Below, piece after piece: positions 1 through 64,000 of a stretch of 64,000 bases of DNA. Source of the stretch: a virus. Within the stretch, counting starts at the first letter, position 1, and each line of letters opens with the position of its first letter. The position numbers and the translations under genes were made by a program. The notes beneath the pieces are model-generated. The model ran no database searches. It worked only from the letters and a program-made list of their open reading frames with translations, and was not told the DNA's origin. The stretch is from the IMG/VR virus record IMGVR_UViG_3300039210_000318, positions 9,095 through 73,094 of that record; one strand, given 5' to 3'.

Positions 1-97
1 ACGGCGCCTACTCGGCGGTGCTCTCGGCACTGAAGCGCACCTACCTCGGCCTGGGAGCCTCGCCGCCCTGCGCCGGCGAAGCGACGTTCTACCGCCA

Positions 98-2899
98 ATG
101 AGCGTCACCTTTCGCACACCCCTGGTCCGTGTCTACGTGGACAATCAGCAAGTCACGCAGGTGCTGTCGTGTACCGTCAACCTCGGCTACGACCTGGCAA
201 CGGCGCAGGCTGAAGTGCTCTGCCCGGTGCTACCGGCGTGGGCGCAACCATGGAGCACGGTCACTATCTCGCTCGGGGCGACCGCGCACGGCCTGGCGAC
301 TCGTTTCTCCGGCTTCCTCGTGGAATTCGACTACTCGCTCTACCCGCGCGCCGTAAAGCTGGTGTGCCGGGGCATGCTCATCCTGGCCGACCGCGACCAG
401 AACAGTACCGTTGGCGGCACCGACATGACCCTCGGCGGAGCCGGCCAGACCGACCAGGCTATGGTCACGTCCATGCTCTCCAATGCCGGGCTGGGGGGAG
501 CCTCCCAGCAGATCGGCGGCACCGGCAAGACGCTGGGCGCCGTCGCGACCGATCAGTTCTATTGGAATGAAGGGGAGAGCGCGCTGGCGTTCATCCAGCG
601 GCTTGAGCAGATCTGTCTCGGCTACCGCACCTATGAGGGTCCTGGGGGGACGCTCTACCGCAGCCTGATTACGCCGGTACCGACGGCCAGCGCCGCCCTG
701 TCCTTCACCGAAGGCGTCGACATAGAGCGCGGCACGCACCAGGACAGCATCCTGGACGTGGCAAACCGCGCCGTGGTGTCCGGCTATGATCCCGGCGACG
801 GCGGCGGGCCGTTCGGCTGCGTGAGCAGCGCCCCCAGCCCGTGGGTACCAAACGCCGGTTACATCACTTTTCAGGTCAATAGTTCGCTCATTGAGAAGGG
901 TCTCATCGCTGACGCCGGCTCCGGCCTGGCCTGCGAGGACGTGGCCGACTGGCAATTGGCGGTGCGGAACCGGCGCACCTACAAGGTGCAATTCACGACC
1001 CCCAGGGATGACCTGCTGGTCCCCGGCATGACCATCGGCGTGTCGAGCGGGCGCCTCAACGCCCAAACCAACTACTGGCTGCAACACGTGGACGTGTCGG
1101 TAGACGAGCAGGGGCAGTTCAGCCAGGTGGTGACCGGTGTCACCGGGTTGGGCGGCGGCGGTCCTATCACCGTGCCACAGAACCCGCTCGTTGACTTTTC
1201 CATGACGCTGGAGAGCGAGTCCGTGCTCGTCGCCGGGGTGGCTACCGTGCTCTATCTGGTCTCGTGTACGGCCTTGCCCATGCCCACCTCGGCGCCGATT
1301 ACGACCTACGCCTGGACGGCTGCCGGCGGCGGGGTACCGGCGAGCGGCAGCAAGACCACGTTTACCGTCGCGTTTACGTCCCTCGCCAGCGCCAGCATCA
1401 CGCTCCTCATCACGGACAGCGGCGGCAATACCGGCACTGTCACGAAGGCCCCCCCGGCGGCAACGGCGGCGGTCTACGCCAACCGCAAGCTCTACACCGC
1501 CGAGCCGACCCAGGCAGCGGAATTCACCGGGACGGCATGGGTAACGACAGCCCTGGCCGGCTGCGACGCCGTGGCGAACGCCCCGTGCTGGGCCAGCGGT
1601 GGAAACTTCCTGGGCAGCGTTGATGACATGGCGACCACCTTCACCTCTACCGCTCCCTCCACCGTAGGCACCATCAATGCCATCTGGGTAGAGACGGACG
1701 TGCTGTCCAGCCGGGTGCTGATCGGTGGCAGTACCGGCAACCTGGCCCTGAGCGCCGATGGCGGGCAAACCTGGCTGGCCGTCGCCGGCCCGGGTGGCGG
1801 CGCCATCCTGCGCGTCGTGATCAACCGCTTCCTCACGAGCCAGTGGTTCGTCTTGACGGCGAGCGGCCTCTACCGCACCGACAACGCCGGGGGAGGCTGG
1901 CTCACCACGCAGGCAGCCCAGGCAGGCGAGACCTTCGTGGAATACTCGGCGGGGGCGAACCGGGGGATGATCGGGATGCGCGGCGGGCGCATGCTGATCG
2001 ACCGGGATAGCGGGACCACGCAGACCTTCAGCGGAGCAACCGGGACCACGGGCATCGTGGCGGTGACAGCCGACATCAAGGAGGATCGCTTCTACGCGCT
2101 GAACCAGGCGGGGCAGGGCTACTATCACAGCGCCGCCGGGGGCAACGCCCTGGCGTCTGGTGCGCTCGCGCCGGCCGTCCCGGTTGACCGCGGCCTCTGG
2201 CGGGACGGCGCCCTACGCGACCTGCTCTACATGGCGTGCGGTACCGGCGGCCTCTACAAAAGCGTGGACGGCTTGCAAAGTGTCGGCGGCTTCTACTTGC
2301 TTCGCACGGCAGCCGTCAACGCCGTGGGCATCGACGGGCTGTTGTCCAACGGCCCGACCTGCGCCGCTCTGACTGGCAATCAATACCTCCGTTGCGAGGC
2401 GGACACCTATAGCAGCGAACCGGCCTCGCAGATCGTCGCGTCAACGACCACCATCCTCCAGGCGTTGTGGAACGGGACCAGCAATAATGCCCCGCCTTCC
2501 GGCTGGCAGACGGTGGGCTTCAACGACTCGGCCTGGGTGACTTTCACCGATGCGACGACGGCTTCCGGCGGCGGCGATACCTGGTGGGGGCCGTTCGGCC
2601 CCTACCCCAGGGGCGTCTGGAATGTGGCAAACAGCGGACCAGCGGCGGCGCAGGTCATATTCCGGCAGCACTTTACGATGACCAAGAAGCCAAACTCCGT
2701 GTTGCTCGGCCTGGACGGGCCGGGAGCCGACGTCTACATCAACGGCCTGTTGGTGTTTAGCAACCTCGCTACCAGCGGCTCGTTCACGGTCCCGGCGTCG
2801 GTATTCAAGTGCGGGGCCAACGTCATTGCCGTTTGGTCAGGGAAGGGAGCCGCTGGCTCGCCGTTCCGTTTCGCCTCTTGGCAACTCAGCTTCTCGTAG
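98..2899 (+). CDS. Phage tail protein (N-terminal tail hub/late-control-D-like region, PKD/Ig-like segment, beta-propeller, C-terminal carbohydrate-binding-like domain)
   Basis: 933-aa Gly/Thr/Ala-rich ORF; SxDGGxTW and RTDNAGGGW propeller-type repeats; lies upstream of the fibre and lysis genes. Confidence 0.7.
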   Translation: MSVTFRTPLVRVYVDNQQVTQVLSCTVNLGYDLATAQAEVLCPVLPAWAQPWSTVTISLGATAHGLATRFSGFLVEFDYSLYPRAVKLVCRGMLILADRDQNSTVGGTDMTLGGAGQTDQAMVTSMLSNAGLGGASQQIGGTGKTLGAVATDQFYWNEGESALAFIQRLEQICLGYRTYEGPGGTLYRSLITPVPTASAALSFTEGVDIERGTHQDSILDVANRAVVSGYDPGDGGGPFGCVSSAPSPWVPNAGYITFQVNSSLIEKGLIADAGSGLACEDVADWQLAVRNRRTYKVQFTTPRDDLLVPGMTIGVSSGRLNAQTNYWLQHVDVSVDEQGQFSQVVTGVTGLGGGGPITVPQNPLVDFSMTLESESVLVAGVATVLYLVSCTALPMPTSAPITTYAWTAAGGGVPASGSKTTFTVAFTSLASASITLLITDSGGNTGTVTKAPPAATAAVYANRKLYTAEPTQAAEFTGTAWVTTALAGCDAVANAPCWASGGNFLGSVDDMATTFTSTAPSTVGTINAIWVETDVLSSRVLIGGSTGNLALSADGGQTWLAVAGPGGGAILRVVINRFLTSQWFVLTASGLYRTDNAGGGWLTTQAAQAGETFVEYSAGANRGMIGMRGGRMLIDRDSGTTQTFSGATGTTGIVAVTADIKEDRFYALNQAGQGYYHSAAGGNALASGALAPAVPVDRGLWRDGALRDLLYMACGTGGLYKSVDGLQSVGGFYLLRTAAVNAVGIDGLLSNGPTCAALTGNQYLRCEADTYSSEPASQIVASTTTILQALWNGTSNNAPPSGWQTVGFNDSAWVTFTDATTASGGGDTWWGPFGPYPRGVWNVANSGPAAAQVIFRQHFTMTKKPNSVLLGLDGPGADVYINGLLVFSNLATSGSFTVPASVFKCGANVIAVWSGKGAAGSPFRFASWQLSFS

Positions 2900-2903
2900 G
2901 GGC

Positions 2904-5444
2904 ATGGACATGGAACCGCAGCAGTCTCAACTCAGTGGAAGCACGCTCACGCCTTCCGGTGGCGGCGGCGGTGGAGCGCCGGCCAGCGCGGCCTCGGCGT
3001 TAGGGGTAATGTGGCGCTCGCTCTATGCCCGCGTGCAGGAGATGATCGACGCCAGCATCCAGGCATACTTCGGCAATAGCTTCCGGGGGGGCAAATTCCA
3101 GGCGAGCGCCCTCACCGGCACGCTGCCTCCTAGTGTGGGTTTCAAGAACCCGATGACGACGTCAGGCGACCTTATCACGGGAGGGACGGCAGGCGTACCG
3201 GCGCGCCTGGGGATTGGCGCCAACACGCAGGTGCTCACGAGTAACGGCACAGCCGCGGCGTGGGCAACCCCGACGCCGCCAGGTATGACCAATCCCATGA
3301 CCCAGCCAGGCGACCTGATCGCCGGGGGCACGGCCGGCGCGCCGGGACGGCTGGCGAGCACGGCGATGGGGCGGGAGTTGGGCCTGGTTAGCGGCGCGCC
3401 GTACCTCGGCGCCCCCGCCGCGCCAACCGTCAACACGGCGACCACCGGGGGGACGGTGGGGGCCTTTTCCGGCTACGCCACTGTCACCTACGTCAACGCA
3501 CAGGGCGAGACCACGGCATCAGCGAACACCTTGATTAGCCTCTCCGGCTCCACTAACGTCATCACCATCGTCTCTCCCTCTGCCTCTGGCACCGGGAGTC
3601 AGGCGGCGACGGCTTACTACGTCTACATGACCAAAGGCGACGGCAGCGGCTTCCCCTGGTTCCTGCAGCAGGCGGCGGGTAGCCCAACCCCGCTCGGTAC
3701 CAACTACGTGATGAGCGCCCAGCCGAACCAGACCGGCGCGGCGCAACCGGCATCCAATACGGCCGGCTCAGCCATCCCGGCATGGATCGTGCCGCCGACG
3801 AGCGGGCTAGTCGACCCCATGACCACGCGCGGCGACCTGATTGCCCGGTTGGCCGGGGGGACGGGCAGGTTGGCGCTCGGGGCGAGCGGCTACGTCCTGA
3901 CCAGCAACGGCACGGATGCGGTGTGGGCAGCGGCCACCGGCGGCTTCACTAATCCTATGACCACGCTGGGAGACACGATCATCGGCGGCGCGGCCGGCGC
4001 AGCCACGCGGCTGCCGATCGGCACCACTGGACAGGTGTTGTCGGTGGTGTCCGGTAGCCCGGCCTGGGCGGCGGCCAGCGGTGGGGGAGGTAGCACGTCG
4101 GTAGTCCCGGCAACCTACTCCGTCATCTTGACCGCAGGGGCAGCGGTGACAGATAGCTCGACGGCTTACGACATGCCCGGCTTGTCTATTGCCAACGTGC
4201 CGGTCGGCACCTACCACTTCTCGCTGTCCATTCTGGCCGGGACAAAGAGCGGCGGGTATGGCGTCAATATCACTGATGGGTCCAATACGAACCTCTGGCC
4301 CACGGCGACCGCGGAGCGCTTCGAGACCTTCACCGACAGTGACGGCTTCGTACAAATGGTGCAGTCCGGCATCTTCACAACGACGGCGGCGGGCACGGTG
4401 AAGGTGCGGGCGGCTGCGTCTGCTGCCGTTGGCAACTACACGGTCTATGACCGCCAACTCACGCTGTTGAACCTGTCTGCTGGCGGCGGGGGCACCGGGG
4501 GCATGGTCCCCCTCCAGGAGATTGTGCTGACCGCGGCTCAGGCGACCATCGCCTTTAGCAGCATCCCGGCGACCTACCGCAACCTCCGAGTGACCTGGCA
4601 GGCCCGCACTACATCAACCTCTAACGGGGACGATGACCTGCGCTTGACAGTCAACGGGGACACCGCAGCGCACTACCTTGATATCTACGACGCCGGGAAC
4701 GGCTCGTCGGCGCTGTCCGGCTCGGCTGGACCGGTGGCCTTTTCCCGCGTGGGCCATGTGGCGGGCGGCAGCAGCACCGCGGGATACCCCGGCAACGGCT
4801 CGTTGCTCATCCCGAACTACACCTCAACTGTCTTTGACAAGACGTGGGAGGCGCACTCCTACGGTGCGCCCGGTCTGTACTGGCTGGATTTCGGCGGGCT
4901 GTGGCAGAGCACCGTGGCGATTAACGCCCTCACGTTTGCTCTCTCTGCCGGCAACTTCGCCATCGGGACGGTCTTCACGCTATGGGCAGATGCGAGCACG
5001 CCCAGTAGCGGTACCGGCAGCGTCAACAAGGTGCAGTTGGACTATCAGGCCAGCGTCAACAGCACGGTTTCAAGCCTGGTGGCGAATACCTGGACGACCA
5101 TCTTTCCCGTCCAGTCGTTCAATGTAGACCTGGCTGGCAGCATCATCGAGGTAGATGTGGGTGGGTTCATCCAGATCGGGAATAACGCCACCTCCACGAC
5201 TATGTTTGCTCGCTTGATTGTGGACAGCACCACCTATTCGACGCTCTCTGGCACCTATATCGGCGGCTCGACATGGGGCAACGCGCTCTCCGGTGCGAGC
5301 ACGAAGATATTGACCGGGTTGTCGGTAGGGTCACACACGATCAACGTGCAATTCTTTACCGACCAGAACACCTCCGTTATCGCTGATGTAAGCAGCGGCG
5401 TCTATCGGAGTTTTGCCATCCGGGTCCTGGAGCGAAAGCAGTAG
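2904..5444 (+). CDS. Tail fibre / receptor-binding protein
   Basis: Four NPMTTxGDLI-GG-AG-RL-IG-GQVLT fibre repeats (near 3147, 3291, 3813, 3951) followed by three beta-rich modules; ATG at 2904/2910 just after the previous stop. Confidence 0.75.
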   Translation: MDMEPQQSQLSGSTLTPSGGGGGGAPASAASALGVMWRSLYARVQEMIDASIQAYFGNSFRGGKFQASALTGTLPPSVGFKNPMTTSGDLITGGTAGVPARLGIGANTQVLTSNGTAAAWATPTPPGMTNPMTQPGDLIAGGTAGAPGRLASTAMGRELGLVSGAPYLGAPAAPTVNTATTGGTVGAFSGYATVTYVNAQGETTASANTLISLSGSTNVITIVSPSASGTGSQAATAYYVYMTKGDGSGFPWFLQQAAGSPTPLGTNYVMSAQPNQTGAAQPASNTAGSAIPAWIVPPTSGLVDPMTTRGDLIARLAGGTGRLALGASGYVLTSNGTDAVWAAATGGFTNPMTTLGDTIIGGAAGAATRLPIGTTGQVLSVVSGSPAWAAASGGGGSTSVVPATYSVILTAGAAVTDSSTAYDMPGLSIANVPVGTYHFSLSILAGTKSGGYGVNITDGSNTNLWPTATAERFETFTDSDGFVQMVQSGIFTTTAAGTVKVRAAASAAVGNYTVYDRQLTLLNLSAGGGGTGGMVPLQEIVLTAAQATIAFSSIPATYRNLRVTWQARTTSTSNGDDDLRLTVNGDTAAHYLDIYDAGNGSSALSGSAGPVAFSRVGHVAGGSSTAGYPGNGSLLIPNYTSTVFDKTWEAHSYGAPGLYWLDFGGLWQSTVAINALTFALSAGNFAIGTVFTLWADASTPSSGTGSVNKVQLDYQASVNSTVSSLVANTWTTIFPVQSFNVDLAGSIIEVDVGGFIQIGNNATSTTMFARLIVDSTTYSTLSGTYIGGSTWGNALSGASTKILTGLSVGSHTINVQFFTDQNTSVIADVSSGVYRSFAIRVLERKQ

Positions 5445-5522
5445 CGCGCCCGTCCGCTGACATCTCCGGCAGCGGCGCCCTCCTCCGCTCGTAGGGTGAA
5501 TGACAACGAAGGAGGAACGTTT

Positions 5523-5813
5523 ATGACACCCATGCGCTACCCGGAAGACTACGATCTAGAGCCGTCGGACCGTCCGACAACCGACGTGCCGTTGACCCTC
5601 ATGGAGGTCATGTGCCTGCAAGACATGACCCGGAACAGTCAGACCTATGACGGCTGGTACGTCGGCGGTCCGCTGAACGACAAGCTGGCCGAGGCCAAGC
5701 GGTCGCTGCAGTACCAACACCACCTACAGCGCCGTCCCGCGCTCGCCGCGGAATTGGCGTCCATCCTGAGCGGCGCGTTCGCCGTCGCGGAGGCGTCTCC
5801 TCCCGGCGACTAG
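5523..5813 (+). CDS. Hypothetical protein
   Basis: GAAGGAGG RBS before the ATG; co-directional with the tail genes. Confidence 0.55.
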   Translation: MTPMRYPEDYDLEPSDRPTTDVPLTLMEVMCLQDMTRNSQTYDGWYVGGPLNDKLAEAKRSLQYQHHLQRRPALAAELASILSGAFAVAEASPPGD

Positions 5814-5851
5814 TGGCGCGCCGCTCCCCTACGCTGGAGACCCCCCTTGCC

Positions 5852-6331
5852 ATGCCCCCTCTCACCGACTTCAACTTCGCGTTTTCCGGCGTGGCCGGCG
5901 TCGCCATTGGGGGGGCACTCGCCTTCCTGAACGGACGCGCAACCCGGCGAGCCGACTCCATCGAAGCCATCGTCAAAGAGCGCACCGCCGCCGTCCATAG
6001 CGATGCCCAGGACGCCGCGGAAGTAGCCACCGCCGCCATTACGTCCGCCGATGCGAAAGCGGCCAGGCTGGATAAGGCGTACTGGACGCTCGTAGAGGAA
6101 ATCCAGGGGGAGCAGGTCCGGCTACGCGGCGAATTGCTCGCCGTGCGCGCCGAGATCGCCGCGCTGCGCGCCAGCGAAGGCAGCCTCCTTGAACAGAACG
6201 CCGCGCTGCGCAGCGAAAACAACGCCTTGCGGGCCCGGGTGCTCGAGCTGGAGCGCCAGATGAACCTGCGCTCCGATTCCACGACGTCGACCACTACCAC
6301 AACCGCGACCGCTACGACGGTCGTGTCCTAA
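5852..6331 (+). CDS. Membrane-anchored coiled-coil protein (holin/lysis-associated)
   Basis: N-terminal hydrophobic segment (FAFSGVAGVAIGGALAFL) followed by a long heptad coiled coil; precedes lysin-like genes. Confidence 0.5.
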   Translation: MPPLTDFNFAFSGVAGVAIGGALAFLNGRATRRADSIEAIVKERTAAVHSDAQDAAEVATAAITSADAKAARLDKAYWTLVEEIQGEQVRLRGELLAVRAEIAALRASEGSLLEQNAALRSENNALRARVLELERQMNLRSDSTTSTTTTTATATTVVS

Positions 6332-6532
6332 GAGCGAAAGGACCCGCTATGCCTGACCCGTTGCGCGGTACCTGCGATACCTGCAGGGAGCCGGACCTGG
6401 CCGTGTGGCTCCTCGTGAGTCCCATGGGTAAAACCTACCGGCGCTGCGAGGGGTGCCTCCCCCCGGTGGCCCTGAATATCGTCTCGCGTTCGGCGGCGAG
6501 CCTGGCGGCGAGCCGGGGCTTGCGTTTGCTCC

Positions 6533-7798
6533 GTGGCGGCCGTGCCGCAGCCTAGCACCCGCTACCTGCTGAACATCCAGCCAGAAACGCTCGTGTCCGG
6601 AGACCCGGCATTGCTGGCGGCAGCGGTAGACGGCGCCGTCTGGATCGTCCAGCCCTGGACGGAGCAGACGGCGCGTACCCTGCGCGACCGCTGGCCGGGC
6701 ACGCATCTGGTGCGTCCGTACCCGGCGCCGTGGGACGGCTTCGATTGCTCGGGCTGGGACGGCATCATCCTGGGCAACGAGCCGAACCTCCCCCCCGCCG
6801 ACGAGGCCGACTCCTGGGGCGCCGACCCCGCCGGCTACGTCACCGCCAGGCTGGCCGTCCTGGCCAGCCTGCGGCGCGCCACCCCCGGCGCGCGCTTCCT
6901 CCCCCCGGCTGTCGCGCCGGTAGGGCGTTGGGAGGATGCCCTGGCCCTGCTCGCGCCGCTGGTACGGGCGTGCGGCGTCGGGAACGTCCATCGTTACCAC
7001 GGCCAGGACGGCCTGCCGACCGCCCGCACGGTGCTCCCCGGCATCGCTGAGTGGTGGGTAACAGAGCAAAACTGGCCGGGTGGGGACTGGCTCTGGCAAA
7101 CGGGAGATGCCGCGGGCATCGCCGGTTTCGCCGCACGTTGGAGCGGCCATGCCGCTGCCGGGCTGGACGCTCTCGCCCAGCCATCAGTACTCGCCCGCTT
7201 CGCGGCGGTGCGCCAGGAAAGGGATACTCCCGTGTTGCACGTGCCTACTGCTTTTGATACCCAGATTGGCCCGGATGGTTCCGGACACGACCGCTGCGCC
7301 GAAGCCTGCATGGCGTCCACTTTGCTCGATCCGGGGGGCTGGCAGAGCGACCCCTACCAACTGCTGCTGGCCGTCACGGACAAGAGCAACACGCTGCGGG
7401 CTGCTGCCGGCGACGCCTCGCGCGTCGAGACCAGCGGCACGACCAGCGCGCAATTGATCTCCCTGGCCCAGAGCTACGGCTTCCAGGCGCAGACATGGAC
7501 GGACTGGCAGGAAGGCGTGGACGCCCTCGCCGCCGGTAAGGTGGTGCTCTGCCTCAATATGAACGCGCTGCTGCGCCCGACCAACTACCCGGCGACGGCG
7601 GGCTGGTTTGCCGAGCATTGGGTGCGCCTGCGCCAGGTTGTGGACGGCGACTATTGCTTGCTGTTTGACCCGCTAACCTACGTGCCGCAAGCGGACGGCA
7701 CCGTGTATCAGGGTCCGACCATCCAGACCATTGCCAGCCTCCAGGCGGCAATCCAGGCCACTCCGAACGCGGAGGCCGGCATCCTGGTTTGGAGGTAG
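6533..7798 (+). CDS. Putative endolysin: glycoside-hydrolase-like domain plus C39-like cysteine peptidase
   Basis: ILGNEPN, VHRY and WVTE motifs (clan GH-A-like); C-terminal Q..C(AEAC)..HW..DP papain-fold motifs. Confidence 0.6.
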   Translation: MAAVPQPSTRYLLNIQPETLVSGDPALLAAAVDGAVWIVQPWTEQTARTLRDRWPGTHLVRPYPAPWDGFDCSGWDGIILGNEPNLPPADEADSWGADPAGYVTARLAVLASLRRATPGARFLPPAVAPVGRWEDALALLAPLVRACGVGNVHRYHGQDGLPTARTVLPGIAEWWVTEQNWPGGDWLWQTGDAAGIAGFAARWSGHAAAGLDALAQPSVLARFAAVRQERDTPVLHVPTAFDTQIGPDGSGHDRCAEACMASTLLDPGGWQSDPYQLLLAVTDKSNTLRAAAGDASRVETSGTTSAQLISLAQSYGFQAQTWTDWQEGVDALAAGKVVLCLNMNALLRPTNYPATAGWFAEHWVRLRQVVDGDYCLLFDPLTYVPQADGTVYQGPTIQTIASLQAAIQATPNAEAGILVWR

Positions 7799-7801
7799 CC
7801 C

Positions 7802-8254
7802 ATGGTGGCCTGCCTCCCGACCCCACCACGCAGCCGCCTCCTGTGGCTGCTCTGCCTCCTGGCGGTGCTCTGGACGCTCTGGCGCGTTGCGCCGGCGCAT
7901 GCCGCCGGCCAGACCAGCGCCGCTCCTAACCCGTTTCCCTGGGGCCAATGCACCTGGTGGGCTGCCCAGGAACGCCCCGACCTGATTGGCGCGGTCTGGG
8001 GAGACGCCGAGGCATGGGCATGGGAGGCCGGCGCCGCCGGGCGGCGCGTGGATACCTCCCCGGCGCCGGGGGCCATCCTGGTGCTACCGGCGTGGTCCTT
8101 CGGCGCCTGGGGCGCCGGGCACGTCGCCTACGTGGTCGCCGTTGGCCGGCTCGGCTGGGTGCTCGTCTCCGAGATGGACTGGCAACCCTGGGGGCCAGGC
8201 GTCAACGACTACCGCTGGGTCTGGACCGGCTGGGGCGTGTCCTACATCCATTAG
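7802..8254 (+). CDS. CHAP-domain cell-wall amidase/peptidase with signal peptide
   Basis: NPFPWGQCTWWA, GDAEAW, GHVAYV and VSEMDW are canonical CHAP motifs. Confidence 0.88.
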   Translation: MVACLPTPPRSRLLWLLCLLAVLWTLWRVAPAHAAGQTSAAPNPFPWGQCTWWAAQERPDLIGAVWGDAEAWAWEAGAAGRRVDTSPAPGAILVLPAWSFGAWGAGHVAYVVAVGRLGWVLVSEMDWQPWGPGVNDYRWVWTGWGVSYIH

Positions 8255-8285
8255 CATGTGCCCGCCCGGCACAGAAAGTACTAAC

Positions 8286-9068
8286 GTGATCGCCCTCGTG
8301 CTCGTGCCGTCCAGCGGCAACCTCGTCGGCACGCTGATCGCCGCCGGGGGGCGAGATCCCATCGTGCATATCGCCATCGACATGGGCGACGGCACGGTGA
8401 TCGAGGAGCGTGGGAACGGCCTCACCAGGTCGCCGGCTACCGTCTACGACTCCTCCTTCCGGCGCTGGGCCTTGTCGCTCACGCCGGAGCAGGAGCAGGA
8501 GATGCACTCCTACCTGGTGGCTCGGCTGGTGTTGGACGCTGTTGATCGACAGTCGCCCGGGCCGCAGGCGTTGCGCTACGACTACCTCCAGGTGGTCCTG
8601 GACGGGTGGAACCTGCTCACCGGGCAGGAGCGGTGTAGCCCGTTGAAAGGACGAGCCGATTGCAGCGGCATAGCGGCAGAGGCGTGCGCGGCGGTGGGCT
8701 ACTGGCCCATGCCGTTCCCGTTGCGTCTGGCGGCGGCGGTGCGTCCCGACCAGTGGCACGACATTGTGGACGGCCGGCCGCTGCGCGGTGGCCGGCTGCC
8801 TGATATGAGCGGAGTAGTGATGCTGATACCCAGACCGTACCTGTTGCTGGCCGAGAGTGTCGGCGTGGGCGTGCTCGCTGCCGGCGGGGATGCCGTGCAG
8901 ACTCATCTGCTGAACGCGACCAGCGTGCCGACCCTTCAGACGGTGGGCGGCTGGTTCGTGGCCGGCGCGCTGTCCTGGGCGGTGGCAAACCTGCGCTCCA
9001 CCTATGCCACGCTGCTGGCCGGGGGCACGAAAACGGCGGGGGCCAGCCCCGTACCAACCCCCCGGTAG
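8286..9068 (+). CDS. Permuted papain-like (YiiX/NlpC-P60-like) enzyme with a C-terminal hydrophobic holin-like region
   Basis: HIAIDMGDGTVIE, YDY and DCSG in His-before-Cys order; two hydrophobic helices at the C-terminus; GTG start at 8286. Confidence 0.55.
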   Translation: MIALVLVPSSGNLVGTLIAAGGRDPIVHIAIDMGDGTVIEERGNGLTRSPATVYDSSFRRWALSLTPEQEQEMHSYLVARLVLDAVDRQSPGPQALRYDYLQVVLDGWNLLTGQERCSPLKGRADCSGIAAEACAAVGYWPMPFPLRLAAAVRPDQWHDIVDGRPLRGGRLPDMSGVVMLIPRPYLLLAESVGVGVLAAGGDAVQTHLLNATSVPTLQTVGGWFVAGALSWAVANLRSTYATLLAGGTKTAGASPVPTPR

Positions 9069-9146
9069 GACGGAGCCGGCTCCCCGCCGGCCTCGGTAAA
9101 GCGCTGTGCCCCGCTTGTCAGACGGGGGCCAGGCGCAAGGCCACGC

Positions 9147-9404
9147 TTAGCTGGTGTTCCCTGCCAGCATGGCCTTGGTCTTGACGGCGCGCGTCTGCTG
9201 CACTGCCATTTGCAGTTGCGAGCAGAGGGTGCCGAGGCTCTCCATCTGGGTCATTAGGGGACCCGACTGGAATGCTTCGAAGTCGGGGTGCGTCCGAATG
9301 CCGGGATCGTTGAGGACGCCAGTTAGCTGGTTCATCCCCGTATCGATCTGCCGGATTGTCCGCTCGACATCTTGCTGCCAGTAGGGACCTAGAGCTTGCG
9401 CCAC
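9147..9404 (-). CDS. Hypothetical helical protein
   Basis: GGAAGGAGG RBS before a GTG at 9404, inside the listed 9147-9731 ORF. Confidence 0.5.
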   Translation of the reverse strand: MAQALGPYWQQDVERTIRQIDTGMNQLTGVLNDPGIRTHPDFEAFQSGPLMTQMESLGTLCSQLQMAVQQTRAVKTKAMLAGNTS

Positions 9405-9839
9405 GAGGCCTCCTTCCCGTCCGGCCTGGGTGGCCGTCCGTCTGTTGTCTGACCGTCCCCCCCATGAGCACGGTTCTGACACAGGGATCATACCGTACCG
9501 GAGCACAGTACGGTACCCCCCCGTTAAAAGGCAGCAGCCAGGGCCAGGGCGACCAGCGTGCAGAGCATGGCCCAGGCCACCGCCGACGCCCAGACCCACC
9601 CCCACATTACGCCGGCCAGCCCCAGCAGCACCGTCACTGCCCAATAGAGCGAGAGCCAGGTAGACGCCACCCGGCGCCGGCCGCGCTGGCTGTTCATGGC
9701 CGATGCCCGAAGTTCGTACTGTCCTCCGCAACCCCCCCGGCGTGCGGTGCTACGTGCTGCTGCTGGCGGGGTAGCCGGTACCGGGGGGAGTGGGAGGGCA
9801 AAAGGCCGTGTGAGGCAACGTCAAGCGTTTCTGGCGCTT

Positions 9840-10301
9840 TCATGCTGCGCTGTCTGTGGCTGCCGGGGTGGCTACCGGCTGCTTGTGGCGGGTGATGCGC
9901 AGGCCCCCGGCGCGGGTGCTCTCGGTGCGGCAGGCTTCGAGGGAGGCGGCTATCTCGCTCTCGCCGGCAGCAACGAGGGAGTGCATGAGCGCGTCGGTGC
10001 GCTTGCGGTCGTAGGTGGTGGTACGCGCCGGCTGCTGCCAGGCGAACTCGCCGTACCAGGGGAAGTCGTGGTTCTTGCCGGAGGCCTGTAGCAACGCCTC
10101 GGCCAGCTTCCGCATGGTGGCCCGGCAGCGGTCTATCGGCTCGCAGGCGGCGTCCAGGGCGGCTAGCACCACGGCGCAGCGTTCGATGGCTGCGCCGGGA
10201 TCGATGAGGCCGTCGCCCCACAATGAGAAGCCGTCGATGGCGTCCAGCTCGAGTGTGTCAACGAGCGCGGCGTTGACGATCGTGTCCTGGTCCTGGGTCA
10301 T
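9840..10301 (-). CDS. Hypothetical protein
   Basis: AGAAAGGA RBS; start overlaps the stop of the upstream paralogue. Confidence 0.6.
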   Translation of the reverse strand: MTQDQDTIVNAALVDTLELDAIDGFSLWGDGLIDPGAAIERCAVVLAALDAACEPIDRCRATMRKLAEALLQASGKNHDFPWYGEFAWQQPARTTTYDRKRTDALMHSLVAAGESEIAASLEACRTESTRAGGLRITRHKQPVATPAATDSAA

Positions 10302-10735
10302 GGCGTCGTTCCTTTCTCTATAGGCGACTGTGCGGGGTCAGACCAGGCCCGCCTATTCCAGCCTTTCGGCGCCAGCGTGTTGCTGGCGGCCGCGGCGGCT
10401 CGCCAACCGAGGAAGTAGTCTGGTATGAACGTGGGAGGTTCGTCGGGGCAATCCTCGGCGCTCGGCTCGGTCTCCACGTCGTCGTGGTCCCAGCCGTTGA
10501 GGATGCCGCAGATGTGGCCGATGGAGGAGTCGAGCGCCGAGGCGTAGTCGGTGGCGTTGTGGTTGATGGTGGCGGTGTCAAGCCCGGCAGCCTGGGCCAG
10601 GGCGACCAGCGCGCAGCCGCAGGGGATGCGCTCGTCGCCCCGCAGGTGGTGTGCCCATGTGCGCCGGACGGGGGCTAGACCGGTCTGGGCGAAGGCGTCG
10701 ACAATGTCCTGCTCGGTGTAGGTGCGGATGCTCAT
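10298..10735 (-). CDS. Hypothetical protein, PCGCALVALA paralogue family (copy 5)
   Basis: DIVDAF..TG..P.RRTW..PCGCALVALA..GILNGWD..Y..GW motif shared with its neighbours. Confidence 0.7.
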   Translation of the reverse strand: MSIRTYTEQDIVDAFAQTGLAPVRRTWAHHLRGDERIPCGCALVALAQAAGLDTATINHNATDYASALDSSIGHICGILNGWDHDDVETEPSAEDCPDEPPTFIPDYFLGWRAAAAASNTLAPKGWNRRAWSDPAQSPIEKGTTP

Positions 10736-11121
10736 AGCTGCGTCCTGCCGCTAAAGGTTTCCTTGGCCGCGGCGAAGGCGACGCGCCAGCCGCGCAGGTA
10801 GTCGTCGGACTGGTCGGCCGTCGCGACGCGCACGAGCATGGGGTCCGGCAGGGTGACGTGACTAAAGTCGTCCCAGCCGTTGAGGATGCCTGAGGCATGC
10901 CACGCCGGTATCCTCAACGCCACGCTATAGCTGTCGGCCGTGTTTTCGAGCATGAGCGTGTCCACACCGCGGGCGACGGCCAGGGCGACCAGGGCGCAAC
11001 CGCAGGGCCGGCGCGCTCCCTCCGGCCCGCGCGACCGGTTCCATGTGCCCTGGATTGGCTCAATGCCGGATTTGGTGAAGGCGTCCAGAATGTCCTGGAC
11101 GGTGACGTAGTTTTCAGCCAT
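10732..11121 (-). CDS. Hypothetical protein, PCGCALVALA paralogue family (copy 4)
   Basis: MAENYVTVQDILDAF..PCGCALVALA..GILNGWD; GGAGG RBS. Confidence 0.7.
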   Translation of the reverse strand: MAENYVTVQDILDAFTKSGIEPIQGTWNRSRGPEGARRPCGCALVALAVARGVDTLMLENTADSYSVALRIPAWHASGILNGWDDFSHVTLPDPMLVRVATADQSDDYLRGWRVAFAAAKETFSGRTQL

Positions 11122-11515
11122 TGATCTGTACCTCCATGATGCGCTTGGCGGCGGCGTGGGCAGCCTCCCAGCCGGCTTTGTAGTGGGCCTTGCCTCTGGC
11201 GTCGGCGTTGGCCGGGTGGTAGCGGAAGCTGTTGTCAAAGGAGCCGAGCACGTCCCAGCCGTTGACGATGCCCAGGGCGTGGTATTCCGTGGTGCCGAGG
11301 ACCTTGGCATAGCTACGCTCATCGAGGGGCAGCAAGGCGTTTTCCAGGTCGATACCGGCGTCGACTGCGAGGCAGACCAGGGCGCAACCACAAGGACTGC
11401 GGTAGTCACCGTCGTACCAGACGTGGGACCAGGTGCGGCGTACCGGACGGATACCGGTACGGTCGTAGGCGTCGACAATGTCCTGCTCGCTGAAAAGGCG
11501 CAGGCGCTTGGTCAT
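11114..11515 (-). CDS. Hypothetical protein, PCGCALVALA paralogue family (copy 3)
   Basis: MTKRLRLFSEQDIVDAY..PCGCALVCLA..GIVNGWD. Confidence 0.7.
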   Translation of the reverse strand: MTKRLRLFSEQDIVDAYDRTGIRPVRRTWSHVWYDGDYRSPCGCALVCLAVDAGIDLENALLPLDERSYAKVLGTTEYHALGIVNGWDVLGSFDNSFRYHPANADARGKAHYKAGWEAAHAAAKRIMEVQING

Positions 11516-12000
11516 GGGTGCAACCCTCCATTCTCGTAGACCATTAGATTCTTGCCGTAGTTGAGCTTCAGCGCGCGGTGGATGCCGAAGCCGCAGCGCA
11601 TGCCGGCGCGGAAAGAGTGCAGGGTGGCAGCCTCGCTGCGCCGCTCCCCGGCGATCCTGCCAACTCCTTCCTGGTAGAAGACCCCTTCTTCCCCGGTACT
11701 GGCGTAGTCGAAGCCGTGGCCGATCCCCACCGTGTAGGCGACGGAGTAGCCCAGCAGGGATGCTAGGCGGACGTAGTTGCCCTTCCATGGCCGGCCGGTG
11801 TCGATGGCCGAGATAGCGGGGGATTGGCCCTGCTCGTGCCAGACGACGGCGACCAGGGGGCAGGCGCAATCCGGGGGCAGGGGTTGGGGCAGGGGAGCAG
11901 TGACGGTGTGGTACCGACGAAAGTAGAAGCCGCCCGTCAGAGGCAGCATCTCAATGTGGGCATAGGCTTTGAGGACGCGCTTAGGGGTGAACGGGCGCAT
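11512..12000 (-). CDS. Hypothetical protein, diverged member of the same paralogue family (copy 2)
   Basis: MRPFTPKRVLKAY..CACPLVAV..GIGHGFD..F.AG; AGGAGGAG RBS. Confidence 0.55.
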   Translation of the reverse strand: MRPFTPKRVLKAYAHIEMLPLTGGFYFRRYHTVTAPLPQPLPPDCACPLVAVVWHEQGQSPAISAIDTGRPWKGNYVRLASLLGYSVAYTVGIGHGFDYASTGEEGVFYQEGVGRIAGERRSEAATLHSFRAGMRCGFGIHRALKLNYGKNLMVYENGGLHP

Positions 12001-12541
12001 CGGTCTCCTCCTGCTCTCGTGATACCAGGCCAAAGTAGGCGGCTGGCCATGGGTTGCCGGTAGTCGTTTCCTGCCCGCAGCGGGGACAGGTCCAGGACGT
12101 GGACGGACCCTCCGGGTCCGCTCGGGTGGGCAGGGGTTGGAAGGGCAGGAGACCGCCGCAGGCGCAGCGCGGTCGGCGCAAGGCCGACGCGACGTGAGCC
12201 TGGTAGCGGTCGGTTTGCCGGATGCTCCTCCGCGCCGCCGGATGCACCATGGGCAGGAAGGGCACCCCCGCGCGCTCCAGCGCGCGCCGGACCCGCTCCC
12301 CCAGGGCCACGATGGTATCTCCGGCCGCGGCGTCGTCGGCAATCATCCAGAGCGCATGGTCGTTTACCTCCCATGGCGTCGTGTCGAGGTAGAGGTTGGT
12401 AAAGCGGCAGCATGCCGGGTCTACCCCGGCGGCGCGCAGCGCGGCGAATAGGGTCTTGGCGGCGAGCCTGCCGTCCGTCCAGGAGACCCCCATGCTGATG
12501 GCGCGCTTGCTGCGGCGCTCGCCTACAAAGAGGTAGGTCAT
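11981..12541 (-). CDS. Uracil-DNA-glycosylase-superfamily-like protein
   Basis: LFVGE, FTNL, IVALG and HPA motifs in UDG-fold order. Confidence 0.5.
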   Translation of the reverse strand: MTYLFVGERRSKRAISMGVSWTDGRLAAKTLFAALRAAGVDPACCRFTNLYLDTTPWEVNDHALWMIADDAAAGDTIVALGERVRRALERAGVPFLPMVHPAARRSIRQTDRYQAHVASALRRPRCACGGLLPFQPLPTRADPEGPSTSWTCPRCGQETTTGNPWPAAYFGLVSREQEETDAPVHP

Positions 12542-12906
12542 GCTGCCTCCTCCCCAAAGAGCGTGCGGGAGGCGGTGTTGGCGGCTTGCCAGCCGGCGTA
12601 ATAGACGGGGCCGGAGGGAGCGTTGCCGGAGGGGCGCCGGTGCGGGCTATCCCAGCCGTCGAGGATGCCCTGGGCATGCGGCCGGGAGATGCCCAGGGCA
12701 TGCGCGTAGGTTGCAGCACCGAAGGGCTCGTTGGCCTGCATGGCGGGGAAGCACCCCGCTGCCTCGGCCAGCGCGACCAGGGCGCAGCCGCAGGGAACGA
12801 GGAAGCCCGCGTGCAGAGTCACCCGGGCCCACGTGTACCGGATTGGCTGGAGTTTGGTCTGCCGGAAAGCGAGGACAATGTCCTCGGCGGTAAAGAACTT
12901 GCTCAT
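12538..12906 (-). CDS. Hypothetical protein, PCGCALVALA paralogue family (copy 1)
   Basis: MSKFFTAEDIVLAF..TW..PCGCALVALA..GILDGWD..Y.AGW; GAGGAGG RBS. Confidence 0.7.
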   Translation of the reverse strand: MSKFFTAEDIVLAFRQTKLQPIRYTWARVTLHAGFLVPCGCALVALAEAAGCFPAMQANEPFGAATYAHALGISRPHAQGILDGWDSPHRRPSGNAPSGPVYYAGWQAANTASRTLFGEEAA

Positions 12907-12907
12907 G

Positions 12908-13222
12908 CTAGTCCTCCTCATTGCCCCATACGTCGCCCAGCGGGAGCATGGCTGCACGGGCGTCCGCTTGGCGAGCCGCCAGAGATTGCTTGGCCCGCGT
13001 CTCGGCGTCCAGCAGCAGGAGCGCTGCGTCGGCGCCGTAGGCGGTGGCGAACGCCTTCATCCCCATGACCTTGGCGGTTGCGCCGGTCACCCGGAGGTAG
13101 ACGGCGTTAGCCAGTTTCGTCTCGGCGTCCTGCCGGGAGAGTTGGGTGTCCTGGCGGTTGGAGCCGAGGAGAAAGTCTCGCCCCCGCGCCGGGGTGACGA
13201 CGATGACGTGGGGGTCTAGCAT
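12908..13222 (-). CDS. Hypothetical protein
   Basis: ATG at 13222 in the 12908-13732 frame; ends next to the RBS of the following gene. Confidence 0.5.
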   Translation of the reverse strand: MLDPHVIVVTPARGRDFLLGSNRQDTQLSRQDAETKLANAVYLRVTGATAKVMGMKAFATAYGADAALLLLDAETRAKQSLAARQADARAAMLPLGDVWGNEED

Positions 13223-13741
13223 GCCGCGCTCCGCTGCTGGTCGCGGCGGGGGGAGGCTTCCTCGACGGCTCGCTCCGTCAAGGTGGCGACGCGCTCCTGC
13301 GCGGCGTCCAGGCGGCGCCGCCAGTAGGCAGCCGAAGGGGAGCCGGGCGGCGCGGCAGCGAGCCGGGAGCGCAGGTGTTGCACCTGGTCGCGATCGCGCA
13401 CGCGCTCGTAGCCGAGCAAGTCCAGGATGGGAGGAATGGGTCTGTCCTTTCTGTACCGGCGCGTCCGTCGCGCCGGTACCCGTATAGCATACCGCTACGC
13501 TACGGTATCCAAAAGGGGGTCTGCCGAAGGTACGGGTCAACGGTAGTACCTTCGGCGGGCGGCTCCGGTAGCCGGCCGATCGGCAGCACGGCGGTGAGGC
13601 GGTGCGTGCCGGGCAGGGCGGCGCGGCGCAAATCTGCGGCGCAGCCAGCGGCGGCTTTGGCGCTGCGATGGTCGTGACCGCAGGTGTAGGAGAGCACCCA
13701 GGAGCCGTCCTGCTCCTGGGTGCGCGTCTCAACGTGGTAGG

Positions 13742-14614
13742 TCATGCCGCCACGTCCTCGGTGGCGTCGGCGGCGGGGGTGCAGGCGTTGATGATATGCG
13801 CCGCGGCCTTGGCGATGCTCGCCAGTTCGCCGCGCAGGGTGTCCGGCGTGCCGTGCCAGGACAAAAGGTAGTCGGCGGCGAAGGGGTTGGCAATGCCGTA
13901 GTGGCGGGCGACCACGTAGGCGGTCGCCTCGGCGTGCCATTCCGCTACCTCGCGGGCGGTCGCTGCCTCGCCCGCCTCGAAGTGCAGCAGGCGGTGCGCC
14001 CACTCGTGCCAGAGGACCAGCAGCCGGTCGTGGCTGCCGAGACCCTCGGCGGTGACGATGCGGCCGTCGCGGGTAGCGTAGCCGCGCGCCGCCCCCGGCA
14101 TGGGTCCTTCGCTTACGCGCGCGCCGTCCTTCGCCAGCGCGGCCAGGGTGACGTCGACCTGCTCCTGCGCGTCGTCGCCCAGGGGTGTCCAGTACTCGGG
14201 GAGGGGCTTCGAGTCGTCCAGTTGGGAGGCGTCGAAGACCGCCACGTCGCGGAAGGCCAGACGCTTGCTTTCCTCGCCGGTCTCCGGGTCAACGGTCCCG
14301 GATTTCAGGACGATGGGGGCAAGGATGCGCAGGGCCTTCTGGCCCCTGGCGACCTGGTAGCCCGCCTCCTGCCATGCGCGGTAGGAGGCCACCTGGGTGG
14401 CGTGGGGGCATTGCAGGGCGATCAGGATGCAGTTGCGGAAGCTGTACTTGTGGAAGCGCGCGGCGAAGTCGAGGAAGGACACCAGGCGGTCGCTCTTGCC
14501 CGCCGCCATCTCCTCGGCCAGCGCGGCGAGGGAGGTGTTGAGGTCGGCGTTGAGGCCCGTGCGCCGCTCCTCGGCGGCGGCGCGGGCTGCTGCGTCGGGG
14601 GTGTACTTGCTCAT
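13742..14614 (-). CDS. ardC: ArdC-like ssDNA-binding antirestriction protein with a zincin-like domain
   Basis: FHKYSFRNCILI, ATQVASYRAW, GYQVARGQKALRILAP and VFDASQ motifs; HEWAH..E..AEATAY metalloprotease motif. Confidence 0.85.
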   Translation of the reverse strand: MSKYTPDAAARAAAEERRTGLNADLNTSLAALAEEMAAGKSDRLVSFLDFAARFHKYSFRNCILIALQCPHATQVASYRAWQEAGYQVARGQKALRILAPIVLKSGTVDPETGEESKRLAFRDVAVFDASQLDDSKPLPEYWTPLGDDAQEQVDVTLAALAKDGARVSEGPMPGAARGYATRDGRIVTAEGLGSHDRLLVLWHEWAHRLLHFEAGEAATAREVAEWHAEATAYVVARHYGIANPFAADYLLSWHGTPDTLRGELASIAKAAAHIINACTPAADATEDVAA

Positions 14615-15009
14615 GCCAGCACCGTCCTTTCCTCGTTCGTCCAGGGGTCATAGGTGTCGCCGGTGTCGGGGTCCGGCAGCTCCGGCGCGTCCTCCGCTTC
14701 CCGGCGCAGGAGGAGCATGGCCCCCCCCGTATCGCTACCCGGCGCGTAGAGCGGGGTGCAGGAAACCAGGTCCCACCCCTCGCGGGCGAAGCGGTTGATG
14801 TAGTCGCTTTCGTCCACCCAGAGGAGCAGCTTGTACTCATAGGTGGGCTGCCCCGCCGCGCGGCGCAGGATCAGGTTCATGAGCGCCTGGTTTCCTACGG
14901 CGCAGGAGGTCGCGCTGGCGATCTCCCAGCCGTCGGAGCTGAGCCGGTTCAGACTTTCGTCCAGTTCCATCCCGGCGTACAGGCAAAGGGTCTTGTGCTC
15001 GTACTTCAC
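14611..15009 (-). CDS. Hypothetical protein with two DUF4177-like repeats
   Basis: YE(H/Y)K..(L/I)NR..(D/E)GW(E/D)..LRR occurs twice; GTG start. Confidence 0.55.
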   Translation of the reverse strand: MKYEHKTLCLYAGMELDESLNRLSSDGWEIASATSCAVGNQALMNLILRRAAGQPTYEYKLLLWVDESDYINRFAREGWDLVSCTPLYAPGSDTGGAMLLLRREAEDAPELPDPDTGDTYDPWTNEERTVLA

Positions 15010-15299
15010 GCCACCCCCCCCTCGAGGGCGGCGAGGTCGGCCTTGGCGGTAGCGATCAGCGGCGCGTAGCGGCTGAGGTTTTCCGGGTGAATCGCCAGCT
15101 TGCCCTCGTAGGTGCGGATGAAGTTCCGCAGCCCCTGGGCCTTGTGGTTGCGCTGCTCCTGCGCGCGCAGGGACGTGACGTGCCAGCAGGCGCGGCCGCT
15201 GCGTCCGGCGGCGCAGGTGCATTCGCTCGCGCCGTTGTCATGCAGCAGGGTGTGGTAGGTCGCGTTGCTCGTCCGGCTGGGCATTAAGGCTTGTACCAT
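15006..15299 (-). CDS. SWIM zinc-finger protein
   Basis: CTC..G..R.CWH motif; GAAAGGA RBS; downstream of the conserved promoter at 15350-15378. Confidence 0.7.
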   Translation of the reverse strand: MVQALMPSRTSNATYHTLLHDNGASECTCAAGRSGRACWHVTSLRAQEQRNHKAQGLRNFIRTYEGKLAIHPENLSRYAPLIATAKADLAALEGGVA

Positions 15300-15443
15300 C
15301 GGGGGCTGGTCCTTTCCTTCGCGGCGCGTCCTGCGCGCCGTGTAAAGGGAGTATACCGCTACGCAACGGTATACGCAAGCGCCACGGCGCCACGCCGGCC
15401 AAAGGTACCCCTCTGCGGTAGCCCATCTGGCCGGCGCGCGCGC

Positions 15444-15635
15444 GGAAAACGCACCCCGACGTTGCCCCACACGCCGCGTTAGAAACGCGAACGGGTAATA
15501 CTGGCAGCCCGCGCCGACTACCCCAGAACCGCGCCACGTTGCCCAAGGCCGGGTGGCCCCCTTTCCGGCCTGCGCCTGACCCCAACGATGCCCCCCAGCG
15601 GGGGCCAACGGGCGACGTGGGGCAACGTCGGCGCA
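15444..15635 (-). repeat. ~190-bp dispersed element, copy A (inverted relative to the other copies)
   Basis: Reverse complement matches the 42392, 46463 and 52260 copies (GGCATCGTTGGGGTCAGGCGCA..GGCCTTGGGCA..CTGCCAGT..TCTAACGCGGCGTGTGGGGCAACG). Confidence 0.8.
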
Positions 15636-15776
15636 AAGACGGGGGAGGTGTCCGGGGGTTGCCATCGGCGGCGGTCAGGCGTGCGCGGCGGGTCAGCCGG
15701 CCAGGCAGGCTCCAGAAACGGCGCTACCGCTGTCATGACGCATGACAGCGGTAGCGGGCAGGGCCAGCGCGGGCGG

Positions 15777-16427
15777 TTATGCCCCCTTGCGCTCGGCCAG
15801 CCAAACCGGCTTCTGGCCACACTTGGCCGAGCAGAACCAGGCGCTGTATGGTCGGCCGTCCCGCGTGGTGCCGCTGCGCAGCAGCATCGGTTCGTCGCAG
15901 GAAGGGCAGGACCGCGCAAGCGCCTCGCCCAATTGCTTCTCCTCGTCGTTGCCGTCCGCCGCCAGGACGCGCGGCCGCTGTTCGTAGTTTGGCTGCTGCT
16001 GCCCACCCCCGGCGCTCGTCTCCTTCTCGTACAAAGAATTGCCGAAGGCATTACCGAAGGTGCGCAGCGCCCGCTTCAGGGCGTCGGTAACCGCTCCCTT
16101 GATGGCGGTCTCCTGGGCGTCGGGTGAAGCCTGGTCGCTGTCGCGGGGGATCGCCGGAATGCCGACGCCGACGTCCTCACGGTTGATCGGCTCGCCTTCC
16201 GGCGGCAGCACGGTCAGCAGGATGGTGGCGAGCCAGACCCCTTGCTGGTGCTCCAGCTTGGTGACCCGGTAGGACCAGCCGTGATAGCCAAAGACGGAGT
16301 TCGCCATGCTGATCACGTCATGGCCTTCGAGGTAGCGGAGTTCGATCCCCTGCTTGCGCCGGGTATGCACCCGGCTATCGTCTACCTTCTGGTCGAGTTG
16401 GTCCAGTTGCGCCGGCGCAAAGCCCAT
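15777..16427 (-). CDS. Rad52/Rad22-family (Sak-like) single-strand annealing protein with a C-terminal Zn ribbon
   Basis: YLEGHDVI..AN.VFGYHGWS, REDVGVG and KGAVTDALKRALRTFGNAFGNSLY motifs. Confidence 0.9.
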   Translation of the reverse strand: MGFAPAQLDQLDQKVDDSRVHTRRKQGIELRYLEGHDVISMANSVFGYHGWSYRVTKLEHQQGVWLATILLTVLPPEGEPINREDVGVGIPAIPRDSDQASPDAQETAIKGAVTDALKRALRTFGNAFGNSLYEKETSAGGGQQQPNYEQRPRVLAADGNDEEKQLGEALARSCPSCDEPMLLRSGTTRDGRPYSAWFCSAKCGQKPVWLAERKGA

Positions 16428-16490
16428 GGCCTTTTCCTCTCTCGCCGCTCTCGGCCCGCCGCGCAAGTGCGGCGGGCCATGCCCCTGCCC

Positions 16491-16889
16491 CTAGAAGGGC
16501 AGATCGTCGTCCAGGGAGTCGTTGCTCGGCGCGGCAGCCGCCACTCGCTCTCCGGCATCGGCGCGGCTACCGAGCAGTTGCAGCTGCTGGACAATCACCT
16601 CGACGCGGTAGTGCTTCTGGCCTTCGGTGTCCTCCCAGGAGCGGGTCTGCAGGCGTCCCTCGATGTAGACCTTCCCGCCTTTGACGAGGTACTGGTTGGC
16701 GATCTCCGCTTGGCGGTCAAAGGCCACGATGTTGAACCACTCGGTTTCCTCGCGGCGGTTGCCTTCCTGGCCCACGGTGCGCGAGACCGCTACCGAGAAG
16801 TTGGTGACCGGCTTGCCGCTGGGCGTGTATCTCATTTCGGGGTCTTTGCCGAGGTTGCCCAAAATGATGACCTTGTTTACTCCTGCCAT
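16491..16889 (-). CDS. ssb: Single-stranded DNA-binding protein
   Basis: VNKVIILGNLGKDPEMRYT, VYIEGRLQTRSW and the DDDLPF tail. Confidence 0.97.
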   Translation of the reverse strand: MAGVNKVIILGNLGKDPEMRYTPSGKPVTNFSVAVSRTVGQEGNRREETEWFNIVAFDRQAEIANQYLVKGGKVYIEGRLQTRSWEDTEGQKHYRVEVIVQQLQLLGSRADAGERVAAAAPSNDSLDDDLPF

Positions 16890-17024
16890 TCCTGGCCTCC
16901 TTACCGCTCGCGCCGCCCCCGGTAGCCATACCGGGCGGCAGCGCGCGCCGGTAGCATTAGTATACCGTACCGCTATGGTATGCTCCGAGAAAGCGGGCTA
17001 GCCGGTTGGGCTAGCCCGCCTGGG

Positions 17025-17297
17025 CTACGCTGCGGTAGAGGTCGCACCTGGCCGGCGCCGGATGGGGTTTCCCTCGGCCGCGCGCCGCCTGGCATAGTCG
17101 ATCTTCCAGCAGCGGGGGGAGCAGTAGCGGCGGTGCCGGCCAAGCTCCTCCATAATCTCCGTGCCGCACACGACACAGTTAGTTGGCTGCTTGGCGCGTG
17201 GTACCGCGCGCAGCACGTTGCCCGCCATGGCCCGGTCGGACAATGAGGGCGGCGGCGGCGGCGCGGGCAGCGCCGCCGAGGCAGAACGAACAGGCAT
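17025..17297 (-). CDS. Small Zn-finger protein
   Basis: CVVCG..YCSPRC motif; AAAAGGAG RBS. Confidence 0.5.
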   Translation of the reverse strand: MPVRSASAALPAPPPPPSLSDRAMAGNVLRAVPRAKQPTNCVVCGTEIMEELGRHRRYCSPRCWKIDYARRRAAEGNPIRRRPGATSTAA

Positions 17298-17518
17298 AGC
17301 CGGCTCCTTTTCCTGGGTAGCTTCACCCCTCGCGCCGGACTCGCCCCGTCGCGTCGGGATACTGGTACGGTACAGTATCCGCACCTGCAATATCGTACCA
17401 TCAATGCTCCCTTCCCCCTCTACCGCGCTGGTATATGCCGTTACGTTACGGTATGCTCAGGACAGCGCGGGGTATGAGGTTGCGCGCGCAGCCGTCCCGC
17501 GCGGAAAGGAAGGTACCC

Positions 17519-17920
17519 ATGACCTTCGCAGAGGCATTGGCTATGGCGCGGCGCCGGGAAGGCTTAAGCCAGTTAGCCCTGGGGGCGCACGCCGGCGTGG
17601 CGGCGTCCCACCTCAACCGACTGGAGCACGGCTACCGCACCGCACCCGGGCCCGCCTTCGTCGCTGCCCTGGTCGGCGTGCTCGGAGACGAGTATGCGCC
17701 GCTGCTCTACTGGACAGCCGGCCTGCTGCCCCCCGCCTGGCGCCGCTTACACCCCGGCGACCCGACCCTCTCGGCGGTCGCCACCTTCCTCTGCGTGCCG
17801 CTACGCGATGCGGGCGAGTTGCAAGACTTCCGGAGCGTCGTAGAAGCCATGGTCCTGCATTGGGGCAGCGCTCCCGCGGTACCCGTGGAGCAACTCGGCC
17901 AGGCGGCGCTGCCGCTATGA
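17519..17920 (+). CDS. XRE-family HTH transcriptional regulator
   Basis: FAEALAMARRREGLSQLALG..SHLNRLEHG; GAAAGGAAGG RBS; preceded by the conserved operator/promoter. Confidence 0.85.
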   Translation: MTFAEALAMARRREGLSQLALGAHAGVAASHLNRLEHGYRTAPGPAFVAALVGVLGDEYAPLLYWTAGLLPPAWRRLHPGDPTLSAVATFLCVPLRDAGELQDFRSVVEAMVLHWGSAPAVPVEQLGQAALPL

Positions 17921-18957
17921 GCGCAGCCGACCAAGATAGCCGACACGGCAGCCGATTGGAGCATAGTCTCGCCCTGCGCCGACTCGGCCAGGGTATGGAC
18001 GCCCTCTCCCTCTCTACCGCACCGGCGCGCCAACTCCGGCTCCTGGCCGTGCTGATGCGCGAGACCTGGGCCTGGAATACCGACGACGTCGGCCTCTCCC
18101 TCACCGAGATTGCGGAGCGCACCGCGCTGGGACGGTCGCATATCACCCGGGCCCTGCGCGCCTTAGAGGCGGCCGGCGTGTGTCGGCGCACGGCCGAGGG
18201 CAACACCAGAGGGCAGAGCCGGCCACGCAATCGCTACACCATGCACCCGCCGGAAGACTGGCTCCCCCCGTTTCTACCCCAGGGTACGAACCGTACCCTG
18301 GGGCCAGGGTACGAACCGGCCACTACCCCAGGGTACGAACCGTACCCAGCCCCAGGGTACGGCAGCACGCCTGACCCAGGGTACGGTTCGTACCCTACAC
18401 CCATGGTTAACCATGACACCTTAACCATGAGAGAGAACCATGGGGCCGACCCCGGCGCAGCCCCGGCTGCGCGGCCTCCCCTTTCCGCGCAATTGCGTTT
18501 GACGGAGCACCGGGCGGCGGGAGCAGCCGTCGACCAGGCCCAGGCCCTTGCCCTGGCCCACTGGCTGGCCGAGGAAGTGCAGCACGGCAGCGAGCCGCTG
18601 GACGATGCTGCGCTGCTGCAGGAAGCCGGGCATGCCGCCGTGCTCATCGCCCGCTTCCACGGCTACCTCGGCGTCGTCGCGCATTGCCAGGAACGCCTCA
18701 AGGAACGCCGCCGCCGGCCGCTGCGGTTGGCTCACGTCGTTGCGGATCTTGCTCGCGCCGAGCGGCGCGTGGCCCCGGCTCTAGAAAGGGCAACCACCCC
18801 CCATGCAAAATCTCAACAGCCAGTGGCGCCAGATTGGTACGCTGGTACCGCAGCAGACTATGCCCGCGACGTTGAGGAGCGCGAAGCCTACCGCGAACGG
18901 CAGCGCGTCGCCTTCGACGCCAGCATGGCCGACCAGGACGCCCGCGCCACCGGCTGA
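17917..18957 (+). CDS. Phage replication initiator (wHTH, lambda-O-like layout)
   Basis: LSLTEIAERTALGRSHITRALRALEAAG..NRY HTH; internal iteron repeats; directly upstream of the DnaC-like loader. Confidence 0.75.
   Translation: MSAADQDSRHGSRLEHSLALRRLGQGMDALSLSTAPARQLRLLAVLMRETWAWNTDDVGLSLTEIAERTALGRSHITRALRALEAAGVCRRTAEGNTRGQSRPRNRYTMHPPEDWLPPFLPQGTNRTLGPGYEPATTPGYEPYPAPGYGSTPDPGYGSYPTPMVNHDTLTMRENHGADPGAAPAARPPLSAQLRLTEHRAAGAAVDQAQALALAHWLAEEVQHGSEPLDDAALLQEAGHAAVLIARFHGYLGVVAHCQERLKERRRRPLRLAHVVADLARAERRVAPALERATTPHAKSQQPVAPDWYAGTAADYARDVEEREAYRERQRVAFDASMADQDARATG
18279..18443 (+). repeat. Iteron-like repeats / probable replication origin
   Basis: CCAGGGTACG at 18279, 18304, 18328, 18352 and 18376 (24-25 bp period), then CCATGGTTAACCATG and AACCATG repeats, all inside the initiator gene. 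Confidence 0.75.
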
Positions 18958-19696
18958 ACGCTGCTCCGTCTGCCACGAGCCGCTCCAGCCGCGGCAGCAC
19001 GGCTGGCTGCGCCGGGGCGGCGCGCCGGGGGAGGAAGGGTTCGGCCTGGCCGTGCCCTGCCCGGCGTGCAGCCCGCCGGTACGCCGGCAGCAGGCATGGG
19101 AGCGCGGCGCCGCGCTGCGCTCCCACTTCCCCCTGCCACCCGAGGCCGTGGCAGCGGGCTGGACCTTCGACTCCTTCCCGAGCACCAACACGACGTCACC
19201 CGTCGTGCGGCGGGTGATTGCCTTCGTCAAGGAGGAGTCCGACTATCGTAATTGCTACGTCCACGGCGACTACGGCGTCGGCAAGAGCGGGCTGGGCATC
19301 GCCGCCGTGCGCTGGGCATGGGAGCAGCGCCGACCGGCGTTGTACACGACGCTGCCGGCGCTGCTCTCCCTCATCCGGCACACCTACGACGAAGGCGGCA
19401 GTCTTACCGAGGAGCACATTCTGCATAGCCTGGAAGAATGCGACCTGCTGGTCGTGGACGATCTGGGTCCGGCGCGCGGCGGGGGAGCCGCGCGTCCGCT
19501 CTCGGCCTGGACGGAGGAGAAGGTCTTCCAACTGACCAACAGCCGCATGCTCTCCGGCCGGCGCACCCTCTACACCAGCAACCACCGCCCGGAAGCCCTC
19601 CGGCCGCCGACCATCCTGGGCGACCGTATCGTGGAGCGCATCGAGTACCGCTGCCTCACACTCGAGCTCGCCGGGCCGAATTGGCGGCGGCAGTAG
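18803..19696 (+). CDS. DnaC/IstB-like AAA+ helicase loader
   Basis: Zn-binding CxxC pairs, Walker A GDYGVGKS, Walker B LLVVDDLG, TSN and RIVERI motifs. Confidence 0.88.
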   Translation: MQNLNSQWRQIGTLVPQQTMPATLRSAKPTANGSASPSTPAWPTRTPAPPAERCSVCHEPLQPRQHGWLRRGGAPGEEGFGLAVPCPACSPPVRRQQAWERGAALRSHFPLPPEAVAAGWTFDSFPSTNTTSPVVRRVIAFVKEESDYRNCYVHGDYGVGKSGLGIAAVRWAWEQRRPALYTTLPALLSLIRHTYDEGGSLTEEHILHSLEECDLLVVDDLGPARGGGAARPLSAWTEEKVFQLTNSRMLSGRRTLYTSNHRPEALRPPTILGDRIVERIEYRCLTLELAGPNWRRQ

Positions 19697-19702
19697 GACC
19701 AC

Positions 19703-19731
19703 TTTGATATACCGTAACGCTACGGTATGCT
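19703..19731 (+). promoter_or_regulatory. Sigma70-type promoter with TACCG-N8-CGGTA operator upstream of the RAMP gene
   Basis: TTTGAT-ataccgtaacgctacgg-TATGCT, same architecture as the other conserved promoters. Confidence 0.7.
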
Positions 19732-19785
19732 AGCAGCGCCGGGAATTGCCCCGGCGCCAACAATGCCAAAGAAAGGCAACCCCCC

Positions 19786-20490
19786 ATGGCCCTCCCAGAC
19801 GGTTTCCCAGCGGTCCCCCTGACCCCGGAGGAGGAGGAAGACGTCGACCTCTACGAGCGGTACGACGTCATGCTCCACATCCGCGAGCGTATCACCGGGG
19901 GGGTCCCGGCGAACCCGGAACTGCTCTCCGGTTTCCTGCGCGGTAAAGGCATCAGCAGCGAGCAGGCCCAGGCCGAACTGGCAGCCAAGATGGCGTCCGA
20001 TATGGACGCAACCTTGACGGAGGAAATCGAAAGCAAGACCTCCGTCTTCTACCGCTCCGGCGGCACCGGTGGCCCGCTATGCACCAAGGAGTTTGCCATC
20101 AAGGCATGCTTGAAAGAAGCCGGCGTAGCGTCCGGTTACATGAGCGCCGGGGGAATCCGGCAGCCCATGCAGCATGGGGTGTTCATCAAGCCTCTGCACA
20201 TCTTGCTGCGACGCGAGGACGGCAGTTTCTACCTGAAGGCTGATGGCACCGACGAGAAGGTGACCCACACCATGGGACCGCGCGGCCCGGTGAGTGGCAT
20301 CAGCCGCTTCGAATATGTGCGCGCGCCGTACCTGCGCTTCGAGATCTGGGTCCGCGCGTCCTACAAGCAGAAGCCGACCGAGCAGCAGCTACACATCATG
20401 CTGCGCACGGCCAAAGAAATTGGCCTGGGAGCCAACCGGACCATGAGCGAGGGGAAGTTTGACCTCCTCCACTTCGCGGCGCTCGCATGA
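19786..20490 (+). CDS. Stand-alone RAMP/Cas7-like RNA-binding protein
   Basis: 234 aa; N-terminal strand followed by ITGG.P; FYR..AIKACLKEA helix; C-terminal G-rich loop IGLGANRTMSEGKFDL typical of RAMPs; no other cas genes in the window. Confidence 0.7.
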   Translation: MALPDGFPAVPLTPEEEEDVDLYERYDVMLHIRERITGGVPANPELLSGFLRGKGISSEQAQAELAAKMASDMDATLTEEIESKTSVFYRSGGTGGPLCTKEFAIKACLKEAGVASGYMSAGGIRQPMQHGVFIKPLHILLRREDGSFYLKADGTDEKVTHTMGPRGPVSGISRFEYVRAPYLRFEIWVRASYKQKPTEQQLHIMLRTAKEIGLGANRTMSEGKFDLLHFAALA

Positions 20491-21973
20491 GCGCCGCCAC
20501 CACCCGCGCCAGCGCGACTAACCTGACCAAACCACCCCGTTCCCAGGCGACTATCCCGTCCAAGTCCTGGCGCACCGGAGCGACTAGCCATCCCTCGCCC
20601 TTCCCCGGCGACCATCCGTTGCATGCCTTACCCTTCCCCGCCAGCGCGACGAGCCAGTCCATTCCACAACCAATCGACCATCCGTTCCACGACCTTGCCA
20701 TCCTATGCGACGTGCCGAGCCTATCCGAATCATTCCCGCGCGACGAACCCAACCATGCCTTCCCGGGCCCGCGCAACGAACCTGGCCGAACCCTCCCTGG
20801 CCGCCCCTGCGCGACTACCCGACCCGGACCCTTCCAATCCGGTGTGACAATCCAGACCTTTGCATTCCCCGGCGACTATCCGTTCCAGACCTTGCTCATC
20901 CGTCCCGCGCGACAATGCCAGCCTATCCTCGACGCCGAGACGAGCCGATCCTATCCCATGCTCATCATTCCCTGCCGGGGCGACTATCCCTCCCTACCCA
21001 CCTCACGCCGGTGCGACTTTCCACGTCATGCCCAATCAGGACTCAGCGACTTTCCGTCCCAAGACAGCCCGACCCCCGGCGACAACCCTAAACCAGCCGG
21101 GCCAATCCGGGGCGACAACCCAGACCTTGCCCACCCTCGCCGTCGTGACATGCCTACCCTGCCAGGCCCACGCGACATTCCAACCCTTTCCTTATCCGGC
21201 CAGCGCGACACACCTAGCCACCCCCGACCGCCGCGACGATCCGGCCCTTGCCACACCGGCGCGGAGCGACATGCCACGCCTGTAGCACGCCAGTCCATGG
21301 CGACTATGCCGGCCACTCCCGCCCGATACTTTCCTGGGCGACAGTCCACCCTACGCCTCTCCCTGCCCTGCCCTGGAGACGGCCCAAGCCAGCGCCACCC
21401 TCCCCATGCCATCGGGACAAGCCAAACCCCCCCTTGCCTGGACAGGGCGACTTCCCAGCCCATCCCCACGCAGACCCAGGCGACGATCCCGACCAACCCC
21501 ATACCCGGCGACAAGCCTCATCCATCCGGACCACTCCTTGGCGACTTCCCATTCCACCCCCTCCCAGGCCAACCCGGTGCGACAAGCCCGCCCGGTCTAA
21601 TCCTCTCCCCGGCGACAAGCCGCCTCGATCCAAGCCTCCTCGCTACGCACCGGCGCGACAATCCTTATCCCACCTGCCCAACGCGACGCGACTGTCCATC
21701 TCACTCCAACCCCGCTCCCCCCTACGCGACGAGCCAAGCTAGCACCATCCAAGCCACGGCGACTACCCATCCCCATACGAGACACCCCAAGCCCGGCCCG
21801 CGCGACGAGCCTATGCGAACCCATCCCTGGCGACGAACCCAGCCATGCCTTCCCTACCCTGTCCACGGCGACGAACCCGCACCCGCCTTCCCCAGCCATC
21901 GTGACGATCCCGTCCAAGCCTTCCCTGACCGGACCTCTGTGACAACCCGCGCCAAGCCACGCACCCCTACCCT
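20491..21973 (+). ncRNA. Pentamer-periodic guide-like array: units of GCGAC + (NNN-CC)x4-7 + NNN, with 43 anchors
   Basis: Anchors counted by hand from 20514 to 21939; 39 of 42 intervals are 28/33/38/43 nt; the variable triplets differ between units; starts immediately at the RAMP stop codon. Confidence 0.75.
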
Positions 21974-22008
21974 GGGGGCCATCAATAGCAAAAGGAAAGG
22001 AACCACCA

Positions 22009-23061
22009 ATGGGAGACAAGACCTCCATCGCCTGGACAGCCTCCGTAGACGCCAGCGGCGCGACCACGCCGGGCTCAACCTGGAACCCGCTGCGCGGCAC
22101 GGTGGGCAATTGGACGTGCGTGCGCTGGTCTGCCGGCTGCGAGCACTGTTACGCCGAGAGCCTTAACAAGCGCTTCGGTGGGCCCGGCTACACCACCGGC
22201 GCCGATACCCCGCGCCTGGACGAGCGCATCCTGGAGCAGCCGCTACGCTGGCGGCTGCCGCGCAAGGTCTTCGTCGGCAGCATGACCGACCTGTTTGAGC
22301 AGCGCATCCCCGACGAGTGGATCGCCCGAGTGTGGGCGGTCATGGCGATGGCGTCCGGTCACACCTTCCAGGTGCTGACCAAACGCCCCGAGCGCATGTG
22401 CCTCCTGCTCGGCAGCAGCACGTTCCAAGCCCTCGTCACCCGGGCCCTGCACGAGCACCGCCACCCCAAGGGGTGGTACCTGGAGGGGGTGGGCGCCTGG
22501 CCGCTGACCAATGTCTGGTGCGGCACCAGCATCGAGCAGGACCGTTGGACCGGCCGCGCCGACGTCCTTCTGCAGACCCCGGCGGCGGTACGGTTCCTGT
22601 CCCTGGAGCCATTGCTAGAGCCGTTGCCCTCGCTGCGGCTGGGGGGCCTGGACCACCTGGACCGCGAGTACCGCAGCCAGATTGGCAAGGGCATGTTCAA
22701 TAGCGATCAGGTCGATAGCCTGCGCCGACCGGTCATCGATTGGGTGATAGTAGGCGGCGAGTCCGGACACGCCCCGGACTCCCGTTCTCTGGTAGAGGCC
22801 TGTGATCACACGTTCGGCGTGGTCTTTGTCAACGGCGTGCAGCAAATCAGCATCGCCCCGCCGAAGGACTGCCTAATCTGCTACGGCACCGGTTGGCGTC
22901 CGAAGCCGTGGGCCGAGAAGGAGGCAAAGCGCCTGCGTCTCTTGACACACCTGGCCGATGGGGCGTTCTTTTTTAAGCAGTGGGGGGGACCGCGCAGCCA
23001 TTCCGGCGGTCGCATGCTGGTCGGCCGGGAGTGGTTGGAGTTCCCTAAGGGGACGCTATGA
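22009..23061 (+). CDS. Phage Gp37/Gp68 (DUF5131) radical-SAM-like protein
   Basis: TWNP..C..SAGCEHCYA, FVGSMTDLF, QVLTKRP, RFLSLEPLL, WVIVGGESG and FFFKQWGG motifs. Confidence 0.92.
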   Translation: MGDKTSIAWTASVDASGATTPGSTWNPLRGTVGNWTCVRWSAGCEHCYAESLNKRFGGPGYTTGADTPRLDERILEQPLRWRLPRKVFVGSMTDLFEQRIPDEWIARVWAVMAMASGHTFQVLTKRPERMCLLLGSSTFQALVTRALHEHRHPKGWYLEGVGAWPLTNVWCGTSIEQDRWTGRADVLLQTPAAVRFLSLEPLLEPLPSLRLGGLDHLDREYRSQIGKGMFNSDQVDSLRRPVIDWVIVGGESGHAPDSRSLVEACDHTFGVVFVNGVQQISIAPPKDCLICYGTGWRPKPWAEKEAKRLRLLTHLADGAFFFKQWGGPRSHSGGRMLVGREWLEFPKGTL

Positions 23062-23267
23062 AACGCGCGCGGGCTATTGACCACAACCCTGACCGCCTCC
23101 GCTGTGTCGTCTGCGGGGACAGCGCCGGGCTGGCCAGGCGTCAGGAAACCTTGGTCGGCATCGTCTGCGAGTGCTGTTTCGAGGGAGCGGACGGCGCTCC
23201 CTATTGGGCCAACTGGAAGATTTCGCTGACACCCGGCCAGCGCACGACGTTGAGGAGCATGCGATGA
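23058..23267 (+). CDS. Small C4 Zn-finger protein
   Basis: CVVC..CECC; ATGA-coupled to both neighbours. Confidence 0.5.
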   Translation: MKRARAIDHNPDRLRCVVCGDSAGLARRQETLVGIVCECCFEGADGAPYWANWKISLTPGQRTTLRSMR

Positions 23268-23707
23268 GAGCCATCAGCTTTAGCTGGACCAGTGCCGCCC
23301 TGGTCGCCGGCCACAAGACGGTGACCCGGCGCGTCTGGGACGAGCGGTACGCCATCGGTTTCCACCAGGGGGACATGGTAGAAGCGTTCGATCGACAGCC
23401 GCGCTATGGCGGCACGTGCATCGCCCGCATCCGTGTCCAACGGCTGACCTACGAGGCCATGAGCGTCATGCCGGACTATGACTACGAGGGGGAGGGACAC
23501 GCCTTCTACGACGCCCACCCGGAGTTTGCGCCCAAGCAAATCTCCGGGCAGCGCGTCCTGCCCGGCCAGTTCAGCCGCCTGTCCTTCGACTTCTGGCGGC
23601 GCAACGGCACGAGCATGTGGGTGCTGCGCTTCTCGCTGGAGGAGATCGAGACGGACCTGACGCCTGTGCTGCAACGCGCGGTAGAGCTACGCCGGCTACC
23701 GGCATGA
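23264..23707 (+). CDS. ASCH/PUA-like domain protein
   Basis: ISF..LVAGHKTVTRR, EGEG and WVLRF motifs. Confidence 0.7.
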   Translation: MRAISFSWTSAALVAGHKTVTRRVWDERYAIGFHQGDMVEAFDRQPRYGGTCIARIRVQRLTYEAMSVMPDYDYEGEGHAFYDAHPEFAPKQISGQRVLPGQFSRLSFDFWRRNGTSMWVLRFSLEEIETDLTPVLQRAVELRRLPA

Positions 23708-23756
23708 CGCCGTACTACTGCAACCCGGCCGGCGACGTGACGCTCTACCTGGGGCT
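23704..23756 (+). pseudogene. Orphaned 5' end of an amino-methyltransferase gene
   Basis: MTPYYCNPAGDVTLYLG resembles the start of the downstream MTase (VKPYYENDDIGVRLFLGD); it is cut off by the homing endonuclease gene. Confidence 0.55.
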
Positions 23757-24237
23757 ACTCAATGCGCCGGCGAGTGTCGTTCAACAGGCGCAATCTACGC
23801 CAAAGTTCCAGACGCTCCTCCGTGATTTCCGGGGACAGGCGCGTACCACGCACCCCGACCCGGATCGTCCGTTGCTCGGCACGCGGCCGGTCCTTGGAAG
23901 CCCGAAGGGCCAAAGCGAGATCTGCCCGCTCTCCTTTGACGCGGAGATAGGGGCGGACGGCCGAGAGAAATTCCGCTGCCTTCAGGCAGGACACCCTCCA
24001 CTCATACATTGGACGCCAGTTCGCGGTTCCCCTTTTCCTCAACCGGAATTCGCCGGGCCACAAGGCGGCGAATATCTCTACGGCCGCGCTCTCTGTCTGC
24101 CCAACCTCAGCAGACTCACTGAAGGTGTAAGAGTTCGGCCACCTGATATTGGTAGCTTGCCGACGAATCGTCACCGACCCATCGGCATCAAAGACCCCTG
24201 CCAGATAGGCCAGGGTCACCTGGTTCTTTTCATACAC
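23755..24237 (-). mobile_element. Free-standing single-motif LAGLIDADG homing endonuclease
   Basis: LAYLAGVFDADGSV and FL..VRPYLRVK motifs; antisense to the operon; GAAGGAA RBS. Confidence 0.85.
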
Positions 24238-24287
24238 GCCCGTCGTTCCTTCCTCTCACATTATACCGGGGTATGGCGGGGTATATC

Positions 24288-24974
24288 GTGAAGCCTTATT
24301 ACGAGAACGACGACATCGGGGTACGACTGTTCCTCGGAGATGCGCGCAGCGTCCTGGCCGACCTGGCGCCGGTAGACGCCATCATCACCGACCCCCCCTG
24401 GCCCGGCGCCAAACCGACCGCCGAGTGGACGGACGATCCCGCCGGCCTCTTTACCGAGACCGCCGTCCACTTCCCCCGCCTCGTCGGCCCGGGTGGCCGG
24501 CTGATCGTGCAGCTTGGCAGCGGTACCGACCCCCGCATGCTCAACGGCATCCCGCCGAGCTTGCCCTTCGTGCGCGTCTGCTGGCTACGCTTCTCCGTGC
24601 CGCGCTACCGGGGCACCCTCCTGGACGGCGCCGACGTCGCCTACGTCTACGGTGGCATGTGGCTCGGCGCGCCGGGGAAGCGCGTCATGCCGGGGGAGGC
24701 CAACGCCACCAGCAGCGATGCTGGCCGGCGGCGCCGCTACCTGATCCCCCACCCCTGCCCGCGCCGACTGGAGCACCTGGAATGGTTGGTGTACCACTTC
24801 ACCAAGCCGGGCATGACGGTGCTCGATCCCTTCGCCGGCAGCGGGACCACCCTTGACGCCTGCCGCCGTCTCGGCCGGCCTTGCATCGGCGTGGATACCA
24901 GCGCCCCCTACCTCGACAGCATCATCGAGCGCATCGAGCGTCAACCGCTCCTGCCCCTGGATATGACGGGCTAG
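24288..24974 (+). CDS. DNA N6-adenine/N4-cytosine methyltransferase (beta class)
   Basis: IITDPPW, HPCPR and VLDPFAGSGTT motifs. Confidence 0.88.
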   Translation: MKPYYENDDIGVRLFLGDARSVLADLAPVDAIITDPPWPGAKPTAEWTDDPAGLFTETAVHFPRLVGPGGRLIVQLGSGTDPRMLNGIPPSLPFVRVCWLRFSVPRYRGTLLDGADVAYVYGGMWLGAPGKRVMPGEANATSSDAGRRRRYLIPHPCPRRLEHLEWLVYHFTKPGMTVLDPFAGSGTTLDACRRLGRPCIGVDTSAPYLDSIIERIERQPLLPLDMTG

Positions 24975-25020
24975 TACCAACGGCATGGGCCTGACATATA
25001 CCGTTACGCTACGGTATAGT

Positions 25021-25458
25021 ATGGCAGCGGCGCTGGACGCCGCGACGAGGAGGAAGATGGAACTCACCGGGTATCACGGCCTGACGCAGAGCATATATCT
25101 TTGCGGACCCTGGCGCGGGCGGGCCATGTACGTGTCCTTTGACCGCTCCCTGGCGCTGGCGGTCGCCAAGTACGGCGGCGTCTACGCCGTGCGCTACGAG
25201 GCATCCTGTCCGCTCGTCCTCGACACCCCGGCTCTGTTCCGGCACACCTGGGAGGCTTCCGGCGCGCCGTTCCCGCGCGTTTTCAGCACGCAGCGCCGAC
25301 GCCTTGAAGACTACTGCCGCAAGCGGGGGTCAGACGCCATCGTCCTGCCCGCCTCGGCCTTCGGGGGGGAATATGGGTACGCCTGGGTGGCCGGGCTCTT
25401 CGGAGAGCCGCAAGCCATCCTGCTCGCACCGGAGCGGGCGGTGCTCACCCCATGCTGA
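25021..25458 (+). CDS. Hypothetical protein (possible ADP-ribosyltransferase-like fold)
   Basis: GYHG..YVS..A..YG pattern; has its own conserved promoter at 24992-25020. Confidence 0.4.
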   Translation: MAAALDAATRRKMELTGYHGLTQSIYLCGPWRGRAMYVSFDRSLALAVAKYGGVYAVRYEASCPLVLDTPALFRHTWEASGAPFPRVFSTQRRRLEDYCRKRGSDAIVLPASAFGGEYGYAWVAGLFGEPQAILLAPERAVLTPC

Positions 25459-26855
25459 CCTTTGCCGACCTCTGCTGCGGCGGGGGTGGCGCGACCATGG
25501 GGGCCATGGCCGCGGGCCTCACCCCCATCTGGGCGATTGAACACGACCCGGCGATAGCCGAGGTGTACCGGTCCAACCTGGGCGACCATATCATCGTCGG
25601 GGACGTGGCAACCCAGGACATTGCCGCCCTGGAGCCTCCGGACGTGCTCTGGGGCAGCTTCCCCTGTCAGGCGCACAGCATCGCCCGCTCGAAGCACATG
25701 GCCGAGCGCACGGACGGCGACCTGTCCCTCTGCATCCTCGACTACGCCCGCCTCCTCACCCCCTCCGTGATTGTCCTCGAAAACGTGCCGCCCTGGATGC
25801 GCGCACCGGTCTATGGCGAGATCGTGGCGGGCCTCTCGGCGCTGGGCTACTTCGTGGACGGACGGCTGGTAGACGCCAGCCACCACGGCGTGCCGCAGTC
25901 GCGCCGGCGCGCCATCCTGCGGGCCACGCGCGGTACCCTGCTGCCGGCGCTGCCCCCCCGGCTACCCGCCCTGGGCTGGTACGACGCCGTAGCCGACCTG
26001 CTGCCTGACCTGCCGGAGACCAGCTTTGCGCCGTGGCAGTTGCAACGGCTGGTCGCCTCCGGCCGCTCCTTCGTGCTCGACGGCGGCTACAGCAGCGCCG
26101 ACCGGGGCACCGACGAGGACGGCCTCCCCCTACCGCGCGGGGCTACCCGGCGCGAGCAAGAAGAGCCGCTTTTCACGGTAACGGCGACCCTCACCAAACG
26201 GCCCATGCGGGCCTTCCTGGTTGAGCAATCCCAGGTTGGACGCGCAGCCACGGTGCGCGAGGTAGCAGAGCCATCCGCGACCATCCAGGCATGGCATGGC
26301 CGACGCCCCGGCAACGCCCCCCGCGCCTATCTCGTGCATAACCAGATCAGCGAGGGAGCCAACGCCCCGGTGGTGCGCGAGGACGACGAACTCGCCCCGG
26401 CGGTGACGATGCAGAGCGGCGGCCGGGTGCGGGCCATGCTCATGCAGATGAAACATACGAGGAACGAGTGGGGGGACGGTACCCGCGACGAAGCCGACCC
26501 GGCCTTCTCGGTGCTCACGGACGGCAAGCCGTCCCACCAGCCCAAGGCGTTCCTGACGCACCCGACGGCCATGAACCCCCGCTTCACGATCCGGGAGGAA
26601 GGGGAGGCGTCTCATACCCTGACCTGCACGACCAACCCCACGCGGGCCTGGATCGGCCAGGGTAGGGTAGTGGCCCTCTCCCCGCGCTGCCTCGCCCGCT
26701 TCCAAACGTTCCCGGACAGCTATATGCTGCCCAAGGGCAACGGCCTTGCCGGTCGCATAATCGGCAACGCCGTGCCGGTACGCCTCGCGCAACGCATCCT
26801 CGTCGGCCTGGTCGCCGACTTGGTACAAGGGCCAGAGAAGGAGCACACCGCATGA
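25452..26855 (+). CDS. DNA cytosine-5 methyltransferase
   Basis: DLCCGGGG, SFPCQ, ENV, QSRRR, RFQTFPDSY and GNAVP motifs. Confidence 0.93.
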   Translation: MLTFADLCCGGGGATMGAMAAGLTPIWAIEHDPAIAEVYRSNLGDHIIVGDVATQDIAALEPPDVLWGSFPCQAHSIARSKHMAERTDGDLSLCILDYARLLTPSVIVLENVPPWMRAPVYGEIVAGLSALGYFVDGRLVDASHHGVPQSRRRAILRATRGTLLPALPPRLPALGWYDAVADLLPDLPETSFAPWQLQRLVASGRSFVLDGGYSSADRGTDEDGLPLPRGATRREQEEPLFTVTATLTKRPMRAFLVEQSQVGRAATVREVAEPSATIQAWHGRRPGNAPRAYLVHNQISEGANAPVVREDDELAPAVTMQSGGRVRAMLMQMKHTRNEWGDGTRDEADPAFSVLTDGKPSHQPKAFLTHPTAMNPRFTIREEGEASHTLTCTTNPTRAWIGQGRVVALSPRCLARFQTFPDSYMLPKGNGLAGRIIGNAVPVRLAQRILVGLVADLVQGPEKEHTA

Positions 26856-27377
26856 CCGACTACCCTGAGGGGACCAGGGGGCTGATACCGGGTAGGCAGC
26901 CCCTGCCGACGACACCCCCACCGCCCGCCCCCCCCGGCGCGCGGTCTCCACACCGACCCGGCGTTCCGGGTCAAGACACGGGGCCTGCTCAACGCCGACG
27001 ACGATGGCACCTGGATGGCGGTCAACTGCGTGGACGCGGTAGCCATGCTAGACGACGTCGACCACCTCGAACGACTCCTGGCGACGCTCAACCGGACGCA
27101 ACGGACCCACAGCGCCGAGTGCTGGCGCTGGCACCAGCAGTGCGCAGTAGAGGAAATCGAGCGTCTCCTTGCATTGGCGCACCCATGACCGTATCAGAAC
27201 GGCGCGCGCGTACCGCGCTACACGCCTGCTTTATCGCTGATGGCGGACTGGCCGAAGCCCACCGCTGCCTCGCGGCAGAGCCGCAAGACGTACAGGAAAT
27301 GCGCGCCGTGGGCGCCCTGCGCGCCAGCCTGGCCGAGACCGTAAACCGCCTCAACGCCGTGTTGCGAGGCGCCCCCC

Positions 27378-27830
27378 ATGGCTAATACCGTCAAGAATTA
27401 CTCGACCATCATCACGGTCAAGCAGACCATCGGGGAGGTGCTCGACCTCCTGATCGCCCACGGCGCCGACCAGGTGATGCTGCGCCCCGGCAACGCCACA
27501 GAACCCGCTCGGGTGGGCTTCAGCCTCGCCACGGCGCACGGCCCGGTGGGCTACGTCATGGTGGTCGAGGTTGACGCCGTGCTGCGCCGGCTGCAGCAGC
27601 AGCGCGAGAAAAACTCCCGGCTCCCCATCCCCAGCCGGGACCAGGCGGCGCGCGTGGCCTGGCGCACCCTGCAAGATCTTCTCGAAGCCCAATTGGAGAT
27701 GATCGCCAACGGGCTGGCGCACGCCGACGAACTATTCCTGCCCTTCCGGCTCGTAGACGCCGCGGGGACCACGGTCTATCAGGCGTGGCAGCAAGGCAAC
27801 CTGGCGTTGCCGGAAGGGGGGCACCAGTGA
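27378..27830 (+). CDS. Conserved phage hypothetical protein
   Basis: NYST..QAARVAWR..LEAQL..ELFLPF; operon-coupled. Confidence 0.6.
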   Translation: MANTVKNYSTIITVKQTIGEVLDLLIAHGADQVMLRPGNATEPARVGFSLATAHGPVGYVMVVEVDAVLRRLQQQREKNSRLPIPSRDQAARVAWRTLQDLLEAQLEMIANGLAHADELFLPFRLVDAAGTTVYQAWQQGNLALPEGGHQ

Positions 27831-28210
27831 GTACAGCGGACGTAGCGGTAGCAACGGAGGAGGCATGGTGCGTAGAGCTCGAGCGCCACGGCGCCATGGC
27901 ATGGCGCAAGGGGGGCGACCAGTCTGCCCGTTTCAACCGGGACATATTCGGCCTGTTCGACGTGCTGGCCCTCACTGCGTTCGACACGATCCTGAGCCAG
28001 GTCAAAGCTACCCGCTCCGTGCCGCGCCCCACGCGCGAGTGGTGGGACGTGTTCCTGTCCATGCCGCACCCGCCCAACCTGCGGTGCTTATGGGTCTGGC
28101 TCACGCCGGAAGGCGTGTGGCAGGTCTGGATGCTGCCGCCGCGCATGACCGAGACGCAGCGCAAGGGCATTATGCTGCCGCAGGTCTGGCCCCCGGTGGG
28201 TGGCAAATGA
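27827..28210 (+). CDS. PD-(D/E)XK nuclease / Holliday-junction-resolvase-like protein
   Basis: E..LE..G..DIFGLFDVLAL..QVK motif. Confidence 0.6.
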   Translation: MSTADVAVATEEAWCVELERHGAMAWRKGGDQSARFNRDIFGLFDVLALTAFDTILSQVKATRSVPRPTREWWDVFLSMPHPPNLRCLWVWLTPEGVWQVWMLPPRMTETQRKGIMLPQVWPPVGGK

Positions 28211-28572
28211 GCCTGCGCGCTGCCGTCCTGGCCGTGCTCCTATGCTGCGCGCTGCCGGCAGAGTCGGCCCGGGCCGACGACTCCTGGCAGCCGGCAGAGC
28301 CGACGTGGGGCAGCGTTACTGCCTACTGCGACCAGGGAGTGACGGCTTCCGGCGCGTGGACGCGCTGGGGCACGGCGGCGGGAGCGGGGTGGCTCCCGCT
28401 CGGCTCTCTGGTATGGGTGCCCGGTTACGGCACCGTGCTCATCACCGACCGGGGGCAGCCAGGCCTGTTTATCGTGGACATAGCAGCCCCCGGCGCCTGC
28501 GGCTGGGCCTGGCAGTGGGGCAGGCAATGGTTGCCGGTGTCCGTAGAAAGGTGGGGATGGGGTTGGCAATGA
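28207..28572 (+). CDS. Secreted 3D-domain (MltA-like) cell-wall protein
   Basis: Signal peptide; VTAYC, TASG, LPLGS.V.VPGYG, DRG and VDI motifs. Confidence 0.8.
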   Translation: MSLRAAVLAVLLCCALPAESARADDSWQPAEPTWGSVTAYCDQGVTASGAWTRWGTAAGAGWLPLGSLVWVPGYGTVLITDRGQPGLFIVDIAAPGACGWAWQWGRQWLPVSVERWGWGWQ

Positions 28573-29018
28573 CCGAGGAGGAGACTGACTCTTTTGACCT
28601 GACCACGCTGCATCGCTACCCGGTAGGCGAGGTACCGGTGACGTTCGGCTTCCTCGTCACGAAGCTACAGGCGGCAGCCTACGGCGTGGGCTACATGCAC
28701 GGACTGATGGCGCGCAAGAAGCGCGAGCCGGGAGCAAGCTATGTCTCCGACCGGTTGCGCCGCGAACTATTCGCGGCGCACGAGCGCGACATGGAGCGCG
28801 TCGCCAAGCTGCGGACGGCTTTGGACAGCCTCGACTCCTTCGTGGACTGGCTGCTGCCGCCGCCGGAGGAGCAGGGCGAGGACGTGCGCCGGCAGCGTGA
28901 CTACCAGGCCATGCGCACCGCCGCCGCGCTGGCCGAGCCTACGCCGGTACCGCCACCGCCTCCATTGATACCGGCTCCGGGCCATGAGCCAGGACCCCCG
29001 TTGGATGGGGCATCGTGA
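28569..29018 (+). CDS. Hypothetical protein
   Basis: ATGA-coupled ORF within the operon. Confidence 0.5.
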   Translation: MTEEETDSFDLTTLHRYPVGEVPVTFGFLVTKLQAAAYGVGYMHGLMARKKREPGASYVSDRLRRELFAAHERDMERVAKLRTALDSLDSFVDWLLPPPEEQGEDVRRQRDYQAMRTAAALAEPTPVPPPPPLIPAPGHEPGPPLDGAS

Positions 29019-29355
29019 AGACGCACGTGCCGACCTCGTTTGGCTCGAAGGAGCCTGTCGCCCGGAAGCGTACCGACGTGCCCTTCACCAGGCCATCAAA
29101 GGTGAATGGCTCCGGTATGTCGCTGACCTCGATCTTGACTTGCTCGCCGCGCACCTGGACGGCCAGCCTGGCCTCCCTCAATGGCGACAGCGTCGGACCG
29201 TGGAGCGTGACGGCGGCAACATACCGCCTGCCTGCGCACCGGAACGACACATCCGGGTCATCGCTACACCATTCTGCTCCCATGGGCATACCCCTCTCAA
29301 CGTGCGCCGCCGACATGAGGCGGCTAGCAGCGCCAGTATACAGAAAGGCATTGGC

Positions 29356-29727
29356 ATGGCGAAAGCCAGGAAGGTAGGAGGCTGGATCGTGTTGGAGAAG
29401 GACTTCGCGCCACGCGGCGCCTGGATTAACTACCGCAATTGGAAGGGGAGGTTGGCGCGCCGATACATCCAGCCGCACACGCTCATCTTCGGCAAGTCGC
29501 GCTGGCACAACGAGGAGCAATGGCTGCTGGTCGCCCGCGACCTGGAGGAGCACAAGGTGAAGACCTTCGCTATGTCCGGCATCCTCTGCTGGTCCACGAC
29601 GCCGGAAGGGCTGCCGCCCCTGCCGGAGGAGCCCGCGCCGCCCTGGGAGGAAACCCGAGCAGTCGTGATAGAGGAAAACGTTGGCGATCCCTTGGTGCCG
29701 CTCGTCGCCGAAGGGGAGCCGTCGTGA
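29356..29727 (+). CDS. Stand-alone WYL-like domain protein
   Basis: INYRNWKG..R.IQP..WH..QWLLVARD..KTF motif; AGAAAGG RBS. Confidence 0.6.
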   Translation: MAKARKVGGWIVLEKDFAPRGAWINYRNWKGRLARRYIQPHTLIFGKSRWHNEEQWLLVARDLEEHKVKTFAMSGILCWSTTPEGLPPLPEEPAPPWEETRAVVIEENVGDPLVPLVAEGEPS

Positions 29728-30133
29728 CCGTCTACGTCGATCCAATCTTCCTGGCCGTGCCCCGTACCGCCCAGGCCCGGCGCCACGGAGAGGCCTGGTG
29801 CCACTTAACTGCCGATACCCCGGAGGAGTTGCACGCCTTCGCGGCGCGCCTGGGTATGAAGCGACTCTGGGCGCAGCGCGAGGAGCGCGGCTACGGGTTG
29901 CATTACGACATCATTCCGAGCAAGAGAGCGCTGGCGGTGCGCCTGGGGCGCAGGAGCAGACCGCCCTGGAGGCTGCCGATCGGCTCATGGCCGATGCCCG
30001 CGCCTGGCGCGCGGGGCAGGCCGTCGTGTCACCGGCTGAGCAGGACGGCGTGCTCGCCGGGCAAATGCCCGCGCCAGCGCCGTGCGCAATAGAGGCTACA
30101 GAATGTGGACCCCGGCGTGCGCCGCTCTGCTAG
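29724..30133 (+). CDS. DUF4031-family protein (apparent frameshift near 29945)
   Basis: VYVD, WCHLTAD..ELHAFAARLG, HYDI and RALAVRLG motifs; the C-terminus continues in the neighbouring frame. Confidence 0.7.
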
Positions 30134-30668
30134 GTGGCGCCCGCAGCCCATGCAGCAGACCGACTCGCCGGGGTGCTCCCGGTAATAGCGGCGCCGGTGG
30201 GAGATGCAGCACCAGTCCTGGTAGAGCGCCGAGCAGAGAAACCCCTGCTCGCACAATTGGCAACGCCCGACCTCGGCAATGCGTAGCACCGCTTCGGCCC
30301 ATGCCTGGCCGTTCTCGCCGCCCGGCTGCAATTTGGCCGCGGCCAGCGCCGGCCAGGCATGCCGGTGGCCGCAGAGATGGGCCAGGACGCGCGCGTAGCG
30401 GCGCAAGAGCACGTCCGGAGCATCGTCGGTAGGGGGCAAGTAGGGGAGGAGCAGCGCCGGTACCCGCAGCCTGGTGACGTCGACCAGGATTGGCCCGAAC
30501 TCCCGCCATGGCGGTAACACCGTAGACACTCCCTCCGCTCCGGGCCAGCATAACCCCGCACTCCGCTTTCTTGCTTACTGAAACGGCTAGCCAATATGGA
30601 CGTAACCCGCCCTGCGGTTAGGCTGCTGCTATCGTGACCTTGGCAACAATCTAGAGGGAGGCTTAACA

Positions 30669-31259
30669 ATGCAACTGGTCGCAGCGCCTACGTACTCTCC
30701 TCGCACGGAGACCCTGAGCGTCGAGCAAAGGGACGAGGTGCGGCGCCAGTTGCGGCGGTACCTCGGCTACCCCTTCACCGCTGGCAAGGAGGAGAGCGAG
30801 CCGCTCTTGCTGCCCCTATTCTGGGACGTGGAACTGACGCTGCCGGCAGCGGCGGTAGCCGACGACGCCAGCCTGGCATACCGGCGCGGTCTGGGACCGA
30901 ATGGCAGCCTGGACGAGCAACCGGTGGTGCGGGCCATGCGCCGCGCCGGGGACGAAGCCAGCCTGGTGACGATTTGCCGACCTGCGCACGTCTCGGTGCC
31001 CTACCACGAGGTGGCGCGCATGCTGGACAGCATGCCGACGCACCTGGCGTCGTCTTTGCGCGCGTCGGTGGTCCGACGCAAGGGCGATACCTGGCTGTCC
31101 GTGCGCTGGCATACCAGCCGCCAACAGATCAACGGCTGGGTACAGGAAGGTCTTGACGTCCTGGCCGACATGGTGTACGGCGACCGCTGGCTCGACCGCT
31201 CCCAGGTGGCTTCGCTGCGCGTGCTGAACGGTGGCCGGCGCGACGAGCGCGCCGCTTGA
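30669..31259 (+). CDS. Hypothetical protein (possible transcriptional regulator)
   Basis: GAGGGAGG RBS; C-terminal HTH-like segment. Confidence 0.5.
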   Translation: MQLVAAPTYSPRTETLSVEQRDEVRRQLRRYLGYPFTAGKEESEPLLLPLFWDVELTLPAAAVADDASLAYRRGLGPNGSLDEQPVVRAMRRAGDEASLVTICRPAHVSVPYHEVARMLDSMPTHLASSLRASVVRRKGDTWLSVRWHTSRQQINGWVQEGLDVLADMVYGDRWLDRSQVASLRVLNGGRRDERAA

Positions 31260-31944
31260 CCGCCTTCCTGCTGGCGTATATCCTGACGCAACGGTATACT
31301 ACCAACCCCGGTAGCGATGCGGCGAGCGCCGTATCCGGACCCGGAGGCATGGAGGACACCGTTGTGCAGACCCTACGCGACCACGAGCGCCCTGGGGCAG
31401 ACGACCTATTGCTCGCCGTGGGCGCAGCCGAGACGGCAGGCCAGGACACCGGCCTGGACGAGTTTGCCCAGAGCGATCTGGGTCACTACCGGATGCTGAT
31501 CGCCGCCGACCTCTACAAGCTGCGCGGGCACGCCGAGGAACTCCCCCACTCGCCCCGGCTCGCGGCTATACACAGCGCGCTCGCACCCATCATCGCCCGC
31601 TCCCCGTCCTCGCTGATTATGCAGGGCACGTCGGTGACGCTCATGCCGACCCGGCAGTTCCGGGAGGAGGTTGACCGCGTCCTGGCCTGCTGGGCCGACG
31701 CCCTCTGGCTCACCATCGACTGGCCGGCGCGCGACCGTCTGTCCCACCTCGGGCCGGACCTCATGCGCCTGCACGTCCATCTGGACGACCTGCACCTCAT
31801 CATCCTCGGCCCCCGGCCGCTCCCCGAAGGGGCTATGCCAGCCTAGTACCTTCGGCGCCCTGGCCCGCCGTACTGGCGTATACCGTAGCGTAGCGGTATA
31901 GTGCTGGTACGGCGTTTTGGCCGTAGGAACAAAGGAGAGAGACA

Positions 31945-32150
31945 TGGCGCTCAACCCAACCCTGACCCCGGAGGAGCGAGAGGCAGCCGATACCCGCATT
32001 GTGGCAGCCTACGACCGCTATGACGTGGCGTTCCGCGCCGCCAAGAAGCGGGGCGACTATCGCACCGCCAGCGTCAACAAGGTCCTACGCGACGATCTGG
32101 CTCCGGCCATGGAAGCCATCATGCGCCGACGCGCCGGTAAGGGGGCATAG
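31945..32150 (+). CDS. Hypothetical protein behind a conserved promoter cassette
   Basis: Promoter/operator at 31874-31902, leader hairpin and AAAGGAG RBS. Confidence 0.6.
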
Positions 32151-32151
32151 G

Positions 32152-32547
32152 ATGCTGCAGACGAACGACCTCCTGGTGCAGTCCCGCGCCGCGCTCATTG
32201 GCAAGCAGCGCACCCTCCACGAGCGGCGCGCGGAATACCGGCAGCAGGTGGCCGACCTGATTGCCGAGCTACGCCTGCACTACGACGCCGTTGAGGCGTC
32301 GGAGCGCCGGAACAACGCCCTCAACACGCCCCTACATTGCCTGCCATCCTTAACCGGCACGCTCGCCACCATTCCTTCCCTGGTGGTGGCTCAAATGCAG
32401 TGGAACTGCATGGCCGACGCCCAGAACGGCGAGCGAGGCTCCCTCAGGCTGCTCCAGGACACCGTGAACGAGGACCAGCGCGTCCTGGAGCGCCAAGCCA
32501 ATGCTCGCGCCGAGCGCATGATCGCCATCAGCAGAAAGGCAGACTGA
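32152..32547 (+). CDS. Hypothetical coiled-coil protein
   Basis: ATG at 32152 in the 31999-32547 frame. Confidence 0.5.
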   Translation: MLQTNDLLVQSRAALIGKQRTLHERRAEYRQQVADLIAELRLHYDAVEASERRNNALNTPLHCLPSLTGTLATIPSLVVAQMQWNCMADAQNGERGSLRLLQDTVNEDQRVLERQANARAERMIAISRKAD

Positions 32548-33098
32548 TGCCCGACGTAACCGTGAAGTTTGTCAAGACCATCAGCACCGGCGTGCGCCGC
32601 CTGAAAATGCTCTCGCCCTATAACCCGGACCTGCCCGCGCGGGCCCGGGAGTTGGGTGGCTCCTGGGACTCCACGGCCCAGGCCTGGTACTTCGACCCCC
32701 GCGACGAGGAGCGCGTCCGCGCGCTCGCCCTCGCCATCTACGGCAGTGACGGCTCCGGCGCGCCGGTCGCCACCATGGATCTCCGCGTCGACCTGGACGC
32801 CCTGCCGCGCACCGACTACCCGCGCTACCAGCCGCTCTGGCTCGGCGGCCGCTGCGTCGTAGAGCGCAGGGACCGGGACCGCCACGTCATCCTGGGCGAT
32901 GGCGTGGTGACCATCAGCGGTGGCTTCACCCCGCGCGGTGGTAGCCGCGCCAACCCCTCCTGGGACGCCGATACCGGCACGGTGTTGGAGGTCCGCGACG
33001 TGCCGGTACCGCTGGGCGAGGCAGCCATTGCCGCCTGCCCCGCCGCCATTACCCGCGTGCTGCCGGCAGCGGCCGGCGCGACCACCGAGGAGGAGTGA
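32547..33098 (+). CDS. Hypothetical protein with an SPYN..ARELGG.WD..W (DUF5710-like) domain
   Basis: Motif recognition; AGAAAGG RBS. Confidence 0.55.
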   Translation: MPDVTVKFVKTISTGVRRLKMLSPYNPDLPARARELGGSWDSTAQAWYFDPRDEERVRALALAIYGSDGSGAPVATMDLRVDLDALPRTDYPRYQPLWLGGRCVVERRDRDRHVILGDGVVTISGGFTPRGGSRANPSWDADTGTVLEVRDVPVPLGEAAIAACPAAITRVLPAAAGATTEEE

Positions 33099-33100
33099 CC

Positions 33101-33301
33101 CTACCGGGTGCGCTCCTTTGCCGCCTGGCGTTCTCGCTCCCGCTCCTCGATGTAGGCGTCGATCGACGCCACCGGGATCAGGACGGCGCGCCCGGCGCGC
33201 TCCGACGCCAGCGCCCCGCTGGCGACTAACTCATAGGTCCGGCTCGCTGAACGCCCCAGGCGCACCGCCGCCTCTGTGACCGTCAGATAGCCTGGTATCA
33301 C
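33101..33301 (-). CDS. Excisionase-like HTH_17 DNA-binding protein
   Basis: YLTVTEAAVRLGRS..YELVASGAL..RAGRAVLIP; GAGAGGAGG RBS. Confidence 0.8.
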   Translation of the reverse strand: MIPGYLTVTEAAVRLGRSASRTYELVASGALASERAGRAVLIPVASIDAYIEERERERQAAKERTR

Positions 33302-33684
33302 CCGCCGCCTCCTCTCAACCTCAACAGGACGAGTGTACGTTGCTCCCCCCGGCCCGCGTCACGCTTGCCGGAATATGGTACGGTATTACGGTAAAGGACG
33401 CTCGCGCGCTGGACGCGCAGCAAGCAACGAAAGGGGAAGGACATGGCATCTATCGGCTCTACCGGCTGGCTACCGGCAGAGGGAGCAACCCGCCCGTTTT
33501 GTGAGAAGCACCTGCCTGGCCGGCCGGTGACTCGCTTCGAGGAGGACGCCATCTTGACTCGGTACACCTGCCAGCGCTGCGGCGCCGGGTTCACCATGTG
33601 GTCGCCGTTGCCGACCTACGAGGAGCGCCGGCCACGGGCGCCCAGGGGCAGCCGGCGCGCGCCGGTAGGCAGCGGGGTGCGCTG

Positions 33685-33990
33685 ATGGCGGTGTCCATTT
33701 ATACCGAGGTCTTGCGCGAGCAGGAACGCCTGCGACCGCAGATGGGCCCGAGCCACCTCCCGTCCCAGTTCTGGCTCGGCGTGCTGACCGAGGACCTCGG
33801 CCGCGCCGGCGTGGCGGCCGGTGGGGGCAATTGGCAGCACTACCGCTCGGAGTTGCTCTCGGTGGCCGCCCTGGCGGTCATGGCCCTGGAGCAGCATGAC
33901 ACCGCCGTCAGGGTAGAGCACGAGGCAAAGCGCCGGACAGGCGCGCTGCCGGCCAAACGGCCGTCGGTGCCGGCCATCAAGGGACAATAG
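33685..33990 (+). CDS. MazG-like all-alpha protein (degenerate)
   Basis: E..RE..W..VLTED.G..R.EL..VAALA pattern. Confidence 0.5.
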   Translation: MAVSIYTEVLREQERLRPQMGPSHLPSQFWLGVLTEDLGRAGVAAGGGNWQHYRSELLSVAALAVMALEQHDTAVRVEHEAKRRTGALPAKRPSVPAIKGQ

Positions 33991-34133
33991 GCTCCGGACA
34001 CGACGAAGGATGGTCGGCGTGTACCTGGCGCACGGGAAACGGCGCCAGCCGACCATCCTTCGTCGCGCAGGCCCGGACGTACAAGACACACCGAGCCGTG
34101 CTCGGGGCAAGGATAGCACGAAAGGCACACCTC

Positions 34134-34484
34134 ATGAGCTTTGACGTCGACCTGCATTGCAAGACCTGCCAACGGCCCTTCACGGTTGACCTTCACACCG
34201 AAGGAGGAACCTATGCCGTTGGCGGCATCACCGAGTCCTCCCTGAATATCACCTACAACTACTCGCCCCACTTCTATGCGATGCTGGGTCCGAAGGGGCT
34301 GAGTGAGTTGCAGGACCGCACCGGAGCCGACACCGACGCCGTGCTGACCCAGGCCGTCGTGCGGCTGGGCACCGAGCGCTCGCGCGACTATTGGGAGCCG
34401 ACCCCCGGCAACGCCGGCCACGCCCTCAATATCCTGCTGGGCTGGGCCAGACAGCACCCTGATGGCGTCTGGGACGTGCGGTAG
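34134..34484 (+). CDS. Conserved phage hypothetical protein
   Basis: NITYNYS..YWEPTPGNA..W..HPDG.W motif; GAAAGG RBS. Confidence 0.6.
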   Translation: MSFDVDLHCKTCQRPFTVDLHTEGGTYAVGGITESSLNITYNYSPHFYAMLGPKGLSELQDRTGADTDAVLTQAVVRLGTERSRDYWEPTPGNAGHALNILLGWARQHPDGVWDVR

Positions 34485-34934
34485 TCGGAGGACGGGCTTG
34501 AGCATGCAAGACGCATATGAAACGCTGGTGGCCGAGCACGCCCACCAGTGGTCCCTGTGCTACGCCAGCGGCGGCTGGCGAGCCGTGTGCTTCTGCGGTC
34601 TCGGCGTGACGGTGTTGGAGTTCGGCGCCGGCCGTAGCCACTGGGAATGGTTCATGGACGGGGGTGCTCCCCCGCACCCCAATATCATCCTCGCCGCCCT
34701 CTCCGGCGTGGCGACCGCCCGACGCCAGCAGGTGGAGACCGAGGCTCGCGCCGAGGTGCGCCTGTGTGAAATGGCGGCGCGGGCTGCCGCGGCCGAAATG
34801 GCAGCCAGGCGGGCGAGACGCGGCGGCTAGTACCGCTGCCCCCTACCATTGGCGGTGCGCTGGCGTATACCGTTGCGTAGCGGTATAGTGCTGGTACCGG
34901 CATGCGCCGGTAGCAAGAGAGAGGACCGACCGCC

Positions 34935-35294
34935 ATGGCCGACATCCTGGGGACACCCCCCTTCGCGCGCTCCAAGCACAGCATCACCGACCTGCCATAT
35001 AGCCGGGAGAGCTTCGATCCGCAGCTTGACCACGCCCCCCGCTTCGACCTGCTCACCGTGCCGGGGGTGGGCTATACCTCCCTTTCCCTGCTGCCGACCG
35101 GCAGCGATAGCGCCTACCCCGACGCCCAGATCCTGGCCGAGGTGCGGCTCTACGAGAGCGACGCCTTCGGCAAGCCGGTCGTGAGCATCTTCCTGAAAAG
35201 CCAGGGCTTTATGCACGCCAGGGACGCGCGCATGCTGGCCTCCTTGCTCAACCGCGCGGCGACCATGGCCGAACTGGCAGAGGGGGGAGCATAG
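34935..35294 (+). CDS. Hypothetical protein behind a conserved promoter
   Basis: Promoter/operator at 34861-34889; GAGGA RBS. Confidence 0.55.
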   Translation: MADILGTPPFARSKHSITDLPYSRESFDPQLDHAPRFDLLTVPGVGYTSLSLLPTGSDSAYPDAQILAEVRLYESDAFGKPVVSIFLKSQGFMHARDARMLASLLNRAATMAELAEGGA

Positions 35295-35295
35295 G

Positions 35296-36078
35296 ATGGC
35301 CCTCTACCACTGCCGCTTCAGCAACCGGCGCGACGCGACGCTGCCGCGCCGGGTGGCCGTCAGTACCGACGGTGACAGCCGGGGCAAGCTCAAGGTAGCG
35401 ATCCTGGCGGGCTGTGCGCTACCGGCCTCCATGCTGCGCGCCGTGCTCGCCGCCACCGCCTTGACCGACCCGGCCTGGTTGCCGACCTGCCTGCGCGCGC
35501 ACCAGCAGCGCGTCCATCCATACGAGGTTGAGCGGTACAACGGCCGCAGCGGCAACTACGACCTGCGCATCCGCTACGCCCGCGACCCGACCATGGGCGA
35601 CTACCCGGTAGGGGGCAGCTTGCACGTCTCCATGTACGGCAAGCTGAACGAAGGCGTCGACCTCGCCAACTGCGACGTGCCGCCGCTCCTGGCGTCCCTC
35701 TACGCCGCGGTACCGCAGGAGGAAGCGAGCCTCGAACTCATGGACGCCTACGTGGCGGGGACCATGCACGACGCCGCGACGGAGGATGCGGCAGCCCTGA
35801 CCGCCCTCGTCGTCGGCGCCCCGGCTGCTCCGCTGGAGGAGCAGGTGCGGATTGACGCCGCGCTGCTGCACCGGTTGGGTGCCTGCGAGGACGGTATCAC
35901 CGTCTTTTCCAGCCTCTACCCCTCCGGCGTCCTCGTCACGCCGGACAGCATCGCGGCGGACCTCCTGCACGCCCGCCTCTACCTGCCGGAGTCGTTGCTG
36001 CTCTGGGCAGGCATTCCCCGCCAGATGGCACCCGAGGGAGCCTACGCCGCGCTGATCCATCTGGCGGGGCTGCGCTGA
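35296..36078 (+). CDS. Hypothetical protein
   Basis: 260-aa ORF coupled to the previous gene. Confidence 0.55.
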   Translation: MALYHCRFSNRRDATLPRRVAVSTDGDSRGKLKVAILAGCALPASMLRAVLAATALTDPAWLPTCLRAHQQRVHPYEVERYNGRSGNYDLRIRYARDPTMGDYPVGGSLHVSMYGKLNEGVDLANCDVPPLLASLYAAVPQEEASLELMDAYVAGTMHDAATEDAAALTALVVGAPAAPLEEQVRIDAALLHRLGACEDGITVFSSLYPSGVLVTPDSIAADLLHARLYLPESLLLWAGIPRQMAPEGAYAALIHLAGLR

Positions 36079-36150
36079 CGTTATACCGTTACGTAGCGGT
36101 ATACTATAGGAGAGCGGCGGGCGACTCGCCAGCCCGCCGCCGGAGGAGAC

Positions 36151-36852
36151 ATGGATAGCCCTTTACTGCTGGTCGTTGACCCTTCTCCCCTGCGCCGAGC
36201 CGGTATGGCGGGCCTGCTGGCGCCGCTGGCCGAGTCGTGCGCGGTCCCCACCGTGCATCACCTGACTCCGGACACGCCGGAGCCGGACGCCCTCCTCTAC
36301 ACGCATGCCCCCGGCGTGCTCTCGCCCTTGACCGCGCTGGCGACGCTGCGCAACCGCTGGCACGGCCTGCCCGCCATCCTCGTCTACGCCGAGCCGCTCT
36401 CCGAGGAGCAGGCTTTCGCCGCGCTGCGCGTCGGCTACAACGGTGGCCTGGACGTCGCAGCCCCGGCCGACGCCTGGCTGGGTACCGCCGCCACCGTCAT
36501 GCGCGGCGGCTATGCCTGGACGGAGCCGGCGGTCTGGCTCATAGAGCCGGCCGTGTCCCCGGAAACGGTCTTCCGGCACACCCCTGCCCGCCAGGAAGTG
36601 CAACGCTACTGCCCCCTGTCCAGGTCTGAATTGCGCGTCATGGACCTGATAGCCCGCGGCTACGACCATGCCGAGGTCGCCCGTCATATCGGGATCACCG
36701 TGCATACGATAAAGAACCAGGTCAACCGGGTGCTCCGCGTCCTCCATTGTGGCAATGCCGTCCACGCCGTGGCGTATTGCCTCGAACGCGGCTGGCTCGT
36801 GGACTGCACGTGGGAGGAGCCGCTCCGCATGCTCACCGAGAAAGGAGCCTAG
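36151..36852 (+). CDS. NarL/LuxR-family regulator (degenerate receiver plus LuxR HTH)
   Basis: LLVVDP..RAG; PLSRSELRVMDLIARGY..EVA..TIKNQV..L..N..HAV motif; own conserved promoter at 36077-36105. Confidence 0.8.
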   Translation: MDSPLLLVVDPSPLRRAGMAGLLAPLAESCAVPTVHHLTPDTPEPDALLYTHAPGVLSPLTALATLRNRWHGLPAILVYAEPLSEEQAFAALRVGYNGGLDVAAPADAWLGTAATVMRGGYAWTEPAVWLIEPAVSPETVFRHTPARQEVQRYCPLSRSELRVMDLIARGYDHAEVARHIGITVHTIKNQVNRVLRVLHCGNAVHAVAYCLERGWLVDCTWEEPLRMLTEKGA

Positions 36853-36854
36853 CC

Positions 36855-37148
36855 ATGACTATCTGCGACCTCTGCGGCGAGCCGATGGACGGCCGGCCCT
36901 GCCCGGCCATGGTGCTGCCGATCGGCCGCTACATCTACCGGCGCCTGTCCTTTGGCGAGGAGGAATGGTCCCGCGAGCACTACGCGGCTACCGGCCACCC
37001 CGACCACTGCCACGACTGCCTTACTCCGTGGGGAGGCACGCACCATTGGGGTTGTGATTTAGAACAATGCCCCCACTGCCTGGGCCAACTGCTCTCCTGC
37101 GACTGCGACGTGCTGCAGCCCGCAGACGACGAGGAAGCGGTTGGCTGA
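36855..37148 (+). CDS. Cys/His-rich hypothetical protein
   Basis: CHDC..HHWGCDLEQCPHC.GQLLSCDC motif. Confidence 0.6.
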   Translation: MTICDLCGEPMDGRPCPAMVLPIGRYIYRRLSFGEEEWSREHYAATGHPDHCHDCLTPWGGTHHWGCDLEQCPHCLGQLLSCDCDVLQPADDEEAVG

Positions 37149-38175
37149 ACCGGCGGTGCGCCTCTACGTCGGAGGACACGCGACCAGCGTCCAGGGGGAG
37201 CGCCAAACGCTCACCGGAGACCGCATGTTCACTGCCGCCAACCGCCCGCACGTCGTGCCCTTCTCCACCGCCGCGCTGGCCGGTATGCACGCCATCCTCG
37301 ACTCGGGCGCCTTCTCCGATGCCCCCGCCGACCGCCTGACGCCGGCAGCGGCCCTGGAGCGCCAGTTAGCCTGGGAGCTGAAAGCCTCGGCGCAATGGGG
37401 CGGCGCGTGGCGCGCCGAGGTGCTCGTCACCTACGACCTGCTCATCGATGAGACCTGGTCGGGCAGGGAGCGCCGGAAGCGCCGCTGGACGGCGGCCGAT
37501 GCCGAGGACGCCGTCGACGTGACCATCGCCGCCGCTGCCTACCTGGCCGGCGCGCGCGCGCGTCTGGCCCCCCGCCGCTTGCTGCTGTCCTGCCAGGGGG
37601 TCAACGCTGTACAGTACCGGCGCTGCCTGGATGGCGTCCTGGCCGTCGCCCAGCCCGTTGACTGGCTGGGTCTGGGCGGCTGGTGTGTGCTGGGACGCTT
37701 CCAGCGGCTGTTGCCGGAGTTCTGGGCGACCCTGCGCCTCTGCCTGCCGGCCGCGGCCGCAGCCGGGCTGCGCCACGTCCATATCTTCGGCGTGCTCTGG
37801 CAGCCCGCACTGGCCGGCCTCTGCTGGCTAGCCGACCAGGTGGGCATGACGGTCAGCACCGATAGCACGGCGCCGGTGCTCGCCTGCACCCGGCGAGACC
37901 CCAAGAAAGCCGGCGTGCGCGCGCCGTACTGGCGTGATAACGTCGAGCATTGGCGCGCCACCCTGGCTACCCTGCGCGACTCTCCCCTCTACCGGGAGCC
38001 GGCCCTACCGGCGCACCAATGGAGCCTGTTCGAGGCTCCGGAAAGGAACGACCCTTGTCCTTCCCCGACACCAAGCCCTGGCAACGCTACGCGCTTGACC
38101 ACCCCATTGCCCGGGCCGACGTTGACGTTTCTCCCTACATCCACCTGGTCCCTCCCCGCCTCGTCGCCGGCCTGA
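37141..38175 (+). CDS. DpdA/TGT-like (deazaguanine transglycosylase fold) protein
   Basis: ILDSGAFSD, QG, LGLGGWC, HIFGV and STDST TGT-barrel motifs. Confidence 0.7.
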   Translation: MAEPAVRLYVGGHATSVQGERQTLTGDRMFTAANRPHVVPFSTAALAGMHAILDSGAFSDAPADRLTPAAALERQLAWELKASAQWGGAWRAEVLVTYDLLIDETWSGRERRKRRWTAADAEDAVDVTIAAAAYLAGARARLAPRRLLLSCQGVNAVQYRRCLDGVLAVAQPVDWLGLGGWCVLGRFQRLLPEFWATLRLCLPAAAAAGLRHVHIFGVLWQPALAGLCWLADQVGMTVSTDSTAPVLACTRRDPKKAGVRAPYWRDNVEHWRATLATLRDSPLYREPALPAHQWSLFEAPERNDPCPSPTPSPGNATRLTTPLPGPTLTFLPTSTWSLPASSPA

Positions 38176-38620
38176 CGGTCAACTATTGAATGGATGCGAT
38201 GGACGGCAAGCCGGTCTGGCTTGCCTCGCTCAGTCGGCGCGACCGCGCCGGCCAGCCGCGCCCTTCCCAGGAGTGGACGCCGGAGGAACGCCGGGAAGGA
38301 CTGCGACTGATGGGACGCATGCTCGCCGGCGTCGGTGACGACACTCACGAGCGGGCCTTCCGCATGCCGCTCACCCTATGCACGCATCGGGTGCTCACCC
38401 CCTCCGAACGGGCATGGCTCCCGGTACGGACGCCGGTCCATCTGGCCGGCGGTCCCCTGGAAATCCTCTACGAGTATGGCTGCGCGGCCACGCCGTCTAC
38501 TCGTCCCTGCTCCCACCCCCGGCCGCACTACCTGACCCCTGGCAGCACGAAGCACTATCTGCTGCGCGACTGCGGCGAGTGCGAGCCGTGCCTGGCCCGC
38601 AGAGCATTGGAGTTTGCGTC

Positions 38621-39103
38621 ATGACCGACTATGGGACGAAGGGCCAAGCGCTGGCCCAGGCGAGCGCCGTGGCGGGACCGCCCCCCGACAAAGGGGACGG
38701 CCGCGCGGTACCGCCGCCGGCCGCCCTGCTGCGGCCGAGCGGCGACCCCTTGCAGGACGTGAAGGGCTGCGTCTACCGCCTAGCCGCGGCCCACGAGCAC
38801 TACGGCGCCGGGGTGGTGACCAGCCGCCTGACCCGGCAGCGTACCGCCGAGTTCCATGAGGCCTGGGCCCGGCTCGCAGCGCATGTAGAAGGGCTGCAGC
38901 GCACGGTCCTTTCCGCGCAGAGCCGAGCGGCGGTGCTCGGCCTGGCCGCGCTGCATGCTGCAGCGTCGGTGTCGTTCCTCTGCGACACGCTCGAAGGGGA
39001 CGGGGATAGCAAAACCGAACGCATGTTGGAAATGATCGGCAGCGCGCTCTCCGACAATCTCAACGCCGACGCCGCGGCGGTAGCGGAGGAGCGGGGGCTA
39101 TGA
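38621..39103 (+). CDS. Hypothetical protein
   Basis: ATGA-coupled ORF within the operon. Confidence 0.45.
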   Translation: MTDYGTKGQALAQASAVAGPPPDKGDGRAVPPPAALLRPSGDPLQDVKGCVYRLAAAHEHYGAGVVTSRLTRQRTAEFHEAWARLAAHVEGLQRTVLSAQSRAAVLGLAALHAAASVSFLCDTLEGDGDSKTERMLEMIGSALSDNLNADAAAVAEERGL

Positions 39104-39310
39104 CCTACGGCATAGTGGTCGGCGCGCGCGTTGAGCAGCGCGTCGGCCCGACGACGTACTACGGGACGGTGGTCGCCCCCGACCCGAACAGGGAGGAGAG
39201 CGTCTGGGTGCGCTGGGACGTACCGCGCGAGGCGGCGGGCATCGGCGTGCGCCGGCGCACGACCTGCCGGATGCAGGACCTGGCGCCCTTCCCCGGAACC
39301 GTCCGGCCCG

Positions 39311-39619
39311 ATGCTGTTTGAAGCCCTCTATGCCAGCGTCCAGCGCGGCGAAGTGCTGCTCATCGATGGTGGCTTCTGTCATTGGCATTTGCGCCGCGAC
39401 GGCCAGGTGACGATCCGGGAGATACTCAGCACGCGCCCCGGAGCGGGCCAGGAAATGCTCGCCTGCCTGCGCCGCACGCCGGGCATGCGCTGCCTGCTGG
39501 CCCGTTGCCCGGCGGACCTGGCGTCGAACGACTGGTACCGGCGTCGGGGCTTCGTCCTGGCGGCAACCGAGACGACGGCACGCGGCAGGCTCCTCAACGT
39601 CTGGCGCTGGGAGCCGTAG
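39311..39619 (+). CDS. GNAT acetyltransferase-like protein
   Basis: GFCHW..TIREI..GAG..SNDWYRRRGF motif. Confidence 0.7.
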   Translation: MLFEALYASVQRGEVLLIDGGFCHWHLRRDGQVTIREILSTRPGAGQEMLACLRRTPGMRCLLARCPADLASNDWYRRRGFVLAATETTARGRLLNVWRWEP

Positions 39620-39620
39620 G

Positions 39621-40328
39621 GTGGAACTGGTCTATTGCGCCGCGGGCAACCGGGCCCTGGCCCAGGCCGCCATCAGCGCCGGCTTCCGCTACGGCGCCTG
39701 TCTGCCGGCGACGTTCTATCCGGACGTGGCGCCGCTCTGGTTTGCCGACCAGCGCTATAAGAAGCCGGACCGCCCCGCCTACATGGCCGGCCTGGAGCGC
39801 CACCGGCCGGCCATGGCGACGGTGCTCGACCTGGAGCGCGTCGACCAGCGCGCCGAGGTCATATCCTGGGCTGAGGAAGCGGCACAGTATGTCCAGTATG
39901 TGGTGCTCATCCCAAAGCTTGATGGGCTGATAGCCGACCTACCGCGCTGCATCGGAGGAAAGCCGGTGGTGCTCGGGTATAGCGTGCCGACCTCCTATGG
40001 TGGTACGGCGGTGCCGCTCTGGGAGTTCGCCGGTTGGCCGGTGCATCTCCTCGGCGGCTCGCCCCGGGCCCAGCAACGACTCTGGCACCACATGAGCGCG
40101 ATAGCCGATGTCGTGTCGGCAGACAGCAACTATAGCCAGAAGTTGGCGATACGCCATTGCCAGACGTGGGTGCCAGGCACCGCCCACGGTGCGCGCAACC
40201 GTTGGTGGCCGACGTTGACCGAATTGGACGGAGAGCGCTGGCCAGCAGAGAACGCGCACGTCGAAGCATTCCGGCGTTCCTGCGCCACGATCATGGCGTC
40301 GTGGCGGTCGCTGGGCGCCCTTGCCTGA
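39621..40328 (+). CDS. Second TGT-fold-like protein (DUF6610-like)
   Basis: ATVLD, LIPK, GYSVPTSYGG, VHLLGGSP and SADSN motifs. Confidence 0.6.
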   Translation: MELVYCAAGNRALAQAAISAGFRYGACLPATFYPDVAPLWFADQRYKKPDRPAYMAGLERHRPAMATVLDLERVDQRAEVISWAEEAAQYVQYVVLIPKLDGLIADLPRCIGGKPVVLGYSVPTSYGGTAVPLWEFAGWPVHLLGGSPRAQQRLWHHMSAIADVVSADSNYSQKLAIRHCQTWVPGTAHGARNRWWPTLTELDGERWPAENAHVEAFRRSCATIMASWRSLGALA

Positions 40329-40664
40329 CAGCCGTAGCAGCGCCGACCGGCTGCGGCTGTAGTCTCTCCGGGAGCAGGAGCGCACCCGCCACCCCCCCCT
40401 CGCTGGCGTCCCGGTCCTCCTACGGCGCGCGCAGCCTTTGTGCGGCGGCGCTCCTGCCCCCCCCCAACCGAGAGAGGACACCAGGTGCTACTCGCCGTTT
40501 TCCTCTGCTTGCTCCTGTTCCTGGGCATCTATCTGCTTATCGGCAGCATCGCTTTACTGGCCATGCTGTTCACGTCCTGGGCCTGGGGTCTACCAGAAGC
40601 GAGAGTGGCATAAGTGACGTTATCCCACACTCCCCCAGCATGGCATAAGTCGGCCGGCGACACC

Positions 40665-41612
40665 ATGCTCACCCCCGCCGCCGACCCCCCCACGACGCCC
40701 CAGGCTGCCCCCCAGGGCAGCGCAACCCTCGCCATTTATCACCCAGGAGAGGACGGCGCGCTGGCGCGCTCTGACGCCAACCTGGGGGTGGGCGCCCCGG
40801 ACGCCGCCCTGCTGAGGCTCTGGCTACACGGCCGGCCGGCGACCACGGTAGACGCCTACCGGCGCGACGTGGCCCGCTGCCTCGGATATACCGGCAAACC
40901 GCTGGGCCTGCTCACCCTGGCCGACCTCCAAGACTTTGCCGATAGCCTGGCGGGCATGGCGCCGTCCAGCCAGAGCCGTACCCTCTCCTCGGTCAAGAGC
41001 CTGCTGTCCTTCGGGCACCGGCTCGGTTTGCTGCCGGTCAACGCCGGCGCGGCGTTATTGTTACCGGCACAGAAAGACGCGCTGGCCGAACGCATTTTGG
41101 AGGAGCCGGACGTCCAGCGCATGCTGGCCCTCGAGCGGCAGCCGCGCAACCGCGCGTTGCTCGCCGTCCTCTACGCCGGTGGTCTCCGCGTGTCTGAAGC
41201 GTGCTCGCTGTGCTGGCGAGATGTCAAGAGCCGTGGTAAGGAATGCCAAATTACAGTTTTCGGAAAAGGCGGTAAAACTCGCGCGGTGCTGCTCTCGGCG
41301 GGAGTGTGGAAGCTGCTGCGCCCGCTGAAGGGCAAGGACGAGGAGCCGGTCTTCCGCAGCCGCCAGCAGGACGGACGGGCCATCGACACCGAGACAGCGC
41401 GCCGCATCGTGCGCCTGGCAGCGCGCCGCGCCAGTATCACCCTCGACGTGTCGCCGCACTGGCTACGCCATGCCCACGCCAGCCACGCACTTGATCGAGG
41501 AGCGCCGATCCACCTGGTACAACAGACCCTTGGGCATGCGAGCCTCGGCACGACCAGCCGCTATACCCACGCGCGACCGAACGAGAGTAGCGGTAAGTAC
41601 CTTGCGGTATGA
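40665..41612 (+). CDS. Tyrosine recombinase (XerC/D-like integrase)
   Basis: YAGGLRVSE, GKGGKTR, HWLRHAHASH and LGHASLGTTSRY catalytic residues; N-terminal SAM-like domain. Confidence 0.93.
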   Translation: MLTPAADPPTTPQAAPQGSATLAIYHPGEDGALARSDANLGVGAPDAALLRLWLHGRPATTVDAYRRDVARCLGYTGKPLGLLTLADLQDFADSLAGMAPSSQSRTLSSVKSLLSFGHRLGLLPVNAGAALLLPAQKDALAERILEEPDVQRMLALERQPRNRALLAVLYAGGLRVSEACSLCWRDVKSRGKECQITVFGKGGKTRAVLLSAGVWKLLRPLKGKDEEPVFRSRQQDGRAIDTETARRIVRLAARRASITLDVSPHWLRHAHASHALDRGAPIHLVQQTLGHASLGTTSRYTHARPNESSGKYLAV

Positions 41613-41994
41613 GGACATGCACCTGGTCGGATGGCAGTACCGGCTGCTCTCCGAAACCGTCGCCTGCGCCGACGACGGCCAGTCCTATATCCGGACGCGC
41701 ACCTACCCCTCGGTGGTCCTCGGTGGCCGCTACGACCGTCCCGACGTCCAGACCGCTCGCGTGCTCCATACCACGCTCGTAGCCGAGGACGTTGCAGTCC
41801 GCACCCAAAGGCCCCCCTGGCGCTGAGCCTCGCTCGCGCGGGAGCCCCCCTTCAGGTTTTGGAGAAAACGGGGGCTTTTGGCGAGGCCGGCTTTTACGGC
41901 TGGGAAACGAGGCAAAACCTTTTCAGCCGCATGTGGCTCATTTTCACCAGAAAGTTTCACTACAGTTTGGCCTGCCCAAAAAGCCCCCCACAGC

Positions 41995-42250
41995 AAGCAT
42001 CGCCGCGCTTGCTCGCTCCTCTCGCCGGACGCTCCCTCGGTCTGGCGCTCGCTCCCTCCCCTCTCGCCGGACGCTCCCTCGCTCCCTCGGCTGGACGCTT
42101 GCTCGGTCGGCGCTCGCTCCCTCGGCTCTCCGCTCGCCGCTCGCTGGCTGCTCTCCGGTAGCTCCCTCGGCTCTCCGCTCGCCGGCTCGGCTCTCGGCTG
42201 GCTCGCTGCTCTCCGCTCGCTGTCTGGCGTCCCTTGGTCGCTGGCCAGCG
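41995..42250 (+). repeat. A-depleted CTCG/CGCTC low-complexity tract
   Basis: Only a handful of A residues in ~250 nt; recurring GCTCCCTCG and CTCGCCGGACGCTC; reverse complement resembles 46140-46340. Confidence 0.65.
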
Positions 42251-42391
42251 CGGCGTAGGGCACGCGCCGGCCATCTCGCTCCGACCGAGGACGGCAGACG
42301 CGCCGCCCCGGCGCGCCGGAAGGAGGAGCACTTTATCGGCTCGTGCTCCTGACCGCCGTCCATGGCAACCTCCTCGGAAACCCTCCCAGAA

Positions 42392-42582
42392 TCGCGCCAC
42401 GTTACCCGACGCCGCCCGGTCTCCGCCACTCGGAGGCATCGTTGGGGTCAGGCGCATGCCGGAAAACGGCGCAGCCGGCCTTGGGCATCGTGGCGCGGTT
42501 GTGGGGGTTTGATCGGAGGGTGCCAGTTCTACCCGTTCGCATTTCTAACGCGGCGTGTGGGGCAACGTGGCGCGCCGTTTTC
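42392..42582 (+). repeat. ~190-bp dispersed element, copy B
   Basis: Aligns by eye with copies A, C and D. Confidence 0.8.
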
Positions 42583-42758
42583 GCGCTCGCTCGCTCGCCT
42601 GGCCGGCGTACCGCGCGCCGGGGGAGCGAGCCGGCCAGATGGGCTACCGGCGCTGGTACTAACGGCGGCGGGCGCAAAAGGACTGGCGCATACCGCTACG
42701 CGCCGGTATCCTGCTGGTACGGGGATTTACCCGTAGCCCGCGAAGGAGACGAACCGCC

Positions 42759-43142
42759 ATGGATACTACCGGTACGACAATGTTCCTGCCCGCCGAAGAC
42801 AACGAATGCTTGCTGGCCCTTATCAACGACCGCCGCGGCCGCATCTTGGGCATGGCGTCGGACGCCACGGCGCGCCAGCGCGCCGTGGCCTTCCAGGCTA
42901 CCGCCATCGCCCAAGCGTTGCTCGCCTACGCCGCGGAATTGCGCGACCTGCCGCTCATCGGCAACGTCGCGCCGGTAAGCCCCCTTGCCGACCCCCGCGT
43001 CGGGCAAGACCTAGTGGACGCCGACGAGGACGCGCGCGCCAGCCGCCGCGCCTACAATTGGGAAACGGCCGAACTCAACAGCCTCATCGGTAGCTTGCGG
43101 TACGATGCCGACCGGCGCGCCGAGCGAGCCGCGAGCCGGTAG
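42759..43142 (+). CDS. Cassette gene, hypothetical
   Basis: Follows a promoter module and RBS; followed by a terminator hairpin. Confidence 0.7.
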   Translation: MDTTGTTMFLPAEDNECLLALINDRRGRILGMASDATARQRAVAFQATAIAQALLAYAAELRDLPLIGNVAPVSPLADPRVGQDLVDADEDARASRRAYNWETAELNSLIGSLRYDADRRAERAASR

Positions 43143-43157
43143 ACGCGCCGCCCCCAT

Positions 43158-43199
43158 GCCCCCGGTACCGCGCGGTACCGGGGGCATGCTCGTTTTGGG
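43158..43199 (+). terminator. Conserved hairpin terminator CCCCCGGTACCGCGCGGTACCGGGGG plus T-run (about 10 copies between 43158 and 51070)
   Basis: Copies near 43158, 43653, 44296, 44905, 45502, 46073, 48116, 49276, 50572 and 51033, each just after a stop codon. Confidence 0.8.
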
Positions 43200-43350
43200 C
43201 GATGCTGCCGCCTGGCCGGCGCGCCGGCCAGATGGGCTACCGCTCCCCCTTACCTTCGGCCACCGGGCGCAAAAGGGCTGGCGCATACTGGTACGTAGCG
43301 GTATCCTGCTGGTACGGCGTTTTGGCCGTAGCACGAGAAGGAGCCGAACC

Positions 43351-43638
43351 ATGTTTGACCAGGAATTCCTCAACGACGCGGGTACCCCGGCGCAATGCGC
43401 CACCGACCTTGAATTCTTCCAGAACGCCAAGGCCGGCGGCTTGCTCAACAAGGGCTGGGTGCGCATCAACCGCTTCGCTTTCCGGCGCGATGCCATTCTG
43501 GTAGCTTGCATCGGCAACACCTGGTACCTCATCGCCGGTACCGCGCAGGTGCGCCTTGAGTACCGGGTGCAAATCTGGCTCTACTGCGCGCAAGCGGACC
43601 GCCTAGCAATCGAGCTTACGCCGTTCATTGGCCGGTAG
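43351..43638 (+). CDS. Cassette gene, hypothetical
   Basis: Promoter module, GAAGGAG RBS and terminator. Confidence 0.7.
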   Translation: MFDQEFLNDAGTPAQCATDLEFFQNAKAGGLLNKGWVRINRFAFRRDAILVACIGNTWYLIAGTAQVRLEYRVQIWLYCAQADRLAIELTPFIGR

Positions 43639-43849
43639 CTTCATTCCCCCTTGCCCCCGGTACGCGCGTACCGGGGGCATCGCCGTTTCCGGCGCTCGCC
43701 TGGCCGGCGCGCGCGTTGGGGGAGCCGGCCAGATGGGCTACCGAGGGTGGTACCTTCGGCGGCCGGGCGCAAAAGGGCTTGCGTATGCCGGTACGTACCG
43801 GTATCTTGCCAGTACGGGGATTTACCCGTAGGAGCCGAAAGGGACACCA

Positions 43850-44278
43850 ATGAGCACAAGGCAAGAGCGCGTACTAGCATCCTACGAGAAGGCCAACAAG
43901 GCAGCGGTGCTGCGCGCCGAGGTCGAAGCCGACGCCGCGCGCCAGCGCGCCGCCAAGGAAGCCGCCAAAACCCCCGCCGAGCGTTTGGCCGACCTGCAGC
44001 AGCAGCGCAGCTACATGCTCGACTTCAACACGCAGCGCGCGGACGGCAACCGGGCAGACCTTGCCACCCAGGCCCGCCGGATGGCCGAACGCCTCACCTA
44101 CTATGCCGAGCACCTGGACGTCCTCAGCGCGGCGGCCGACGAAGGCTACATGCCGGAATGCCCCGTGCTCAGCAGCGCCGTAACGAGCATGCTGCAGGAC
44201 CACACCCGGCTGGCGGTAGCCCTGGAAAACGTGCGCTCGGAGCGCCACCTCCTCCGAGACCTGCAAGCGATCCTTTAG
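43850..44278 (+). CDS. Cassette gene, hypothetical coiled coil
   Basis: Promoter module, RBS and terminator. Confidence 0.7.
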   Translation: MSTRQERVLASYEKANKAAVLRAEVEADAARQRAAKEAAKTPAERLADLQQQRSYMLDFNTQRADGNRADLATQARRMAERLTYYAEHLDVLSAAADEGYMPECPVLSSAVTSMLQDHTRLAVALENVRSERHLLRDLQAIL

Positions 44279-44498
44279 GACGCCTACGGCGCGCCGCCCC
44301 CGGTAGGGTACCGGGGGCGGCGCGTACCGGTTTCTGGGCCTGCCTGGCCGTCGCGCGCGGTAGCCGGCGCTCCGGCCATCTGGGCTACGGGGGGGGTGGT
44401 ACCAATGGCCGGCGCGCGCAAAAGGGCTTGCGTATACCGCTACGTAGCGGTATCTTGCAGGTACGGGGATTTACCCGTAGCCCGCGAAAGGAACCGCA

Positions 44499-44891
44499 AT
44501 GTTCAGCCAGCCGACCGCCGCCGAGTACGAAGCCGCCATCGCCACGTACGAGACCCTGGGCACGGACGCCCGGAAGGCCATCCACGCCAACCTGACGAGC
44601 ATCGCCAACGGCATGGTCGGTAGCCCCAAGGTCGGCGCGGCGGTAGCCCGCGCCTACGTGGACATGGTTGCCAAGCTCGCCCCGGCCGCCGCCATGGAAA
44701 ACGCGCGCCGCGACGTTTGGTACTACACCTACGCGACCTGGATGTGGGTCAAGGACAGCACCCACCCCGACGAGCACAGCGCAGCGCGGCGCGCCAGCGC
44801 CATCTCCTTCATGTACCCCGGCGGCACCAAGGTAACGGCCGCGACCCCCTACGATCGGGGGACCCAAAGCACGGTAGCGGGCGAGCGGTAG
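44499..44891 (+). CDS. Cassette gene, hypothetical
   Basis: Promoter module, RBS and terminator. Confidence 0.7.
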   Translation: MFSQPTAAEYEAAIATYETLGTDARKAIHANLTSIANGMVGSPKVGAAVARAYVDMVAKLAPAAAMENARRDVWYYTYATWMWVKDSTHPDEHSAARRASAISFMYPGGTKVTAATPYDRGTQSTVAGER

Positions 44892-45282
44892 CCGCGCCAC
44901 CCACGCCCCCCGGTACCGGGTACCGGGGGGCGTTTCCGTTTCCGGCGCGCCGACGGCCTGGCCTTTCCGGCGCGCCGTAGGCGCAAAGTAGCCACAACCG
45001 CGCGACGTTGGGCCACGTCGGCGCGCCGTAGGCGAGGCTGCCAGTATCTACCGGCTGCCGTCCCCTACGGCGCGCGTCGGCAAACGTGGCGCGCCGGAAC
45101 GGCCGGAAACGGCCAGCGCGCGCGGCCGCGCCGGTAGACGCCGAACGGCGCGCCGGCCATCCTGGCTACCGCAGGCTAGTACCTTCGGCACGGCGCGCGC
45201 ATGGCGCTTGCAGGATACCGCTACGTACCGGTATCTTTCAGGTACGGCGCTTTGGCCGTAGGACGCGAAGGAGACGAACCGC

Positions 45283-45486
45283 ATGCAACCCGTGATCAAG
45301 TACCCCAAGGACATCAACCCCCTTGACGCCAAGGCTGGCCGGACCCGTCGCTGCGTCTGGCGCGCGTACCGCAACGACGCCGACCGCAAGCGCGCCATCG
45401 CCCAACTCCGCAAGCGAGGGTTTAGCTACTTCGCTTGCTACACCGACGTAAAGGGCTTGGCCGTACACGCCTACCAGGAGCGGTAG
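45283..45486 (+). CDS. Cassette gene, small basic hypothetical
   Basis: Promoter module, RBS and terminator. Confidence 0.65.
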   Translation: MQPVIKYPKDINPLDAKAGRTRRCVWRAYRNDADRKRAIAQLRKRGFSYFACYTDVKGLAVHAYQER

Positions 45487-45727
45487 CCCGAGCGATCCTA
45501 GCCCCCCGGTACCGGGTACCGGGGGGCTTTGCTGTTTCCGGCGCGGCGCCGGGGTGGCCTGGCCGGCGCGCCGGGGGCGGCGCGTGCCCTACGGCGCAGC
45601 GCCGGCCAGATGGGCTACTCCCCCCCCTTACCTTCGGCCAGCGCGCCGGAAAGGGCTTGCGTATGCCGGTACGTACCGGTATCTTGCAGGTACGGGGCTT
45701 TACCCGTAGGACGCGAAAGGAACACCA

Positions 45728-46054
45728 ATGACCGAGACCACAACCCGCGAAGCCCTACAGGACGGTACGGACCTGCTGACCGTTGACCGCGGCTTCATCG
45801 TTGACCTATTCATCGTCACCGCTGGCTCGCTGGACCGCGAGGACGTCAAGGCGACGGTACAGATCCTGGACGACATGCTCGGCGGCGAGCGCGAGATCAG
45901 AATTTCGCATTACTCCTCCTCCTCCTCGACGCACACCCCCGCGGAAGAAAGCGTCAGCAACGCCTTCTACATGGGTACCTTGCTGGTACGCGCCGTCGCC
46001 ATCGCCAACGCGCGGTACGCGCAGCCCTACAACGACGGGTATGGCAACCTCTAG
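45728..46054 (+). CDS. Cassette gene, hypothetical
   Basis: Promoter module, RBS and terminator. Confidence 0.7.
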   Translation: MTETTTREALQDGTDLLTVDRGFIVDLFIVTAGSLDREDVKATVQILDDMLGGEREIRISHYSSSSSTHTPAEESVSNAFYMGTLLVRAVAIANARYAQPYNDGYGNL

Positions 46055-46139
46055 ACCGCTCGCCCCCTTCCTCCCCCCGGTACCGCGCGGTACCGGGGGG
46101 AGCCTCGTTTCAGCCCCATGCGCGCCGGCCGCGGCCGGC

Positions 46140-46340
46140 GCGCAGCCGAGCGACCTACCGGTGCGACCGGACCAGCGAGCCAGCGCCGGCCAGGCGAGCG
46201 TCCGGCGAGAGCGACCTACCGGAGAGCCAGGGAGCGACCAGCGCCAGCGACCTACCGGCGCGACCGTCCGGCCCAGCGAGCTACCAGCGGGAGCGACCGT
46301 GCATCGAGAGCGAGCTACCGGCATGCCAGGGAGCTACCGG
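46140..46340 (+). repeat. T-depleted GCGACC/GAGCTACC low-complexity tract
   Basis: AGCGA(C/G)CTACC repeated; GAGCGTCCGGCGAG is the reverse complement of the motif in the 42.0 kb tract. Confidence 0.6.
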
Positions 46341-46462
46341 CGCGGCCGGCGCCGGAAAACGCGCCGCCCCCCGGCGCGCCGTACCCGGCCGTCCTCCCTC
46401 GGAAAAGGGCGTTTCGGAAATGACCGTGGTCGGTTACAACCCCCGGAAAACTACCCGGTCTT

Positions 46463-46654
46463 TGCGGTCACGTTGCCCCACACGCCGCCGACGGCCCTTT
46501 CGGGAGGCATCGTTGGGGTCAGGCGCAAGGGGGAATTGGGATGAGCCGGCCTTGGGCATCGTGGCGCGTTTCTGGGGGGGTTTCAGAAGGCTGCCAGTTC
46601 TACCCGTTCGCAAATCTAACGCGGCGTGTGGGGCATCGTCGGGGTGCGTTTTTC
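46463..46654 (+). repeat. ~190-bp dispersed element, copy C
   Basis: Terminal inverted repeat CGTTGCCCCACACGCCGC ... GCGGCGTGTGGGGCATCG. Confidence 0.8.
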
Positions 46655-46792
46655 GCCCCCACGGCGCGCCAGATGGGGGATGCCAGGCTAGTACCAATGG
46701 CCGGCGCGCCGGAAAGGGCTGGCGCATACCGCTACGTAGCGGTATCCTGCTGGTACGGGGATTTACCCGTAGCGACCGAAGGGATACGAACG

Positions 46793-47155
46793 ATGCGCTA
46801 CTTCACCTACCTGCGCGAGACCTTGAGCGACGAAGGATATGACCTGGTGATTACCGAGCAAGGGACGTCCGAGCTTGGGGGCAAGAGCACGGCGACGACA
46901 TTTGAGGTCGTACCGAGCGACCGCTTGACGCCGACCGGCCCGCACGACGACGTGCTCCGCTTCTGGCTCTACTCCTACCCCGCGCCGGGGGCTTGCGACG
47001 ACCTGACCTTCTCCGGCTCGGTATCCATGCCGGTAGCCAAGGCTGCCTTGCTGGCCGCGGCCATCACCCGAGCGAGCGAGTACGCCGCGGCGATGCGGTC
47101 GCTACCGCTCGGTAGCCGCATGGGCGCCAAGGGCTACCCGGAAAGCGCGTCCTAG
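46793..47155 (+). CDS. Cassette gene, hypothetical
   Basis: Promoter module and RBS. Confidence 0.65.
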   Translation: MRYFTYLRETLSDEGYDLVITEQGTSELGGKSTATTFEVVPSDRLTPTGPHDDVLRFWLYSYPAPGACDDLTFSGSVSMPVAKAALLAAAITRASEYAAAMRSLPLGSRMGAKGYPESAS

Positions 47156-47286
47156 CCGAGCCGCCGAAGGTACCACCGACCGGGTAGTACCTTCGGCGCT
47201 TTGCGTCCCAGGCACTTGCGTATACCGTAGCGTACCGGTATCATCCTTGTACCGGGAGCGCCGGTAGCGAGCGAAAGGATACACGC

Positions 47287-47703
47287 ATGAACGGCGAGCG
47301 GAACGCGACCTGGAAGGGCATGAACTGGATACGCCAGGACGCCCGCCTTGCCATCTACCTCCGGGACCGCTTCACCTGCCTGTACTGCGGCAGCGACCTA
47401 ACGGCGCACCTGCCGGGGCAGCTGACCCTGGACCACCTCGACTCCTGCGAGGAGCGAGCGGTCCGGGGCGAGAAGCCAGACAACCGACCGGCCAACCTCG
47501 TCACCGCCTGCGCGCGGTGCAACTACAGCCGCGGCGCGAAGCCATGGCGCGACTTCGCGCCGGGGGGAGCAATCGACCGGATTGAGATGACGGTAGCCGA
47601 GCCGCTCAACCGCGCGCTCGCCCGCGCCATCCTGGCCGGGGAGGTCAACCTTGACGCCGAATCCCTCCGGGGCGGCGCGGGCGAAGGTACCACGGCTGGC
47701 TAG
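47287..47703 (+). CDS. HNH endonuclease (cassette gene)
   Basis: RD.FTCLYCG..TLDHL..NLVTACARCN motif. Confidence 0.88.
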   Translation: MNGERNATWKGMNWIRQDARLAIYLRDRFTCLYCGSDLTAHLPGQLTLDHLDSCEERAVRGEKPDNRPANLVTACARCNYSRGAKPWRDFAPGGAIDRIEMTVAEPLNRALARAILAGEVNLDAESLRGGAGEGTTAG

Positions 47704-47802
47704 TACCAACGGCGGCCGGGCGCAAAAGGGCTTGCGTATACCGCAACGTCCCGGTACCATCTGAGTACGGGGATTTACCCGTAGGACGCGAAAGGAACAC
47801 CA

Positions 47803-48102
47803 ATGACCACCACGACCGCCACGATGACCCCCAGCGAGCGCATGGACGCCGCGAACGCCGCGGCCTTCAAGGCGACGGTAGAGACGCTCAACTACCGGCG
47901 CGCGGAGCTGGCGACCAGCATCTACCACCTCGCCATCGCCGCCACGACCATGCATGCGGCCCTGAACCTCGACCACGCGCCTTGCTCGGTCACGGATACG
48001 GCGCTGGCCATCGCCACCGTCGAAGGCATCCGCGACGCCCTACGCGCCGAGGACCGCGCATGCGCCGCCAAGCTCGCCTACCTCGGCCAGCAAGAGGTCT
48101 AG
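47803..48102 (+). CDS. Cassette gene, hypothetical
   Basis: Promoter module, RBS and terminator. Confidence 0.65.
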   Translation: MTTTTATMTPSERMDAANAAAFKATVETLNYRRAELATSIYHLAIAATTMHAALNLDHAPCSVTDTALAIATVEGIRDALRAEDRACAAKLAYLGQQEV

Positions 48103-48319
48103 CCGCCAACGCGCAGCCCCCGGTACCGCGCGGTACCGGGGGCTGCCTCGTTTTGGGCGATGCTGCTGCCTGGCCGGCGTACCGCGCGGTACGCCGGCCA
48201 GATGGGCTACCGGTGGGTAGTACCAACGGCGGCCGCGCCATCAGCCGCTTGCGTATACCGTAGCGTACCGGTATGATCCTGGTACGGGGATTTACCCGTA
48301 GGAGTCGAAGGGACGAACG

Positions 48320-48514
48320 ATGAACGCCAGCAAGCTAATGTGGGAAATCCTCGAAGACGAGAGCCTTTCCGGCGCGCACCTCGAAACAATCGCCCGCTGC
48401 ATCAACGAGCGAGCCGCGCGCAAGACGCGAGCCGAGCGCATCGCCGCCTTGGGCGGGCCCGCGAGCAAGCTAAGCCTCCGGCAGCGCCTTGCTTGCTGGT
48501 TGATCGGGGCATAG
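48320..48514 (+). CDS. Cassette gene, hypothetical
   Basis: Promoter module and RBS. Confidence 0.6.
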   Translation: MNASKLMWEILEDESLSGAHLETIARCINERAARKTRAERIAALGGPASKLSLRQRLACWLIGA

Positions 48515-48515
48515 G

Positions 48516-48752
48516 ATGCAAGCAAGCAACAGCCTACCGCTGATGACCGGCGCGGCGCTGGCGCGCAAGGCCAAGCGCGTAGCCGCCTACGCCGTAGAGC
48601 GAGCGACCGAGCAAGTAGCGGCGCGCGAGCGTTGGTACGGCGAGGAGCCGTGCGCCTACCGCGCGGCGGCGTTGGCCGATGCGCGCGGGGAGCTGGAGCG
48701 AGCCAGCGCCGCCGCGGCCGGGTGCGGCGTGCGCCTACCGCGCAGCGCGTAA
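48516..48752 (+). CDS. Hypothetical protein
   Basis: Coupled to the previous gene. Confidence 0.45.
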   Translation: MQASNSLPLMTGAALARKAKRVAAYAVERATEQVAARERWYGEEPCAYRAAALADARGELERASAAAAGCGVRLPRSA

Positions 48753-49016
48753 CGGCGGTACGCGCCAACGTGACCCCAAAGACCGGCGCCCTTTGGGGTC
48801 ACGCCCGTCCCGGTAGGCGCCCCCCGGCATGGCCGGCGCGCCGCCCCGGTACGCCTGGCCGTTGCGCAGCCTGCACGCTATAAAAGGGCGCGCCGGCCAG
48901 ATGGGCTACCCGGCCTAGTACCATCGGCTACCGCGCCGGAAAGGGCTTGCGTATACCGTTGCGCGCCGGTATCTTGAAGTACGGGGAGTTACCCGTAGGA
49001 GCCGAAAGGGAAACAA

Positions 49017-49259
49017 ATGAAGCTGACGATCAAGACCCAGGTAGCGAGCCTCCAGACCCGCCGCGACGCGAACGCCGCGCGCTTGGTAGCCATCTCGGAG
49101 CTAATCGCTCGCCTACCGTATATGCAGGAAAACAACTTCAACGCCGGTCCGGCCGGGATCGCGCGCATCGCCACCCTCAACGCCGAAGCCTCTACCCTTA
49201 CCGCCGAGAACGCCGGGATCGGCTCCGCGCTACGCGCCATGGCTACCGGCGCACGGTAG
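49017..49259 (+). CDS. Cassette gene, hypothetical coiled coil
   Basis: Promoter module, RBS and terminator. Confidence 0.65.
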   Translation: MKLTIKTQVASLQTRRDANAARLVAISELIARLPYMQENNFNAGPAGIARIATLNAEASTLTAENAGIGSALRAMATGAR

Positions 49260-49662
49260 ACGCGCCTTCCCCCAAGCCCCCCGGTACGCGGTACCGGGGG
49301 GCTTTTCCGTTTCCGGCGCTCGCCTGGCCGGCGCGCCGTAGGGTACACGCCGCCCCGGCGCCGCGCCGGCTACCCGGAACGGCGCGCCACGTCCCCCGGT
49401 ACGCCGCGTTCGTTCTCGGCAACGGTAGGAAGTGGCAGGCCGGCGGGGTCTTGGCCGTGTGCGCCAACGTGGCGCGGTTGTGGGGGTTGCGCGCCGGGGC
49501 GGCGCGGTACCGGCGCGCTGGCCGGCGGCCGCGCCGGCCATCTGGGCTATGCCAGGCTGGTACCTCCGGCGCGCCGGCGCACGGGGTTTGCAGGATACCG
49601 CTACGTAGCGGTATCATCCGGCTACGGGGTTTTCCCGTAGGAGCCGAAAGGAAGCTACCGCC

Positions 49663-49860
49663 ATGGACCACTACAACCGCCTATACCAACCGAGCAATCC
49701 AGCGCCGACGCTCCGGCGCACCAGCCTCGTGCAGGAAGCGGCCAACTTCGCCGCTTACGACGCCTACGGCGACGCCTTGCGCCGGTACGGCCGCACCGAT
49801 CAGCGCACGCTCGACGCCCACGCCGATTGGGTGCGCATCGCCACAGGTACTAGCCGCTGA
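49663..49860 (+). CDS. Cassette gene, hypothetical
   Basis: Promoter module and RBS. Confidence 0.6.
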   Translation: MDHYNRLYQPSNPAPTLRRTSLVQEAANFAAYDAYGDALRRYGRTDQRTLDAHADWVRIATGTSR

Positions 49861-49973
49861 TGGTACCTCCGGGGGACGGCGCGCCGTGCCGCCCCCTGGC
49901 CCTTGCGTATACCGGTACGTGCCGGTATCATCCTGTTACGGGGATTTACCCGTAGCAGCCGAAAGGAACCCAC

Positions 49974-50558
49974 ATGTACCAGCCCTCCCCCGAAATGCAA
50001 GCCAGCATCGCCGGCATCCGCGAGCGCAGCGCCTACGGCGACGAGAACCGCGCCGCCGCCGCTAAGGCCCGCGCCGCGGACCGAGCGGCCGACGCGCTGG
50101 TCGCCAGCCGCATGGCGGCGCGCCGCCGCCCTCAGTCGGTCCTGGCCACCGAAGCCGACTGGCAGGCGTTCAGCGCCGCCGTGGACGCCGCCCTCGCCGC
50201 CGACAAGGCGCGCGACCTGCAAGCAAGCCTCGACCGCTTGGTAGCGGACGAATGGAACCCCCAGCAAGGCGCGCGCGTCCTCCGCGTATGCGGGCTGGGC
50301 GAAACCCCCCTGTACGTGGTACACGGCGCGTCCGGCGCGCAGCGCGGCGGCTTCGCTACCCGCGAGGAAGCGACCGAATGGATGCTCGCTCGCTACATCA
50401 AGGATCAAGGCGCGCTGTACGCGGACGATCCCCGCGGCGCGGCCGAGGAGGAGGAGCACCTCGCGGAGATGGTCGAAGGCCGAGCGAGCAACCCCGCGTA
50501 CCAGAGCAACGACCTGGAGGAGGAGCTTGCCGACGCGATGCTGGGCGAGCGCCGGTAG
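49974..50558 (+). CDS. Cassette gene, hypothetical
   Basis: Promoter module, RBS and terminator. Confidence 0.7.
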   Translation: MYQPSPEMQASIAGIRERSAYGDENRAAAAKARAADRAADALVASRMAARRRPQSVLATEADWQAFSAAVDAALAADKARDLQASLDRLVADEWNPQQGARVLRVCGLGETPLYVVHGASGAQRGGFATREEATEWMLARYIKDQGALYADDPRGAAEEEEHLAEMVEGRASNPAYQSNDLEEELADAMLGERR

Positions 50559-50757
50559 CCGCGCCGCCCCAGCCCCCGGTACCGCGCGTACCGGGGGCTT
50601 TCGCGTCCCCGGCGCTGGCCGGGGCGGCGCGCCGGCCGAAGGTACCAGCGCCGACTAGCCCAGATGGCCGGCGCGCCGACCAGCCCTTGCGTATACTGGT
50701 ACGTAGCGGTATCATCCAGGTACGGGGCTTTACCCGTAGGAGCGAAAGGATACACGC

Positions 50758-51018
50758 ATGGCCCTTACCCGCGACACCTACTCCACCTACAAGCGCGCAT
50801 GGAACCGCGCCGCCGCCGCGCGCGCCGAGCGGGCGCACCCGACCAATACCCCCGGCTCGCTGCTTCTGCAGGAGGAGTGGAACGCGCGCCAGAAGGTCCG
50901 CTCGCTTGAATACCTGCTCGCCCACCTACCAAGCGACCCGGCGTTCGACACCTTCCGCGCCGACTACCAAGCGGAGCGCGAGACCCTACTCGCCCTGCTC
51001 CTCGAAGTGCTGGCCTAG
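50758..51018 (+). CDS. Cassette gene, hypothetical
   Basis: Promoter module, RBS and terminator. Confidence 0.65.
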   Translation: MALTRDTYSTYKRAWNRAAAARAERAHPTNTPGSLLLQEEWNARQKVRSLEYLLAHLPSDPAFDTFRADYQAERETLLALLLEVLA

Positions 51019-51243
51019 CCCCCCGCCGCCACGCCCCCCGGTATGCCCTACCGGGGGGCTTTGCCGTTTCCGGCGCGCCGGGGCGGCGCGTGCCAGGCGC
51101 ACCCGGTAGCCGGCCATCTGGGCTACGCCGGCGTGGTACCAACGGCGGTACCACCGGCCAGCGCTCCGTGGCGCTTGCGTATACCGTTGCGTAGCGGTAT
51201 CATCCGAGTACGGCGCGTAGCCGCGAAGCGAAAGGGGACCGAC

Positions 51244-51399
51244 ATGACGATGATGATTATGCTGGGGATGGTCGCCGCGGCCATGCTCCTCGCCGCCATG
51301 GCCCACACCTGGGTCAGCGAAGCCGCCAGCCGCGACGAGGTACGCCGGGTTGACGCGCGGATCGCCGCGCGCCGCCAGCGCGCCAGCGCGCGGTACTAG
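51244..51399 (+). CDS. Small membrane protein (cassette gene)
   Basis: Hydrophobic N-terminus; promoter module and RBS. Confidence 0.55.
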   Translation: MTMMIMLGMVAAAMLLAAMAHTWVSEAASRDEVRRVDARIAARRQRASARY

Positions 51400-51455
51400 C
51401 CACCGAGCGACGCCGCCGGTACCGTACCGGCGCGAGAGGAAAGGAAGCAACCACC

Positions 51456-51833
51456 ATGGCCCGCGAAACCACCAGCCAACTCCTGGAGCAAGCCACCGCC
51501 CTCGAAGCGACCATCTACCGCATCGGGTATGACGCCTACCCCGGCGCGCCGACCGGCATCGCCGCCGACCACCTTGCCTGCGCCGAGCGTGAGGTTGCCG
51601 ACCTGCACGCCCGCATCCGCGCCAACGGCGACGGCATCATCCTGGGCGACGCTCCCTCGCTCGGGCCCAACGGCAACCTGGGCTATGCCCAGATGGTCTC
51701 GCTCATGACCGGCACGCCTCCCTCCGAGGTACCCCCCTACATCCTGACCGCCGCCGAGCAAGCCAGCCTCGACGCGCAGGAGCAGCAGCTCATTGACGAC
51801 GAGCAGGCGCGAAGCGCGCCGCGCCCTTGGTAG
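51456..51833 (+). CDS. Hypothetical protein
   Basis: GGAAAGGAAG RBS. Confidence 0.6.
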   Translation: MARETTSQLLEQATALEATIYRIGYDAYPGAPTGIAADHLACAEREVADLHARIRANGDGIILGDAPSLGPNGNLGYAQMVSLMTGTPPSEVPPYILTAAEQASLDAQEQQLIDDEQARSAPRPW

Positions 51834-51858
51834 CCGGATAGGAAAGGGAGCAACCGCC

Positions 51859-52062
51859 ATGACCGACGCCGACCGCGACCGCTGCCGACTCGAACAAGAC
51901 CGCTTGATCGCTCTCTGCGAGGAGCTTGGCTTCGACCTCTCCTTGCCCTTCTGTAGCCTCCCCGGCGCGCCAACGGTAGCACGCCTGCTCGTCGCCATCT
52001 ACCCGGAATGGCTCGGAGCCATCGTGGCTACGGCCAACTCCCTCGCCTACCGCGCCGACTAG
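51859..52062 (+). CDS. Hypothetical protein
   Basis: GGAAAGGGAG RBS. Confidence 0.55.
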   Translation: MTDADRDRCRLEQDRLIALCEELGFDLSLPFCSLPGAPTVARLLVAIYPEWLGAIVATANSLAYRAD

Positions 52063-52259
52063 GAAAGGAAGCGCCGCTCGCTACCCTCGCCCTTGCTCCC
52101 TGTGGGGTCAGGGAGCAAGGGCTATTGGCGGTTTCACCCCTCGCCTGGCCGGCTACCGCGCCGGCCGGAAGCACGCCGGTCCCTCCCTCAGCAAGCGTGA
52201 CACGCCCGTTCCAAAACGACCGTCGCCGGTTACAACCTCGCGCCGGGGCGGCGCGCTGT

Positions 52260-52452
52260 CGCGCGACGTTGCCCCACACGCCCCCGCTGCCGGCAGCGCG
52301 AGGCATCGTTGGCCTGACGCCCCTGCCCAAATGTCGCCCAACCGGCCTGGGGCATCGTGGCGCGTTTCTGGGCGGCTTCCAAAAGCCTGCCAGTATAGGC
52401 CAAAGCGAAATCTAACGCGGCGTGTCGGGCAACGTCGGGGTGCGTTTTTCGC
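52260..52452 (+). repeat. ~190-bp dispersed element, copy D
   Basis: CGACGTTGCCCCACACG ... CGCGGCGTGTCGGGCAACGTCG; lies just upstream of the packaging operon. Confidence 0.75.
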
Positions 52453-52568
52453 CGGTTTCCGCGCCGGAAACGGCTCCCCGGCGAGGCCGCGCGGCCGACA
52501 TTCCTAGCACGCCCTCCGCTCCCTCGCCCGACACTTATGCCATACCCGCCGGCCGGGTGCGCGCTCGC

Positions 52569-53435
52569 GTGCCTCGCCGCTCGCTCCCCCCCCTTGCTCT
52601 CGCAACGAAGGACGCTCGCTTGGACTCGGCCTGGACCATGTACCTCGGTAACGCCCTGACCTTGCTCCCGGACCTCGCGCCGGCCAGCATCGGCTGCGTC
52701 GTCACCTCTCCCCCGTATGCCATGCAACGCAAAGACTTCTATGCCAGCATCGAGGAAGCGGACTACCCGGCGTGGACGGTCGCCTGGCTGGACGCCCTAC
52801 GCCCAGCCCTTGCTCCCGGAGCAAGCGTCCTCATCAACATCCGCGAGCACATCCGCGACGGCGTCATGGCCGACTACGTGCACCGTACCCGGCTCGCCGT
52901 CCGCGAAGCCGGCTGGTTCGAGCACGAGGAACTCGTCTGGTGCAAGCCCGACGCTCCCCCGCTCGGCCCTAATGCCTTCCCCCGGCGCGCCTGGGAACGG
53001 GTGCTCTGGTTCAGCCAGAGCCGCCGGCCCTACTCCGACCCGAAGGCCAACGGCACGCCGAGCAAGCTCATCGGCATGCGGCCGGCCAACCCCGGTATCG
53101 AGCGAGTAGGCGGTCACTCGGACGGCTACCGCGACGGCATCGCCCGTTGCACGAACGTCATCACCATCCCCGTTGGCGGCAACACCAGCCGCCTGCGCTC
53201 TCCCGGCCATACCGCCGCTTTCCCCCCGGCGCTCGCCGCCTGGCTCATACGCCTGGCATGCCCCCCCGGCGCCACCGTCCTTGACCCCTTCGCCGGCTCC
53301 GGCTCGTCCGGCCTGGCCGCCATGGGCGAAGGACGGTCCTTCGTCGGCATCGAACTGGATGCCCCGACCTTCTGGCAAGCGAGCGAACGCCTGCACGCCT
53401 ACGTCGTCGCCAAGGAGACCCCTCTTGCCTCTTGA
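52569..53435 (+). CDS. DNA N4-cytosine/N6-adenine methyltransferase (beta class); start uncertain
   Basis: VVTSPPY, HTAAFP and VLDPFAGSGSS motifs. Confidence 0.88.
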   Translation: MPRRSLPPLALATKDARLDSAWTMYLGNALTLLPDLAPASIGCVVTSPPYAMQRKDFYASIEEADYPAWTVAWLDALRPALAPGASVLINIREHIRDGVMADYVHRTRLAVREAGWFEHEELVWCKPDAPPLGPNAFPRRAWERVLWFSQSRRPYSDPKANGTPSKLIGMRPANPGIERVGGHSDGYRDGIARCTNVITIPVGGNTSRLRSPGHTAAFPPALAAWLIRLACPPGATVLDPFAGSGSSGLAAMGEGRSFVGIELDAPTFWQASERLHAYVVAKETPLAS

Positions 53436-55788
53436 CCCCAACCTCGCCGTCCTCGTCCCCATCGAGCGGCTCCACGCCCACCCGGAAAACCCCCGGCGCA
53501 TCGATCAGGGTAAGCTCCAAGCGTTGCAACACGCGCTGGCAAGCGACCCGACCATGCTTTGGCAGCGACCGCTCGGCGCCCGCTACGACGGCACCGTCTA
53601 CATGGGCAACATGCGGCTGCAAGCAGCCGCCGCCCTCGGTTGGACCGAGCTACCGGTGGTTTACGAAGACCTGGACCCCATCGAGGAGATGCAGCGCATG
53701 GTGCGCGACAATCGCGAGTACGGCGAGGACGACGACGACAAGCTGGCAACGCTGCTTGCTACCCTCGACGCCGCCGACGCCGACCTCTCGCTCACCGGTT
53801 TGGACGAGCAGCGCGTGGCTGACTTGCTCGCTTCCGTAGCCGGCGAAGGCCAGGGCGGCGCAGCCGGCGACCCCGCCGATGCCTTCCTTTCCCTCTCCGA
53901 CCGCTTCGGCATCGTGCCCTTCTCCGTGCTCGACGCCCGCCAGGGGCCATGGCTGCAGCGCAAGCGAGCCTGGCTCGGCATCGGCCTAGTCTCCGAGATC
54001 GGCCGCGGCAATGACAACGACAAGACGGCCAAGGGCCTGACCTACTCCGTTAGCTCGCAGCCCATTAGCGCCTACAAGGAGAAGGAAGCGTACCAAGCGA
54101 AGCTCGGCCGCGAAGTCTCCTGGCCGGAATTCCTGACCGCTCACCCCGGCGCCGCCAAGCAAAGCGGTACCTCCATCTTCGATCCCGTCGTCTGCGAACT
54201 CGCCTACCGGTGGTTTTCCGCGCCGGGGGCCATCGTCCTTGACCCCTTCGCCGGTGGCTCGGTACGCGGCGTCGTGGCCGCCTTGCTCGGCCGCCAGTAC
54301 GTCGGCATCGACCTCAGCGAGCGTCAGGTGCAAGCGAACCGCGACCAATGGGACGCTATCCTCGCCCGGCTACCGCAGGACGCCACGCCGGCCAGCGCCG
54401 TCCCGGCGCTGGCCGCGCCTCCCCCGGTAGGCGTCGCCCCCGACGCCCTCACCCCCGTTGAGGAGCATCGCCTACCGAACGGCGGCGCCGTCTGGCTGAA
54501 GCGCGACGATACCTGCACCATCGCCGGGGTGACCGGAGGTAAGGTCCGTTCCTGCTGGGCATTGGCTCAGGGAGCAACCGGCCTCACCACCGCCGGCAGC
54601 AAGGAATCCCTGCAAGTCAACATCGTCGCCCACATCGCCAAGGAGCTCGGTATCCCGTGCCGGGTGCATGTCCCCTCCGGCACCCTCACGCCGGAACTAC
54701 GGAGCGCTCAAGCAGCCGGCGCCGAGATCGTCCAGCACGTCCCCGGCCATAATGTCGTCATCAGCGCCCGCGCGCGGGAAGACGCCGCGGCGCGCGGCTG
54801 GCGCGAGATCCCGTTCGGCATGGAGCACGAGGTCGCCGTCGAGCAGACGAGCAGCCAGATAGTCAACCTCCCCGGCAACGCTACCCGCCTCGTCGTACCC
54901 GTTGGCTTCGGCATGTCCCTGGCCGGTATCCTCCACGGCTTGCGCCGCGCCGGTAACACCCTGCCCGTCCTCGGCGTCTGCGTCGGAGCCTCACCGACAA
55001 AGCGCCTGGCGAAGTATGCCCCGACCGGCTGGGCCAAGCAGGCGACCCTCGTCACCAGCAAGCTCGACTACCATGCCCATGCGCCGGTAACGACGCTCGA
55101 CGGCGTGGCCCTTGACCCCATCTATGAGGCCAAGTGCTTGCCGTACCTCCAAGCGGGCGACGTGCTCTGGTGCGTCGGCATCCGCGAGACCGCCACGGCG
55201 ACCGCCGTAGACGGCATGGCCAGCCATCCCGACCCGGTATGGCTGGCCGGCGACAGCGCCAGCGAGCTACCGCTCCGCACCGACCTCGACGCCGACCTGC
55301 TGTTCTCCTGCCCGCCCTACGCCGACCTGGAGCGGTATAGCGACGACGCCGCCGACCTCTCCACGATGCCCTACGACGACTTCCTCGTCGTCTACCGCGA
55401 CATCATTACCAAGGCAGCGGCGCGCCTTAAGGATGATCGCTTCGCCGTCTGGGTGGTAGGCGACATACGCAGCAAGCGCACCGGCAACTACCGCAACTTC
55501 GTCTCCGACACCATTGCCGCCTTTGCCGACGCCGGTATGGCCCTCTACAACGAAGCGATCCTCGTGACCGCTATCGGCTCGCTCGCCGTGCGCGTGGGCA
55601 AGCAATTCACCGTCGCCCGCAAGCTCGGCAAGACGCACCAGCAAATCCTGGTGTTCCTGAAGGGGGACGCGCGCGCCGCTACCGCCGCGGCCGGCGCCGT
55701 CGAAGGCCAGTATGCCCTGCCCGACCCCAGCGCCGCGGACATGGCCGAGCAAGCCGACGACACCGCTCCCCTTGACGAAGCCGCATGA
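53425..55788 (+). CDS. ParB/Srx-domain plus amino-methyltransferase with an inserted PLP-dependent (fold II) domain
   Basis: HPENPR..GNMRL (ParB); VLDPFAGGSVRG and FSCPPY (MTase); LTPV..WLKRDD..GGKVR..LDPIYEAK (ACC-deaminase/D-cysteine-desulfhydrase-like). Confidence 0.8.
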   Translation: MPLDPNLAVLVPIERLHAHPENPRRIDQGKLQALQHALASDPTMLWQRPLGARYDGTVYMGNMRLQAAAALGWTELPVVYEDLDPIEEMQRMVRDNREYGEDDDDKLATLLATLDAADADLSLTGLDEQRVADLLASVAGEGQGGAAGDPADAFLSLSDRFGIVPFSVLDARQGPWLQRKRAWLGIGLVSEIGRGNDNDKTAKGLTYSVSSQPISAYKEKEAYQAKLGREVSWPEFLTAHPGAAKQSGTSIFDPVVCELAYRWFSAPGAIVLDPFAGGSVRGVVAALLGRQYVGIDLSERQVQANRDQWDAILARLPQDATPASAVPALAAPPPVGVAPDALTPVEEHRLPNGGAVWLKRDDTCTIAGVTGGKVRSCWALAQGATGLTTAGSKESLQVNIVAHIAKELGIPCRVHVPSGTLTPELRSAQAAGAEIVQHVPGHNVVISARAREDAAARGWREIPFGMEHEVAVEQTSSQIVNLPGNATRLVVPVGFGMSLAGILHGLRRAGNTLPVLGVCVGASPTKRLAKYAPTGWAKQATLVTSKLDYHAHAPVTTLDGVALDPIYEAKCLPYLQAGDVLWCVGIRETATATAVDGMASHPDPVWLAGDSASELPLRTDLDADLLFSCPPYADLERYSDDAADLSTMPYDDFLVVYRDIITKAAARLKDDRFAVWVVGDIRSKRTGNYRNFVSDTIAAFADAGMALYNEAILVTAIGSLAVRVGKQFTVARKLGKTHQQILVFLKGDARAATAAAGAVEGQYALPDPSAADMAEQADDTAPLDEAA

Positions 55789-56378
55789 GCGAGCCAACAG
55801 ACATGGCTACCCACGTCCAGACCGCCGCGCTCAAGGAAGCGTTCCTCAACGCCTTCGGCGTGACGGGTAACGTCAGCCGCGCATGCCGCCAGACCGGTAC
55901 CCCCCGGCGCAACGTCTACTTCTGGCTCCAGCAAGATCCCGGCTTCGGCCTGGCATACCGCGAAGCGGAACTGATGGCCGAGGACGTGTTGGAGCAAGCC
56001 GCCTGGGAGAGGGCCGTCACCGGCGTCAAGCACGAGAAGCGAGCCTACGCCGGGGGCGCCCTCATCGACACGCTCGTGGAAACCGAGTACAGCGACACCT
56101 TGCTCATCTTCCTCCTGAAAGCGAGGAACCCCCGTAAGTACCGAGAGAAGGTCACGATTGACTACGCTGACCTCCCCACCGACCAGCTCCTTGCTGAAGC
56201 CCGCGCCCTCGGTCTTGCCCCGCTCGCCTTTGACCCCTCCCTCCCAGCAGATGGAAGCGGAACTGGTACGCCGGCGCTTGGGGTTGGAGACCGAACTACG
56301 GCGCCGGAAGCTCCTGCCCCCGCTGGACGCCAACGCCGCGCCAAGCCTCGACCTCCTGGCCTGGAGCACGCAGCATAG
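55785..56378 (+). CDS. terS: Terminase small subunit
   Basis: FL.AF..GNVSRAC..Y.W..DP.F HTH and YSDTLLIFLLK..P.KYRE motifs; upstream of TerL. Confidence 0.8.
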   Translation: MSEPTDMATHVQTAALKEAFLNAFGVTGNVSRACRQTGTPRRNVYFWLQQDPGFGLAYREAELMAEDVLEQAAWERAVTGVKHEKRAYAGGALIDTLVETEYSDTLLIFLLKARNPRKYREKVTIDYADLPTDQLLAEARALGLAPLAFDPSLPADGSGTGTPALGVGDRTTAPEAPAPAGRQRRAKPRPPGLEHAA

Positions 56379-58047
56379 GATCATCAACGGCCAGCCCTTC
56401 ACCGTCTCGGCTCCGTTGCTCGACCTCTACCGCTCTACCCATCCCAACGTCGTCGTCATGAAGGCGGCGCAGGTCGCTATCTCCGAGTGGCTCATCAACC
56501 TGGCCTTCTGGGCTGCCGACAGCCGCGCCGGCGGCCGCGGCAACGTCATGTACCTGTTTCCGAAAGCTGCCCAGATGGGCGACTTCTCGCGCGCCCGCGT
56601 CCAGAAGCCGGTAGACGAGTCGCCCTACCTGCGCGCGCGTACCGGCAGGGGCAGCCCGGAGGGGGAGGCCGCGACGCCGGGGCGGCGCGTGGGGAAGGCG
56701 ACGGCCAACGTCGGCTTGCGCCAGATCGGCCCTGGCTTCCTCTACCTGCGCGGCTCCCAGAACCGCGACTCCTTGCTCTCGGTAGACGCCGACCTGCTCT
56801 GCCTGGACGAGGTAGCGCAGTACACGGCCGGCACGCTGGACGTGGCCGCGCGCCGTCTCGGCTCCTCGGCCTTCGCCTGGCAACGCGCCGGCAGCACGCC
56901 GCGCTACCCCAAGGACGAGATGGGTGTCCTCTGGGACCAATCCACCCAACGCGCCTACCATAGCCGCTGCCCCGGCTGCGGCTCCTGGCAATGCCTCCAG
57001 GTCATGACCCACCTTGACCCGACGACGGCCACCGTGCGCTGCGCCGCCTGCAACGCCGACATGACCGCCGCTCGCCTGGCCCCCGGCGAGTGGATCGCCG
57101 CCTCTCCCGGCAGGCAATGGGAGGGCTACCACGTCAATAAGCTGCTCTCGCCGCGCGTCGACCTGGCCGTCCTGGCCGCTACGCAGCGGCGCGTGCTCGA
57201 CGGCCGTACCAGCGCCAGCGAGACCCAGGAGTTCTACAACTCCGACTGCGGCATCCCGTGGCTGCCCGCCGGGGGGGCTATGGACGCCGCACAGCTGGAT
57301 GCCTGTATGTCGGATGACACCTTTAGCACCCTGCCTACCGCCGCCAAGGACAGTGTCATGGGCGTGGACGTCGGCGCGCGCCTACACATCCGCATCAACA
57401 CCGCCGAACGCGACGGCCGCGCCCGCGCTGCCCTCGTGGATAGCGTCCGGACGTTTGAGGAGTTGGACGCCCTGATGGTGCGCTTCAACGTCTCGACCTG
57501 CGTTATCGACGCCAACCCCGAAACCCGTAAGGCCCGCGAGTTTGCCGAGCGTTGGCCCGGCAGAGTCACCGTCGCGTACTACCCCAATTGGGGAGCCGAC
57601 CAGGCAAACGAACTCTGCACCTGGTCAAAGGACGAACCCGTCGTCAAGATCAACCGGACGGCGGCGCTCGATGCCGTACAAGCCATGGTCGCCCAACGGC
57701 GGCTGATCCTGCCCCAGGGCGCCTACGCGCTCGGGGGCGACACCGACCGCGCCGGCCACGGCGAGTACTACCGTCACATGAGCAGCCCGATCCGGGTCAT
57801 CGCCGACAACAGCCGGGGCAACCCGACGCCGCACTACGAGCAAAACGGACCCGACCACTATGCCCACGCCGAGGTCTACGCCTACGTAGCGGCGCAGCAG
57901 CAGGGGGGCTTGCCCTTCGGCTGGTACCGCCAGGACGACGCCTTTATGGAAAAGGTAGAGCGCGGCGGCAAGCCGCCGGAGGACACCGCGGAGACCCGTC
58001 GCGAGGCACAGAAGCGAGCCATCTTGAACGCCATGGGCTTCGCGTAA
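56251..58047 (+). CDS. terL: Terminase large subunit, lambda GpA family; start uncertain
   Basis: KAAQVAISE, LDEV, STP, CPGCG/CAAC Zn motifs, GVDVG, VIDA and DHYAHA. Confidence 0.9.
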   Translation: MEAELVRRRLGLETELRRRKLLPPLDANAAPSLDLLAWSTQHRIINGQPFTVSAPLLDLYRSTHPNVVVMKAAQVAISEWLINLAFWAADSRAGGRGNVMYLFPKAAQMGDFSRARVQKPVDESPYLRARTGRGSPEGEAATPGRRVGKATANVGLRQIGPGFLYLRGSQNRDSLLSVDADLLCLDEVAQYTAGTLDVAARRLGSSAFAWQRAGSTPRYPKDEMGVLWDQSTQRAYHSRCPGCGSWQCLQVMTHLDPTTATVRCAACNADMTAARLAPGEWIAASPGRQWEGYHVNKLLSPRVDLAVLAATQRRVLDGRTSASETQEFYNSDCGIPWLPAGGAMDAAQLDACMSDDTFSTLPTAAKDSVMGVDVGARLHIRINTAERDGRARAALVDSVRTFEELDALMVRFNVSTCVIDANPETRKAREFAERWPGRVTVAYYPNWGADQANELCTWSKDEPVVKINRTAALDAVQAMVAQRRLILPQGAYALGGDTDRAGHGEYYRHMSSPIRVIADNSRGNPTPHYEQNGPDHYAHAEVYAYVAAQQQGGLPFGWYRQDDAFMEKVERGGKPPEDTAETRREAQKRAILNAMGFA

Positions 58048-58063
58048 ATGAGAGGCATCCCCC

Positions 58064-59656
58064 TTGGCCCAACGTAGCATCCTCGCCACCGTCGGCAGCG
58101 CCTTGCGCGCCGGCGTCTCCGGCATGGTCGATTGGAAGCGCGCCTCCAGCGCCAACATCACCCTCATCCCGTCCTACCTCGCCAACCTCCTGTGGCTCAT
58201 CTCGACCAAGTTCTGGGAGCTTGCCAGGGAGGGCTACGCCGGGAACGCCGCCGTCTACGCCTGTCTGCGCGTGCTCTGCGCCGCCGTCTCCGAGCCGCCC
58301 CTGATCGCCGTTATGCGCGACCCCTCGACCGGCAACGAAACCCCCCTGCCCTGGGACCATCCGCTGGTCAAGCTCATGGAAAACCCCAACGAACTCATGA
58401 CCGGCCACGCTATGTGGGAGCTAACGGAGTTGTACGTCGGCATCACCGGCAGGGCTTGCTGGTGGAAGGAACGGGACCGTACCGGCGCCATCATCAGCCT
58501 CTGGCCGCTGCGCCCAGACCGCGTTGGCCCGATCTATAGTGACAGCATCATCCCCGGCCAGCGCGTCATTTCCGGCTGGACGTACCTCATCCCCGGTACC
58601 ACCAACTACATACCGATCCCCCGTAAGGACGTGCTCACCTTCGTCAACCCCGACCCGGTAGGCGACAGCGGAGGCATCGTGGAAGGGCTGGGCGCCCTCC
58701 AAGTGCTCGCCCGCGAGGTCAGCGCCGATAACCAGGCCTCTACCTTCGTCGGCGCCCTGCTCCACAACCACGCCATCCCCGGCACGATCCTCACCACCAA
58801 GAACAGGATCAAGAACGCCGAGGACGCCTCGATCATCAAGCACGCCTTCATGGACCAATTCGGCGGGCTGAACCGCGGCCAGCCCATGGTGATCGACGCC
58901 GAGACCACCGTTACCCAGACCGGCTTCTCGCTGCAGCAGTTGGAATTCCCCCAACTGAGGCGCATCGCGGAGAGCCGCATCGCCGCCGCCTACGGCGTGC
59001 CGGCCATCCTGGTCGGCTTGCTGGTCGGCCTGGAATCCGGCATCCGCGCCACGATGGAGGAGCAGCGCGAGTACTTCACGGAGACGACGTGCTCCTCGAA
59101 GTGGACGCGCTACGAGGGGCAATACCAGCTTGGCGTGGCCGGCGAGTACGACTCCAACATCGTCACGCGCTTCGACACCACCAAGGTCAAGGCCCTCACC
59201 AACCAAACCGCGCGGGCCAAGCAACCCCTGATCGACGGCTACAAGCTCGGCGCCATTACCAAGAACGAGTTCCGCGTGCTCGTGGTCAACCTGCCACCCC
59301 GCGAGGACGGCGACCAGTACTTGACCCCTATGTCGGGTACCGCCATTGACCCCATGATCGCGGCCGGCGCGCCGTCCAAGCGTGCGCCGGCCGACGCCGG
59401 GGACGATCCCGACGGCGGCCCGGAGGAGAAGCAAAAGGCGGGCAAGCCGGCTCCCCAGATCGCTCCCCCCGGTACCCCGCCTGCGCCGGCGCAACAGGGC
59501 GGCGCCCAGAAGGCGTTCGCCCTCGAACCCCATGCGCCCAAGTGGCTGCGTGACGAAGTGCATGCAGCCGCCAGCAAGCTAACGGACTGGTACGGCCAGC
59601 AAGACGGCCAATTCGCCCAGGCAATGCAGAAAGGCACGGCAGACAATGGCTCCTAG
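58064..59656 (+). CDS. Phage portal protein (HK97-like)
   Basis: VYAC, HPL..L..PN..M, LWPLRPDRV, RIAAAYGVP and IT.NEFR motifs. Confidence 0.93.
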   Translation: MAQRSILATVGSALRAGVSGMVDWKRASSANITLIPSYLANLLWLISTKFWELAREGYAGNAAVYACLRVLCAAVSEPPLIAVMRDPSTGNETPLPWDHPLVKLMENPNELMTGHAMWELTELYVGITGRACWWKERDRTGAIISLWPLRPDRVGPIYSDSIIPGQRVISGWTYLIPGTTNYIPIPRKDVLTFVNPDPVGDSGGIVEGLGALQVLAREVSADNQASTFVGALLHNHAIPGTILTTKNRIKNAEDASIIKHAFMDQFGGLNRGQPMVIDAETTVTQTGFSLQQLEFPQLRRIAESRIAAAYGVPAILVGLLVGLESGIRATMEEQREYFTETTCSSKWTRYEGQYQLGVAGEYDSNIVTRFDTTKVKALTNQTARAKQPLIDGYKLGAITKNEFRVLVVNLPPREDGDQYLTPMSGTAIDPMIAAGAPSKRAPADAGDDPDGGPEEKQKAGKPAPQIAPPGTPPAPAQQGGAQKAFALEPHAPKWLRDEVHAAASKLTDWYGQQDGQFAQAMQKGTADNGS

Positions 59657-59939
59657 CATCACTCCCTCCAACATCCTGCGCTTCGGCATGCAAGCCCAGC
59701 CCACGCTGGACTCCTACCGCCAGAGCACCGGCGCGGCCCGGGTGAGCCTCCATTTGGAGACGGGCGACCTGCCCCCGCTCAGCCCCGTTACCGTGTCCGG
59801 CGCCCTCGGCAGCGCCGCCCTGGCTGCCTTCATTGACCGCGCCGCCACCCTGGCCGGCGAGCGTGTAACCGAGCAGGTCCGCGAACGCCTGCGCCAGCAA
59901 GCCGCTACCCTCGCCTACGAGGCATACAAGCGTGGATAG
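59646..59939 (+). CDS. Hypothetical protein
   Basis: Coupled ORF in the head operon. Confidence 0.5.
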   Translation: MAPSITPSNILRFGMQAQPTLDSYRQSTGAARVSLHLETGDLPPLSPVTVSGALGSAALAAFIDRAATLAGERVTEQVRERLRQQAATLAYEAYKRG

Positions 59940-60130
59940 CACCGCCGCCGCTCTCCTCGCGGCGTCCGTCGCCCCGGTGTCCATCTCATTCTCCGCGAGC
60001 ACCAACGAGCTGCAATACCGGCCGTCGCCGGCAGCGGCGCGCGCTGCGCTACGCCAGGCGCGCCTCATCCGTCGCAACCGGCGCATCGTCGCTCAGGCGT
60101 GGGCCGACGTACCGGCGCACCGGAGGCCGC

Positions 60131-60781
60131 ATGTCTGACCCCCAGACGCAGGACACCAGCGCTGCCGATCGGCAGCGGGTAGCCACCGCCCTCGCCGCCG
60201 CCACGGCGCTGCTCGCCGCCGGGCAAGACCTGGCCGGCGACCCGACCACGCTGGCGGGCATCCTGCGCACGGTCTGGACGCGCACCTATGAAGCGGTGAT
60301 ACGCGCGGAACTAGAGGCCGCTGGCCAGGACGTGCCGGCGACGCTGATTATCAGCAACTCCGACGTGGTTGCCGCCATCGAGCAGCACGCCACCGAGACC
60401 GCCCAGGCCATCCAGGACACCCTGCGCCGGGAAGCCCAGGCAGCGTTTGACACCATCCCGTTAGACACGGCGCCGGACGTAGCCCAACGCTTGCTGGTGC
60501 GCTGGCTCGTCACGCGCAGCATCCACAAGACCGCCCAGGTTGCTATCACCGAGACCGCCACCGCCGCCGGCGCCGCGCAGCGCGACTTCATCAAGCGCAG
60601 CGGCGCGAAGGGCAGCGCGTCCTTCGGCTATAGCCTCCAATGCAAACTCTGCCAGGCCATCGCCCAGGGCAACCCCTACGACCTGGACGACGACACGGTG
60701 GGCGAGATCCCGCACCCGTCGTGCCTCGACTACTGGCGCATCTCCTACACGAGCATCGCTACCCCCTGGCACGGCCAGTGA
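60131..60781 (+). CDS. MuF/SPP1 gp7-like minor head protein
   Basis: A.TET, C..C and PHPSC C-terminal motifs; follows the portal gene. Confidence 0.65.
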   Translation: MSDPQTQDTSAADRQRVATALAAATALLAAGQDLAGDPTTLAGILRTVWTRTYEAVIRAELEAAGQDVPATLIISNSDVVAAIEQHATETAQAIQDTLRREAQAAFDTIPLDTAPDVAQRLLVRWLVTRSIHKTAQVAITETATAAGAAQRDFIKRSGAKGSASFGYSLQCKLCQAIAQGNPYDLDDDTVGEIPHPSCLDYWRISYTSIATPWHGQ

Positions 60782-60801
60782 GCACCAACGAAAGGCACCC
60801 C

Positions 60802-61215
60802 ATGGCCCCCACCGTCACGACCGCCGACTACGAGCAGGACATAGCCGCCATCGAAGCGGCCGCCAGCGCTCCCCTGCGCCTCTGCACCGAGATACGCCGC
60901 CTGGCCGGCGAGGTCGCCCGCTACCGCACCCTGGCCGAGGACGCCCTCACCAGCGCCGACGCCGCTATGCAGCGCGAAGGCCCCTACCGGCTCATGCTCG
61001 GCCACGCCGACGTTATCGCCGCTAGCCTCGCGTCGGAGCCTGGCTGCGCCGGGTTCGCCATGCCCCTGGTCGGCGCGCCGGAGCAGGACTATATCGACGC
61101 CTTGCGCGCCGCCAACGACCGCTGCGAGCAAGCCGCGCTGCGCCTCCACTCCCTGACCGCCCAGACCCGGCTCCAGGTCGCTAAGGGTGGCTCCCCCGCC
61201 TCCCGTTACTGGTAA
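60802..61215 (+). CDS. Hypothetical protein
   Basis: GAAAGG RBS; head operon. Confidence 0.5.
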   Translation: MAPTVTTADYEQDIAAIEAAASAPLRLCTEIRRLAGEVARYRTLAEDALTSADAAMQREGPYRLMLGHADVIAASLASEPGCAGFAMPLVGAPEQDYIDALRAANDRCEQAALRLHSLTAQTRLQVAKGGSPASRYW

Positions 61216-61271
61216 ACGCGCCCCCCCGGCGCGCCACTCTCCCCCCCGTAGTCAGAAAGCCACCACCCCCC

Positions 61272-62471
61272 ATGAAGCTCGTCCAGACCCCTCCTGCCAC
61301 CGCGCTTGCGGTCCGCTCCGCTGAGGCCGACGCCCCCGACCAGATAGTCGGCTGGGGCATGCCCTTCGGCGGGCCGATCAACGGCCGCGACCTCTACGGC
61401 ACGCACTTCTCGCTGAAAACGAACTTTTGCTTCGACTGGTTTCCAACGGAGCACCCGCTGCTGTATCAGCACGGCCTGGACCCCAAGACCGACGTGGCCG
61501 TCGTCGGTCGGGTCAAAGCCTGGGAGACCAAGAGCGATGGCGTCTGGGTGCAAGCTCAGTTGGACGCCAGCAGCGCCTACCACGAAGACATTGCCGGGCT
61601 GATCAGCGCGGGCAAGCTCTACTTCAGCAGCGGGGCCATGGGGCACCTGGTGCAGGAGGACCACAAGACCGGCGAAATCAAGCGCTGGCCCTGGGTGGAA
61701 ATGAGCCTCACCCCTACGCCGGCCAATATCTATGCCGAGCTGGAATATGCCCGCGTGGCTCCCCACCTGCGCTCCATCGGCATTGACGCCGACGCCGTGC
61801 TCGCCACCCTCGCCGCCAAGGCCGAGGAGTTGGACGGCGCGGGCGCCGACGACGCCACCCGCAGCGCACCGCTGCGCAGCGCCGACAAAATCGACGGCAG
61901 CTATGAAGACCTCATGGGCGACCTGCGCGAGAAGCTCAACGCAAAAGGCCCGTTTGCGGGTGACAGTTATAGCAGCATCGTCGCCACGTTCGCGGATCAT
62001 GTGCTTGTCTGCCGCTACGACTACGACTGTGACGACGGCGACGACATGGAAACCTTCTGGGAAGTCCAATACACGCTGGACGAGCAGGGCGAGCCGGTGC
62101 TCGGTGACGCCCGCCAAATGGAGCAAACCTACCAGCCCGTGGCAGCACGAAAGTCTGCCGCCGGGCCACTTATCCTGGACGCCCAACGCCTGGCTTTGCA
62201 CGCCAAAGCCCTGAGCCAGCGCACGGAAGACCTGGCAACGCGGCGCATGGCAGAAGCCCGCAGCATTTCCGGCGGCAACCGGAAGGCCCTCGATCTTGCC
62301 ATCGAGAGCGCCGACGTTGCCCTGGGTACTTTGCGGAATGCCCTCAGCGGTGCGGACCGAGTACGCGACGAAGCGGTGAAAGCCGCCGCGCTCCGCTCCC
62401 CCGCTGCGATGCAACAGCAGGTCGCCCTCCTGGGCTGGTTCCTCGACACGCTGCCCGCCGCAAGCGAGTAG
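61272..62471 (+). CDS. Prohead protease with a C-terminal scaffold-like extension
   Basis: DLYG, LLYQHG, GVWV, FSSG and EMSLTPTPAN HK97-type protease motifs. Confidence 0.85.
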   Translation: MKLVQTPPATALAVRSAEADAPDQIVGWGMPFGGPINGRDLYGTHFSLKTNFCFDWFPTEHPLLYQHGLDPKTDVAVVGRVKAWETKSDGVWVQAQLDASSAYHEDIAGLISAGKLYFSSGAMGHLVQEDHKTGEIKRWPWVEMSLTPTPANIYAELEYARVAPHLRSIGIDADAVLATLAAKAEELDGAGADDATRSAPLRSADKIDGSYEDLMGDLREKLNAKGPFAGDSYSSIVATFADHVLVCRYDYDCDDGDDMETFWEVQYTLDEQGEPVLGDARQMEQTYQPVAARKSAAGPLILDAQRLALHAKALSQRTEDLATRRMAEARSISGGNRKALDLAIESADVALGTLRNALSGADRVRDEAVKAAALRSPAAMQQQVALLGWFLDTLPAASE

Positions 62472-62564
62472 CACCCACTCCCCACGGGGGCGCCCTGCCC
62501 CCGTTCTCTCCTCCGCTCCCGGCGCATTGGCGTCGGGCCTTCCACACCCCCCATCGGAGACCAA

Positions 62565-63911
62565 ATGTCCATCAAGGCAGTACAGGACAAACTGCGTCAG
62601 GTCGTAACCGACGCGCAGGCCATCGCCGCAAAAGGCGTCTTCTCGACCGAAGACAGCCAGCGGCTCGAAGGTCTGATCACCGAGGGCAATACCCTCAAGG
62701 CCCAGATCGCCCAGCATGAAGCGGTCAACGGCATGGCCGACTTCGCCGGTAAGAGCGCCGGGATGCTCGACCTGGCCGGGGCTTCCCAGCTTGGTATGAC
62801 CCCCGCCGGGGAGACCATGGTGGAGCGCACGACCGTCAACGGCCGGCCGGCGGTGCGCCTGCTCGACCAGTTCGGTGAGGGTCTCGTAGACGACGCGACC
62901 TTCCGCAAGATCAGCAGCCCGGAATACAAGGCGGCTTTCCGCACGTATCTCCGCAAGGGCCAGAACGGCCTGAAGTCCAGCGAGATCCGGACCCTGCAAG
63001 AGGGCGCCGACACAGAGGGTGGCTTCCTCGTGCCGGAAGACTTTCTGGAGAAGATCATCGCCAAGGAGCCGACCCCCACGCGGGTGGCCGGCCGTGTCAC
63101 GAGCCTCCAGACCAGCCGCGACGCGCTGGTAATCCCCAAGGTCAACTACGCCGCCGACGATCTGTATACGTCGGGTATCCGCGTTACCTGGACCGGCGAA
63201 GTGCCGTCGTCCTCGACCGCGATGCGCGTGACGGACCCCATCTTCGGCCAGGCCCGCATCAGCGTCCAGACCGCCATGATGAGCCTGCCCCTGACCAACG
63301 ACCAGATCGAGGACACCGCGTTCCCGCTCGTCTCGTGGGTCTCTGGCAAGTTTGCCGAAACGGTAGACCTGCTGCGTGACAACATGGTCCTCAACGGCAG
63401 CGGCCAGGGCCAGCCCTACGGGCTATTCCTCGCCCCCGGCGCGGTCAATCAGCCCGCCGTCGTGACCAGCGGCAACGCCAACCTGATCACCGCCGCCGGC
63501 CTGGTCAGCACCGCCTTCGCCCTGCCCGAGCAGTACGACGACGCCGCCACATGGGTCATGAACAAGACGAGCACCGCCGCAGCGATTGCCGGGCTGGTTG
63601 ACAGCAACGGCCGTTACCTGTGGGGTTCCGGTCTGCAGGACTCCGGCTTGGTGCCCAGCATCAAGGACCGCAAGCTCCTGGGCTACGACGTGCTGCTGAG
63701 TGGGTTCGCCCCCTCGGTTGCCGCCAGCGCCTACGTCGCGATCTTCGGGGACCTGAAAGGGTATTACCTCCTGAACCGCGTCGGCTTCTCGATCCAGGTC
63801 TTGCGCGAACTGTACGCCGAGACCAACCAGGTGCTCATCCTTGGCCGGCTCCGCTTCGGCGGCATCGTGGCCGAGCCGTGGCGCTTGAAGGTCCATCAGG
63901 TTCACGCTTAG
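62565..63911 (+). CDS. Major capsid protein, HK97 family
   Basis: GGFLVPE, LNGSGQGQP.G, GRYLW, LLGY.V, IFGD..Y and GRLRFGG motifs. Confidence 0.95.
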   Translation: MSIKAVQDKLRQVVTDAQAIAAKGVFSTEDSQRLEGLITEGNTLKAQIAQHEAVNGMADFAGKSAGMLDLAGASQLGMTPAGETMVERTTVNGRPAVRLLDQFGEGLVDDATFRKISSPEYKAAFRTYLRKGQNGLKSSEIRTLQEGADTEGGFLVPEDFLEKIIAKEPTPTRVAGRVTSLQTSRDALVIPKVNYAADDLYTSGIRVTWTGEVPSSSTAMRVTDPIFGQARISVQTAMMSLPLTNDQIEDTAFPLVSWVSGKFAETVDLLRDNMVLNGSGQGQPYGLFLAPGAVNQPAVVTSGNANLITAAGLVSTAFALPEQYDDAATWVMNKTSTAAAIAGLVDSNGRYLWGSGLQDSGLVPSIKDRKLLGYDVLLSGFAPSVAASAYVAIFGDLKGYYLLNRVGFSIQVLRELYAETNQVLILGRLRFGGIVAEPWRLKVHQVHA

Positions 63912-63922
63912 GCGTGGCCCCC

Positions 63923-63951
63923 ACCCCGCCGGCTCGGCTGCCGGCGGGGTA
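63923..63951 (+). terminator. Hairpin downstream of the capsid gene
   Basis: ACCCCGCCGGC-tcggct-GCCGGCGGGGT inverted repeat; no U-tract. Confidence 0.45.
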
Positions 63952-64000
63952 GCCCTCGGTGCAACCGTGCAGTAGAAAGCAACCCAAACCCCATGAGCAA

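What the first reader, a model, noticed from the sequence alone, without database searches (positions are those of the whole stretch)
20491..21973. Array grammar: quantised unit lengths (5n+3) with unique variable triplets
Hand-located anchors: 20514, 20547, 20580, 20608, 20646, 20674, 20707, 20740, 20773, 20811, 20844, 20872, 20909, 20937, 20980, 21013, 21046, 21079, 21112, 21145, 21172, 21205, 21233, 21266, 21300, 21338, 21376, 21414, 21447, 21480, 21508, 21541, 21579, 21612, 21655, 21688, 21726, 21759, 21802, 21830, 21868, 21901, 21939. Of the 42 intervals, 39 are 28, 33, 38 or 43 nt, with 33 most common. The other three (37, 27, 34) are off by one base and may be indels. Most anchor variants keep GAC (GTGAC, GAGAC, GGGAC, TCGAC); one reads GCAAC. 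I saw no two identical units, so this is not a slippage satellite. The register is conserved while the content diverges, as expected for an information-carrying array, and the diversification mechanism is unknown because there is no Cas1 or RT in the window.
Basis: seen in the sequence. Interest (0 to 1): 0.88.

Follow-up and report, generated by a model that had tools for sequence, protein, structure and literature searches.

The report
Phage VIPR-type guide-RNA array
The array is real and is most likely a bank of about 43 short guide RNAs for the small Cas7-like (Vipr-type) protein encoded just upstream, so it is a new example of the recently described phage VIPR systems, not an unknown kind of element.

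Summary
39 of 42 anchor intervals are 5n+3 (p=3e-24), and CC autocorrelation peaks at lags 5, 28, 33, 38 and 43 (z 5-11). All 43 units are distinct.

The same protein family lies beside the same array grammar, on the same strand, in 13 of 14 other array-bearing IMG/VR loci.

This matches VIPR systems described in 2026 bioRxiv preprints: a Vipr RAMP plus pentanucleotide-repeat vrRNAs, whose variable bases read DNA with a 1-nt skip.

In sister loci, three long units follow that rule. One matches a primase-helicase motif at 20 of 20 positions. Two related phages carry guides that match each other's vipr gene but not their own.

The 559-aa ORF is probably a by-product, because 6 of 14 homologous arrays have stops in all frames.

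Still open:
- Which strand is the RNA. CC lies on the vipr-sense strand, whereas phage SUSP1 has GG there.
- What the window's own guides target.
- How units diversify.

The parts
19704..19731 (+). Sigma-70-like promoter candidate (TTGATA-16-TATGCT) in the 89-nt gap upstream of the RAMP gene
   Evidence: It is the only promoter-like site in 16000-24000, where chance would give 0.9, so its position is suggestive but not significant.
19786..20490 (+). vipr-like gene: a 234-aa minimal RAMP (Csm3/Cmr4-like fold, G-rich loop GLGANRTMSEGKF, long beta-hairpin at residues 154-179)
20491..21973 (+). Array of 43 head-to-tail units, each GCGAC + 3-7 x (NNNCC) + NNN. It starts at the base after the vipr-like stop codon and ends at the ribosome-binding site of the next gene (DUF5131, 22009-23061).
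20487..22166 (+). Open frame of 559 aa across the array (ATGA overlap with the upstream stop; overlaps the DUF5131 gene by 158 nt). Judged a by-product, not the product.

Best explanation
This is a VIPR-type module of a soil phage: one small Cas7-like RAMP gene (19786-20490) followed by a 1.48-kb bank of 43 mini guide RNAs.

Inferred by analogy with the SUSP1 VIPR system: the array is transcribed, and one RAMP protomer binds each pentamer. The protomer holds the fixed dinucleotide and presents the variable bases. The 8-nt block NNNGCGAC, which replaces one pentamer, is where the '+3' comes from. It punctuates the transcript into units of 28-43 nt, acting either as a processing site or as a filament cap.

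Shown in sister loci, not in this window: the first two variable bases of each pentamer correspond to codon positions 1-2 of a target gene, and the wobble base is skipped. So k pentamers read k codons. The targets seen are replication and vipr genes of other phages, which points to inter-phage interference.

Inferred from the lack of any conserved nuclease or helicase neighbour: the effect is binding or silencing rather than cutting.

I put about 60% on the transcribed strand being the vipr-sense, C-rich strand. The remainder goes to antisense NNNGG-type vrRNAs.
For: (1) Grammar and statistics.

(3) Conserved linkage. 14 other IMG/VR loci (13 phages) have an array of this grammar. 13 of them have a homologue of the protein on the same strand, 0-100 nt away (372 nt in L028). 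The protein lies upstream of the array in the window and 6 loci, and downstream in 6 phages. No other neighbouring gene is conserved.

(4) Literature. VIPR is a roughly 20-kDa phage RAMP plus vrRNAs made of pentanucleotide repeats, with one protomer per repeat, the variable NN read with a 1-nt skip, alternative NNNGG, YNNNG and NNNNG repeats, and 'staggered' abutting arrays (10.64898/2026.04.26.720920, sections 4, 10, 18, 20 read; 10.64898/2026.04.26.720927, section 5).

(5) The code holds in this clade. The N1N2-x pattern of L047's 10-pentamer unit has one IMG/VR hit. It extends to 20 of 20 positions, is in frame, and all 10 codons are synonymous. It falls on the NHKPPIRGTD motif of a Prim-Pol/D5_N/DUF5906 primase-helicase. 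L071's 9-pentamer unit matches 18 of 18 positions at VTELLGGMP in the vipr gene of its relative L047/L064. L047's 7-pentamer unit matches 14 of 14 at MPKTEDL in L071's vipr. Both matches are in codon phase 0, and neither unit matches its own phage's vipr.

(6) Fast turnover of units.
Against: - No RNA data exist for this phage, so transcription, strand and unit ends are all inferred.
- No target was found for any of the window's own guides.
- Sequence similarity to the one characterised Vipr I could fetch (SUSP1 agp039) is weak: hhalign E 4.8e-4, probability 32%, 136 columns. With a 164-sequence profile it is E 9.3e-4, probability 22%, 46 columns.
- In SUSP1 the fixed GG lies on the vipr-sense strand. 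Here the vipr-sense strand carries CC in every locus.
- Units have 3-7 pentamers and an 8-nt anchor. Published vrRNAs have 9-16 repeats and a roughly 40-nt structured tail.
- Guides of 5-6 pentamers specify only 10-12 nt under the NN rule, which seems too little for unique targeting.
- Of the four long-guide scans, one gave 0 hits.
- 4 of the 6 hits are one sequence, present in four contigs, inside an unrelated 168-aa gene and out of wobble phase. That looks like chance.
- In the 34.7-kb phage that holds the primase hit, L047's other guides do no better than shuffled guides, and that phage is 51% GC.
Confidence: 0.85

Rival explanations
1. The selected product is the 559-aa proline-rich protein (20487-22166), translationally coupled to the upstream gene. 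On this view the nucleotide periodicity is secondary.
For: ATGA start/stop overlap. There are 0 stops in this frame against 6 and 8 in the other two. When unit order is shuffled, some frame stays open in only 86 of 5000 trials, and this frame in 39 of 5000.
Against: The anchor is read in all three frames (as GD/RD, as AT, or as R-x) because 28-, 38- and 43-nt units shift the frame. A 5-nt period cannot come from selection on a protein. Across 14 homologous arrays, 8 have an open frame against 7.2 expected, and 6 have stops in all three frames. There is no Pfam or PHROG match. The frame runs 158 nt into the DUF5131 gene, which has its own ribosome-binding site.
Confidence: 0.04
2. It is a DNA-level array of protein-binding sites, such as a replication origin with iterons or a partition site, serving the neighbouring O-like initiator and DnaC-like loader.
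For: It lies just downstream of an O-like replication initiator (17161-18957) and a DnaC-like helicase loader (18803-19696). All repeats are direct and in one orientation.
Against: In other phages the array travels with the RAMP gene, not with replication genes, and no other neighbour is conserved. Steps of 5 bp put successive anchors on different faces of the helix. Unit content turns over almost completely between close relatives. Long units match coding sequences of other phages codon by codon.
Confidence: 0.04
3. It is an RNA decoy or sponge rather than a guide bank. For example, a long transcript might soak up a host RNA-binding complex, with the anchor mimicking a crRNA 5' handle.
For: From my own recollection only, the 8-nt 5' tag of some type III crRNAs ends in GCGAC. 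A search for AUUGCGAC found no CRISPR paper among the 8 listed of 12 holders, so this lead is unverified. The published satellite story shows that vrRNAs can act as redirecting decoys (abstract of 10.64898/2026.10.15.759431).
Against: A sponge has no need for unique unit content or for codon-phased matches to other phages' genes. The array also always comes with its own RAMP gene.
Confidence: 0.04

Closest known systems
VIPR systems (Viral Interference Programmable Repeat), type II as in Escherichia phage SUSP1; bioRxiv 10.64898/2026.04.26.720920 and 10.64898/2026.04.26.720927
   Same: Phage-borne. One small single-RRM RAMP with a G-loop and thumb, and no cas genes. The adjacent RNA-coding tract has a 5-nt repeat with fixed and variable positions. 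The variable dinucleotide reads a target with the wobble base skipped, which I saw in sister loci. Targets are genes of rival phages, including rival vipr genes. Content is hypervariable.
   Different: - The fixed letters are CC on the vipr-sense strand. SUSP1 has YNNGG on the vipr-sense strand.
- Each unit has 3-7 (up to 10 in relatives) pentamers, not 9-16.
- An 8-nt anchor NNNGCGAC stands in place of a roughly 40-nt structured tail.
- There are 43 contiguous units, against 1+3 vrRNAs in SUSP1.
- No conserved vap gene.
- The SUSP1 G-loop residues D177 and W178, which read the two G's, align with A and N/D/S here.
VIPR 'staggered arrays' and the alternative NNNGG/YNNNG/NNNNG repeats (same preprint, Methods and the legend of fig. 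S18); non-canonical VIPR-like arrays (GAC/NN, CAC/NN and others) in 10.64898/2026.10.21.760802
   Same: Head-to-tail vrRNAs in which the end of one marks the start of the next. The fixed trinucleotide is relaxed. If this array is transcribed antisense, it reads NNNGG.
   Different: I could read only the text and legends, not the figures or supplements. The text says the staggered arrays were not among the architectures confirmed by sRNA-seq. No text I read mentions a CC motif or a GCGAC anchor, and a search for NNNCC/GCGAC together with vrRNA found no paper.
CRISPR type III backbone subunits Csm3/Cmr4 (Cas7 family) with crRNA
   Different: The step is 5 nt rather than 6. There are no 25-40-nt CRISPR repeats, no Cas1 and no other cas gene beside it. 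The RNA itself carries a fixed dinucleotide in every step.

Membership tests
VIPR | Non-CRISPR, mostly viral context: no CRISPR array or cas operon | tested here: met
   IMG/VR virus record. No Cas1 hit. Neighbours are replication genes, DUF5131 and methyltransferases. Rfam finds nothing above E 0.029 in 15000-27000.
VIPR | Adjacent tract of tandem pentanucleotide repeats with fixed and hypervariable positions | tested here: met
   The linkage recurs in 13 of 14 other array-bearing loci.
VIPR | Fixed motif GGY (or NNNGG, YNNNG, NNNNG) on the vrRNA strand, which is co-oriented with vipr in SUSP1 | tested here: inconclusive
   The vipr-sense strand reads NNNCC, and the antisense strand reads GGNNN. 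SUSP1 has YNNGG on the vipr-sense strand. The transcribed strand is unknown.
VIPR | Variable NN pair with the target with a 1-nt skip that falls on codon wobble positions | tested here: inconclusive
   Met for three long units in sister loci. A control phase (N2N3) gave 2 hits that did not extend. Not shown for any unit of this window.
VIPR | Sequence homology to a characterised Vipr protein | tested here: inconclusive
   hhalign against SUSP1 agp039 gives E 4.8e-4, probability 32%, and E 9.3e-4, probability 22% with a larger profile. The alignment is colinear but weak.
VIPR | vrRNA of 9-16 repeats followed by a conserved structured 3' tail (type II architecture) | tested here: not met
   Units have 3-7 pentamers and an 8-nt anchor, with no room for a tail. 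So this is not the type II architecture. Other published architectures could not be inspected.
VIPR | Accessory vap gene in the operon (typical, not universal) | tested here: not met
   No gene other than the RAMP is shared among 15 loci.
VIPR | vrRNAs are expressed and co-purify with Vipr | not testable with these tools
   No RNA run holds this DNA.
CRISPR-Cas type III | CRISPR repeats of about 25-40 nt with spacers, and Cas10/Cas5/Cas6/Cas1 genes | tested here: not met
   The only repeated element is a 5-8-nt anchor. There is no Cas1 and only one RAMP gene in the record.

The most novel reading that the evidence does not exclude
This clade of Vipr-like proteins may have been re-specified to grip C-C instead of G-G on a sense-strand transcript. 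It would use a bare 8-nt punctuation mark (NNNGCGAC) in place of a folded tail, so that one operon RNA is divided into dozens of self-delimiting mini-guides of 3-10 codons. That would be a second 'alphabet' for the VIPR code, and the most compact multiplexed guide array known.

Points in favour:
- Strict co-orientation with vipr in every locus.
- Arrays are wedged between a stop codon and the next ribosome-binding site, leaving no room for an antisense promoter.
- The degeneracy pattern is NNN-c-C, with the last letter invariant. This parallels the published YNNNG and NNNNG variants.
- The G-reading residues of the SUSP1 Vipr G-loop are replaced.
Probability: 0.4. Interest if true: 0.78.

Novelty: new member of a known kind. 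Interest (0 to 1): 0.6.

Why it matters
VIPR was described only in 2026 and characterised mainly in coliphage and Pseudomonas prophage systems. This locus extends it to a 68%-GC soil phage. Its nearest named homologue is from a Chloroflexi MAG, and the protein family has 2026 clusters at 50% identity in metagenomes.

The architecture is unusually dense: 43 guides in 1.5 kb, separated only by an 8-nt mark.

The sister loci give a clear natural example of two related phages aiming guides at each other's vipr gene while sparing their own through a V-to-L change and a TTG/CTN leucine codon switch.

If the RNA is the C-rich strand, the protein reads a different fixed dinucleotide. That would matter both for how the code evolved and for engineering orthogonal VIPR tools.

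Tried and rejected
- Protein-pattern scan for relatives of the 234-aa protein in viral contigs found none. tblastn against the 50,697 phage records gave no match.
- Genome contigs: A1 was too divergent to search with. The subset alignment A2 found no relative. So there is no host assignment from genomes, and absence cannot be claimed.
- No RNA holder is listed for this DNA.
- The promoter scan was uninformative on strand: one sense candidate in the window, none antisense, none in 12 other loci.
- A local target search of 119 guides under 8 pairing rules against 2.1 Mb found no excess over shuffled guides. The 8 perfect hits under 'N1N2N3+skip2' are L047's array seen again in its duplicate L064.
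- L043's 10-pentamer guide gave 0 hits.
One hit in a 72%-GC contig lies in a 69-aa membrane-like ORF and was judged chance.
- The window's guides show no excess of matches to 166 Vipr-family proteins (1 observed, 3.1 expected).
- I first read the four L227-L230 hits as a divergent vipr gene. Checking ORFs showed they lie in an unrelated 168-aa gene, out of wobble phase.
- Variable triplets look like sense codons (r 0.66, the best of six frames in 9 of 12 arrays). However, the codon model fits worse than a uniform model and the residual correlation is not frame-specific, so I do not rely on this.
- The recalled resemblance of the anchor to a crRNA 5' tag could not be confirmed in the library.

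Full report
**1. The observation**

The stretch 20491-21973 is C-rich on the + strand (C 46%, G 20%). It fills the whole space between the stop codon of the gene at 19786-20490 and the ribosome-binding site of the DUF5131 gene at 22009.

39 of 42 intervals are 5n+3 (33 x20, 38 x9, 28 x7, 43 x3). The three exceptions are 37, 27 and 34 (p=3.3e-24).

CC autocorrelation gives z 9.0 at lag 5 and z 10.7 at lag 33, and none of 1000 dinucleotide shuffles reaches either value. A plain Fourier transform has no period-5 peak, because each anchor shifts the register by +3.

Anchor-aligned logos show why the rule is 5n+3. The CC columns continue on both sides of the anchor, and the 8-mer NNNGCGAC stands where a pentamer would be.

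All 43 units differ, and their variable triplets are no more alike than composition predicts (0.282 against 0.254). Four assemblies from one soil study carry the stretch without a single difference. They may be the source of this DNA.

**2. What travels with it**

A scan of IMG/VR for two anchors 33 nt apart, each with the CC register, returned 97 stretches. Fourteen of them, from 13 phages (L047 and L064 overlap identically), hold arrays of the same grammar. These arrays have up to 45 anchors and spacings of 23, 28, 33, 38, 43 and 48.

The 234-aa protein encoded just upstream in the window has homologues in 13 of those 14 loci. The fourteenth, L043, is a 3,964-nt excerpt almost filled by arrays. 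The homologue is always on the array's strand and 0-100 nt away (372 nt in L028). It lies upstream of the array in the window and six loci, and downstream in six phages. No other neighbouring gene is shared.

The protein has no Pfam or PHROG match. The 14-member alignment has an invariant GGxP motif and a C-terminal G-L-G-A-x-R-S-Q-G-x-G-K-F loop. Seven of the 14 members weakly hit the Csm4 model and five hit the Cas6 model.

The family is large in metagenomes, with 2026 clusters at 50% identity at E<=1e-3. The nearest named relative is a hypothetical protein of a Chloroflexi MAG, at 52% identity.

**3. The literature**

A full-text search led to four 2026 bioRxiv preprints.

I read the Results, Discussion and three Methods sections of the discovery paper, 10.64898/2026.04.26.720920. 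It describes the following:
- Phage-borne VIPR systems consist of a roughly 20-kDa ancestral RAMP (Vipr) and vrRNAs.
- Each vrRNA has 9-16 YNNGG repeats and a 3' tail.
- The variable NN pair with DNA while skipping one base, usually the codon wobble base.
- Targets are rival phages, satellites and other VIPR systems.
- There are seven types, alternative NNNGG, YNNNG and NNNNG repeats, and 'staggered' abutting arrays.

Section 5 of the structure paper shows one protomer per pentamer. The two G's are gripped by G-loop and thumb residues. I read the abstract of 10.64898/2026.10.15.759431 and passages of 10.64898/2026.10.21.760802. Figures and supplements were not visible to me.

**4. Testing the match**

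I fetched phage SUSP1. Its Vipr is agp039, identified because H17 and the D-W-R of the G-loop fit the residue numbers in the structure paper. Its YNNGG tracts lie on the same strand as vipr.

In the clade studied here, the vipr-sense strand carries NNNCC in every locus. The last C is 92-100% conserved and the one before it 48-95%.

Profile comparison with SUSP1 Vipr is colinear but weak. The D and W that read the G's in SUSP1 align with A and N/D/S here.

I then tested the published code on the longest units of sister loci:
- **L047, 10-pentamer unit (N1N2 + one skipped base).** It has a single hit in IMG/VR. The hit extends to 20 of 20 positions and lies in frame. All ten codons are synonymous with the guide's triplets. 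It falls on the NHKPPIRGTD motif of a 727-aa Prim-Pol/D5_N/DUF5906 primase-helicase.
- **Control phase (N2N3).** It gave two hits, and neither extends.
- **L071, 9-pentamer unit.** It gave six hits. Two are the vipr gene of its close relative L047/L064, at VTELLGGMP, antisense, with the skipped base on the wobble position. The other four are one sequence in an unrelated gene and out of phase, so probably chance.
- **L047, 7-pentamer unit.** It matches L071's vipr perfectly at MPKTEDL.
- **Self-sparing.** Each phage's own vipr escapes its own guide. L071's differs at two dinucleotides (a V-to-L change and a TTG leucine codon), and L047's at one (a TTG leucine codon).

In about 20 kb of vipr sequence, chance matches of 14 and 18 specified bases are expected about 7e-5 and 3e-7 times (my arithmetic).

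One further long guide gave nothing. L047's other guides show no excess of matches in the phage that holds the primase hit.

**5. The window's own guides**

These have 3-7 pentamers. None could be assigned a target:
- The local search found no excess over shuffled guides.
- There is no excess of matches to Vipr-family proteins.
- The one 14-base pattern that could be scanned gave more than 118 unclustered hits.

Several units share their opening triplets (for example those at 20740 and 21830). This would fit variants of one target site, but I did not test it.

**6. The 559-aa frame**

It is open against the odds in this window (p about 0.015-0.017). Three things argue against it as the product:
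- The anchor is read in all three frames.
- Across 14 arrays, open frames are no commoner than expected (8 observed against 7.2).
- Six arrays have stops in every frame.

**7. Turnover**

L047 and L071 have Vipr proteins 96% identical, yet they share 1 of 28 units. Among 231 units from 12 arrays, only 3 between-array pairs reach 80% identity. No Cas1 or RT is present in the record. How units are renewed is unknown, and the papers I read do not say.

**8. Which strand**

For the sense (C-rich) strand:
- Co-orientation with vipr, as in SUSP1.
- Arrays fill the space from a stop codon to the next ribosome-binding site.
- A promoter-like site lies upstream of vipr in the window.
- The degeneracy pattern parallels the published YNNNG and NNNNG variants.
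- The G-reading residues are replaced.

For the antisense strand:
- The canonical motif is GG.
- There is a mild purine excess at the third variable position in some arrays.

No RNA data exist. I put about 60% on the sense strand.

**9. Verdict**

The element belongs to a kind that is now known, VIPR, in an architecture not described in the text I could read.

Noticed in passing
L047 (- strand, array coordinates 3574-3616) and L071 (3250-3302): Two related phages (Vipr proteins 96% identical) each carry a guide that perfectly matches the other's vipr gene. Each guide mismatches its own phage's vipr through a V-to-L change and/or a TTG-for-CTN leucine codon. This looks like reciprocal anti-VIPR targeting with self-sparing.
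   Followed up: yes
L047 array unit at 2587 (- strand coordinates); target G001:C1:1217-1245: A 10-pentamer guide spells, codon by codon, the conserved NHKPPIRGTD motif of a Prim-Pol/D5-type primase-helicase. The only IMG/VR match is in a 51%-GC phage with different wobble bases, so the real target is probably a high-GC homologue.
   Followed up: partly
L047 unit at 3334 and L071 unit at 2969: This is the one unit conserved between the two arrays (48 nt, 96% identical). It is also one of the least regular, with 5 of 8 pentamers ending in CC. The reason is unknown.
   Followed up: no
window 20740-20772 and 21830-21867; also 20608/20674 and 21376/21508/21726: Several window units begin with the same or similar triplets (GAA-CAR-ATG-TTC; CAT-GTT-; -AAG/AGC-CAT-). 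This is what guides against variants of one site would look like.
   Followed up: no
window 22009-23061, 24273-24974, 25452-26855: Downstream of the array lie a DUF5131 (Gp37/Gp68-type) gene, an N6/N4 DNA methyltransferase and a C5-cytosine methyltransferase.
   Followed up: no
window 17161-18957 and 18803-19696: The O-like replication initiator ORF (598 aa as listed) overlaps the start of the DnaC-like loader ORF by 155 nt. One of the two starts is probably called too long.
   Followed up: no
array-bearing loci in general (for the window): Most guides have only 5-6 pentamers, which is 10-12 specified bases under the NN rule. That is too few for a unique site in a genome of several Mb. How specificity is achieved is unexplained.
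   Followed up: no
L046 and L061: GCGAC clusters with spacings of 27, 75 and 33 on a G-rich strand (C 30%, G 39%). These do not follow this grammar and are probably an ordinary coding repeat picked up by the pattern.
   Followed up: no
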